Assembly: GCF_035084215.1 (NCBI RefSeq)
Contig: NC_090337.1
Location: 19,592,001 to 19,656,000 of the forward strand
Direction of reading: 5' to 3'
Source: Heptranchias perlo
Lineage: Eukaryota
DNA: 64,000 nucleotides
Shown: positions 1 to 64,000 of the stretch, one piece after another
How positions within the stretch are numbered: the stretch's first letter is position 1
Layout: each line of letters begins with the position of its first letter
Position numbers and translations under genes: made by a program
The notes under the pieces: model-generated
Databases searched by the model: none
What the model saw: the letters and a program-made list of their open reading frames with translations, nothing else
What the model was told of the DNA's origin: nothing

Positions 1-954
1 TCATGCCACGCCTAGTGCAAAATGAACGGAAGTATAATCCTGGGCTGGCTGTGCGCGAGTTCCAGATACGGACTCCGGATGTGCACCAGGAGTGCCAAAG
101 TGGAAAATCTCTTCTTGCATCCCCAATTTGAGCCGCCAGCTTCTAGAGAGGAGGGGAGAAAATTCATGAAAAAAGATGTTTGCCCAGCACTTTCTCTTGA
201 AGATAGTGCTTCTTTAAGATCGGGCAAGTCAAGTTCGCAATTGAAAGTTGGACTTTCTTGACTGCGATAGATAAATGTCAGGCCGCTTCTGCTTCCTCAG
301 CGCTAACCAACAAACTTAATGTCACTCCTATTGAGGCAGCCCTTCATTTCCTGTTCTATACAGTGTATTATTGGATGTATGACATGTAACTGGACAAATG
401 CTTCCTGTTGATCGAACCAATGTCCATACAAATACATGGCAATAAAGAAACCAGCAAAAGTTGACCAACTGCTTCAAAAAAGCTGCCACCACCGCAAGAA
501 AACTCACAACTGAGAAACGGCCCTGAATAGAAGCCTATGGAGTGTGATAGCAAATAATCACTCGGAAAGTGTAATGAGATACAGGCTTGGTACTTAAGCT
601 CTAAGTATATCCAACATTCCTTCACTTGTGTCGGAGGGGGATAAAAGCACATGAAAGGCTGAAGGGAGACGCAAATATTGAAGGCGCAAACATTATATTT
701 TTGGTGGTAGAGTGGGATCTGGGGACAATGCTTCTCCCAGAAAATGAAGTTTTGACACTTTATTTGGTGCACTGTTCAATATTTTTGAATCTAAAATGAA
801 CATAGGCACTATTCATCTCAAAAGGAAAGGACTTAATTTTAATGAAACCTACTCTGTCTTTGCCATTTTAGGAATGAATTGTTTTTCTTTACATTTTAAT
901 ACTTCTTTATCCCAGTAGCAGCAGATAATTTATTCTTGGGAGAACAAAACGTAT

Positions 955-1705
955 TGGCCCAGATTTTGCTGCCAAAATAACGGCGAGTTTAATAGCTCTC
1001 GCCGTTATTAATGTGTAAATCGTCCAGCAGCTTGTGGCAAGGAAGAGATACCCCGTGAATTGTGAGTTGCCACAAGTTGCTGGATGATTTGCACCGCTCC
1101 GCTGTCAGCCTCGCGAAAAAGGCAGCTCGCCCTCAACCTCCCCGTGAGTTTCATGAAATTGCTGCATTTGCACATTAATTGCCAATTAAACTCACCACAG
1201 AAAGTTAGCTATTTAACAACGTAAGTACCTTTTTAATAAGGAAATTTATGTTCCTGCAATGCCATTCAACCTCTCCAGCCCAGAAAGGGAACAATTGAAA
1301 CTGTGGAGACTTATCCCTACAGGTAGTAAATTGTTCTTAGAGATTTTTAAAATTAAAAGTTTTTTCTCACTTTTCCTTTCTGCCTTTTTTTTCTCTCTCT
1401 TAATTCAATCTTTCCCTCACTTTGTTTCTCTTTCTGTACCTGATTCAACTCTAATTCACCCTATTTCCTTTTCTGTCGTTTATCTGTTTCTTTCTCAATC
1501 CTTAAATCTCATTAGTTTAAGGAGATAGACTGTAGGTCCCGTTGTTTACCAAGGTCCCAGATGCCCCGTTGCCCTTGCTGCGCCGTTAGTAGTTCACACT
1601 TCCAGCAACTTACAGGGCAAACATTTTTCAAGATGAAGGATGAGGGAAAAAGTCTAACTAACTGGGCAGGCCATGAGATGCCCTACTCCAGCAAAATCTG
1701 GGCCA
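955..1705. mobile_element. Non-autonomous DNA transposon (MITE, probably PIF/Harbinger-type)
   Basis: Perfect 17-bp terminal inverted repeat TGGCCCAGATTTTGCTG (955-971) / CAGCAAAATCTGGGCCA (1689-1705). No coding capacity. TSD not clean (att/atc if the TIR starts at 956). Confidence 0.8.
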
Positions 1706-2004
1706 TCCAGTTTTGTTTTAAAAAAATGCCAAAAGCAATTAGAGGGTTTTAACCCAATCTTCTTGTTTCTCAGGTCATTCCAGTCAGGACTGTAGGCAGC
1801 ACACTTTGAATTGTGAAGGTCCTTGCAAAGGTATGCTTTTCCTCCCAGCAACTGGTCCAAAGTATCCTCCGCTGGAAAATATTGAATTTTTTATGTTAAA
1901 AGTGATTGCATTCTGGTTAATGTTAAACAATTTTATACTTCACAATTGATAGATTTTTAATCTAAAAAAAGGAAAAACAATTTGTGTTTTCAAAAGACCA
2001 ACCA

Positions 2005-2700
2005 GGCCCAGCTTCCCCAAAAGCAGCTCTCTCTCCCGCTCCAACCCTCCCAGTTCGTGCTGGCATTCTTTTCCCCTCCAAACCCTGCTTTAAGCTGTAA
2101 CTCTTCTTCCTCCCACCGTTTCAACGTGATACTTTGCTTCCCAGTTCATGCTGCACTCTTCTACTCCTCCCCCCACCCTCAATTAATTCTGGCACTCCCC
2201 CTCCACCCCTTTCCTCACCTCCCACCTCAGTTAATTCTGGCATTCTCCTTCCCCTCTCCCCCCTCAATTGATTCTGACACGCTCCCTCTTCCCACCCCCA
2301 CCCCTCCCTCCTGACTCCCATTAGTGCTGGCACTGACCTCGCTTTCCTTCCCCAAGTTAATGTTGGCCCTCTCCTCCCATCGAAGCATCGCTTCTGGCTT
2401 CCCTCTGATCCCTAACTTCTGCTCCTAGCTTCTCTCAACTGTTACACACAACATTTTCGGGTAGAGTGCTGCACCTGGCTTTTCTCCTCTCAATGCTCCC
2501 AAACCTTTGTTCCTTGCTCCTGCCTCCTCTCCACCTTAGAGCACTGCTTCCGACTGCTCGTCTTTTCCCCTGAAAGCGCGTTTCCTGGCTTCTCCCTTCT
2601 CTCCTCCCCCCCCCACCCAAAATGCTAATTGTGGCTTCTTGTTTCTCTCTTCTCCCCTGCTTTCCCTTCCTTTCTTCTTCCAATTGCCACACCCAAGCTC
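2005..2700. repeat. Pyrimidine-rich low-complexity tract with a degenerate ~40-45-bp unit
   Basis: C/T-rich sequence with a recurring ttaattctggca-like core at about 2183, 2231, 2270 and 2320. Confidence 0.6.
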
Positions 2701-3338
2701 CTACCTGATGTGATTGACACTGCTGCAGACTATTGGGCCGATTTTAACCCTGCGGAAACTGGATGGGGGCAGTTAAAATGGTCAGTGTGACTTGCCGGCA
2801 TCGAGCCCCTTGCCTTCCCACAGGTTGCAATGTTAAATTGCTATTTTGAGCAACCAAGAGGGATATGAGCTGGAAGCCAGCAAGGTCCTTCTTTAAATAT
2901 GCAGATTCAGCTCCGATTACATCATCTGGGCCCGACTGCAATTTTAACCAGAGACAAAAGTTACATTTTGTTTTGTTTTTGTTTTGTTGTCCACCAGGAG
3001 GAGCAGGAGTGCTCCTCCATGCCCCACAAGGAGGGGGAAAAGCGACAGAGGGTGCAGAATTCTTAAATTGCATTCAGGAGAACTTTTTCAGCCAGTACGT
3101 AGTAAGCCCAACAAGAGGGAGGGCAGCTCTGGTTTTAGTTTTGGGGAATAAAGCTGGGCAGGTGGAAGGAGTAGCAGTGGGAAAGCATTTTGGTGGTCGT
3201 GATCATAATTCAGTTAGATTTAGCATAGTTGTGGAAAAGGGCAGAATTAGAACAGGAGTAAAAGTTCTAAATTGGGAAAAGGCCAATTTTACTAAGCTGA
3301 GAAGTGATTTAGCAAAAGTGGACTGGAAACAGTTACTT

Positions 3339-4464
3339 TTTGATTCATTCATGGGACGTGTGCGTCGCTGGCAAGGCCAGCATTTATTGCCCATCCCTAA
3401 TTGCCCTTGAGAAGGTGGTGGTGAGCCGCCTTCTTGAACCGCTGCAGTCCGTGCGGTGAAGATTCTCCCACAGTGCTGTTAGGAAGGGAGTTCCAGGATT
3501 TTGACCCAGCGACGATGAAGGAACGGCAATATATTTCCAAGTCGGGATGGTGTGTGACTTGGAGGGGAACGTGCAGGTGGTGTTGTTCCCATGTGCCTGC
3601 TGCTCTTGTCCTTCTAGGTGGTAGAAATCGCGGGTTTGGGAGGTGCTGTCGAAGACGCCTTGGTGAGTTGCTGCAGTGCATCCTGTGGATGATACACACT
3701 GCAGCCACTGTGCGATGGTGGTGAAGGGAGTGAATGTTTAGGCTGGTGGGTGGGGTGCCAATCAAGTGGGCTGCTTTGTCCTGGACAGTGTCGAGCCTCT
3801 TGAGTGTTGTTGGAGCTGCACTCATCCAGGCAAGTGGAGAGTATTCCATCACACTCCTGACTTGTGCCTTGTAGATGGTGGAAAGGTTTTGCTGAGTCAG
3901 GAGGTGAGTCACTTGCTGCAGAATACCCAGCCTCTGACCTGCTCTTGTAGCCACAGTATTTATGTGGCTCATCCAGTTAAGTTTCTGGTCAATGGTGAGC
4001 CCAGGATGTTGATGGTGGGGGATTCAGCAATGGTAATGCCGTTGAATGTCATGGGGAGGTGGTTAGACTCTCTCTTGTTGGAGATGGTCATTGCCTGGCA
4101 CTTGTCTGATGCGAATGTTACTTGCCACTTATCAGCCCAAGCCTGGATGTTGTCCAGGTCTTGCTGCATGTGGGCACGGACTGCTTCATTGTCTGAGGGG
4201 TTGCGAATGGAACTGAACACTGTGCAATCATCAGCGAGCATCCCCATTTCTGACCTTATGATGGAGGGAAGGTCATTGATGAAGCAGCTGAAGGTGGTTG
4301 GTATTAGGACACTGCCCTGAGGAACTCCTGCAGCAATGTCCTGGGGCTGAGATGATTGGCCTCCAACAACCACTACCATCTTCCTTTGTGCTCGGTATGA
4401 CTCCAGCCACTGGAGAGTTTTCCCCCGATTCCCATTGACTTCAATTTTACTCGGGTTCCTTGGT
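3339..4464 (-). mobile_element. LINE 3' fragment (CR1/L2-group, second family) inserted in the CR1
   Basis: RT peptides GVPQGSVL..FINDL..LADD and YKAQVRSVMEY. 3' end GGGCAATTAGGGATGGGCAATAAATG...CATGAATGAAT. Removing it restores the host frame DWKQLL|EDYSVPEQWEAFK. Confidence 0.92.
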
Positions 4465-4666
4465 GAAGATTACTCAGTGCCAGAGCAGTGGGAGGCATTC
4501 AAGGGGGAGATTCAAGGGGTTTAGAGTAAGCATGTCCCCACAAAGTTAAAGGGTGGGACTGCCAAATCTATAGCCCCCTGGATGACAAGGGGCATTCAGA
4601 GTAAGATAAGGCAAAAAAGGGAAGCTTATGTCAGACACCAAGAGCTCAATATTGCAGAAAGCCGAG

Positions 4667-4832
4667 AAGTACCTGGACATGCACCTAAAGTGCAGTAAGC
4701 TGCAGGGGTACGGACCGGGTGCTGGAAGGTGGGATTAGAATGGGCACCTGGTTGTTCTTCGAGCTGATGCGGAGACGATGGGCTGAATGGCTACCTTCTG
4801 TGCTGTATCTTTTCTATGGTTCTATGGTTCTA
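4667..4832 (+). mobile_element. Short CR1 3'-end fragment nested in the CR1
   Basis: Matches the CR1 3' UTR seen at 8636-8788 and ends in (TTCTATGG)n. Host ORF2-like sequence resumes afterwards. Confidence 0.8.
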
Positions 4833-5924
4833 GGAGAAAGCGCAGGAGTGAAATTAAATGGAAATTAGGAAAGCAAAAAGAGGGCATGAAAAAATACTGG
4901 CAAGTAAAATTAAGGAAAACACAAAAATGTTTTATAAATACATAAAGAGAAAGAGGCAACTCAGGAAAGAGGAGGGCCTATTAGAGACCAAAAAGGTAAC
5001 CTATGTTTGAAGGCAGAAGATGTGTGTACGGTTCTTAATGAATACTTTGCATCTGTCTTCACAAAAGAGGGGGACGATGCAGAGATTGTAGTTAAGGAGG
5101 AGGAGTGTGAAATATTGGATGGGATATCAATGTGAGAGAGGAAGTATTAAGGGGTTTAGCATCTTTGAAAGTAGATAAATCGCGAGGCCTGGATGAAATG
5201 TATCCCAGGCTGCTAAGAGAAGCAAGGGAGGAAATAGCAGAGGCTCTGACCATCATTTTCCAATCCTCCCTGGCTACAGGCGTGGTGCCGGAGGATTGGA
5301 GGACTGCCAACATTGTACCGTTGTTTAAAAAGGGAGAAAAAGATAGACCGAGTAATTATAGGCCAGTCAGTCTAGCCTCGGTGGTGGGCAAATTATTGGA
5401 ATCAATTCTGAGGGACAGCATAAATCATCATTTAGAAAGGCATGGGTTAATCAAGGACAGTCAGCATGGATTTGTTAAGGGAAGATCATGCCTGCCTCAC
5501 TTGATTGAATTTTTTGAGCAGGTAACAAAGGGGGGGTCGATGAGGGTAACGCATTTGGTGTAGTGTACATGGATTTTAGCAAGGCTTTTGACAAGGTCCC
5601 ACATGACAGACTGGTCAAAGAAGTAAAAGCCCATGAGATCCAAGGGAAAGTGGCTAGTTGGATCCAAAATTGGCTCAGTGGCAGGAAGCAAAGGGTAATG
5701 GTCGACGGGTGTTTTTGCAACTGGAAGGATGTTTCCAGTGGGGTTCCGCAAGGCTCAGTACTAGATCCCTTGCTTTTTGTGGTATATATTAATGATTTGG
5801 ACTTGAATGTGGGGGTCTTGATCAAGGGGCCCGATGTTAGCAGGACTGCGGGTTTTCGGTGGGGGGGCTATCGGGCGCGTGACTAACGTGCCCGGTGAAA
5901 TTAGTCAGTTTCCCGCGCAATTGT

Positions 5925-6046
5925 AGGATCCAATCCACTAATTGGTTCCACTTACCTGCTCCTCCGGGTTTCCCACTGCTGATCTGCGCGTCGGGCGGGC
6001 TGCGCATGCGCAGTAAGATCTGTCAGCTGGAGGAGCTCTATTTAAA
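5925..6046 (+). promoter_or_regulatory. Putative internal promoter of the Harbinger Myb gene
   Basis: CCAAT/ATTGG boxes near 5930-5945, GC box GGGCGGG 5993-5999, palindrome CTGCGCATGCGCAG 6000-6013 (NRF1 consensus) and TATTTAAA 6039-6046, all upstream of ATG 6097. Confidence 0.5.
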
Positions 6047-6096
6047 GGGGCAGTCCTCCACTGACAGATGCTGCAACAAATAGCAAAAATTACAGC

Positions 6097-6341
6097 ATGG
6101 AACAGCCCAGGGGGAAGGCTGCTCCCAGTCTAATGATGCCTCACTCCAGGTATCAATATGTGGGGTGAGGAGGAGGGAGAGGACAGAGATCTTCCTCCCG
6201 GCGTGCGGGAGGAAGCGGCCTGCCTCTGCCACCAGGAAGGCCTGGCTCGAGGTGGCAGAGGAGGTCACCAGCGCAACCAACATATCGCCCACCTGCATAC
6301 AGTGCAGGAGGCGCTCCAACGACCTCAGTAGGTCAGCCAAA
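6097..6341 (+). pseudogene. Harbinger Myb/SANT-like (trihelix) DNA-binding protein, exon 1, frameshifted
   Basis: MEQPRGKAAP../..GVRRRERTEIFLP..RKAWLEVAEEVTS..TCIQCRRRSNDLSRSAK, followed by donor GTGAGT at 6342. The pattern is typical of MSANTD/NAIF1-like Harbinger ORFs. Confidence 0.8.
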
Positions 6342-6869
6342 GTGAGTACACGTAGTCTTTCCCCTACACTCCGTCTGCCACATCACTGCCCCCACCCCAC
6401 ATCTCCTTCAGCACTGCCAACACAACTCTGTCACATCACCCCTCATACCCACTCAAACCTCATCCTCATCTTACCTGCACTTACTCACCTCGCCAGTACT
6501 CATCCCGCCACTACCACTCAACCCAATCCTCATACAATCTCATGGCTCTATCTCATACTCACCCTCTCATGCATCTCTTTCACAGCCAGCCTCACTCAAC
6601 CTGCCACTACCTGTGCTGCAGCCACAGGGCATGCATCACATATGTGCAGTAGGCAGCGTAAGGCAAACGTGTCGTGAGCATGAAGGGGATGCACAAGGGT
6701 GTCTGAGGGTTTGTCATGGGTGTTACTTATATTGAATTTCTGACCAACTCACATTACATATTATATTGTCACCACTACTGCCATGTCTTTGCGAATCCTG
6801 TCTGGTTTGTGCAATAATGCCCTCTCCTGAGGATCACTATGAGGACCCACAACTTATGCCACTCATTGT

Positions 6870-7345
6870 GTCACTGCAGAGTGGGTGTAGGTATATTTGC
6901 AGGGCTCTTTTGCGCAGACGACTGAGAGACATCGGCGATGTCCCCGGTTGCACCCTGGAAGGATGCGGAGGAGAAGTTGTTGAGGGCAGTGGTGACTTTG
7001 TCAACGACTGGTACTCGGGCCAGCCAGGAGCAGCTCGGCATGAAAGAGGCTGCAGATGTCCACGACTACATGTCGAGTGACTCTGAGCCTCCGTGTGCAT
7101 TGCTGCTCAGAGAGGTCCAGGAAGCTGAGCCTCGGTCTGTGGACCCTGTGGCGAGGGTAGTGCCCTCTGCGATGCATCTCTCTCTGTGGTAGCCCTCCCT
7201 CCTGCTGTACAGGTGGATGTGTCACAGCACTCTGTTGTGGAGCTCCACGTGTCAGAGGTGGACGGCGTGGATGGCGAGGCTGGTGAGGCTGGTGATGCTG
7301 TTCGCCCTCCGAGGAGGTCATGACTGCAGCTACGGCGGCCCCCAT
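6870..7345 (-). pseudogene. HARBI1-like Harbinger transposase N-terminal remnant (DDE core absent)
   Basis: HRPRLSFLDLSEQQCTRRLRVTRHVVVDICSL, then after a frameshift KVTTALNNFSSASFQGATGDIADVSQS. This matches the HARBI1-family N-terminal HTH region. Confidence 0.82.
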
Positions 7346-9570
7346 CCGCAAGATGTACATCTGAGGGGGTCCGCAAGGTAGGTACATGTCTCCGGACCCC
7401 GGGGTAAGTGTGCAGGTTGGTGACTTTGACTGTCAGGAGGAGGGTGGTGGAGGCCAAACTTTGTCCCAAGTGACAGAGTGGCCTCCTGCAATGGGGAAGG
7501 GTCTCCCCCCCAACCTGTCAAATTGACCTTTGCAGCTGCCACAGGCTGACAGCTGCAACACGTCCATTTGACCTGGGAGTGTTTCCCCCAGTGTGGGAAA
7601 CAGTCCCAGTTTGCTCTAAAATCCCACATAATCCTTTAATCAGGTCAGTTAATGACCTGAAATACCTAAATAAATACCTTCAAGTGGAATCCCACTGGCT
7701 TTAATTGCCTGCGGGATTCCCACCAGCGGGGGCTGCGCGCGCACGCCGGCGCGTCAGCGGGGAACCCGGAAGTGCGCGGGTTCGGGGCGGGCTCCGGTAC
7801 CGCGCCGGGATTCTCCGATTTTTGGAGCCCCCCCGCCAGGAACGCACCCGATAGCGGGTGCTAAAATAGAGCCCCATAAGTTTGCAGATGATACAAAAAT
7901 TGGCCATGTGGTTGATAGTGAGGAGGAAAGTTGTAGACTGCAGGAAGATATCAATGGACTGGTCAGGTGGGCAGAAAAGTGACAAATGGAATTCAATCCA
8001 AAGAAGTGTGAGGTAATGCATTTGGGGAGGGCAAACAAGGCAAAAGAGTACACAATAAATGGGAGATACTGAGAAGTGTAAAAGAACAAAGGGACCTTGG
8101 AGTGCAAGTCCACAGAGCCCTGAAGGTAGCAGCACCGGTAGATATGGTGGTTAAAAAGGCATATGTGATACTTTCCTTTATTAGCTGAGGCATAGACTAT
8201 AAGAGCAGGGAGGTTATGCTAGAACTGCATAAAACATTGGTTAGGCCACAGCTTGAGTACTGCGTACAGTTCTGGTCACCACATTACAGGAAAGATGTGA
8301 TTGCACTGGAGAGGGTACAAAGGAGATTTACAAGGATGCTGCCAGGGCCGGAGAATTTTAGCTATGAAAAAAGATTGGATAGGCTGGGATTGTTTTCTTT
8401 GGAACAAAGGAGGCTGAGGGGAGATTTAATTGAGGTATATAAGATGATGACAGGACTAGATAGAATGGATAGGGAGGACCTATTTCCCTTAGCAGAGGGG
8501 TCAGTGACCAGGGGGCATAAATTTAAAGTAATTGGTAGAAACTGAGGAGAATTTTTTTCACCCAGAGAGTGGTGGGGGTCTGGAACTCACTGCCTGAAAG
8601 GGTGGTAGAGGCAGAAACCCTCAACTCATTTAAAAAGTACTTGGATGTGCATTTGAAGTGCCTTACCCTACAGGGCTACGGACCGTGCTGGAAAGTGGGA
8701 TTATGATCGATAGCTATTTTTTGGCCGTCACGGACACGATGGACTGAATGGCCTCCTTCTGTGCTGTAACTTTCTATGATTCTATGATAAGGAAACCTTA
8801 GGCCTTCCCTGCCCTGGGCTTCCCTCTCCTTCCCCCAACCACAGTGCCCTCCTGAACCCCCCCCTCCCACCCCAACCCCGAACCACTTACCTAAGTGCTG
8901 GGGACTGTTCCTTTGGATCCTCAGTGGCAGCCTCCTGCTGCCCGATATCCCGCTTCCGTCCGCCCACCAGCGAGCTAGCACTCATCACCGGGTTGGGCGG
9001 GAGACTGACTATGCCGATGAGGCCCGAGAGTTAAAATATCCTGGGCCTCACGCTATGGAGGGCCGGACAGTTTGCTGTCTGCCTCGACCCCCGCCCAAAT
9101 GACTCCTCCGCAAGTTAAAATTGGCCCTTGTGAATGGGCATTCCCAATCTTGCCACAACTCCCACCTACAATGTGGAGCAGCATGAATCCATTTACATTG
9201 AATTTCATTAATGCACTTCATTTAAGTTCCACTCATAGGAGTACCAGTGGTTAGGAGCACGGGAGCGATTCTTGGGGAAAAAGCCTGGTCCAGACTGATT
9301 TTGATCAATGGATATGGGCAATGGCACCAAAACGCTATCCATCCACATTAAAGGCAGACGCTTCACATGTATATACTCAGCTGAACTTGCTTTGGAACGG
9401 ATTGACTCATGACAAAGTATAGAGTCTGCGAGCTGCAGGTAGATCATGTCATTATGTTCCCCCACTCCCAGCTTATTCTGCCTCACCTATTATTATAAAG
9501 TGACACTAAACCAAAAATCATCCAGGAACAAGTTGAGCACCGGCTACATAATCAAGATTTGGTAGGATAA

Positions 9571-9920
9571 CAGAAACTTGTGTTTATATAGTGCCTTTAA
9601 CATAAGAAAACGTTCCTGGGCACTTCTTAGAATTGTAATCAGTCAAAAATGGACACCGAGCCAAAGGAGGAGATATCGGGAGGGGTAACTAAAAAACTTG
9701 GTCAAAGAGGTATGTTTTAATGAGGAGAGAGATGTGGGACGGTAGAGAGGTTTAGGGAGAGAATTTCAGAGCTTAGGGCCTAGACGGCAAAGGCATGGCC
9801 GCCAATGATGGGGGTAAGGTAGGGGGGATGCACAAGAGGGTCGAAACCAGAGGAACGCAGTGTTCTCAGACGGTTGTAGGACTGGAGGAGGTTACAAAGA
9901 TAAAGAAGAGGCAAGGGTTA
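9571..9920 (-). mobile_element. L2-type LINE 3' fragment
   Basis: Reverse complement of the ...aaaggcgctatataaatgcaagttg-type tail also seen at 24492-24695 and 38450-38600. Confidence 0.7.
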
Positions 9921-10507
9921 GGAATAGCAAAGCCTGGCGGATGGCAGCCTCATTATATTTAAATTATTTTGGCCGGTTTTCAATTGCAGCTGTTTTTTTT
10001 TTATTGCTTCATAATATTTTTGAATTGTGTTCCTCTTGCAAATTCCCAGATAGCTGGATAGTATGTAGCATTGGGATCTCTTGTGCAGAACTGCTAAGAC
10101 TGTATAAATAGGCTGAGCTGGAAATGATTTTCTCAGAGGCTAAATAAGAACATAAGAAGGTAGGAATGCGAAAAGGTCATTCAGCCCATTTTGCTTACCC
10201 TCTCATTTAGTCCATGCACATGTAATGATCTAGTTGTAACGTAGACGGCAAATCATAGGAAAAGAATGGGGAGTGCTGCTCTCAGCACACTGTCCTTCTT
10301 TGTGATGTTATTATATAGTGGAATTACATAATGCGACATAAAGAAGATGTCTGACAGCTTCCAGGCTGTTTCTAACTAACACTTCCAAAATATTAAAGTC
10401 TGAAGGCTTTTTCATATTAAGTTAGTGCTGTGGGTCCTATTCAGCTGACATGATGACCGATTAATGCACCTGGTATTGTAAGAGCAGCAGCAGCAGTGGA
10501 GACCCAG

Positions 10508-13389
10508 GGGGTCATTTTAATCCCCTAGGGTGGGTGGGGGTTAAAAATAAAAAGCGGGAATCTGACCCCAACCCGCCCACTTCTGGTTTTAACGGAGGCG
10601 GATCGGGTGGTGAGTGGCCAACTCGTTCCCAGGAGGCTGCGTACCTCCAATTTAACTCAAGTTTTATTTTTAACTCCTGGGGGCTGGGATTCAGATGAAA
10701 GGAGGCGAGAAGGGCCGGATATGTGAGGTAAGTGCCTTTATTGCACTGCTTGTGGGCCAGGAGGAGCAGGAGTGCTTCCCCACGGCCCACCAAGCTTACC
10801 TGTTTACCATCCGCCATCGGCTGACCACCCCCCACTCCGTGATGTCTGACTCCCCCCACACGATGTCTGAATACCACCCCTGCGATGTCTGACTCCCCCA
10901 CACGATGTCTGAATACCACCCCTGCGATGTCTGACTCCCCCCACACGATGTCTGAATACCACCCCTGCGATGTCTGACTCCCCCCACACGATGTCTGAAT
11001 ACCACCCCTGCGATGTCTGACTCCCCCCACACGATGTCTGAATACCACCCCTGCGATGTCTGACTCCCCCCACACGATGTCTGAATACCACCCCTGCGAT
11101 GTCTGACTCCCCCCACACGATGTCTGACTCCCCCACACGATGTCTGAATACCACCCCTGCGATGTCTGACTCCCCCACACGATGTCTGAATACCACCCCT
11201 GCGATGTCTGATTCCCCCCACCGCGATCTTTGACTTGACATCCCCCGTGATGTTTGACTTCCCCCCCATATGTTTGACCTCCCCCCACAATTTCCAATTC
11301 CCCGTGATCTTCGACTCCCCCCGCAATCTCCGACTCCCCCCGCGATCTCCGACTCCCCCCGCGATCTCCGACAACCCCAGCGATCTCCGACTCCCCCCCC
11401 GATCTCCGACTCCCCCCGCGATCTCCGACTCCCCCCGCGATCTCCGACTCCCCCCGCGATCTCCGACAACCCCAGCGATCTCCGACTCCCCCCGCGATCT
11501 CCGACTCCCCCCGCGATCTCCGACTCCCCCCGCGATCTCTGACTCCACCCTACGATGTCCAACTCCCCCCCCGAAATCTGACTCCCTCCCACAATATCCG
11601 ACTGCCCCCCACGATGTCCGACCCCCACCCCTGCGATCTCCGAATCTCCCCTGTGATGTTTGACTGTCCCCACGATGTCTGACTCCCCCCCATCTCTGAC
11701 TCCCCTCCGTGATGTCTGACTTTCCCCGTGATGTCTGACTCCCCCCACCACGATCTCCGACTCCCCCACCACAATGTCTGACTCCCCCGCATGATCAACT
11801 CCACTCCCGCGATCTCCGATTCCCACCCTGGAACTCGGACTCCCCCCACGATCTCCGACTCCCCCCACGATCTCCGACTCCCCCACCGCGATCTCCGACT
11901 CCCCCACCGCGACCTCCGACTCCCCCCATGATCTCCGACTCCCCCACCGCGATCTCCGACCTCCCCCCCACGATGTCTGACTCCCCCGCATGATCAACTC
12001 CACTCCCGCGATCTCCGACTCCCACCCGGGAACTCCGACTCCCCCCACGATCTCCGACTCCCCCCACGATCTCCGACTCCCCCACCGCGATCTCCGACTC
12101 CCCCCCCACGGCGTCTGACTCCCCCCACGATCTCCGACTCCCCCACCGCGATCTCCGACCTCCCCCCCACGATGTCTGACTCCCCCCACGATCTCCGACT
12201 CCCCCCCCCAACGATGTCTGACTCCCCCCCTGCGATCTCTGACATCCCCCCCGCGATGTCTGACTCCCCCCCATAATCTCCCACTATCCCCCGTGATCTC
12301 CAACTTTCCCCTGCGATCTCCGACTCCCCCCGCGATCTCTGACTCCCCTGCAACCTCCGAATCCCCCCAGCGACGTCCGACTCCCCCCGCAATCTTCCAC
12401 TCCCCCCGCGATCTTCGACTCCCCCCGCGATCTCTGACTCCCCCCCGTGACCTCTGACTCCGCCCCGCGACCTTCAACTCTGCCCCGCGACCTCCGACTC
12501 CCCCCGCGATCTCTGACTCCCCCCCCTTGACCACCGACTCCCCCCAGCGATATCCATCTCCCCCCCGAACTTCGACTCCCCCCGCGATCTCTGACTCCCC
12601 CCCATTTCCTCCGACTCCCCCCCGCGATCTCCGACTCCCCCCGCGATCTCTGACTCCTCCCCGTGACCTCCGACTCCCCCCAGCGACGTCAATCTCCCCC
12701 CGCGATCTTCGACTTCCCCCCCGCAATCTTCGACTCCCCCCGCGATCTCCGACTCCCCGCAGCGACGTCCATCTCCCCCCGTGATCTCCGACTCCCCCCC
12801 GCGACCTCCGACTCCCCCTGTGATCTCCGACTCCCCCCCGCGACCTCCGACTCCCCCTGCGATCTCTGACTCCCCCCCATGACCACCGACTCCCCCCAGC
12901 GACGTCCATCTCCCCCCGCGATCTTCGACCCCCCCCTGCGATCTCCGACTCCCCCCTGACCTCCGACTCCCCCCAGCGACGTCCATCTCCCCCCGTGATC
13001 TTCGACTTCCCCCCCACGATCTTCGACTCCCCCCCGTGATCTCCGACTCCCCCCCCCGACCTCCGACTCCCCCCAGCGATGTCTGACTTCCCCCCGCGAT
13101 CTCTGAATCCCCCCGTGATCTCCGACCTCCTCCTCCACGATGTCCAACCCCCCCTGGCAATGTCTGACCTCCCCCACCACGATCAGACCCTCGCGATCCA
13201 AACTCTGAAGACCCCGATCGCTCCCTGTGAATCTGGCTGGTTGTGGGGTGCGAAACCTGTTGAAAAAAATTTAAAACAGGTCCTACTGTCAAAATCAGCA
13301 GGACCTGCCGGAAACCCTTACATCTGGGTTTCCTGTCGGCAAATCTCCCCCCCTGCTCTCTTTCTGCCTTGGAGTTAATATCTAGCCCC
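10508..13389. mobile_element. Harbinger-type MITE inflated by an internal minisatellite
   Basis: Ends GGGGTCATTTTAATCCC / GGAGTTAATATCTAGCCCC (imperfect TIR). CAG flanks both sides (10505-10507, 13390-13392). Shares an internal hairpin with the MITEs at 2735 and 24036. Confidence 0.65.
10841..13185. repeat. C-rich minisatellite (19-22-bp units; 42-43-bp dimer subarray)
   Basis: Unit CGCGATCTCCGACTCCCCC. Near-perfect 42-43-bp unit CGATGTCTGAATACCACCCCTGCGATGTCTGACTCCCCCCACA at 10861-11210. Confidence 0.95.
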
Positions 13390-14874
13390 CAGTTTCTGTT
13401 AGGTCTCCCTGTACTCTGCTGATTTCCAGATTTCCTGACTCTGTAAAAGTCCTGAGTTGCTCTGATGTCACGATGAGAATCCATGGACTTTCGGGCTACC
13501 ATGACATCAGGTGACCGACTTCTGATGTCATCACCTTGACCGTGCAAGGAGGCCAAAAAGTCACAGCCGCTCATGCATTTGTAGGTTAACTGGATTTCCA
13601 GGGCAGCAGCAGGCCTACACAATGGCTTGGACATGTAAATACAGCAGATCGGCACACTTAATTGTTCTCCCATGACCCAGATTATAATAGAAAAGCACCT
13701 TGAGAGTCGCCAATAACACTTCATATATATTCCTGAGCAATTTTTAGGACCACATGGCAATTTTGTACAATATGTTTCTTCATTAAAATGATGTGCCTAG
13801 CATAGGGTAATGGATGCTCAGCAACACAATTCCATCTAGTGTTCTATACTATAAGAAATATATATTGTTCTTGATCACAATTGTGTCCAGTATCCCACTG
13901 AAACTTGGCGATGGAAGAGTAGGGTAAGATAAGTAAATGGGTGAGGTGCGTGACTACAAGACTAAAAGGATAGTAAAAATAGTGTCACATGCAGCAACCT
14001 CTGAAAACAATTTTACTTCCTTGGTTTGGTGCCAATCCCTATATCACAAAGTCATAACTGGTGAAATACACTAAATAAAGAAGTAAATATTAAATCATAC
14101 AGCCATTCGGCCCATCATGCCTGTGCCAGCACTTTGAAAGAGCTATCCAATTAGTCTCACTCCGCTTCTCTTTCTCCATAGCTGTCAATGAACTGCCCCT
14201 CATGGATATTGATTAATTGCACAGAAGTATTCAACACATTTTGCAGACCTTGCTGGAGGAAATCCTCATTGGGGACAAATCCTCAGGAGAAATACAGATA
14301 TTAAAAGATTTTTTGCTTGTTATATAAGACTTCATTTCGATACTATTCTGTTCCTATCTTTACAGAAAACGATGTTCGAATAGTTCACAAACTAAAGAGA
14401 CTTGAAGTACAGCATGTTACTGATGAACAGCCAGGTACAGAGATGGCCCAACACATGCTCGCACAATGGCTTGTCCAAAACTGAAGCAGCTGAAATAATA
14501 TTATTTTTTATTTGAAAGTGATACCAGGACATTATCTGACAAGCTGTGTGTAATGCTTTAACTGTCTGTAACATTATTATTCAGGCCGTGAAACTCAATA
14601 CTAAATGATCTTTCTGATGGCAAATATCTGCAATCAACAGTCATTGTAAAATTAAAAATGGGGATGGGACGTGGCCTTGAAATCATGAACTTTGTTCTTC
14701 TTCTGAACATCATCTGCCAGCTCCTCCTGGACAGTTGCAAAAACTGCAGACTTATGCTGCTCGCTAATCATTTTCCTCCTTAAGATTTTGTTGCTGAGCG
14801 TATTTGTCTGTTGAAAGTAAAACCTATGCACCACTGCTAGCGCCAGAGCTCCACCATACAAAAAAAATAAGATT

Positions 14875-15240
14875 GGAGGGGTGACATAATAGAGGTCTTT
14901 AAAAATTATTTAAAGGTTTGAAAGGGTATATGTAGAGAAGGTGGGGGAGTCCAAAACTAGAGGACATAAATATAAGATAGTCACTGATAAATCCAATAAG
15001 GAACTTAGGAGAAACTTCTTTACCCAGAGAGTGGTGAGAATGCGGAACTTGCTGCCACAAGAAATAGTTGAGACGAATAGCATTGATGCAGTCAAGGGGC
15101 TGCTTGAGGGAGGGAGAAAGGAATAGAAGGACATGTTGCTGTGTTAGATGAAGGAGGCTTATGTGAAGCATGAACACCGGCAGAGATCAGTTGGACTGAA
15201 TGGCCTGTTTCTATGCTGTAGATTCTATGTAATTCCATGT
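14875..15240 (+). mobile_element. CR1 3' fragment
   Basis: GESKTRGHKYKIV..RRNFFTQRVVR followed by a CR1 3' UTR and tail. Confidence 0.85.
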
Positions 15241-17711
15241 AATGATTTAAAATATGGTGGCTATAGTTTATTGATCCATTCCATATTTTGTGTCTGACAT
15301 TTACAGACTGATCATCAGAGGTGAGAGTGACCAGCAGCAATTAGTTGGTACAGGCTGTGGTGGGCCGTGGAGGTTGTTTTGAGTAGTTTTCAGCAGCACA
15401 TTTGAATTGTTCTGAATGACATTTGCCCAGAGTCCTCATTAATTATGGTAACTCTGCTGCTGATGCCAGCCTGTTAGGAGATTATAGGGTGAATTCTGTG
15501 CTTCCATTGGGGAGCCATCTTGGAATGGAGCACAGGTCAAGATAGAGCTGTAACACGAGTCCCGATTGTCTGACCTGTGATCCCTTCAAGTGGGGAATTT
15601 ACCCTAATAAGAGCTATTTTTTTATGAAGGAAATAAAATGGCATTCTTGGGAAAATTCGTTATGGGAGATATTAAGGTAGATGCACTTTTATAGGAAACA
15701 TTATACGGTTTATCATTTTATAGAGGGCATTTTCTCAAGATCCATTTTTTTCACATTTGTAGGAACAATTTTTTGGTAAAATTTTGCACTTATCATAATA
15801 AGGGATGTCAGTCCCGATACATAGAATATTCTCCCTCTTTTCAGGGAAAGATGGTGACTTCACATGTTCCAACTGTGTTCTTTGCAGGAGGGAAATATGT
15901 GCCTATTGTGTGCATTTCATGTCTTCCATCATTCAATGTGTGTACTTCTTACCCTGTGGTCATGTGCCTCTGATAGGCTTCTTTTTGGTATCAAAAGAAT
16001 TGATGGAAGGTGGACAATTCAACTGAGGATCTCCTGGTTGTCCAGAGGGAATAGTGAAGATATCAGCAGTGTAATCCTAAATTGTCCTACTGCAGTTTGT
16101 TTTAAGTTATGTCTGCTAGAAAACTGCTGAGAGGAATCAGGGAGAAACAAAATGGAAGCACATCCATATATGGGTTAAATGGGCTACAGTGTCACTGATT
16201 GGCTGAGGGTGGATGATGTCATGGTCATGTGGCTGCTACATGGTGTGAAGGATATATAAAGAACTGCCTTAAAGAGGACAGGCAAAGCAGGAGCAAAGGA
16301 ATAGACAGTTTCAACACATAATTGGGGTAATAGCTAACTTTTCTATTTATTGCACTTGATCATTAAAATTATTGATTACTATACTGGTTGTCTTGTCAAT
16401 CTGATCTACAGCAGCAATCCCTAATGGTGCAGTAGCAGGGCAGAAAGTGTTTTGAATAGTTACGATAGAGGACTCACTTATGTAAACATTCTCCCCCTCT
16501 CCTTGTAATTGGGGCACATCTCTAAGGGATGGGATGTCCATCCATTGTGGAGCTATGCCCCAGATGATCTTCGAAACTCCGGGTTATTTAAGTACAAGAG
16601 GCAGGTCCGCTCCTCCTCTTCAGCCAACGCAAAGCCATGGTCTGTGAGCACTTACACGGACCCTGGCTGCGAAAAAAAAATTTCTGCTCCCCTTTCTCCC
16701 CCCCACCCCCCCCACCTTGACCATTGAACGCTGGATGTCTGGGCCTAAACTGACACCCCTGGTGTCCAGTGTTCATAAAAGACTCAAATTACAGGAAATA
16801 TATGGAGGATGTGTTTCCCTCATTTACATTAATTTCACATGTGCCAGATTATGTAGAGGTAGGCACAGTTTATGCTACGGTGCACTGGCAATGCAGAGGA
16901 CAACCCCAAACACTTCTCGGCCCCCTGCCTGCCCCAGAACTGCCTAAAAAATGTCTGGGGGGTGGGTGGAAAGTCTAGGCTGCTGTCTTGAGGGGAGCAA
17001 CACATGATATGTGATAAGGCTGTCCTTCACATGACCAGTCTGTTTATGGATGAGTGCCAGTTTTCTGAGGAAAGGCCTCCGTACTTCCATAAGATCATGG
17101 TTGACTGCATTCTTTCTCCAAAACTGTCCAGCCCTTACAGCAGGACTTCTTGCGTAGTCACCACATGTCAGGCAACAGCAGTCAGAGTGGTTTGGAGGAA
17201 TCCCAAAATTGTTGATATTTTTTCAGGATCATGATCCCAATGTCTGAAAATGGAATGTTCTTGATCTCCATGGATCAAGTTAGGACAGCCACATACAGGT
17301 TGGGGGGGTTGATACTACTGTCCAGTCTGGCTAGGATTAACTGTTCCTTCCTGGTTTTCCTTTCGCTCTTAAGGACCACACACAAGCACTGAGATTTTTT
17401 TGTAAGGAATGAAAAGTTTTGGATTATGTTATAGAGCTCATGAATTACAAGGCCAGTTTGATAGGTCTGGGTAAAGTAGGCTGGCTCAGCAAAACCACAC
17501 AGAATAGTAACATTAATGGTTCTGCATAGGGACATTCAGCTCGGCAACAATACACAGTGTGGACAATCACAGAAAACATAGATAGCAGTGTCAGGATCTT
17601 GTATTAACTATAAATGAGCTCAACTCACTTCGTTGCCTGAAATTTGCTAAGTATGAGCAGACGTTTTGATACCAAATTTTCTTTTTTGAATATTTTGTCC
17701 ACTTCCAATTC

Positions 17712-18106
17712 ACTTCCCTCCTCTCCTGAAGACAGTTACTTATGTTGGGATATGGCTCCATGGACACCACATGTCGACAGCACTTTGGTACATCAACCAA
17801 GTGGCCAGTGTTCATGTATGAGCCTAGATGACAAGTCAATTTGATGGTGGGGTGCTTCACAATTGAGGGAGTCTTATCCTTACTTGACATGCGCACATAC
17901 ATTTTCTAGCAGGGGCCACTGAATAGTGGTCATTAGTGGGAACCCCAGTTGCTTTTCCCCTCTCTATCCCAGAGGTGCTGAGGCAAAGTCCCTACTGCAA
18001 TGCCTATTGAGATCAGCTAACTCAGCACAGACGAGGAATGAAACCTGAGACTTTTTTGGTATGTATGGCTCAGTCACACACTGTGTTTGACAACTGAGCC
18101 AATGGG
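17712..18106 (-). mobile_element. tRNA-derived SINE (diverged)
   Basis: Minus-strand head TGGCTCAGTTG...CAGGTTTCATTCCT...GTCTGTGCTGAGTTAGCTGATCTC. Related fragments at about 19720-19832 (-) and 40745-40880 (+). Confidence 0.6.
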
Positions 18107-19024
18107 TTGGGGGGTGGGGAAACTTGATGCTAGCTTTTCAATGGAAATTGTAAGGAGGTCTCTATAGTTGGATTGAAGATATAAGTGCTAGAGTTGGTGA
18201 GCCTTGCACAGGTCAGCAGTAAGAAAATAGGAATTCAGGCTTTGCCAAACTACCATCATGTTGGATATTCTTCTTGCTTTGGGAGGCCAGTAGTGGTGAG
18301 TGTTTGGACTGGTTCTGGTTTTCATGAGTTTTGAATTTCTCGAGCAAGGATGCGAAGTATTTTTCATCCTTGGCTGCAAATGTTTTTCTGCTTTCTTATT
18401 CGTCTTGCACTGGGTTTCCAGGATTCTGTGCTTTGTAATTACTTTTAATTCTTTTTTGACAAATGGCCACTTCCTCCAGGCTGCAGTTTATTGGTTTAGG
18501 GTCATTTTTTTCTGCCACCTGTTAAACCTTGGACGTCATGCTGTTGCCCGAAGCCATCCATCTGCTGCTGCATGTTGTCTTTCTGGAGCTAGGGAGACTT
18601 TTATATTTATCAGATTTAATCTTTTCCTTCACAGTTTCTGTTATCAAATAGGGTATTGGCACATACCCTCACACGCTAAAATGTGAACTACAGGCGATTA
18701 GGCAATATATTGGGTTGAGATACCGTCCTTCACCACGAGCATTTGAATTGCAATCCATCCCATGCTGAAAGCCAGTTATAAAAGTCTGATGTGAAATAAG
18801 TTTGGATCAGTCCACAGTGGGGATTTAGGGTGGTGTTTGAAACTCGATATAAAGCTGGTTGAAGGGTGAGAAGCATAGGATATGAGGAGGTGAAAGGTGT
18901 AATATTGGAATTTCCCTTGATTTTCCACTGCTATACTGCCTGATTTTGGATGATAGAATGCAGGAAAATCCAGTCCAATGAGTGGAGGCAATTAAAAAAA
19001 GTGAACAAATGGCTGAAATGCAAA

Positions 19025-19710
19025 ATCAGAACAACGAAATACAAGGGTGCTGAGGTTATGCTGCGATTGTACAAAGTATTCCTCAGGCCATACTTGGAAT
19101 ACTGCATACAATTCTGGTTATCATGGTGTAAAAATAATGTGCATGTATTAGGGTGCAGAGAATCACAACTGGAATGATTCCAAGTGAAAGGGAGATGAAC
19201 CATGAGGAAAGATTAGAAAATATCTATTTTAACAACCAGGGAGAAGACAGCTAAAGGGGGACCTCACTGAGGTTAATGAAAAATTAAAGACTGGAAAAAA
19301 TTAATATGTACGATATTTTTGTATGAACACTTAAACACCCACTTATCAAATTCCTCTCTCTTGCTATTTTAACGTAGGTGATAACCCATTTATTTTAAAA
19401 AGGTTAGTGCTTCCGTTAAAATAGCAGGCAGAAAAATGTGATCAGACATGTTAAGCATTTATACGATTGTTCAGTTATTTTCAGGCTGTAATGACTTTGC
19501 TAAGGTGAATGCAGAATATTACTTCAAAGTAAGACATTCTAGTAAGACAAAATTTCATAAGCGTAAACTAGTGAAAGGGTGATAAATTTCTGGAATAATC
19601 TCCCAGGCAGAGTTTTGGAGGTGCAAACTTTAGGAGCACTTAAGACATAGTCAGATATTAAGCTGGGGTAGTTAGGTATTAGAAGGAAGAGGCCCATGAA
19701 AGCTAATTGT
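19025..19710 (+). mobile_element. Old CR1 fragments
   Basis: KYKGAEVMLRLYKVFLRPYLEYCIQFW followed by degenerate downstream CR1 sequence. Confidence 0.7.
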
Positions 19711-22509
19711 AGCATCCTTCCCGTTATCTCAGCTGAGACCGGATAACTCACCACAGACTAGGCACTGAAGTTGGGACATAGCTAGTTTGTTATGGATCAG
19801 CTACACACTGGGTAAACTCACTGAGTCATTGGAGGAACTACACAGTATTTATTTTTAATGCTGCCATGTGCTTTTTATTCTTGTCAGGATCAGGAATATT
19901 GATTTTACTGATGAGGAAACATGCCTAGGTGTAGAAGATTCACCTTGAAAAGTTCACCAGCAAACTTGAGGAAAAATATCTCAACAGATGCTATTCAAAT
20001 TCTGCACAGATTTCCACTATTTCTGCTGTGAATCGATAAGGAGGGTTAGTTAATCTTTCAAAAGATGTTCTTTTAAGTAGGTCAAATTAATGATAATGGT
20101 ATGTTTCCACCCACCGAAGTGCTGACTCTGAAGCTCAGTTCTCAGACAGTGTCGCAGAGACAATCCCTATCTGAAAACTCCCCCAAATTATGTCTTTAAG
20201 AAAAATGAGGAGCTGCCAAAAAATTCCAACAACCGAGATAAGATAGTAAAATATTTTCATATTCATTTATTGACTATCAGCTATTATTTAATATTGGTAA
20301 TCTATTCCATAGTTTATTTAGATAAAAACATGACACAAAGAGGACTGCAGTGCCTGATGGTCCGAGACAGGCCATGAGGGATTGAGACATAGTTTCATTA
20401 ATAAGATGAAAAGGATTTGAAATGACCTGTAACTGATATTCCGTGAAAGACGGGGCTCATGCACATAACATCCAAACAGGAAACATGTGAAAACACCATG
20501 ACCTAGTCTGTGTTTGACAAGATTAACCCTTAAACTAAGATAAACATAATGTCAATATTAAGAATGTAATACAGTAGGAACTGGCTTACAAGAAACACTC
20601 CAATAAAATGAAAACCGAAGAGCCATTTTATGCGGCGATAATGAAAAACATGTCACTTTTCGAGCCAGACAAGGTTTAGAACTTAGAGTAAGTTTTGCCC
20701 AATGCTTCCTATTTGAAACTACATTACAGGTCAGTGTCAGGGTTCCTAGTCAGTTGGACATTTTCAGTAGCAGGTTAGCAGTGATCGTGCTTGAGGGACA
20801 GGTGTGCTAAAGTACTTATGAAGTTGTGGGTAAGGATGCAGACAAGAACAGGGTTTATGGAATACAGTGTGTGGGTTCTGCAAGGTGAGAGGAGATTGAA
20901 CTAAAACCTAGCTCCATTAAATAAGCAAACCCCAGGATGATCCTGGAGTAGGGCGTAAAATTCTCTGCTTTTCTTAGCGCCATGGGATCGTTTACGTCCA
21001 TCTGAATAGGCTGACTATTCAGTTTAATAGCTCATCCGGAAGATGACAGCTTCGACAATACAGCGCTCTCTTGGTACTAAGTGGATGAATTGTGTGCAAT
21101 AAGGATCATAGGCCTCATTTCCTGCTTGCTAAGGTTCTAAACTCTGGTTATTAGGACTGAACTCTGATTCAGTTTGCTTAACTTCATGCTGGACTTGTAT
21201 TCTGCTGTTTCTGATTGGAAAATGCTGTGCTCACACATGTTCCAAAGTTGTGCAGTTTACATGAAATATTACTCGATTAAGTGTCCTAACACTCAGAAAC
21301 TTGCCCCTGCCCTGTGTGCTTTATAAATTGCGCTACTAACCAAGACCAATAGATACTAATAAACAGCAAGAAATTGAATGGGCAGTGCTTTCACTGAAGG
21401 AACCTTTCTGTCCTCCTGGTGGTCGGTTCGTGGTGCTGGTGAATTGTGTTTTTTTTTAACATATCTGTAGACTTGTAACTAAACCTTGGTTTGGCCCCAA
21501 AAGGGTGACCTTCAGCACTGTTAGTCATCCACACATACAACTGTTACTTTGTTAGAAACTTGACAATTTTATGTAATGTTACCCATAATAGGGTATGAGA
21601 AAAGCAATCTTTACACTGACAGACTAATCAAACACAACTATTGTGCAATGAGAAGTAATTCGGAGGCAGGCAATTTTTAAATTATCAGATAGAATCTTAA
21701 ACCTGCAAACAACTAAGTCTGGACAAAGTCTTATATAGAACCCCTAATGGAGACCTAGCATGTTCCCTTCTGTTTATACAAGCCCTGACATTTAACTTTA
21801 ATTTACACACTTTAAATGTCTGTCATATTCTCTGCCCTTTATAAAATGGTGGTTGTACATTATTGGGTGTGCAAGCAGTTTAGCCACACCAGTAACATAA
21901 AGTCATCTCTTTTATTCCCCAAAAATGCAAATTAAAGTGTAGAACTGTTGAAACCTTCCACGTGGAAGGGAGGTTACTGAGTCAGCCTGAGCTTCTGAAC
22001 TCCCACTGCTCATCACTTTCTTTGGTGTTGTCATTGTGGTTTCTGATACTTTCGCACATGCCTGAATGTTAATGCCTTGGAGATATGGGATAAAAATTCC
22101 TCTTCTGTGCTCCTGGTACATATTAGGAACGTGTATGGCAAAATTGTGCACTCGCTGCCTGTCAATTGCTCACCCTGGCCCCACAAAAATAATTATTTCA
22201 CCTACCTTTTGAAGGCCTCCGCTTCTTGGCTGACAGGTTCTACTGAGTGGAGCATCCACAGCAGACGCCTCCCTCAGTAGGCTGTAAAAATAGTTTTGGG
22301 GTTCTAGCTACATGATAGGTCCCTGATTTAAATGTATCCATGCAGTTCCCGCTTGAGTCAGGTTGGCACCTCAGCCGCTTATTAAACCAGCGATGGGAAG
22401 GTGGGGTGGAAAACCGGTGGTAAGTCTACCGCTTAGATTCTAACTTCGGTATCACCCTGTTTCTACCGGGTGGAGGGAGTTAAATTCCTCCCTTGTGATT
22501 CTCGAACTA

Positions 22510-22795
22510 ATCGCCTTGAATGCTATCCACAAAGAGGAATTCATCCAGTCCTTTCTTTAAAACCCACCATGGTTTTCTGTTCCTCTGGTAATCTACTCCC
22601 TGTTCCTATCACCGTCTTACTGAAAGAATATTGTCTAAATTTCTCATTTTCTTATGACACCCTTAACTTTAAACTGTGCCCCTTAGGCCTCAAATCCTGT
22701 GTCCAAGAGAAGCACTTTCTTGGCTCTGATATCTTATCCCTGGAAACATTAAGGACCTCTGTCAAGTCCTCCCTCACCTTCCTCTACTCAAACGT
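22510..22795 (-). mobile_element. Old CR1 fragment
   Basis: Reverse complement resembles the CR1 C-terminal region (RGHSLK, VIGTGSRLP-like). Confidence 0.5.
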
Positions 22796-23624
22796 TAAAA
22801 GTAACATTACCATGTTGATAATATTGTATAGATATATAGCATTTAAAAATAATATTCAAATAGTTAAAAGCAAAGTGCTTCATCAATACTGCTTATGCTA
22901 CCACCAGCTCAGTGTACCTCCTCCTTCATCCCCAACCCCTCCAGCAGACACAAGAAGGAAATCAACTGCTCTCATGAAACCAGCTGACAATCCGAGTCAA
23001 ACCTGGAATTATGCAGAGGTCTAGGAACACATTTTATTACTGTCAGTATCAACACTGTAGAGAAATAGTGAGGCACAGAGGGAGTCATACTGAGGAGTAA
23101 GCGGGAAATATAAAATACTTAAAAATAAATAAACTGGGGATCAATACAATTCTAGGTCGACTTTGTTCACTAAGTTATTTCTCCATCCCATATTTTCTTT
23201 TTATTTTATTTTTCCTATATCTGTTTTAGAACTTCCTGCATGATGCACCGTTCCCTAGACTGAGGGTCAGATAGGCTACTTGCTTCCAGGCTTCAGACCG
23301 TTCTGCTTTATCAGTAGAAGGATAAGAGTGCAGCCCTTTTAGGAACACCTTGCCGTGGATCTTTGCAACTCCCCCCAGTGGCCTGGCTCAGATTGGGAGC
23401 TCTCTCTTTGGTGCCTTGCAGGTATCTACCAGTCCGCAGCATAGCATACTGGTCCCCCAGTGCAGTGCTCCACAGGGCTGCCCAAGCTCTAGAATTTGTT
23501 TTTGTGGAGGAGACGTGAGTATCAAAAAGATGCTTGTAGCAGAATAACATATGGGATCTACTGCAGCAATATGGACTTTTTCACACCATTGACCTAGTAG
23601 AAAATGGTAATGGCTAAATAAAAC

Positions 23625-24035
23625 AAGAAAGAAAGAGAGAAAGACTTCAGGATATCCTACAGCACTTAATAGCCAATGAAATACTTTTGACGTGTAGTCA
23701 CTGTTGTAATATAGGAAACACAGCAAGGTCCCACAAACAGCAATGAGATGATCACCAGATATCTGTTTTAGTGGTTTTGGTTGAGGTATAACTATTGACC
23801 AAGACACCAGGGAGAACTCCCCTTCTCTTCTTCAAAATAGTGCCATGGGATCTTTTACCTCAGAGGGCAGACAGTGCCTCGGTTTAACATCTCATCTGAA
23901 AGATGGCACCTCCGACAGTATGGAATTCTCTGGAGTGTCAGTCTAGATTTTGTGCTCAAGTGTCTGGAGTGGGACTTGAACCCATGACCTTCTGACTTAG
24001 AGGTGAGAGTGTTACCCACTGAGCCACAGCTGACA
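23625..24035 (-). mobile_element. Near full-length Deu-domain tRNA-SINE (SacSINE1-like)
   Basis: Pol III A box TGGCTCAGTGGG and B box GGGTTCAAGTCCC (23971-23983). Deu-like core GATGAGATGTTAAACCGAGG...AAAAGATCCCATGGCACTATTT. (TTTC)n tail. Confidence 0.85.
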
Positions 24036-24833
24036 GATTTTGAAACCACCCCACTAGCGGAAACGGGGCGGTAGAGCCCGGAAAATGGTGGGGAATGACT
24101 TACCGCCTCGTTCCCACCGTCGCTGTGGCTGCAGCAATTGTCCCCCAGGCCTACCGCTGGGTGCTGGGAGCATTCGCCTGAGTCAAGCGGTAGGCCCATT
24201 TAAAATGCAAGCCAGGGTCCTGATGATGTAAATAGGACCCCAGTGTTGATTTTGGGAGAGTACTGGGCTGACCGTGCACTGCTCATGCTTCGCTGGAGTG
24301 TCAGCTGGCAGTTTAGCCAAGGAGGAGCTAATAGGTAAGTTTGTGGTAACTTTTGGGGATAGAAGGAGCAGGAGTGCTCCCCCGGGCTCTACAAGACCAG
24401 CCTAGGCTGCTGCTGCTCCAGTTCCCCTCCCATCCTCTTCCCACGGATCTACCTTTTCTCGGCCTGATATCGTGGCAGTCTGGAGCCGTTGAGCTTTAGA
24501 TTTCCCTCCCTAAACCTCTACGCCTCTCTACCTCTCGCTCCTCCTTTAAGACCTCTTTGACCAAGTTTTTGGTCACCTGTCCTAATATCTCTTTATGTGG
24601 CTCGGTGTCAAATTTTGTTTGTTAACACTCCTGTGAAGCGTCTTGGGAAGTTTTACTACGATAAAGGCGCTATATAAATGCAAGTTGTTATTATTTTCTG
24701 CCTGCAGCCCACCAGCTGAATGTTAATGAGGCCCCTCCAATGTACCGGGCCTCCTACCTGGACTATCGGGCAGGTGGCTGGTTCGCTCAACTGGCCAAAT
24801 GCCCAAAGTCCCCTTGGGGTGAAAATCTACCCC
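24036..24833. mobile_element. Harbinger-type MITE interrupted by an L2 3' fragment (24492-24695, +)
   Basis: Right end GAAAATCTACCCC, with the left remnant AGATTTTGA next to the SINE. An inverted related segment lies at about 22300-22492. Confidence 0.55.
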
Positions 24834-26079
24834 AAGGTTTTCCACGTCAAGGCAAGTTTTTCAGCACCACTGCTGTGGTAAACTCTGATCTGATTCCATC
24901 TGTTTTAATCACCATTCACACCTCTGGCAGACACCTCTGCTACTATTAGGAAAGGTTTTAGAATATTGACTATCAACATTAGTTTGGAGTGTTGAACATC
25001 TTATTCAGGGGGAAAAAACTTCTGCAGGATACATATTAACACGAATTGCCAGTTGTTATCGCTTAAAAACCTGACACTATTTGGGCAGCTGGCTGTGAAT
25101 AGGATATTTCAAAGGGTTGTTGGACCTTTCATTAAGGTGTTACACCATGGCAAGTCTGTTGGACTTATTACTTGGTACTGTATTGGAGTCTCCAGGGGCT
25201 TTTGAGGTCTCACCAACTGTCAGAGTTATTTTCATTAGGGATCTGTTCTTACATGTTTTACCACATCACTTGCTTAAAATAAAAGAAAACACCTAAAATG
25301 ACTCGCTTGTGTTATCTCACTTTCCTAATATTATCCTGACTGAATGACACTGGCATCTTCAAAGCAGTGGTGTCGTGCCTTGTGCACAACCAGACCAAGA
25401 AAGAAAGACTTGCATTTATATAATGCGTGATCGCATCTCGCCTGGAGGGTAAACACCGACACGGACTGCTTGGACCGAATGGCCTGTTTGCATTTTGTAA
25501 CTTCTATATATTTCTATATAAGAGGACAAATCCAGATGTTTTGCCTAGTATTGTTCCAATTACTATTGGCTGGATTGCCTGCCATTCCTGTATGCCGTGC
25601 CACCGGATTCACCTTTATGCCACATGTGTCTCTCCTCCCGCTGTATTCGGAGTACGACAGCTGCCTGACTCTGAGCAGCATCTTCCATTTAAGCACGTCC
25701 GGAGACACTAGTCTGTTCGCACAGTACTGGAGCCAGCCAGCAGTCTGCTCCACACAGCTCCATGCATGTCTTTCTCAGCCAAGTCAGTCCACCCCTCTTC
25801 CAGACCCACCTCCACCCCCAAATACACAAACATGTACAAAAAAAATTCTCATGGCATGGGGAGGGAAAGGAGTTAACATTAAGGGATTCATACAGGAACC
25901 TCTGAATATTTAATTGAAGCAGGAGAAATCTTAGAAAGGATTCTTGGTAGTTCTTAAATAAGGGCTTAAACAACTGGCCAGGTGGTCTGAATTGTCTTTG
26001 CTGAGATCTACCTCTTTACATTTCTAGTAATCAGCTCGCAGAAAATCCACTCAATGAATGGAGTTGTTGAAGTGCTGGC

Positions 26080-26390
26080 AGTTAGCTGCTGTTTTTATAT
26101 TGCGCTTTGTGCTGTTCTAATGCCACTGACTCCCAATGCTTAGGTCCTGTGCAGCCAGCAGCAACACCAAAGTAAACTTGCCAGATTTGCTAATGCCGAC
26201 AGCCAAGAAGAGCCATTAAAAGCCAGGGGAACTGGCATAGCACTAAACACATTATAATAGCAGCTAAAAAGGCTGCCTGGTCACTGGCCTTAGCGAATTT
26301 GGCAAGTTAATTTTGACATTGCCATCAATTGCGTACGCTGGAAGCTGGCAGCATTAGCAAGGCCCTGACCATTATATAAAGGGAGCTTAA
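26080..26390. mobile_element. Ancient palindromic element (MITE-like)
   Basis: Inverted arms AAACTTGCCAGATTTGCTAATGCC (~26174) / GGCCTTAGCGAATTTGGCAAGTT (~26287), with weaker outer symmetry. Confidence 0.5.
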
Positions 26391-28817
26391 AAGCAGCAAA
26401 GGAGTAGAGAAGGGTTATGCTGGTAGCATCGATCTCATTTACACACACAAACACATGCATGACTAAGTACCTATAAGACTCAATTGATTTTTGTTAGGTA
26501 AGGGTATCCAGAGATTTGGAGCTAAGACGGGTGAATGGAGTTGAGGCACCGATCAGCCGTGAACTAATTGAATGGCGGAGCAGGCTCGAGTGGCTAAATG
26601 GCCTACTCCTGTTCCAATGCTACTAATTGAGAACTAAATTTCCTTTATCCACAATTTAAATATGATGAAAGACTGAAATTCCTGGCTAGTAGTTTTGAAC
26701 AGAAAATTGGGGAAACGATATTTGCTAGCACTATGACATCACGTTCTTCGGTGATACGATGCAAGTGAATGAATGTTACTGGGGGGAGTGGGGGGGGGGT
26801 TGGGAGGGGTGAGGGGGTTGTCCCACAAAAATAGCTTGTTTCCCACAGGAAGTATTTTATTCAATGAGTGCCCTTTAAGAGTTAACAAGACGGATACCCA
26901 TAGTTTCATTGAGCTGTTGTTATGTCTGTTGCCTTAGAAACTACAGTGGAATGTTTGTCCCTTAAACCTACAGGAGAGAAGCTTTCGGCTGAGCTTCTGG
27001 GTGTGCACCAATCCATCCAATTAGCTGCTACGTGATGGGGCTCACGGGTACAATCACATCAAATGCCTGCTGGTCACTCCAGGTGACTTTCCCAGCATCG
27101 AAGAGAATTACAATTCACCAAATTATCAGCAACAAATCTCCACACAATGGGAAAACCAGCAACTTTTGCTGGTTGGGGCTCTCTTCTCAGTATATTTATA
27201 AGAAAATAAAAGTAACTCAGTCTGACAGAAAGAATATAGAAAAGCCTTTGGCTTTTCATTTAAAAAAAAACAACTTTATAGCAGAAGATAAAAACCATGC
27301 AACATTTAATAAAGGAAGTGTGATGAATAATTTGTGTTGTTTACTGTGAAGAAATAATTTTGATGTAAAATTGGAAAGTAACATGATGCCGTTCTAAAGT
27401 ACAAAGCTGTTGTTTACAAGGCACAAACTCAGTTTTTAAATGGTTAATCAAAAGCTTGCTTTAATGTTGATTTAGGGATACAAGATAACCCCTTAGGGTT
27501 TAGCCTTTGTTTAAATCTGTATTTGTCTTGATCAACAATAGTAGCCTCAGTGAGGTCATTCTTTCCCCCCATCTTTGCTGCATTTCGCCAGCTTTTCACA
27601 GACCTGCCTGTGAGGGAAACAACACTCCCTTTCTTTACATTGGGAATGGAAACACGTCGTCTTGACAGGAATTTTCCACTCAGCAGCCCCTTGCTTTCCA
27701 ACGAGGGGCCTCAACATGCAACTGCAGAGAACTCTCTTCACTACACTCCTCCCTCACTTTCATTGTACAGAAAGATAAATCTCTCTCTGGCTAATATTTT
27801 TTGGCTGACTGCAAATATATTTGACCCTTTTGTGTTCAAAAATGTATGAGGAGAATTAATAAATAAATAAATATACTGTCACCAGTTCCAAATTATTTAA
27901 CCTAATGTTCTGTGTAAACAAGGCGCGGAGAGCTGTATAAAATGAAAAAATTACCTTGGCTATCATTAAATAAAGAAATAAATGGTTTAGCACATTTAAC
28001 TTGTTGGTTTAGTGATATTGAAATAATTCCCCCTGTCTGCAAAAAGTGGTAGAGTCTCAGACAGTGAGCTCCCAGCAGGTCAGACTGGTATGTCACATTG
28101 TGTATACCAAATGACATGGGGAGGGAGGGGCGACGCAGGGGAGGAGCGGAAAAAAAAAGAAAAGATTGATGATTTGCAGGACACCTAGGGTAATTCTTTC
28201 AAAGTGCATTACTTCCACTCTCAGCTAGGAACAAGAGCGAGGAGAAAAAGTCTTCAGTGGAGACTGACAGCTTCAGGCTGATCAAAGGCATTTAGCATTG
28301 AATGCATCCAGATTATTTAGCTATTTAGGTTCTTTTTAAAGGGCAGTGGTACTGTCCATTCTGGTGCAGAGAAGAGTGAAGGGATTAAAGATCAAAAAAA
28401 AATAAAAAGGAGAAAAGCTCTCCTCGCCTTTTAAAAAGTGATGTTTATAAAAGGCCTGCTAGGCACCGGAAGGACAAAGAGAAGTAAAGGGTCATTTTTA
28501 ATGGCAGTGATCTGCTTCCTAATTACCCAAAGTCTCTGATGATAAATTGTTCCAACGGCACCTTTTCTTTTGAAATAGCCCCACCCCCAGGAAACTTTTG
28601 TTATCTGCCTTTAGATCCATTGACCCAAGGTTTAGTGAGGTTTTTGTGCGCTGCTGTAGGCCTTCATTACCGTCTTGTACATTCAGCTATCTCATCTAAG
28701 CGCTGCTGCATTCCAGGGGCTGCCGATGACTTTACTCTGTGCTTGACGTGTGTAAAAAAAATGTCAAAGATTGAGATACAACCAGGTCAATCTTTAGAAA
28801 ACATAACAGCCTCTAGG

Positions 28818-29500
28818 AGAAACGTGTATTTTTATATAGCGCCTTTCCCTTTCACATTTTCAATGCATCTCAAAACATTTTACAGCTAATAAATTATCTT
28901 TGAAGTGTAGTCACTGTTCTTTCAGAGACAAATGTGGCAGCCAATTTGCACACAGGATACGGTCCCACAAATCGAAATCAGGTGAATAACCACTTGTGGA
29001 AATACATAGAAGTTACAACATGAAAACAGGCCCAACCAGTCCATGTCAGCATTTACCCTCCATGTGACCAAATAGTTTGATTCACATTTAGCCTCCCTGT
29101 TCCAGTATCTCTTCTTCCTTCATCCACCTATCAATATAATTTTGAATGTTGACATGATTTCTGCCTCAACCCTGGAAGTGAATTCTATAGACTCACAGGC
29201 CCCTGTGCAAAGAAGTTTCTCTTGCTCTCTTTTTTAATTCTCTTACATTTAATCTTGTATTTATTCCCCTCATTCTACATCCCTCAACTACTGCAAACAG
29301 TCTGCGTCTATCTACCCTGTCCCACCCTTTCATAATTTTAAACATTTCTATGTTATCAAACAACTTGTTTTTGGTGGCGGTGGTTCAGGCATAAATGTTG
29401 GTCAGGACACCAGGAGAACGCCACTACTTTTAACTTGGGGCTTGAACCCACAGCTTTCTAACTCAGGGCACATGTATTACCACAGAGCCATGGCTGATAC
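28818..29500 (-). mobile_element. Deu-SINE interrupted by a CR1 3' fragment (29005-29355, -)
   Basis: SINE tail and core at 28818-28995, head with B box at 29360-29500, and CR1 tail/UTR in between. Confidence 0.7.
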
Positions 29501-30621
29501 TTTAAGTTGGTGTTTTAGCCAATGCAAACCCATTTTTCTTCGTCTTATAGAGAAGAAATTGAGGTCTGGACTGCTGTGAAAGAACTTACTTTGCAACGCT
29601 GGGCCTGCACCTCTTGCAGACACAGGTCCTCCCCTGCCCATTCGGAAATCCCTGGAAATCCTGAGGCAACATAAATGGCGGAGACCCGATGTAAACAGGA
29701 CTTTACCCCCCCTTATCACTTCATAGTGCCTGGGAAATGAGTGTTCCCCATGCATTAGAGAAGTGAATATCAGGGAAGTGCTGTCAATTGCTATTTGATA
29801 ATGCTTAAAATTATTCACACCAACTATATCAGTAACCACAATGTCTACAATCAACCCTTATAGGAAACCATCTATCAGTGTCCGTTTTAAGGAAACTAGA
29901 AAAACAGGCAATAAATACTTGCCGATGGGAAGAGACACCAGGAAAGCCTCAAGTTTCTCTATAGTTACAGGCTGACATGTATGTTTGATACCCAAAGGTG
30001 CTGCCAAGATTCCCATTTGGAGAAAAAATGCAAGAAACTGTGGTTCTGCAGGTGACTGGTGATAATAGTATAAAATGTAATTCCATTACAGCTCATAGCA
30101 GTAATGGCAATATCCTGCTATAGTAGTTTTCCTGTACCATTTCTTCTGTTCCTATTTTATGTAAAAGTGTCCTGCTTACCTGTTCTCTGATTTCAAGTTT
30201 TCTTCCAGAATATTTTCAGCAATTGTGTTGTATTGAAGTTTCACAAGTTGCTCAGCATGATTGGCTGCCTGCCCGGAAATTTCCTAAAAAATCTCATTGA
30301 GCAGCAGCTGCCTAATACTACGGTACTGTAATAATGCAGAATAATACAGTAGTAGGTATGTGGAACAGATCCTGTAGAAGTAGGTAATGCTTTGCCGATT
30401 TTTTTCTATCTATTGTAAGTCAATCTATCTATTCTAACTCTTATTTCTCTAAAAAAAGAATTAATGGAAAAACATTTCTCATACCTTTTTTTCCTTCCTT
30501 CTAGATCTCAACTTCCAAATTGTTGTTGGGAGCAACTTCCAAATTATTGGAATGTGACCATTTTTAGAAAAAGGAAAAGATAACTTCACCCAGCTAGCCC
30601 ATATCTTCTTATTAAATCAAT

Positions 30622-30863
30622 GGGGGTGATTTTAACCCCCAAGAATGGGCAGGTTGGGGGCGGGTGGGAGTTGAAAATAGTTGTTTTTTGGGTCGCGACC
30701 GCAACCCGGCTTTATTTCCGGGTTTAACTTGGGCGAGTAAAAGTCCAGGCTTTCCACTGGGAATGCAAAGTCTGAAAATTTTGCAGCTGGGACCCAAAAA
30801 AAAACTATTTTCAACTCCCACCCGCCCCCAACCCACCTGTTCTTGGAGGTTAAAATCACCCCC
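30622..30863. mobile_element. Young hairpin MITE, Harbinger/Tourist-type
   Basis: ~73-bp near-perfect TIRs starting GGGGGTGATTTTAACC, with 3-bp TSD AAT (30619-30621, 30864-30866). Confidence 0.92.
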
Positions 30864-32706
30864 AATATCTCTGAGTGAGCAAGTGGTCTTCAGCTGGCTG
30901 AGAACTTGCAGCCAAAGTCTTTCCAGCCAGTCAAGTAGCATAGCTATATATAAAGGCTGAGAAAGGTTACTTTAAATTTCTTTTGTCCTGATGCTAGGTT
31001 GTTTTGTGCTCAAAAAGGTTGTCCAGCTATGATTTGCTGGTGTTTTATGTAAAGTATGATGTCTGGAATGTGAGGGGAAAGACATATTTATTTTTCTACC
31101 TGTGATGGTTGAGCAAAACATTGTTTATGTCCTCAATTCTTTTTTCACTTTAATACATGAGCAATGACATCAGAGGGCTACTATACACACATGCAAGGTG
31201 TCTATCAGATAAAGAGATTTCTGCTGATTTTTCTGATCTTGACACAACCTGATTTCTCTCCAAGGAGCAGAGTCAAACAGTTGCCAATCTAGAGAAATGT
31301 CTAACGTAAACAGCAGTTAGTCTGTATTTGACATCAGGATTTGTCTATTTAGACCACTTCCCCACAGGGGATAGTTGAACAATGGCCTTAAGGGGAAAGA
31401 CGAGATTAGCAGCTAAGTATGACAGATGTGGTCCACATCCCAGACTACCTGTGAGCAATGCCATGAGAAATCAGCTAGTATATATTATATATAAAAATAA
31501 CAGATCCATGGGAGTGATTTTAACACAACAATTTCATTTTAGGCTTTAGTCTGAAAGTTTATTATGCCATATGAAACTGCGGGTGCTACCTGGTAATTAG
31601 TCTCAGATATCATTATTTTCCAATTGAATGGTTGGTGACACCCTGTACTGGCGTCACTGAATAAAAACAACACTTTCTTAGAGTAGGGATGGAATTGTGC
31701 TCCATATGTGTGTCACTACCAACCCAAATAACACAGATAAAATGTAGCCCGGATAGAGGCAATGAGGTGAAACTCAACAAACTCCATCCATGTTCGAGGA
31801 AATGTTCCGACTTTTGTGTCTGGTTTCAATTGGCTCTTCACTGTTGTGTTTACAGCTTCTCCTGTTAGTTTTTACTGAGAACCATAATTAACAACGCTTT
31901 CAGCTGTCATAAGAAGGGGGGGGGGAACTCATGAAGATTAAAATAGGTTTTGATGTGGGTTGATGCATCACTACCAACACAGCATCCTTACTCAGTGAGC
32001 ATTACTGTTTCCCTAAAGAGTTGGAGCATCTCCAAACCCACTTCAAGCCCCACCTCCTACATGGTAAGAATCTGTCTGGAACCTACATTTCTTATATCTG
32101 AATAGAATCACTTTCCAAATGGAATTTTCAGATCACATCCCAGTGCCATCGCTTGCCAACAAATGGAGCATAGGATTGGTTTAAAAACAAAAAGAGTGAT
32201 GATTTGTGTCAAATGTCTCCACATAATTCTAGTTCTTAGTGAGTTGAGCTTCCGTCTTAAAGTGTTACATTTAGTTGAATGTTGTAATTAAATCTTCAGT
32301 GGAGAGAAGTGTAACAAGATAAGCTGGGCTTTCACTGCCCCCATCTGGAGTGTAGCAGGTCCACAAAGGAGCAGTGCATACTCTAGGTGGACGTTTGCAG
32401 TGCTGGCTGTCAATTGTACCTAGCTGGTGACGATTCTTTCTAATGGCTACAGTTGTCTACATTGCTGCGGTATGATGGAGGCCAGTGTGCAAACATGGGA
32501 AAGCCCCACTGTCACATTTCAAGTTTTTTAAACCATTTTTCCACAGAAAGGATTTGGAAATGATCTACATCTAAATGTTGTGTTTTAAGTTAAAGTGGGT
32601 TCACACAAATTTATAATTCTCTTTATATCCACAACCTGCAGCCTCTGAATCAAAGGAGAGTTTACGTGTTAAGGAGCTAGGCATTGAAGATGTGTTTATA
32701 CAACAA

Positions 32707-32772
32707 ATGTAAGGGATCTTACAACACCAGGTTATAGTCCAACAATTTTATTTTAAACATTTATATTAAACA
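32707..32772 (-). mobile_element. Truncated copy of hammerhead-bearing Penelope-like repeat family A (ribozyme part lost)
   Basis: Matches 62159-62210. 12-bp direct repeat TTTATACAACAA at 32695-32706 and 32773-32784. Confidence 0.85.
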
Positions 32773-33474
32773 TTTATACAACAACTGGGGGCAATAGTTA
32801 ATTTGTGTTCTCATCTCAGGCTTCCTTGAACATTCAACCTACCATTGTTGGGATGACTTATTGATTTGAGGCAAGCTTGGGGTGTCTGCTGAACATATGT
32901 GCTTGTCAGAGGAAGGTAGCTGCTTTTATTGACAGGTGCATTAGTGAATCACTGAATGGGGAAGAAGTTGAAGGGACAGTTCATCCATTTTCTGTGGTGA
33001 TAAGTAACAAAAAGAAGAGAAAAAACAATGTTCAAGGTCAGTCGGTCTAGTAAGGCCTGAGAAGGGAGCCCAGCTTAGTGAGGGAAAACCCACTCAGCTT
33101 AAACTCAGGGCTGGCCGCAATCAGAAGGCTTACCAGGCGATGTTAAGTTAGCCCGATAACATGGGATAGTGTGGTGTGGAGTATTGTTTGTTATTATTCA
33201 TGTCCTCGGAACGTCTCAAAATGAAGTGAAGTAAATCAGCTTTGATTATAACTGTTATTTCGTACTTTCATTTGCTGTCTGCAAAATAAAGTAGCATAAA
33301 GATTCATATCTGGCTGTCATATGATTAAATATTGGGTAGTATGGGCAGACTTCTGAACATAAGATGTAGGGACCGCTTACAGCAATGACCAATACAGTTG
33401 AACCCGAGAGAATATCTAATACAAACTGGAAATTTGTAACAGTAGCACACAGACCCAGGTCCCAAAGAAATATA

Positions 33475-35730
33475 AAAAAACAACAACTTGCATGTAAAAT
33501 AAGAAGAAAATCTGCGATTGTTGTAAATCTGAAATAAAACAGAAAATGCTGGGAATATATAATAGGTTAGCATCTATAAAGAGAAAAGGCATGTTATGCC
33601 ATTTAAAATTTGTAACCCTTCTTCATAACTGTCATTTATACAACTTCTTTAACATAGAAAATATTGCAAAGCACTTCATAGGAAAGAAACATATGTCAAG
33701 CAATGGTTAAGTGAGATGGCCAACAGTATGCTGAAAAGATACATGTTTTGGAAACTTTAACAGGTGGGAGAGAAGTACCAAGAGGGAAGGTTCATGGGAT
33801 GTGGGCGTCGCTGGCGAGGCCGACATTTATTGCCCATCCCTAATTGCCCTTGAGAAGGTAGTGGTAAGCCGCCTTCTTGAACCGCTGCAGTCTGTGTGGT
33901 GAAGGTTCTCCCACAGTGCTGTTAGGATGGGAGTTCCAGGATTTTGACCCAGCGATGATGAAGGAACGTCGATATATTTCCAAGTCGGGATGGTGTGTGA
34001 CTTGGAGGGGAACGTGCAGGTGGTGTCGTTTCCATGTGCCTGCTGCTCTTGTCCTTCTAGGTGGTAGAGGTCGCGGGTTTGGGAGGTGCTGTCAAAGAAG
34101 CCTTGGCGTGTTGCTGCAGTGTATCCTGTGGATGGTACACACTGCAGCCACTGTGCGCCGGTGGTGAAGGGAGTGAATGTTTAGGGTGGTGGATGGGGTG
34201 CCAATCAAGCGGGCTACTTTGTCCTGGATGGTGTTGAGCTTCTTGAGTGTTGTTGGAGCTGCACTCATCCAAGCAAGTGGAGAGTATTCCATCACACTCC
34301 TGACTTGTGCCTTGTAGATGGTGGAAAGGCTTTGGGGAGTCAGGAGGTGAGTCACTTGCCGCAGAACACCCAGCCTCTGACCTGCTCTTGTAGCCACAGT
34401 ATTTATATAGCTAGTCCAGTTAAGTTTCTGGTCAATGGTGACCCCCAGGATGTTGATGGTGGGGGATTCGGCGATGGTAATGCCATTGAATGTCAAGGGG
34501 AGGTGGTTAGACTCTGTCTTGTTGGAGATGGTCATTACCTGGCACTTGTCTGGTGCGAATGTTAGTTGCCACTTATGAGCCCAAGCCTGGATGTTGTCCA
34601 GGTCTTGCTACATGCGGGCTCGGACTGCTTCATTATTTGAGGGGTTGCGAATGGAACTGAACACTGTGCAATTATCAGCGAACATCCCCATTTCTGACCT
34701 TATGATGGAGGGAAGGTCATTGATGAAGCTGCTGAAGATGGTTGGGCCTAGGACACTGCCCTGAGGAACTCCTGCAACAATGCCCTGGGGCCGGGATGTT
34801 TGGCCTCCAACAACCACTACCATCTTCCTTTGTGCTAGGTATGACTCCAGCCACTGGAGAGTTTTCCCCCTGATTCCCATGGACTTCAATTTTAATCGGG
34901 CTCCTTGGTGCCACACTCGGTCAAATGCTGCCTTGATGTCAAGGGCAGTCACTCTCACCTCACCTCTGGAATTCAGCTCTTTTGTCCATGTTTGGACCAA
35001 GGCCGTGATGAGGTCTGGAGCCGAGTGGTCCTGGCGGAACCCAAACTGAGCATTGGTGAGCAGGTTATTGGTGAGTAAGTGCTGCTTGATAGCACTGTTG
35101 ACGACACCTTCCATCACTCTGCTGATGATTGAGAGTAGACTGATGGGGCGGTAATTGTCCGGATTGGATTTGCCCTGCTTTTTGTGGACAGGACATACCT
35201 GGGCAATTTTCCACATTGTCGGGTAGATGCCAGTGTTGTAGCTGTACTGGAACAGCTTGCTAGAGGCCCGGCTAGTTCTGGAGCACAAATCTTCAGCACT
35301 ACAGCCGGGATGTTGTCGGGGCCCATAGCCTTTGCTGTATCTAATGCACTCAGCCGTTTCTTGATATCACGTGGAGTAAATCGAATTGGCTGAAGACTGG
35401 CTTCTGTGATGGTGGGGATATCGGGAAGAGGCTGAGATGGATCATCCACTCGGCACTTCTGGCTGAAGATGGTTGCAAAATGGGCTTGGCCTTGAAGTTT
35501 GTGGAGGCAGAGAGTTGTGAGGAAATGAAGAGAATTGTAATTGAGGATGAGGCTTTTGAACTTGATGCTTTGGGAACAGGGAGCCAATGGAGGTCAATGA
35601 GAATGAGGGTGGATTTTGGATGAATTGGAAGTTTTTTAGGATGGGGCTTGGGTGGCTAGTGAGGAGGACATTGGAGAAATCAAGATTGGAGGTAATGAAA
35701 GTGTGAATAAGAGTGGCAGTAGGGGTTTTG
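33475..35730 (-). mobile_element. L2 fragment interrupted by a degenerate family-B repeat (33500-33631) and a LINE (33791-35480)
   Basis: L2 tail CAACAACTTGCAT at 33481. L2 body resumes at about 35490 (IKFKSLILNYNSLH). Confidence 0.6.
33791..35480 (-). mobile_element. LINE 3' 1.7 kb (RT domain), same family as 3339-4464
   Basis: NYRPISLLS, QFGFRQDHS, LDIKAAFDRVWH, GVPQGSVLGP, FADN. Highly similar to 3339-4464. Confidence 0.93.
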
Positions 35731-36984
35731 GGCCCTAATACAGACCTGGTGGTTGTGGTCCAGGGCTATCCAGTGATCAGTGTTATGAGGCTAAAGGGCA
35801 AGTGGTATGGTTGGTGAAGAGGCCTGATACCAGTCTGGTATTTTGGGGGTCTGTGGCTACCCAGTGATCAATGGTTGCCAGACAGACAGTGGTCTGGGGA
35901 TGCCAGATGCTTGGTGGTTCTTGGGCAGCATGGCAAGTGATGGTCCTGGACTTTGGGTCACCTGTATGGTTAACATAAAACACCTTGAGAATCTCAACAG
36001 CTTGTAAGACAGCATTAGCATAGGCAAACATAATGTTGGAATGTCTATGGAAAGTAAATCGAAGGAAGTAATATTGACATTCTCTAAAGCGCTAGTGAGC
36101 CCACATGTGGAGTATTGTGTCTAGCTGTGGTCATGCTTTATAAAAGTTAGGTCAAATGTCTCTTTTTGATTTGCAATTTCTGACAGCTTATTATTCTTGT
36201 AGTCTCTTTCTATATAATTAAAAGTCCTTTAGGGAGCTTTCACACATTACAAGCGTGGTCGTCAGTGATATTTCTATTCTGGGTTGTCAATCACACTTAA
36301 CAGATGATGATTCTTTCTAATGGCCACGGTTTCTTTAGCTGTAGATGTGGTATCACAGCCCTGCAAGTCACTCCAAACTAAACAACAGGTAACGACCGAC
36401 TGCACAATGAGTTGGTTGTCAGATTGGCTCTGTTTTTGACTATAGTAGTCTGGGAGTGAGTACTTTTTATGTGACTGAGGTCAAGCAGGGTTGGATGGAT
36501 GTCTTGACATAACTTTGCTTGCCCCCTCAGCTTCCCTCCAATCTCTAAATAGCTGTATTACACCGGGTAGTACATAGACTACCTTGAGATGCAGGAATGA
36601 CAGTAACATATTCATTCTGATCTCATTTATTTCACTGCTGTAAGTTATTCACAGTTGAATGTTGTGAGTCCCAGGATTTTTTTATTAAGTTGTTAATGCA
36701 GGAAGTGTTTAGGAGAGTTATGTATAATTCTGTGCAAAACTATTGGCTACCGTTGGCTACTCAGCTTCTCTCTGAAGAACCTTGTTCTCAAAAGCTTTGT
36801 GTATAAATGCAGATCAAATAGATTTTTTTCTTTTTTAAATATATGGTAAATAATTGGCACCAATGGCAATGTTGAAGGCTTAGTCAAAATTATTCAGTGA
36901 AAAGTTTAGAGACCTGGGCATAGAGATCTTGTTAACAGCATCAAAATATGTAGTGAACATTTTGGGCAGGGGGCATTCTGACAA

Positions 36985-37725
36985 ACTAAATGAATACTTC
37001 GCATCTGTCTTTATCAGGAAGAAGATGCTGCCAAAGTCACAGTAAAAGAGGAGACACTGGATGGACTAAAAATTGATAAGGAGGAGGTACTAGAAAGGCT
37101 GGCTGTACTTAAAGTAGATAAGTCACCCGGTCCAAATGGGATGTATCTAAGATTGCTGAGGGAAATAAGGGTGGAAATTGCAGATGTGCTGGCCATAATC
37201 TTCCAATCCTCCTTAGATAGGTGGGAAGTGCCAGAGGACTAGAGAATTGCAAATGTTACACCCTTGTCCAAAAAATGGTGTAAGGATAAACTTGGTAACT
37301 ACAGGCCAGTCAGTTTAACCTCAGTGGTGGGGAAGCTTCTGGAAACGATAATCCAGGACAAAATTAATAGTCACTTGGATAAGTGTGGATTAATAAAGGA
37401 AAGCCAGCGCAGATTTGTTAAAGGCAAATCTTGTTTAACTAACTTGATTGAATTTTTTGATGAGGTAACAGAGAGGGCTGATGAGGGCAATATGGTTGAT
37501 GTGTATATCGACTTTCGTTTGATAAAGTGCCACATGATAGGCTTGTCAGCAAAATTGAAGTCCATAGAAAAAAAGGGGCAGTGGCAGCATGGATATGAAA
37601 TTGGCTAAGTGACAGGAAGCAGGGGAATGGGACTAACTGGATTGCTCTTACAAGTTGCCAGCATGGGCTCGATGGGCCGAACGGCCTCCTTTTGTGTTGT
37701 AATCATTCTGCGATTCTATGATTCT
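36985..37725 (+). mobile_element. CR1 fragment with an internal deletion
   Basis: NYRPVSLTSVVGKLLE..KSCLTNLIEFFDEVT, joined at about 37620 directly to the 3' UTR and (TTCTATGA)n. Confidence 0.88.
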
Positions 37726-38449
37726 ATAAACCCCTACAAGAGTGGCGAATTTGTGGGGGGTGGGTTAGGGGGTGATATGGTTACTGGCAGCTCTGACTGA
37801 CTCCTGCTAGCAATCCTGACCTGACTACTTTGAAAATGCAGGAGTGCTGTGACTCTGTCGCCTTTCCTACATTACAACAGTGACTACACTTCAAAAGTAC
37901 TTAATTGGTTGCAAAGTGTCCTGAGGTTGTGAAAGGCGCTGCATAAATGCAAATTCTTTCTTTCTTTTTGCAATTTGCCTGTGCACAAATTGTAAGTTGT
38001 GTCAGCTGCATTTGATTGTTGCAGTAAATGTATATTTTGAAACTGTAAAGCCGTATTCTTTTTCTGCTGTTGTCTAGTAATTTTATTAGAAATCAGAAGT
38101 TTTCTTATGGTTAAATATTTTACATGAGATGTTGTTGTAGGCCCTATAGAAACTTCACGAATTGGTTAAGAAATTGTTCAAACTGTACAGAGACAGGAAG
38201 GAGTTGAATTCTGTTTGGTCATTCCTTCTAGTTAATTTTTTCCTACAGTGCAATTTTGCATAAATTCATTTTTTCCAAGCAAATTAATATTTTATATTTG
38301 TTTGTGGCTTTTAAATTGGCTTTAAAATCTGCTTAACACAATCAGGTTATGGGCAACAGAGACACCTTTCTGCAGAATTAAGAAATGCAAACATCAGCCA
38401 AATAACGAAATGAAAATTCAGATCTGAAATCCGATTCCCGGCTGAGATC

Positions 38450-38600
38450 AACAACAACTTGCATTTATATAGCGCCTTTAACTTAGTATAAACGTCCCAA
38501 GGCACTTCACAGGAGCGATTATCAAACAAAATTTGACACCGAGCCATATAAAGAGATATTAGGACAGGCGACCAAGAGCTTGATCAAAGAGGTCGGATTG
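38450..38600 (-). mobile_element. L2 3' end
   Basis: CAACAACAACTTGCATTTATATAGCGCCTTTAAC tail. Confidence 0.8.
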
Positions 38601-38965
38601 AATAATCATTTGCTTATGTATCTAACTTATCACATCTTTTCGTACTCACTTGCATTATGTAGAATGGCTGATCCAAAAGGCTGAATCCCCAATCGGGTGT
38701 ACAGCGATACTCATAGCGGTCGCTGATTGGGAAATTGTAGTCCCGCAGCCCCTTATTTTTCACCCATTAATTTAAATAGGCTGAAATTCAGACCCAGTGG
38801 CCCCATGATTTCCTAATCAGCACTCCCTGCAAGTGCTTCTCTGCATCAAGGTGCCTTTATCTAGGAATCAAACCTGAAATATCAATTTTAAATATATAAT
38901 TCTGGGCCTAGCCGCAACTGTTTAACTATTGATCTCTTTTTTAATGCTCAGCACGCAACATAGAG

Positions 38966-39216
38966 TAGGGTTGCCAACTCTGGTTGGACTTATTCCTGGA
39001 GATTTCATCACATGATCTTCCGCCTCGAACAGCCCTGTATAGTAAACAGTCTTTTTTTTTTACCATTTCCACTATTTCTATAACTAATAAACAAAAATGT
39101 TCAAAGAATATGAAAAAAAATGCAATTTTTCTCCTGGGTTGCTCGCAGCAGTGTCCAGGAGGTTAATTTTCAATTCTTGGAGACTCCAGGGCAATCCTGG
39201 AGGGTTGGCAGCCCTA
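38966..39216. mobile_element. hAT-type MITE
   Basis: TIR TAGGGTTGCCAAC / GTTGGCAGCCCTA. Decayed 8-bp TSD ACATAGAG/ACGTGGAA (all differences are transitions). Confidence 0.8.
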
Positions 39217-39299
39217 ACGTGGAATCAGGCCACTGCCGAAATTCACCTCGAGACAGCACTGCAATTGAATTCCATCTACTTTTGCATAAGATGTGGGCA

Positions 39300-39565
39300 A
39301 GAGAACCATAGGGGGAGATGAGATGAATTTTTTTTACACAACGAGTTGTTCTGATCTGGAATGCACTGCCTGAAAGGTCGGCGAAAGCAGATTCAATACT
39401 AACTTTCGAAAGAGAATTGGATATGTATTTGAAAAGGAAAATTATGCAGGTCTATGGGGAAAGAGCGGAGGAGTGGAACTAAATGGATAGCTCTTTCAAA
39501 GAGCTGGCTTTGGCACAATGGGCCGAATGGCCTCCTTTTATGCTGTATGATGCTATGATTCTATG
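39300..39565 (+). mobile_element. CR1 3' fragment
   Basis: FFTQRVV..WNALPE-type sequence, 3' UTR and tail. Confidence 0.8.
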
Positions 39566-40211
39566 GTGTGTTTTTGCTGAGTGACTTTGGTTGATTTTGC
39601 TTAGAATGAAATCCCGAATTAATCATAAAATGAACTACACATTGATTGTTGAAAATTACGGAGATCTTGATCCAAACACAATCCTGTTTTCCTCATTTCT
39701 TGGCAGTCCAGTATGCTTTACTCAGCATTTTAACAATAAATTAAATCCCCCTGGCATGTGCAGCCATCAAATGTTCTTGCTGCACTTTGTGCATCGATGG
39801 GGTTAACTAACAAATGCAACTCAAGTGAAAGGCGGCATTGCATTCTAATGTTTTGGATAATTATAGCTTTCGTTGTGGTTTAGACTTGGCCAGGCACAGA
39901 GTGATCTGATACAGATGATTTGCACCTCCAGGCTGTAGATTGCACTTGGCACCAACTTCAAAGTAGAGCTGGTCTTTGTTTCTTTGCCAACGGTTCATTC
40001 TCACCCTCCTGAGTCAGTTTTGCACACCTGGTGCAATGTTCCGAGTGTGAGAGGTAAGCACGTAATATGTGAAAGGAAACTGCAGCCCAGTCGGATCATG
40101 AATCTGACTCCTGACAACATTCTGCCACAAAATATCGTAATAACTATACCAGCTGTATATTACTGACAGCTCTTGCCTGAATGGCAGCAGTAGATCATTA
40201 GTTAACATTTT

Positions 40212-40515
40212 ACATAGAATTACACAGAATCTACAGCACAGAAACAGGCCATTCAGCCCAACTGGTCCATGCCGGCATTTATGCTCCACATGAACCACCT
40301 CCCACCCCTCTTCATCTAACACTATCAGCTTATCCTTCTATTCCTTTCTCCCTCATTTGCTTCTCTGGCTTCCCATTAAATGCATCTATGCTATTCGCCT
40401 CAACTACTCCTTGTGGTAGCGAGTTCCGCATTCTTACCACTCTTTGGGTAAAGAAATTTCTCCTGAATTCCCTATTGGATTTATTGGTGACTATCTTATA
40501 TTTATGGCCCCTAGA
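40212..40515 (-). mobile_element. CR1 3' fragment
   Basis: Reverse complement of the family at 14875-15240 and 54912-55070. Confidence 0.85.
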
Positions 40516-43500
40516 TTTTAAAATGAACTGTACATTTGGATTCTTACTCCAACTTGTGAGAAGATAAGGCTTGCTTTCAGTTATTTTAGAGTTGCTTTGG
40601 AATTTTTCAGCTTTTATTTCAGAAAATATATTCCTCTCAGCTTCAATCCTCAGTTGGTGCAGAATTAGATGGACTCAGCTGGAGCTGTGATAGGAGCGTT
40701 TAAATTTTCAATATCCTTAGGTAAGGGACAAGAAAACTCAGTTAGGGTTTCTCCTCCTGATTATTTTCCAGATGGAACTCGGTTGGAGAGTGTGAATGTT
40801 GAGTAAGGACAGGATTGGGATTTGTGATGCCATCCACAGTTGAATAACCTGCTGACACTCACCGTCCAAATTCACACATGGGGGTAGAAATTTGTCATTA
40901 AGAATCATTAAAAAGAAAATTAACTCTAACATTGAAGGGAATCATCTTTCTTGATTCTGCAGCCACTGTTTCAACATAGTTTTAATTCATTTGGTATCTC
41001 TGAGAGATACTTAAATGTTTTATTCAAGAGGTTTGGAAGGGAAGAGTCAGCTCTATACTGCAGATCTTAATAAGGGAGAGCATTCTTATTGTAAAATTGT
41101 CTGCTCAGAACTACAGGTGGGAATCATGCCGTCACTGGTAATGCTACTGCTCATTTCTTTCTCACAGCAACATTGTTATTTTGCCAGAACTGACGCTTTT
41201 AGTGGAATTACCGCCAATCGTATTTTTCACATCGAATTATACCATCTAATTGGTTAGTGCACGATGACTAACATGCCAATTAAACCACTAATTAAGGGAC
41301 GAATCTGGCTGAAATAAAGCAAGCTGTCATTTTCTGCGTATGTGTCTAAACGTGCCCGGTTAAACAGTAGGATTAATAACTCCTATGATGTGAGACTAAT
41401 GCTTAGTCACAAATACTCTCCTATAATAGTCTCTTGAATATGAATCTGCAGTTTCTCAAATTCTCTGCATCTCTCTTGAGTTTTGAAATGTGGTTAACTT
41501 TTTGGGCCATTTTAGAAGTACCTTGTTGCCTTGCATTTATAGGGAATGTGACTTGTACGTCACTATAGTTTTGCTTGATCTTTAACAATATATTTGCCAC
41601 CAGTGCATAATAAGCCTCATTTATTAACAGTGATCAAATGGGTTATTTCCAGTTATGTTTATTTGGGATTTCACATGCTGTAATCAATTTAATACTTTAC
41701 CATTGGTAAATTAAATGCATATATATGTAAAACAATTATTATGATGATAAAAGAACTTTTACAAGTGTGCACAGGATGATTTGGCCAGTATCGTTCCAAC
41801 TTCAAGACTCTCAACAATTCTTACTGTCTCTGCTGATTTATCTAGGCTTTGTGATCCACTATTTACAAACATTAAGGTTGGGATGGTCTAGTTTTTAGTA
41901 TAGTACTAATATGAGGATTACCCAATCGCACTCAGGAAGCCTTTCGTTTGTTACATGAATTGTCATAACTAAGTTTTATAATTAACAAGAACAAATGAAA
42001 ATAACCAATCACTTGAATGCAAGAACTGTCAAAATTTCTCTGAAGTTGTGGAGACAACATCTAGCTAGTTATAACTCTGCACGTGCCTATTAAAGCAAAG
42101 ATATTTCAAAGGGATATGAAAGTATGAGAGATCTCGCACAACACCCCATTTGTGTAAATTGATATCACAATCTCGACCACTTTGATGTCCAGGATATCCA
42201 GAAATGTATGGATACAAATCTCTGAAGACTCCTTGGAAGGATGTGTATTTATAGAGGGATAATATCATGAGAGGTGGAAACAGAAAGTGGCATTAACAGT
42301 GGTGCTGGCAGATAAGGTGGAGCTGGAATGTATCAGTGATATTTATTCAACTGAGCTGCAAATTCTAATTTCTTTCGGGATCCAAATGAAAACCAAGTCA
42401 ATATATTTTTGCCATCCAGGGAAATACTAAAGCAGGGTGGGCTGATATTGTGGTTTAGTGCATATGGTTTAGAGGTGTTGTGTAGAACAGTGCCTTCCAT
42501 TAACAAACTTAATCTGTTCCTTCTGAATATAATGTGTGCCAGCAGGAGGCTTCTTGGATGTTCTGGAACGATTGTCCAATACAACAAACATAGCATTGCT
42601 CATTCAAATTGTAGTGCGCCTTCCCATTTGCTGGGTTCCCACTACATCTTTTAAACTGTACAAATACCCTCCTATCATCTGCCTCTTTGTGTGGAAATAA
42701 GTCCTTGGTTTGTGGAATTATTAGGGTTGATCTTTCGGTTTAAATCAAATTCAATTCTGAGGCAAGTGAGACTCAGCGAAACTGAAGTCCATTCTGGTAG
42801 TTACAGATGGATCAGCAACCTGGTTTGAATATTCTAACTATAGACTGTTGGAATAATGCTGTTTTTTTCTTCCTTTTCTTATTTTTTGAAGGCGAGGGAA
42901 ATAAGCAATATCATCCAGCTATTTTGGAGTATTCTTGTACATTTGAGTACTGGACATATGTATCTATCAGGATTGAACTGCTAATAATCTTAATTAAAAC
43001 AGCCTTTAAAAGATTGCTGCAATGAACTAGCATTTAAGAAATTACCCCTCCAGAATCACTGATAACGACATTCCTGGATCAACTGGGACACTTCTGCAAT
43101 GTGTTGTATAGTAGGTATCCAGATTGTTGCATTGGTGCTGGAGGCATATGGCATGCCTTCTCTGGGTGGGTTCAAACTGTAGCTCAGCTAATTACTGCTT
43201 CAAGTGTCTTTATCTTTCAATTCATCTTCCCCATTCTGTCACCGCATTACCGAAAATTTAAATCGTTATCTTAAACTTAACTTTTGTTGTGTGTTTTCTT
43301 TTTTCAGAAGTTTCCTTGTGATGGATGCCAGGCCTGAAGGGAGGACTGCAAGTGGGAGAGAGAAATCCCCAAAACTACATTTTAAACTCAAAGTAAGTTC
43401 CTCAAATGTTGCTGGAATTGATGAGGAAATAAAGCAACCCAAATCAGTTACAGTCACACACTAATCACTTCAAAAGATAACTGTCCTACATTTGTGCACT

Positions 43501-44129
43501 AGATCAGACTCATTTCCATGAAGTTTTCTGTTAGAATGCCCTTGTGTCCCTATCTCACTGAGGTATACTAACCCTTTGATATTAATGTTTTAATGGGCCT
43601 GATCTCCAATAAACTCCGTTTTATGAAACCCTTGCTTGTTTGAGTTGTGTTTTACTGTTATTTAAGTTTCAATGCAGAAATTTCAAGGTGCCCCCACTCA
43701 CAAATAAATAACATATAATTCTTGGCCCATTTATTTTAACTGAATTGCAGTGTTCTTGAATTACGTAGAAGAGCCAGTCCTTCTATGATACCCGCCTTCT
43801 CCCCCAAAGTAACTAAAATAATAACTTTGGGGAAGATTTCCTCTGTGTGCTAAGTGTAACTAGATCTGAAACCTGTTCCTTAAAAATGTGTTTATGGTTT
43901 TGTTCCCCATAACAGAGGAAATCCTCCCTCTGTTTAAGTACTGAAGGTCTGCAAATCTCTTTATTCCTTCTAATTTTTGTGTGTGTGCTGCGGAGGTGAA
44001 GTGTGGTCTTAATAAAGAAAAAAGATGTTTACTCTGAGGGCAACTATAGTGCAAGTAACTATTTACTTTTTCGACCCGTTCCAGGTAGATTTTTTGTGGT
44101 GGTGTGACAGAATGTTGCAGTGCAGGGTC

Positions 44130-44620
44130 ACAGAGGTGTAATCAGAAAAAAATAGACTCTGAGCCAAAGAAGGAGACATTAAAGAGGGGTGACCAAAAGC
44201 TTGGTCAAGGCAGTGGGTTTTAAGGAGGGAATTTTAGAGTGTGGAGCCCAGATAGCTGAAAGCACAGACACCAATGGTGGGGGAAATGCGCAAGAGGCTA
44301 AATTCAGAGGAATGAAGAGTTGTGTGGGAGGGTTGTAGGACTGGAGGAAGTTACAGAGGTAGGGAGGGGCAACTTCATGAAGGAAATTAAACACAAGGAT
44401 GAGAACTTTAAATTTGAAGCTTTGGATCAATGTAGGTCAGCAAGGACAGAGCTGATGTGTGAGTGGGAATTGATGCGGGATAGGATATGGGCTGCAGAGC
44501 TTTGGGTGAGCTGAAGTTTATGGTTGGGTGGAGAATAGGAGGCCAGCCATGACAGCATTGGAATAGTTGAATCTGGAGGTGACAAAAGCATGGATGAGGG
44601 TTTCAACTGCAGATGGGCTC
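44130..44620 (-). mobile_element. L2 fragment
   Basis: ETLIHAFVTSRFNYSNA and FKFKVLILVFNFLHEVAPPYL, both L2 C-terminal motifs. Confidence 0.85.
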
Positions 44621-45067
44621 AGGTTCTCTTTTGGCAGTCCCAGGTAGCTGTGCCTCGGTTGGTAAGCTCCTCTCAATGGATAATGGCACCGCAGACAGAC
44701 TGCCCATGGTGCAGATGAACCTCCCCAGCCTTCATTCATGCCCTTCTTCAGATTTCCAAAAGCTCAGGCATAGAAGACCACTGAATTCTCTAACCATTTT
44801 CACAATTTTGATTGCAGCAATCAGAAGTCAAACGGTTTGAACAGCTTTCTTAAAGGTCAGAATGTGACTGATCTTTCATACCAATTTTATGTGGGCAGGC
44901 AAAGTGCACAGTGGGTGTCACTTGGGAAATTGCATTTACATCAAATCATATAAAGCTCTCGCTGGGAGGCCAGTGAAATGGGATCCTGGGCAATTTCCTG
45001 GCCCCGGCATGTCCCAACCACGTCAACATGAACTATCCCGCTGGGTGGAAAATCATTTTTTATTTTA

Positions 45068-45318
45068 AGAATATAAGAACATAAGAACAAAAGAACATAA
45101 GAAATAGGAGCAGGAGTAGGCCATACGGCCCCTCGAGCCTGCTGCGCCATTCAATAAGATCATGGCTGATCTTCGACTTCAACTCCACTTTCCCGCCCTA
45201 TCCCCACATCCCTTGATTCCCTTAGATTCTAAAAATCTATTGATCTAAATCTTGAATATACTCAACGACTGAGCATCCACAGCCCTCTGGGGTAGAGAAT
45301 TCCAAATATTCACAACCC
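45068..45318 (-). mobile_element. CR1 3' end with (ACATAAGA)n tail
   Basis: Same 3' end as 63606-64000. Confidence 0.88.
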
Positions 45319-46289
45319 TAAGAAATCATTAAGAGTTGTAATTTCTGTGGGTGATAATAGCAAGTGAAGGCTTAATGTGTTCATATGACATTCCTGTTTG
45401 CTATTTTAGCAGAGCCACAGTGTGGCCTGCATTTGAGAACATATGTGCGGGTCCCCCCTACCACTGTATAGGTCATTGTGTTTGGAACTCCAACACAACA
45501 TGCTGCACCACTAAAATGGACCACTAGCTTAATCCATTAGGCTTTACTCGCCTATAAATATTGAAAAAAGACCATCAGGAATATGACAAATGTTTAATAT
45601 CAAATTTCTGTGTTTATTGTGAGGGGCAGTGAGTTGATGAACACACATCCATTCATTCTATCAGTTCACAAGAATCCTTGGCTTGTTCCACATTTATTTA
45701 ATCTGATACCAGTTATTAACATTGTGATAAACATCACTGAAGAATGGAAAGGACATTCAATATTGTTAGGTTTATTTGTAAATAGTTGAGTTGGGATGAA
45801 CATGTTGAAGCACTGAAACTCATTTCAGTCCATGTCTGTACAATGAATAATAAATAGGCCACTGAGGGATGTTCTGCAATGTTTGCCCAAGAAACTGCAA
45901 AAATACAAATGATCAAGTTAAGTTATTTGAACAGGTATTTTCTTTCAAACTCAGTGTGCTTTCATTGGAGTTGCCTAAAATGACACCTTCCTTTAAAAAA
46001 TAAAAACAGATATAATGGTATTTAAAATGACTATGAGACAGGAGTTGGTGTGTGTTCAGGCTGTGGTAGATCTGTGTGTGTGGCCTGTCTGTGGTAGATG
46101 TGTCCATATGTGTGTCCTGTGACTGTGGTCAGTCTGTGTGCGTCCACACTGTTATTGTGGTAGATGTGCATGTGTGTGTGTCTCTATACTGTCACGGTAG
46201 GACTGTGTGTGGGTGATCTGACTGTGGTGAGTGATCCACCTGTGACAAATGCAAGGGTGAATGCTTAACCAATACATGGGTCCTTGCTG

Positions 46290-47385
46290 CGGTCAAAGTG
46301 AGAGTGCATGCACTGATTGTGATCAATGTTTGGATTTATGCACCAATTGTGACCTATGTTGAATTATGTGCCCTAAATGTGATGGATGCCGAGCTGCATG
46401 CCCCGAATGTTGGGATAAATGTACTGAGTGTGATCCATTTTGGGGCATTCACTGACTGTAATAATCTTGAAGTGTTCCCCGGCTGTAATCTACCTTAGTA
46501 TGGTTACCCTGACAGTGATCGATTTTGGGTGTATGACCTGAAACGGATCAGTGTGGGGGTGCATATATTGACTGTAATTGATGTTGGAGTGTGCGCACCA
46601 ATTGTGATCAATGTTAGAATGCATATACCAACTGTGATTAGCATTGGGATATGTGTATTAACTGTGATTGATTTTGGGGTATACATTTACTGTGATCACT
46701 GTTAGGGTGCATATACTAACTGCGCTCAATGCTGGTGTATGTGCACTGACTGTGATCAGTGTTGGGGTGTGCATGCTGACTGTGATCGATGTTAGGTTCA
46801 AGCATTATTATTGGTGTTGGGTTCTTCTCTGATCAGTATTGGGTGTATACACTGTGATCAATGTTGGGTGTATACACTGTGATCAATGTTGGGTGTATAC
46901 ACTGTGATCAATGTTGGGTGTATACACTGTGATCAATGTTGGGCGTATACACTGTGATCAATGTTGGGCGTATACACTTTGATCAATGTTGGGCGTATAC
47001 ACTTTGACTAGTGTTGAGTATATGCATTATGATTGGTGTTGGATAAAGGCACTATGATTGGTGTAGCGTGTACGCATTATAATAGTTGTTAGGTGTATGC
47101 CATATGATTGAGTATATGCACTTTGATGATTGTTGGGTGTATACACTATGATTGGTGTTGGGTGCATGCACTGTTATTGGCATTGGCTGTAATCACTATG
47201 ATTGCTTTTGGATGTATGCATTACAATCAGTGTTGGGTTTATGCACTATGACTGATGTTTGGTTTATACACTATGATCAGTATTGGGTGTAAGAACTATG
47301 ATTAGTGTTGGGTGTATGCACTATGATCAGTGTTGGGGTGCATGCATTGACTGTGATAATCTTTAGGTGTGCTTTGACTGTGCTT
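46290..47385. repeat. Minisatellite with 30-bp degenerate units and a homogeneous 25-bp core
   Basis: GGGTGTATACACTGTGATCAATGTT repeated about 6.5 times from 46841, with diverged relatives on both flanks. Confidence 0.9.
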
Positions 47386-47658
47386 TCTTTCCTTTTTAAT
47401 CACAGTGTGCTTTACACAAAAATAATATAAAGTTCACACTATTATTCAATTATACTATTAAAAATCAAGAAAAGTGAATACGAGACAATAACATCATAAT
47501 TAGTCTGTATATATATTTATATATAGATATATCATAGGTCAATAATACACATCAGTAGAAAATATTTAAAAGCCTTCAATTCCTCCTGATTACTTTTCAT
47601 CAGGTTTTGAACAAACAGCCACCATTGAAATTACATTGCACAGATTCTGTTCAAATTA

Positions 47659-47903
47659 GGGGAGATTTTCCTGAGTTTGCACCAACTGCACTGGATCGCC
47701 TGGGTACACCGAATGGCACAAAATCGGTTGGATTGAAGCATATGCCTGGGAAGGAAACTGCCTGAGCTTCCTCCATTTAAATAAGTAAAGGCAAATCAGG
47801 TGGGGTCCATTGCAGGTGTGCACTCTGTTCTGCCCGATTGTGAAATATTGCTTGTGGCCCAGGCGATCCACTGCATTTGGGCGCAGACCAGGAAAATCTT
47901 TCC
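47659..47903. mobile_element. Hairpin MITE
   Basis: Imperfect ~45-bp TIRs GGGGAGATTTTCCTG..GGATCGCCTGGG / CCCAGGCGATCC..CAGGAAAATCTTTCC. Confidence 0.8.
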
Positions 47904-48877
47904 TACATTGTTTAGTTGAGTCATATACTAAAAAAAAAACCTAATCCCGAATGTTTCGGTACATTTTGGTATTATAAGACTTTGATCCCTAATGCTTTGA
48001 GCATTGAAAAATTTTCCTTTTAAAACTCCTTATGGATTACTGCAGCTCACACGGGGTCTGTGGACCGGAGAGGGGCAGGGCTGTAGTAGACAATGACAAT
48101 ACAGACCACCAAACTCTACTGGTGTTTGCATAGGAAAGCAAGTGGTACTCCCTTTAAGAGAGGTCTGTAGAGCAGAATATAACCCCGCTGAAATTTATCC
48201 ATAACTAGAGATGCAAATTCCTGCATTTTCCTGCAGGTTGAGTGACTATTGAAAGTTATCTTTCCTTGTTTCAGAAACAGGATAGAAAAGTGCTCGTAGA
48301 ACTAAATATTTAAAACAGGCAGAGAAGATTCCCTCAGTGCTCTATGTGCAACAGAATTGTAAATCTGTTGATAAAGAACAGGTTTATGATTGTGTTACAC
48401 ATAGTGCACAGAGGAGATACAGTGGTCCAGAATAAAACTGCCCTCTGACATACACGGCCTCCCGTGCCTGCCTATGATTGATTGCAATTTCTTGAAAGCT
48501 GACAATAAAACTAATTATATTAAAATCCATTCACATAACAGCACAGCTGTTTCATTATTATTGTTATAGCAATATTACTTTTAAATATTATTTCATTACA
48601 GTGCTTCTATAAGGCAGCTAAGACTTGGTCGCTGCCACGTTGATCTGCATGGTAATTGGTTCAGCCTCTGTCATGTGACATGTTGGCTCCAGTCACAGTG
48701 AACCATGGTCTCCTCAAGGCAACTGAGTCATTGAGCTGAATGAATCGAAGGCCCAGGTGGGCAGACCGATGTGGGTGTCAAAGGTCACAACAGTCATCTA
48801 GGAAATGACCCTTTGAGGGTGCCTGTAACGGTCAGAGGTCAAAACCTTGGGGGAAGCATGCTTCACAGAGGACTTTG

Positions 48878-49174
<297 letters not shown>

Positions 49175-50819
49175 TTAATGACAGATTTTTTTTCCTTTTT
49201 GATCATTTTTCACGTGACATCAGCATTCAGATCAATAATATATAAGGTTCAGCATAATTGGGCCAGCAAAATGCGCAGTTATTGCTTATTCATCAGATAG
49301 TTGCCACAAAACAAAACCATTTGGAATTAACTGAATTGAGCTTGAATGTTTCCCCTCTGCTCAATAAGACTCCCTTTACTGCATTTCCTGCAACTGTCTG
49401 GAGTTCCTGTTTATTCAGGAGGGTAAATTTTTCACTTAATCAACAAACCCTAGCATGCTGAAAACCTGGTAAATGTTTATTAATGCCAGTATATTAAAGA
49501 ATTCATTTAACAAAGGTTTTGAATGTATTTTGATCCCTTTCCCCCCACCCTCACAGCAAACTGTTGTGATAAAGGTTGGAGTGTTTTGCCACTGACCTGG
49601 TCCACTGTTTTATTACCATTTCCCTGAAAAGAGGGCACAATGATAAAGACCCTGGTCTCTCAGTGACAGGAGAGCATGCCAAGGGGAGGGTCAAATAAGG
49701 GCTAAATACATGCAGGACATCATGTCAAACACATGCCAAATACAAGTAATTATCATGATAAGCAGCCATAAAACATGTCAAATATGATAAGCAGGAGTCA
49801 AACACAAGCACATAGAAGCTCATAATAAATGCATGTGCTGGACGCATGCAGATTGTCATGCTAAATGCATGTCAAACCAGTTCTATTTCATGTGTAGAAA
49901 GTCATGAAAAAATGCATCCCCAAAACTGTGCACTGCAGCTTGGGGAGTTTTGACGGATATCTCCTGCTGTTGTCTGGAAGAACCTAATGGTGTAAAAGTT
50001 CAAGTCAGATGTTACCTTCACCGATACTGACAGCCTTGCCTGTAGTCAAAATGGTTTGCCTAAATGTGTACAGATCTGTGATGGCCTCCTAAGGAATTCA
50101 CAGCCTCCAGATGCAGGAGTCTTTAGACACATTCTGATGTGATTGGCTGGCTCGTACGCATTGGCATCAACATAAGAGCAAGTCCTAATTGAGCATCAAA
50201 GGTGCATTCATACCTGTCCGGAATGGCTCTTCTGATCCTCTTCCCCCTGCTCCAAAAATCTACAAATATAGAGGGATGCCCAGAGAGGTCCCATACATGT
50301 AGCACATAATGAAATATCCCTGGGGAAACAGGCAGGGCTACAGAAGGAGTGCGGCTTTAAAAAGCCAACAGTACGTTTGTGGCAAAAATGTCTAAGCAGC
50401 AAAGAAGCACTAAAATAAATGGAAAAAATACACCACACTTGCTCACCGCAAGTCCAAACAAATCAGGTTACTCTAAGAACAAAGACCTAACATGAGAGGT
50501 GTCCCCTGCCTCTTGCAGCACCTGTCTTACATGGGCTCTGAGCAACTGAGTTTCTGCTTATCTGCATTGTCGGCCCTAGCCCTAATTTACATATTTTTCG
50601 GCCTGCAATGAACCCAGCTCATGACAGGTGTGCAGGCTTTTAGTGCCACAGGTGCCTCCTGGTCAGATTATAGTGCACCTCACGCATGGTGCACTCAGCA
50701 CCCGATAACACGAGAAGGAGGCACCTGGTGCACAGCATATGCTGAAGTTCGTATTATTGACCTCAATAAAGCAATATTATTCATTGCAGATGAGGAACCG
50801 TGTCAAACACTTTTTGAAA

Positions 50820-50994
50820 GGGGGTAATTTTCATCTTCATCGCCTGGGTGGTAATGTGGTGGAGCAGATCGCCCCGCCTGTTATAGGACTCATCGCATTA
50901 AATTCAATGGAAACGAAAATAGTCGGTGTCAATAATGGGTGGCTGATCCACCACACCAGTTTCATGCCTGCGTGGCAAGTTGAAAATCTATCCC
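50820..50994. mobile_element. Small hairpin MITE
   Basis: GGGGGTAATTTTCA / TGAAAATCTATCCC ends with AAA on both flanks and internal symmetry. Confidence 0.65.
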
Positions 50995-51494
50995 AAAATC
51001 TCTACTGAGAGTCACAGTTTTGAACATTTCTTGCCATTGCTGTCTATTTTAATGAAGTAACAAATTGTCCAAACTGTTCGTTCGCTGAAGAAGATGGCAT
51101 ATTGGTTGTATCCTTTCCCATTGAGAGCTAATGAGATTTCAACCTATGTTTTGCAATTGCAGGAAGTATGAGGGGAATATTCATCATCTTATCAACTTGC
51201 TTCTATGGTTCATTTTAAAGGAATGAAGAAAAATTGAGATTTTCTTCTCTTAACTCTGGCTTTTGGCAAGCAACAGTGCATCATATCAGTAGGTGTGCTA
51301 TGGTAGTTTGGTTTTGAATTCAAATTACATTTTAGATTGGTACAACTTTAACTTCTCAGATTACTTCATATTTTGTTTTGTTTCTTTTTCATAACTGATT
51401 GTAAAATGCAGCCAGAGCAGCAGTAGAATTTTAAGGGCCTTCAGATCTTAGGGGGCTTCCTTAGCCAAGTAGTTCATCAGTACCTGAAACTACC

Positions 51495-51980
51495 TCTTCC
51501 CACACATCACTTCTTTAACCAACTTGTTCTCCCTTCTCACTTCCTTCTCTTGTTTCTCTCTGCTGTTCACTCCCTTTTCTGATTGTCGTCAATCCTCAAT
51601 GCCTTACCCAACGTCTCTTCATTTCTCATTCCCTTTGATAGCTTCTCTCCTGTGTTCAGTCTCTTCATTAGCTACTCACTCAGTTTTCTGGCTTCTTTAT
51701 ATTTCTCCCTTCCCTTTCCAGCTTCTCACTGCTTCTCAACCCCTTTCCCAACTTCTCTCTGCATTTTATTCTGTTTCTTGCTTTCTAGACATTTTTTGCT
51801 CTAAATCTTAACTTTTGACTCTTTCTCACTCTGCTCCCTTGTGTTCCTCACTTCTCAATCTCTGTCCCAGTCTCTCTGTTGCCAGCTTATCCTTGTGGCT
51901 TGCTCTCCTTCCTTGCTTTTTGTTCTCTCTCCTGGTTTCTTCCATACTCTCCCAGTTGCACTCTCTCTCCAATTCTCACT
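51495..51980. repeat. CT-rich low-complexity tract
   Basis: Strong pyrimidine bias with no stable repeat unit. Confidence 0.7.
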
Positions 51981-52934
51981 AAGTCTTCAGATGATGGAGA
52001 GTTTCATTCTCATTTTGGGTGGCAATATTTATTCATGCTCCCTTAAACAGGTGAAATTGTTCCAGAGAATTTTGGTGGAATATTCCAATATGGAGCTTAA
52101 CATCTGAGGAAATTTAATATTTATTTTAAAATTGTGATCTACAGCTTATGAGCTCTGAAACTTGTATGTTTATAATGACCCTGCAGGCATACTGTAAATT
52201 TCAGCATATTTTGTACAGCAATATTATAAACAATTTGGTCATTTACTTGTTTTTTTCCACAAAAGAGTCTGTGCAATGTTTACAGAGCACACATGTAGAT
52301 GACAGAAAGCAGCTGTTATGGAGATTCCCCTATGGACTACATCTGGGGACCACACCAGAGAGGATAGAAGTTGAGAGACAGTGCAGGATATGTGCATAAA
52401 CCGACCATAGTCGATGAGCTACGCTTTCATTAAGTACTATAGAACAGAACAATATATCACATTAAAGGATACAGAAACAGCATTATAAGAGGAAAAAAAG
52501 AAAACCAATTTCGATATCTGTGACATATTTTGAATGCTCATGTTAACTGCCTTAAGACTGCTCAACAAAGGTCAAAGGCCAGACTAAATGAATCCTGGTG
52601 AAAACTAGCTACAAAAATGACCATTAAACATGTTGAAAATCACGAAGCAGAGGTTATGTTATCACACAAATTCCAAATTTGTATCACATATCAAAACCTT
52701 TAGGGCTTTTAAAATGATGGATTATTTTGCATATGAGGGATGACTGCAGTAAACAATAAAACTGTAGAATATGACTTTCCACCGCTTGCTGTTGTGATTT
52801 AACCCCTCAAGTGCCACAGACAAGTTTTCTCATTCTGATTGAGAGCTATCTGTGAAAGCGGTTGGTGGGTTTACCTGTTTAGCGGCTCTCAAATTTGACT
52901 TAGCCAGGAAAAATCATGTAATTTTATGACCAAA

Positions 52935-53655
52935 GAGATCCAAAGAGACTTAGGGGTCCATGTACATAGATCACTAAAATGTAACGGACTGGTATAGAAA
53001 ATAATCATAAAGGCTAATGGAATGCTGGCCTTTATAACTAGCGGACTAGAATACAAGGGGGTAGAAGTTATGCTACAGCTATACAAAGCCCTGGGTAGAC
53101 CATTCCTAGAGTACTGTGCTCTGGGCACCACACCTTAGGAAGGATATATTGGCCTTGGAGGGAGTGCAGCGTAGATTTACTAGAATGATACCTGGACTCC
53201 AAGGGTTAAATTTTAACAAGGTGAGATTACACAAACTAGGGTAGTATTCCCTGGAAGTTAGAAGATTAAGGGGTGATTTGATTAAAGTTTTCAAGATATT
53301 AAGGGGAACTGATAGGGTAGATAGAGGGAAACTATTTCCGCTGGTTGGGGAGTCTAGGACTAGGGGACATAGCCTAAAAATTATAGCCAGGACTTTCAGG
53401 AGTGAAGTTAGGAAATACTTCTACACGCAAAGGGTGGTAGGAGTTTGGAACTCTCTTCCACAAATAGCAATTGATGCTAGCTCAATTGTTAATTTTAAAT
53501 CTGAGATTGATAGATTTTTGTTAACTAAAGGTAATCAGGGATATGGGACTAAGACGGATATATGGAGTTAGGTATCAGATCAGCCATGATCTCAATGAAT
53601 GGCAGAACAGGCTCGAGGGGCTAAATGGCCTACTCCTGTTCCTATGTTCCTATGA
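52935..53655 (+). mobile_element. CR1 3' fragment
   Basis: GDLIKVFKILRG..GESRTRGHSLKI..FYTQRVVGVWNSLP, with a (TTCCTATG)n tail. Confidence 0.9.
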
Positions 53656-53994
53656 TACAACCAGGTCAAATGACAATAGACATTTCATTTACCAAAAAAA
53701 ACAAACAAACCAATTTTTAAAAAAAACAAATTAACTATTTTTTATTTCTTTTGAGGTGTCCGTGTACCTTTGTACTGAGTGAGCTGTACTCCATATTACA
53801 TTTTAGGATTACTGGCTCTGAACCTTAACCGGGGCTCTGCAGCGCCTTGGAGGCTAGTTTTGAGGGAAAAAAAATTGGCAAAGAAAATGTAAAAATAATC
53901 TTTGGTGAGTAGGTGAATGTGAAGTGGTATATGAGGCCATAGTGTGCTGTGTGACACCCCCTTCCTGGTGTTGGAGAAGGCTGCCTGGATAATA

Positions 53995-55070
53995 TGTGAC
54001 CTAATAGAGGTCTTTAAAATTATCTGACGAAGGAGATAATCTCCGAAAGCTTGTGATTTTAAAATAAATTTGTTGGACTATAACCTGGTGTTGTAAGATT
54101 CCTTACATTTAAAATTATGAAGGGGTTTAATAGGGTAAGCGTAGAGAAGATTTTTCCACTTGTGGGGGAGACCAAAACTAGGGGTCATAAATATAAGATA
54201 ATCAATAATAAATCCAATAGGGAATTCAGGAGAAACTTCTTTACCCAGAGAGTGGTTAGAATGTGGAACTCGCCATCACAAGGAGTCATTGAGGCGAATA
54301 GCATAGATGCATTTAAGGAAGTTATGTTGAACTTTTATAAAACACTGGTTTGGCCACAGCTGGAGTATTGTGTCCAATTCTGGGCACTGCACTTTAGGAA
54401 GGATGTGAAGGTCTTAGAGAGGGTGCAGGAAAGATTTACTAGAATGGTTACAGTGATGAGGGACTTCAGTTATGTGGATGGACTGGAGAAGCTGGGGTTC
54501 TTCTCCTTAGAGCAGAGAAGGTTAAAAGGAGATTTGATAGAAGTGTTCAAAATCATGAAGGGTTTAGATAAAGTAAATAAAGTGAAACTGTTCCCATTGG
54601 CAGTAGGGTCAATAACCAAAGGACACAGACTTAAGGTGATTGGCAAAAGAACCAAAGGCGACATGAGGAAAACCTTTTTAACGCAGCGAGTGGTTATGAT
54701 CTGGAATGGGCTGCCTGAAAGGGTGGTGGAAGTAGATTCAATCATGGCTTTCAAAAAGGAATTGTATAAATACTTGAAGGGAAAAAAATTGCAGGGCTAT
54801 GGGGAAAGAGCTGAGGAATGGGACTAACTGGATTGCTCTTACAAAGAGCAGGCATGGGCTGGATGGGATGAATGGCCTCCTTCTGTGCTGTAACCATTCT
54901 ATGATTCTATGAAACTAGATAAACACATAAGGGAGAAAGGAATAGAAGGATATGCTGATAGGGTTAGATGAAGTAGGGTGAGAGGAGGCTCGAGTGGAGC
55001 CACAAACACAGGTACAGATCAGTTCGGCCGAATGGCCTGTTTCTGTGCTGTACATTCTATGTAATTCTAT
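53995..55070 (+). mobile_element. CR1 3' fragment interrupted by a second CR1 fragment (~54317-54911) and a ribozyme-bearing insert
   Basis: The 236-aa ORF is a chimera in which the C-terminal CR1 motifs (TRGH..FTQRVV) occur twice. Two separate 3' tails are present. Confidence 0.88.
54024..54107 (+). ncRNA. Minimal type I hammerhead motif in an 84-bp Penelope-like insert (family A)
   Basis: CTGACGA-A-GGAGA(TAA)TCTCC-GAAA-GCTT-GTGA. 11-bp target duplication TTTAAAATTAT at 54013-54023 and 54108-54118. Confidence 0.75.
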
Positions 55071-55558
55071 GTACTATGTAGGATGCCTGGCTGCAAATCG
55101 GCCTGATGGTTATGCTTTATGTGCCTGCAATGTACTTGGATACTTTAAATGTTTATGTTTGCAGGTTCATTTGGACAAGATTGAGGAAGAAGACAGTGGT
55201 GAGAGTATTATGTACTCTCTTTTATTCTTTGACATTAAAAGAAATGGCATCCTGTCTCTAGATAATAAATACAAGGTGACGTAGATGTGTAATATGCCTA
55301 AGGTATTTTAGCCTCCTGTTTTCACAATATGTTCAAGATGTTGCATTCTCATAGTTGTTATATTTACAAAGTAGTCGTCCTGTTCCTATTTTCTTGTATT
55401 TGTTATCATTAAAGGGTAATGCAACCTGTCTATTATATAGAAGGTACTGCACCCACAGTAATTACAAGATATGCAATGTGTTGTGATGCCTGTACTTATA
55501 ATATATTGCAGTTATATTGAGAATATATCTAAAGTATATTATTACCCCCTTTCCTGTC

Positions 55559-55657
55559 CCCAGTACTGATGAAAGGTCTTTGACCTGAAACGTTAACCCT
55601 GTTTCTTTCTCCACAGATGCTGCCTGACTTGCTGAGCTTCTCCAGCATTTTCTGTTT
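55559..55657 (+). ncRNA. Minimal type I hammerhead motif in a Penelope-like insert (family B)
   Basis: CTGATGA-A-AGGTC(TTT)GACCT-GAAA-CGTT-AAC (55566-55597). 20-bp direct repeat TTATTACCCCCTTTCCTGTC at 55539-55558 and 55658-55677. Confidence 0.72.
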
Positions 55658-58600
55658 TTATTACCCCCTTTCCTGTCTAGAATAGGGAAAGACAAGCAGG
55701 TGAGGAAAATTGAAAAAAAAATTTTTTTTTTGAAGCGAAAATAATAATAAAACTTTTATCATAGTTGACAAGAGATTAGTCTCATTATCTGCTGAAGTTA
55801 GGGGGTCCTTGTCTTTCTTTGGCAACCAGCAATGAAACTGTCAGATTGAAGTATTTTTGTGAAGTTAAAGTTGAACTTGCTTATTTGCCAAGAAACATGT
55901 TCTGTGTAATTAAGAAACTGGCTTTACTTGCTACACAACAAAATGCTCAGAATCTGAAACGATAAACATCATATCGAAGGCTGGAAAAATTTCTATTTAA
56001 CACCATAGTAAAGGCTGGGGGAAGTGATTACAAGAACATTTAGTGACACCTAGTGGTAATAAAGGGAACTTTCTCTCCTGTCTGCTGGAGAACACGTATT
56101 AAATATGACTATGTTTGCATTGATAAAGGGCAAATTTTAGCATGTCCTTTTGCTGATTAATCAAGATATGCACCTCATTCATATTCTAAGCAAAGGGATA
56201 ATGTCACAGACCATTACGGGCCTTCAAAATATTCTTTAAGTTCACCAACATGAAAACAAATATTATTTAATAGAAAATACTTTCATTAACAATCAACTGT
56301 TGGACAACTGGGCCAAGAAAGTAGCCTTCACTTGAAAAAGAAGGATATTTTAATCCTGTCAGCAATGTGGTGTTAGGTTGATATCTGTGGGTTTTTAAGT
56401 GTTTCAGAATCAATCAGACTTTGCACACTTTTGTGGTTCATTGCCCTGGTTCCAAAATTATGTAAATATCAGCTAGACATACAGTTTTAAAAAGTCTGCT
56501 GATCTCATTGGCTCAGAAAGCTAACACTAAACACACAGTAAATGGCTGTGTTCCAAGAACAACCATGTAGGTCAGTAATTATGCTGCAATGTAATGGTCA
56601 CAATGGACTTTCCGGAGTGGCGTGAACAGGGGAGGAAACAAAGATCTGATTACAATGCCAAGCAAAGCTCTCCCTGATTCCACACACTAGATCATCACTG
56701 TAGTCTTGTACTCATCATTTAATCAGCTCTCTGCCACCTATTCTAGCATAGAATACTGGAAAGTTCATTATACTCAAATTAATGAACCTGTCAAGAAAAA
56801 AGTTGCTAACAACTGTTTGTAGTTGAAAAATGGAGAAAGCATGAGTTAAGTTTTGAAGTCTTTAAGAGTTTTTTCAGGCCCAGACTAAAAAAGAAAGACT
56901 TTCACGACCTCAGGATGTCCCAAAGTGCTTTGCAGCCAATGAAGTACTTTTGAAGTGTAGTTACTGTTGTAAAGAGAAAACATAATCTCTGTTTGATTCA
57001 CTTGTTATGGTTAGTATATTGACTGTAACAATTAAAGTTACACTTCCTCTAAGGGCTATTTTTATAATAGTATATATCAATTACCAGAAACTGTGGATTT
57101 AAAACAATTTAAGCTCTTTGATAGCTTCCATGTAGATGAAACATTATGCTCTTCCAGTGAGGGGCATTAGTGCATGGTTAGAGCTAACCAATGTGCAATT
57201 AACCCTATCATTAAACTTGGACACACCCCAGCAAGAGTCATGAGTGTATAGGGGGAGGCAACCAATGAATAGTTAAATCTAATGCTGTCTCAGGGAGGGC
57301 TTAAACATGCAAGAGGTAGGTAGTGTATCACTATTACAAGACAAATGGGAAATTCGTGAGCTGGCCAAAACAGAGTCAAATCTGACATTACAGAGATGAT
57401 CTCACTGTGAAGAGCAGAGCATGGAAAAAGATAACTAAAACAGGATCTGGCATTATGGAGTGGAATAAGTGGACCTGAAGAAATAGTGAATGCAGGTCTA
57501 ATGTTGGCATTGCACAGGTACTATCCCAGAGAGAGGTGCAAGTGCATGTCTATAGGTAGTTGACAGAGAATTAATTTTGGCGTTACTCTGACATTCTTCC
57601 AAAGAGGTTATGCGTGTATAGGGAGAAGCTGCTAATGTATTACACTAAGGAAATTACACTAAGGTTCTCACTGCAAAAATTCCATTCAAACATTCCTGAT
57701 TGAAACTCCAACAAAAGTCTTGAGTCATTTTTATAGCATTGCCACTTGTGTCTTACATTGATTTACAGCAGCCATGGTGAAATGAAAACATTTCATTAAC
57801 ATAGCTCCTTCAAACTGAATCTTTCTGCCTTCTAAGAGTGTTGAGAATAACATTTGTGTGTATATATATATCACACAATTTGAATTGTAGGATGGTGTGA
57901 CACAAAGTGCTACTTATAATCAGAATTCTGGAATGTAAAAGCTCCCTCTGTTGGATGCCATGAGAATACATGAAGAAAAGTAGACATGTTATGAAGTGAG
58001 GGAATTTTTGGAGGTTTGATTTAATTTCAGTTATGATTAGCAGTTGTGTAAGTGGCCCTCAATTTATGAGAGATGACACGCAGTACAATCGTGTACGACG
58101 AAATACCTTGGCAATGTTCTGGAAAATAAACTGCAAAAAAGGAATATGCAAAACAGAAAAGATCAGTGAGAGAAGGGAGGACTGTTTAAAAATAAATATC
58201 AAATCAAAGAATGAGATGGTTCACCATGTAAAATCCAATTAGAGGAGTAGAGTTAGAGGAGCAGGACCAAATGACTGTATAAGGATTGGCATATGGTCTA
58301 AGCTAAGGTTTAGTGAATACAGGACTAATAGAAGGTGCTGTTATCCGTTGCACAGTAGGTTTGCTCCTCAATAATGGGAATGCACGACCTTAACCTTAAA
58401 AAGGAGGAACTTGTCTCACAAGTAGATACTTTGGTAAGAGGAAATCTTTAATTTTTTTTAAGCAGCAGATTCATCTCCTTCTGTTATATTTGGTTTGTTC
58501 TAGTGCGGCACTACAAGATTGCAGAGGGTTCCAGTAAGACTTACACACTAATGGAAAACTTCAGCTTATTCAACATCCAGTTATCTGAACAGCTTTGCCT

Positions 58601-59050
58601 CACACAATAGCTCTTGCATACCGTCCAAGAAAATAATTTTACCGATAATACTCTAATTACAGACAGGTCATTCAAACAGTCAATTATCCAAAATATTAAC
58701 CTCTGGTTCAGACTGGATACTCATCTGTATAAAATCTACTACTATTTGTGTGACAGATTTTGGTATGTTGATCTTGATAAACACTAGATCAATTCCAGAA
58801 TGGGCGGGGATTGGAAGCCTAGGGATCTATGTTTTCAAGCACTGGGATTGGCTCCAAGCTGACAGCTATGCCAGTTCAATTTGTCCAGCTCAAGAGGATT
58901 CATTTATTTAACGTCCATTTAGAGTAAAGATAAAGACCTCAGTGTTAAAAAAATGCACTGTAGTGATTATAACGTACAGCTTGATGCAATGGAGAATTGC
59001 CAAGTAGCGTTATTACTCGCATGTGTTCATACAATATTAAAGTTACTTAC

Positions 59051-59068
59051 CTCAAACCTCCCAATGGT
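59051..59068 (-). CDS. Candidate 18-nt microexon (TIGRFE) of the NYAP2-like gene
   Basis: tttaatctttattatttcgcacAG|ACCATTGGGAGGTTTGAG|GTAAGT. Frame-preserving, stop-free in phase 0, and compatible with the phase-0 terminal exon. Confidence 0.5.
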
Positions 59069-59309
59069 CTGTGCGAAATAATAAAGATTAAACTTAAATT
59101 GGGCTACATTAAAAAAGCCAATTCAATGCCTATTATTTAGGCAAATAGGTTCTGACCTCTTCATTCGTTGAGAAGCACAATTTATTGCGTTGAATTACGT
59201 ATTATCACCTGTTCATTTACCTTCCTAGTTTTATAAGATTCACAAAAATATTTTTAAATGGTTAACTGCCTTCATGAAAAAGTGTTTGTCAAACCACCTT
59301 TTGTTTACA

Positions 59310-60070
59310 AAAACTTGCTTTTTTAGCACTTTTAAAGAAATAAAATGTTCAAAATTGCCTCTCATAGAAGACAGGTGGACTCAGCAGCAAAAGATTTAGG
59401 AGAGTTAGCTGAAGGAACAGTCAAAAAGGTAGGTTTGGAAGAGGTTTCTAAAGACAGGAAGAGAAAGGGGTTTAAGAGGGAGTTCCAGAGGGCAAGGCCA
59501 AAAGGGCTAAATGTTAGGAGCAGGGTATGCACACACAGCCCATAGTTGGAGGATTCCAGAGCGTGGGCTGGAACATATAACCGGAGGAGGTTGCAGAGGC
59601 AAGGTGGCGTGAGAGTTCCTGGAGGGATTTGTAAATGAGGAAAAGGATTTTGAAATTGGTGCATCAGGGGATGAGGAGCTGGTGGAGGTCGACAAAGATA
59701 AGGTGCTGGGTGAGTATGCCATTGTGCAGGACAAGATGTGTGCTGCAGACTTTTGGACAAGTTGAAGTTTGTATATTGAGGAATGTAAAAGGCCAGTAAA
59801 GAAGATGTTTATGAAGTCAAATATTGAGGTAAAGAAAGCATGGATATGGGTTTCAGTGGTGGAGGAGGGTGAGATAGGAATGAAGGCAATCAATGGTTCA
59901 TAGATAGATGTATACTAATGGATTGACTATGAGATTAGAAGCTCAGGTCAGAGTTGAACAGGACACTGAAGTTGTGCACTGCCTAATTCTGTCTGAATGA
60001 CTATCGAGGTACGTGGATAAAGTCAGAAGCAAGGGTACGGAATGTTTGGTGGGAGCTGAATAAGATGGAA
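59310..60070 (-). mobile_element. Old L2 fragment
   Basis: ETHIHAFFTSIFDFIN..KLQLVQKSAAHIL and LWNSL motifs. Confidence 0.8.
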
Positions 60071-61009
60071 AACACATTAAACTTAATTTAATGACTTGCG
60101 ATTGATTTATAAAGAAGTAACAACAGGGCTCTTCTCAATCTTCTCCCTCCCCAAATAAAGTTTCGCTAAAGCCTTTTTCATGAAGGCAGTGCCCCTTTAT
60201 GTCTAAACAAAACCATTCGTAATTCCTACATCTCTTCCAGGTAATGAACGCCATCTTTGTGCTTGCACTGGGTGCAAACACAAACTCCCATAATGTGGGA
60301 GAGAAATTGGGTCTCTTTATTGCCTCAGGCCACAGAAAAGCAGAGGCAGCAAAAAGATCAGATTAATCTCAACAGACTGTGGAACAAATTTGTTCCTCAA
60401 GTGAGAAGACGATTCGGAATTCTCACCAGACAGAATTAGTGAGTCCCCTATTCAATAATACGTCCCCTATTTCAGGTGCAAATTTTGACAGAGAATGGGA
60501 AAGGCCAAACTTGCGGCAATCTAGCAAAGTGAGAGATTGCAGCTTGCTGCTGGAATCCAGTCCAGACATTTCACTGCATCATGCTACGCATTGGACCCAT
60601 CTCCTGAATCTCGCACACAGACTATTTTGTTGTTTTTATGCCTGTGTGTGGCATTTGTGACCACATCAGCACACAACTGACAAACAGCTGGAAAAACACA
60701 TCCAGGACACGTTCAACGCAGGCTCAAGCTGCTCATCCTCACTGGCAGCAATTCAGCAGAGAAGAACCATCCTTTTGTTCGCAAATGTACAATAATAATG
60801 AATAATCACTGCCCCTTTTTATGTAAGTTAAAGCAAACCTAAAGCATGTAAACTTCTAAAAAGGTCAATTAAGTCAATTGTTTTTTTTTAATGAACAAGG
60901 ATGTTATTAGTTTTTATGATTTCACTAGAAAATCCGTGCAAGAAGATTCACTGATGTGGGCGTCAATATTCTAGTCAGTTCAAATAGAAAGCTGCCAGAT
61001 TGCAATAAA

Positions 61010-61205
61010 AAAAATCCAACTGGTTCACCAATGTTCTTCAGGGAAGAGAGCCTGCCACCCCTACCCAGTCGGACCTATACCCACACTACGTGGTAGACTC
61101 TTAATGCCATCTGCCCAACAAGCCCAACTCAGTTGTCAGGGCACTTAAGGATGGACAATGTGACCTTGCCAGTGTTGCCCACATCCTGAGAGCAAATTTA
61201 AAAAA
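61010..61205 (+). mobile_element. SINE-like fragment sharing the 3' tail of the 3339/33791 LINE family
   Basis: Non-coding body followed by GGGCACTTAAGGATGGACAAT..CCTTGCCAG..GCCCACATCC..AAAAAA. Confidence 0.6.
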
Positions 61206-61604
61206 CAACTTTTATGAAGTATTAAGATGTTATACTGCGATCAATAGGTTTTAGACCAGCTTAGCTTAATAGCCCAGTGTATTATATCTGCATCTTGATT
61301 ATGAATTACCCAGTTATTTTGACCATGATGAACAGCAATGATCTCAGAAAAGATTTGAATTCAAGCTAAACATCTGGTCTGAACCTTTACATTAAAAAAT
61401 ATACTTTCTTTTGGGGCATACTGTAGGGCATTGGGTGCAGGTAAACTGCAAAACTGAACACTGCTGATAACATGGCTTCTTGTCACTAAATGGTGTACAA
61501 TGGTCACAGGGAGAGAGTGAGGCATTTGTTTTGTTTCCCTCAGTCAAGTTTGGATGGCTGACAGAAAATTAAAGACTACGTCTTGGCGCTCTTGAGTGCA
61601 CAAG

Positions 61605-61940
61605 CAACAAAGAAGGGCTTGCATGTACAAAGCGTCTGATCATATCCTCAGGATAACTCAAAAAGGTTCATGAGCAATTAATTAATTTTGAAGTACTGGC
61701 ACTGCTGTTATGTAGGAAAATACATCAGCCAATCTGCATACAGTAAGGTCCCATAAACATGACCAGTTAATCTGTTTTTGTTAGTGTTGGTTAGGAGGGG
61801 TATGCTGGCCAGGATATTAGGGGAATTCTCGGCTCTTCTTTGAATAGTCCTACAGGATCTTTCACATTGACCAGAACAGCCCTCATTTTAACTTCTCATC
61901 TGAAAAGCAGAATCTCTGAAAACGCACCTCTAGAATGGAG
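61605..61940 (-). mobile_element. Diverged Deu-SINE
   Basis: Colinear similarity with 23625-23930. Confidence 0.65.
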
Positions 61941-62209
61941 TTATATAATAGAAAAGGAAGTTATTCTTTTTCAAAAAAGCTCACATGTGGCATAGAGTAC
62001 AAAAACAAGGAAGTTACGCTAAACCTTTATAAAACACTGGTTAGGCCTCAGCTGGATGATGCCAGAGGACTGTAGGATTGCAAATGTTACACTCCTGTTC
62101 AAAAAAGGGGATAGTAGCCATGATGTGGAGATGCCGGTGATGGACTGGGGTGGACAAATGTAAGGAATCTTACAACACCAGGTTATAGTCCAACAATTTT
62201 ATTTTAAAA

Positions 62210-62246
62210 TCACAAGTTTTCGGAGATTATCTCCTTCATCAGGTGA
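62210..62246 (-). ncRNA. Hammerhead motif (family A) with a stem III substitution
   Basis: Minus strand reads TCAC-CTGATGA-A-GGAGA(TAA)TCTCC-GAAA-ACTT-GTGA. The AAGCTT palindrome is broken. Confidence 0.65.
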
Positions 62247-62518
62247 GTGAGGCAGAACAAGTTGAGAAGGCTGTTAAAGCATATGGGATTCTGGGCTTTA
62301 TTAATAGAGTCATAGAGTACAAAAGCAAAGAAATTATGCTAAACCTTTATAAAACACAGGTTAGGGCTCAGCTGGAGTATTGTGTTCAATTCTGGGCACC
62401 ACACTTTAGGAAGGATGTCAAGGACTTAGGGAGGGTGCAGAGGAGATTTACTGGAATGGTGCCAAGGATGAGGGACTTCAGTTATGTGGAGAGACTGGAG
62501 AACATAAGAACTCGTCAC

Positions 62519-62555
62519 TCACCTGATGAAGGAGATAATCTCCGAAAGCTTGTGA
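62519..62555 (+). ncRNA. Complete minimal type I hammerhead motif (family A)
   Basis: Stem I TCAC/GTGA, core CTGATGA, stem II GGAGA/TCTCC, GAAA, loopless palindromic stem III AAGCTT, predicted CUU cleavage triplet. Confidence 0.78.
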
Positions 62556-63605
62556 TTTTAAAATAAAATTGTTGGACTATAACCTGGTGTTGTAAGATTC
62601 CTTACAAAAAAGGGGAGAGGGATAAACCCGGCAATTACAGGCTGGTCAGCCTAACGTCGATGGTGGGGAAACTTTTAGAGACAATAATCCAGGTCAAAAT
62701 TAATTGGCACTTGGAAAAGTATGGGCTAATAAATTAAAGTTAGCATGGATTTGTTAAAGGAAAATTATGTTTGACTAACTTGATTGAGTTCTTTGATGAG
62801 GTAATGGAAAGGGTTGATGAGGGTAGTGTGGTTGATGTTATGTATATGGACTTTCAAAAGGCATTTGATAAAGTACCACATAATAGATTTGTTAGCAAAA
62901 TTAAAGCCCATGGGATAAAAGGGACTGTGGCAGTGTGGATACAAAATTGGCTAAAGCACAGAAAGCAGAGAGTAGTGGTGAATGGTTGTTTTTCAGACTG
63001 GAGGGAAGTTGTCTGCAGTGGTGTTCCCCAGCGGTCAGTACTAAGACCACAGCTCTTTTTGATATATGTTAATGACCTGGACTTGGGTATAGAGGGTATA
63101 ATTTCAAAGTTTGCAGATGACACGAAACTCAGAAATGTAGTAACCAATGTGGAGGATAGTTACAGACTTCAGGAGGACATAGACAGACTGTTGAAATGGG
63201 CAGACACATGGCAGATGAAATTTAATGAAGAGAAGTGTGAAGTGATACATTTTGGTAGGAAGAATGAGGAGTGGCAATATAAACAAAATGGTACAATTTT
63301 AAAGTGGGTGCAGGAGCAGAGAGACCTGGGGTGCACACACACAAATCTTTAAAGGAGGCAGAACAAGTTGAGAAGGCTGTTAAAGCATATGGGATTCTGG
63401 GCTTTATTAATAGAGTCATAGAGTACAAAAGCAAAGAAGTTATGCTAAACCTTTATAAAACACAGGTTAGGGCTCAGCTGGAGTATTGTGTTCAATTCTG
63501 GGCACCAAACTTTAGGAAGGATGTCAAGGACTTAGAGAGGGTTCAGAGGAGGTTTACTGGAATGGTGCCAAGGATGAGGGACTTTAGTTATGTGGAGAGA
63601 CTGGA

Positions 63606-64000
63606 GAACATAAGAACATAAGAACATAAGAAATAGGAGCAGGAGTAGGCCAATCGGCCCCTCGAGCCTGCTCAGCCATTCAATAAGATCATGGCTGATC
63701 TGATCCTAATCTCAAATCTAAATTCATGTCCGATTTCCTGCCTGCTCCCCGTAACCCCTAATTCCGTTTACTTCTAGAAAATTGTCTATTTCTGTTTTAA
63801 ATTTATTTAATGATGTAGCTTCCACAGCTTCCTGGGGCAGCAAATTCCACAGACCTACTACCCTCTGAGTGAAGAAGTTTCTCCTCATCTCAGTTTTGAA
63901 AGAGCAGCCCCTTATTCTAAGATTATGCCCCCTAGTTCTAGTTTCACCCATCCTTGGGAACATCCTTACCGCATCCACCCGATCAAGCCCCTTCATAATC
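63606..64000 (-). mobile_element. CR1 3' end running off the window edge
   Basis: MKGLDRVD..GETRTRGHNLRI..FFTQRVVGLWN, with an (ACATAAGA)n tail at 63606-63630. Confidence 0.92.

Follow-up and report, generated by a model that had tools for sequence, protein, structure and literature searches.

The window analyzed here, a 64,000-nucleotide stretch of Heptranchias perlo DNA, ends in CR1 retrotransposon sequence, and one of the CR1 copies is interrupted by a 493-bp insert. Sequence comparison at the locus revealed that the insert is bracketed by a 12-bp direct repeat, the target-site duplication (TSD; left copy 62100-62111, right copy 62605-62616, plus strand). The host CR1 lies on the plus strand to the left (62057-62111, start approximate) and to the right (62617-63606) of the insertion. 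It resumes ~1 kb past the window end, after a second CR1 of ~1 kb that is 5'-truncated, runs in the opposite orientation (63607-64000 within the window, minus strand) and extends to ~64622. From left to right, the insert consists of a 139-bp minus-strand arm corresponding to the 3' part of a Penelope-like element (PLE) pLTR (62112-62250), 263 bp of captured local DNA (62249-62511, plus strand), three extra bases (62512-62514, plus strand), and a 92-bp plus-strand PLE arm (62515-62606). Each arm overlaps the TSD by 2 nt, the long arm and the captured copy meet at a 2-nt microhomology, and the arms are inverted copies of each other over 92 nt with one mismatch. A minimal hammerhead motif is present in both, on the minus strand in the long arm (62210-62246) and on the plus strand in the short arm (62519-62555), where the predicted cut falls after 62551. 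The coordinates given in the initial annotation all hold, as does its description of inverted hammerhead-bearing arms enclosing copied neighboring DNA inside a CR1.

The captured piece is a direct copy of positions 63355-63617 (plus strand), located 0.74 kb downstream, to which it is identical at 257 of 263 positions with six substitutions. This donor segment contains the junction between the host CR1 and the second CR1 (63606/63607). When 62249-62511 was aligned to the whole 3.25-Gb assembly and the best 40 of 7022 candidates were scored, the top non-self match was the donor, at 98% over positions 1-263, as the initial annotation had predicted. The 38 other scored places reached 92-94% and ended at position 253-254 of the piece, before the CR1/CR1 junction. 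In a column-by-column comparison with 14 further CR1 copies, donor and copy depart jointly from the majority base at 10 positions, and at six of these their variant is absent from all 14. Both inner composite junctions were found at this locus only among the scored matches, so that the spacer with its junctions does not recur at unlinked loci as a pre-formed composite would, a possibility that had been raised at the outset. The best genome match, the locus-specific junction, the six private variants and the single-copy composite junctions all support the earlier claim of a copy made from this locus.

Two other origins of the spacer were considered and rejected. A CR1 master copy does not account for it, because the spacer carries the private variants of the host copy, nor does 3' transduction of the second CR1, only 11 nt of whose tail are present. 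The second CR1 inserted independently, over 1 kb on the minus strand, and the host CR1 continues beyond it. The copy includes variants private to the host CR1 as well as its boundary with the second CR1, and therefore postdates both the ageing of the host CR1 in place and the arrival of the second one. Polarization of the six donor/copy differences assigned four derived changes to the donor and two to the copy, and no signature of error-prone copying was seen in the captured sequence. A single event, as originally suggested, is the simplest reading of one TSD and of arm and spacer divergences that each amount to ~1% per copy.

An assembly artefact would be favored by the repeat-rich surroundings and by the finding that none of the 16 pieces listed, out of 20,402 run-contig pieces, spans the whole insert. 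Contigs from public runs do, however, hold both inner junctions at about single-copy depth: X1 contigs cover 62223-62278 at a depth of 44 and 62482-62541 at 54.5 (32.2 for the unique flank), and an X3 contig covers 62223-62280 at 16.4 (14 for the unique flank), all without mismatch, although the runs are probably from the assembled sample and so non-independent, and the junction pieces extend 27-30 letters per side, below the 31-letter bridging rule. A joint between 62099 and 62605, with a single 12-mer and the site uninterrupted, also occurs in the run contigs, and its source is other CR1 copies. In runs of the next-closest organism, the unique flank had no coverage and no orthologous empty site was recovered. 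Together with the six donor/copy differences, the 12-bp TSD and four like cases elsewhere, these data leave an artefact scarcely credible.

The repeat family to which the arms belong proved to be the 3' portion of a PLE pLTR, including its hammerhead, in line with the initial assignment. The parent element is represented by a 3.05-kb tandem unit with direct repeats (L043), which has an RT domain (PF00078, E 3.7e-10) and the organization of a single RT ORF between partially tandem pLTRs, the ORF of this copy being split across two frames. Its C-terminal translation contains a GIY-YIG-like motif pair by eye, and no Pfam GIY-YIG match was obtained at E up to 1. The long arm is 98.5% identical to the pLTR of this element. 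Just 5' of the hammerhead, the L043 pLTR has a TATA-like box and, ~25-30 nt farther downstream, an initiator-like stretch, a candidate transcription start at which inner arm ends cluster. At least three pLTR subtypes were distinguished (L030, L062 and the blocks described below), in which the upstream sequence and helix II differ and the 3' arm and insertion layout are common.

To place the focal insertion among others of its family, we analyzed 1.283 Mb of contiguous blocks, made up of 283 kb around the window and five 200-kb blocks at arbitrary places. These blocks hold 39 insertions with 64 arms, and the layout known from endonuclease-bearing (EN+) PLEs, an inverted 5'-truncated copy with an optional tail and a TSD, is present at insertions of the family. 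The outer ends of the arms are bimodal and ~40 nt apart, with 33 of the 64 between -45 and -30 and the other 31 between -10 and +9 relative to the ATG. Every two-armed insertion (24/24) pairs one long with one short arm, mostly within TSDs of 8-18 bp. The PLE protein of an anole cuts both strands, extends each of them and begins reverse transcription at two neighboring internal positions, between which the "tail" lies (PMC11167929); the pairing of one long with one short arm fits two such start sites. In the focal insertion, the long arm has its outer end ~11 nt inside the ORF, at the distal RT start site, and the short arm ~38 nt before the ATG, at the proximal one. Both have the same inner end. 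Of 23 arms of the focal subtype (A-type), 12 have their inner end between -6 and +1 relative to the ribozyme core and on the downstream side of the TATA-like box, positions that are resolved only as far as alignment to one natural copy allows. This clustering would be explained by run-off at the RNA 5' end.

A genome-wide search for inverted arm pairs, which the initial annotation had suggested, recovered 726 exact head-to-head pairs with gaps of up to 30 nt, compared with 0 in the control. Inverted hammerhead-bearing arms are a routine product of this PLE family. Of 61 other matches, 20 have the triplet of 62512-62514 before the arm as well, mostly where an inverted partner adjoins; the three bases are possibly a remnant of cDNA self-priming, or may be a chance match (1 in 64). 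The window contains two further insertions, a single short arm inside a CR1 with an 11-bp TSD (54024-54110) and a 55-bp arm with 15 nt of filler and a 12-bp TSD (32703-32772).

We then considered whether the hammerhead motifs have any part in the structure, as the initial annotation had proposed a ribozyme-flanked cassette that could duplicate host sequence. Both motifs have the hammerhead core, helices I and II, an extra base before helix II and a G-C closing pair, scored by the features of minimal PLE hammerheads in the available text of Cervera and De la Pena (PMC4209133). The 4-nt helix III palindrome is present in the right arm and lost in the left, where a G-to-A change at 62217 breaks it. 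A search of the window at the Rfam gathering threshold gave 0 matches, as expected for a minimal motif. The same text describes published minimal motifs as cleaving weakly, and only as dimers. Ribozyme cleavage was rejected as the cause of the junctions, the inner ends being 37 nt from the predicted cut.

A mobile cassette, in which the pLTRs act in cis and move the host DNA that they enclose, has a precedent in Adineta, for which the available text of PMC3846280 describes TSD-flanked unrelated DNA between pLTRs and a gene with introns that was moved in trans. Here, however, the ribozymes lie on opposite strands, one of them mutated, and read-through RNA is predicted to fold the arms into one long hairpin, in which both motifs would be buried over 92 bp and could not release the spacer. 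The composite junctions are single-copy among the scored matches, where no second copy of the cassette and no sign of further mobilization were found. Likewise, neither a unit at unlinked loci nor ribozymes in tandem on one strand, as in a retrozyme or non-autonomous cassette, was observed. The arms also end at RT start sites and would thus, by inference from PMC11167929, be missing the RNA farther downstream on which the anole protein depends. The cassette interpretation is therefore very improbable, and the ribozymes look incidental. With no sign of function, the locus is most likely a dead scar within the host CR1.

Capture of nearby DNA between inverted arms is seen again elsewhere in the genome, a check that the initial annotation had proposed. 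Four of the 38 other insertions in the blocks contain 71-203 bp copied from 0.25-1.0 kb away, from both sides and in both orientations: 203 bp from +252 (C13:19578461, inverted, 99%), 102 bp from -1008 (C9:40070452, direct, 100%), 71 bp from -823 (C9:40166088, inverted, 100%) and 78 bp from +723 (C9:40136383, inverted, 98.7%). In each, the local donor is the best match within the blocks. The focal layout of two inverted hammerhead arms, a TSD and a local filler is exact in two of the four. In a third (C13:19577839-19578760, L116), a long arm and a ~10-nt second arm flank a filler that runs from element through inverted local DNA to element, with a 7-nt microhomology, and one of the four is single-armed with no clear TSD. 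All four belong to sister pLTR subtypes and none to the focal subtype. Junction microhomologies in these captures measure 1-7 nt, and TSDs of 12-15 bp are intact in four of the five captures, the focal one included. As in templated insertions, the focal donor is local and older than the insertion, and the junctions have short microhomology or a few extra bases.

The capture rate in the blocks is 10.5% (4/38; 95% CI 3-25%), small numbers that leave it uncertain. No capture was seen among 35 independent, fully contained young insertions from genome searches, a set selected by best score and mostly with just 1.5 kb of flank, and pooling gives 5.5% (4/73; 1.5-13%). It should be noted that 15 short-gap head-to-head pair loci are left out of these counts because they were chosen for their short gaps.

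Local duplications also arise where no PLE is involved. The blocks were compared with themselves (at least 45 bp, at least 95% identity, 60-6000 bp apart), and 19 tandem arrays were dropped from the resulting 33 rows. PLE insertion sites are strongly enriched among the 14 non-tandem local duplications that remained, five of which adjoin PLE arms although PLE edges amount to 0.24% of bases; nine do not. One of these nine probably represents two LINE copies, and three were shown to be clean insertions into CR1 copies, of 74 bp (C1:30038843), 252 bp (C9:40073830) and 849 bp (C20:30021345), from donors 0.4-2.2 kb away. No PLE piece was found in 150 bp of flank beside these three, which indicates that the host makes such patches without a PLE. 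A separate 82-bp inverted duplication lies ~12 kb right of the window end (L042:2637-2718 and L042:3854-3935, 100% identity, 1.1 kb apart), with no PLE arm adjoining.

Based on these observations, our current hypothesis, to which we give a probability of roughly 60%, is that the locus records one two-ended PLE insertion in which two cDNA stubs were joined by host break-repair synthesis that copied 263 bases from 0.74 kb downstream. The insertion has a TSD, arms in opposite orientation at the two outer ends used by the family, a common inner end 5' of the hammerhead, and a local donor; the nicking, run-off and resection, and the identity of the polymerase, are what we infer. The element endonuclease would nick both strands 12 bp apart, and each 3' end would prime reverse transcription, one per internal start site, with each cDNA ending by run-off where the RNA begins, shortly before the ribozyme. 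This would leave two cDNA ends without homology. One of them, probably that of the long arm by way of the 2-nt match, would pair with exposed right-flank DNA, be extended by 263 nt, be released and be joined to the other cDNA, followed by fill-in and ligation. The product would be a dead scar, with the ribozymes carried along because the first 40 nt of the RNA that is copied contain them.

The initial annotation was thus supported in the PLE identity, the local copying and, as the simplest reading, the single event, and its cassette was not the only part left without support. It had a single polymerase switch away from the element template and back, which does not agree with arms that are opposite in orientation and start at two RT sites. 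The arms are best read as two cDNAs, one per nicked strand, joined through the copy.

Alternatively, the PLE reverse transcriptase itself may have jumped from the element RNA to local DNA or nascent local RNA, copied the 263 nt and been joined to the second cDNA, in which case the capture would require no polymerase of the host. PLE RT initiates internally without homology and could make such a jump (PMC11167929), which also counts against host repair. Element-to-element jumps and self-primed fillers are frequent at inner junctions of the family, and the capture that runs from element to local DNA to element, like the intact TSDs, speaks for this alternative. The intact TSDs argue for protected 3' ends, and host repair has to assume long resection. 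For templated genomic insertions at L1, the choice between ORF2p and the host is left open in the available text of PMC11702581. On the other hand, local duplications of the same size and distance arise without any PLE arm, which we take to favor host repair synthesis over an RT jump, and the donors begin at internal sites instead of template ends, with both flanks and both orientations used. Internal chromosomal donors on both sides and in both orientations fit what resected ends would allow, although the strand and side of a donor cannot separate DNA from RNA templates, since two cDNAs permit all four layouts. We regard a jump by the PLE enzyme as the less probable alternative, though one to be taken seriously. 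The same tentative standing applies to its general form, that PLEs insert by obligate double priming at two RT start sites and that their own RT, on reaching the end of the element RNA, routinely jumps to a chromosomal DNA or nascent RNA template within 1 kb of the target. If this were true, 1 in 10-20 insertions would duplicate host sequence, a built-in source of local duplications in this vertebrate germline that would amount to thousands of events.

A history in two steps is also conceivable, in which a head-to-head stub pair inserted first and the palindrome later broke at its centre and was patched with local DNA. Palindromes are fragile, hundreds of near-perfect palindromic pairs exist in the genome, and so do templated insertions made by the host. 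Yet both arms retain the inner end typical of the family with nothing lost, one of the other captures is single-armed, and another sits in an asymmetric insertion without a palindrome centre. The divergence between the arms (1/92) and between copy and donor (6/263), small counts in both cases, gives no sign of two ages. Two separate steps therefore appear unlikely, and a single insertion closed by host repair synthesis remains our preferred explanation.

Much of the structure is familiar from other PLEs. The canonical EN+ PLE insertion comprises an inverted 5'-truncated copy, a tail and a TSD, and in Schistosoma dual hammerhead motifs occur on opposite strands 100-700 bp apart, according to the available text of PMC8557442, PMC3846280 and PMC4209133. 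The family described here conforms in having pLTR arms that stand head-to-head, one of them optionally with a tail of 30-50 nt, a TSD of 9-17 bp and a minimal hammerhead. It departs from that pattern in the non-element DNA of proven local origin between the arms, a local donor not being described in the text of those sources available to us. Solo pLTRs of Adineta vaga likewise enclose unrelated sequence within a TSD; there, the accessible part of PMC3846280 proposes mobilization in trans by cis-acting pLTRs, in contrast to a donor within 1 kb and capture at insertion.

Related joining events are known from other retrotransposons and from host repair. Twin priming and templated insertion at L1 resemble the present case in having two primed ends, microhomology at the inversion junction and a local genomic segment of under ~250 bp copied into the insertion, for which an SDSA-like model is proposed (bioRxiv 10.1101/2024.08.27.596794; PMC11702581; both as far as the available text goes). 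The former source, in the same portion, reports 22 cases among ~3,598 somatic insertions, typically within 15 bp, a count for which its authors state that no specific search was made. The captures at PLEs differ in being germline, 0.25-1.0 kb away and found in 4 of 73 insertions. The "snap-back" 5' junctions of R2 in PRINT are similar in that the cDNA 3' end primes extra DNA-templated synthesis before joining, on cDNA or, less often, on nearby chromosomal DNA (rDNA), and different in that PRINT is one-ended, site-specific and engineered (PMC11371274, available text). End joining mediated by polymerase theta, as outlined in the accessible part of PMC10923293, also proceeds by short microhomology, extension, release and re-annealing and yields flank-templated inserts. 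Those inserts often come from the immediate flank, unlike the 71-263 bp copied here from up to 1 kb. Since the captures are long and distant for Pol theta, copying by an SDSA- or MMBIR-like route is equally plausible.

According to the available text of PMC8557442, it is unsettled by what steps a PLE insertion is closed and its inverted arms are formed. Hundreds of short, clean insertions in this genome preserve a record of these steps: the use of two RT start sites, one for each strand, then run-off close to the hammerhead, and finally joining. The joining step sometimes copies DNA from up to 1 kb away, which makes the choice between host repair and RT testable. PLE breaks are also a concentrated source of 70-260-bp local duplications, 5 of the 14 found being confined to 0.24% of the bases sampled. 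The inverted arms, the tail and the TSD were already known for PLEs. Our literature search, whose scope was limited to sources other than older subscription PLE papers and supplements, found no description of kilobase-range local capture at PLE junctions.

A further irregularity is found at the 5' end of the host CR1, to which an extra CR1 piece is fused (61991-62056). This piece is 92% identical to 63417-63482 and is without continuation past the host CR1 tail, and it possibly reflects an internal jump during CR1 insertion.
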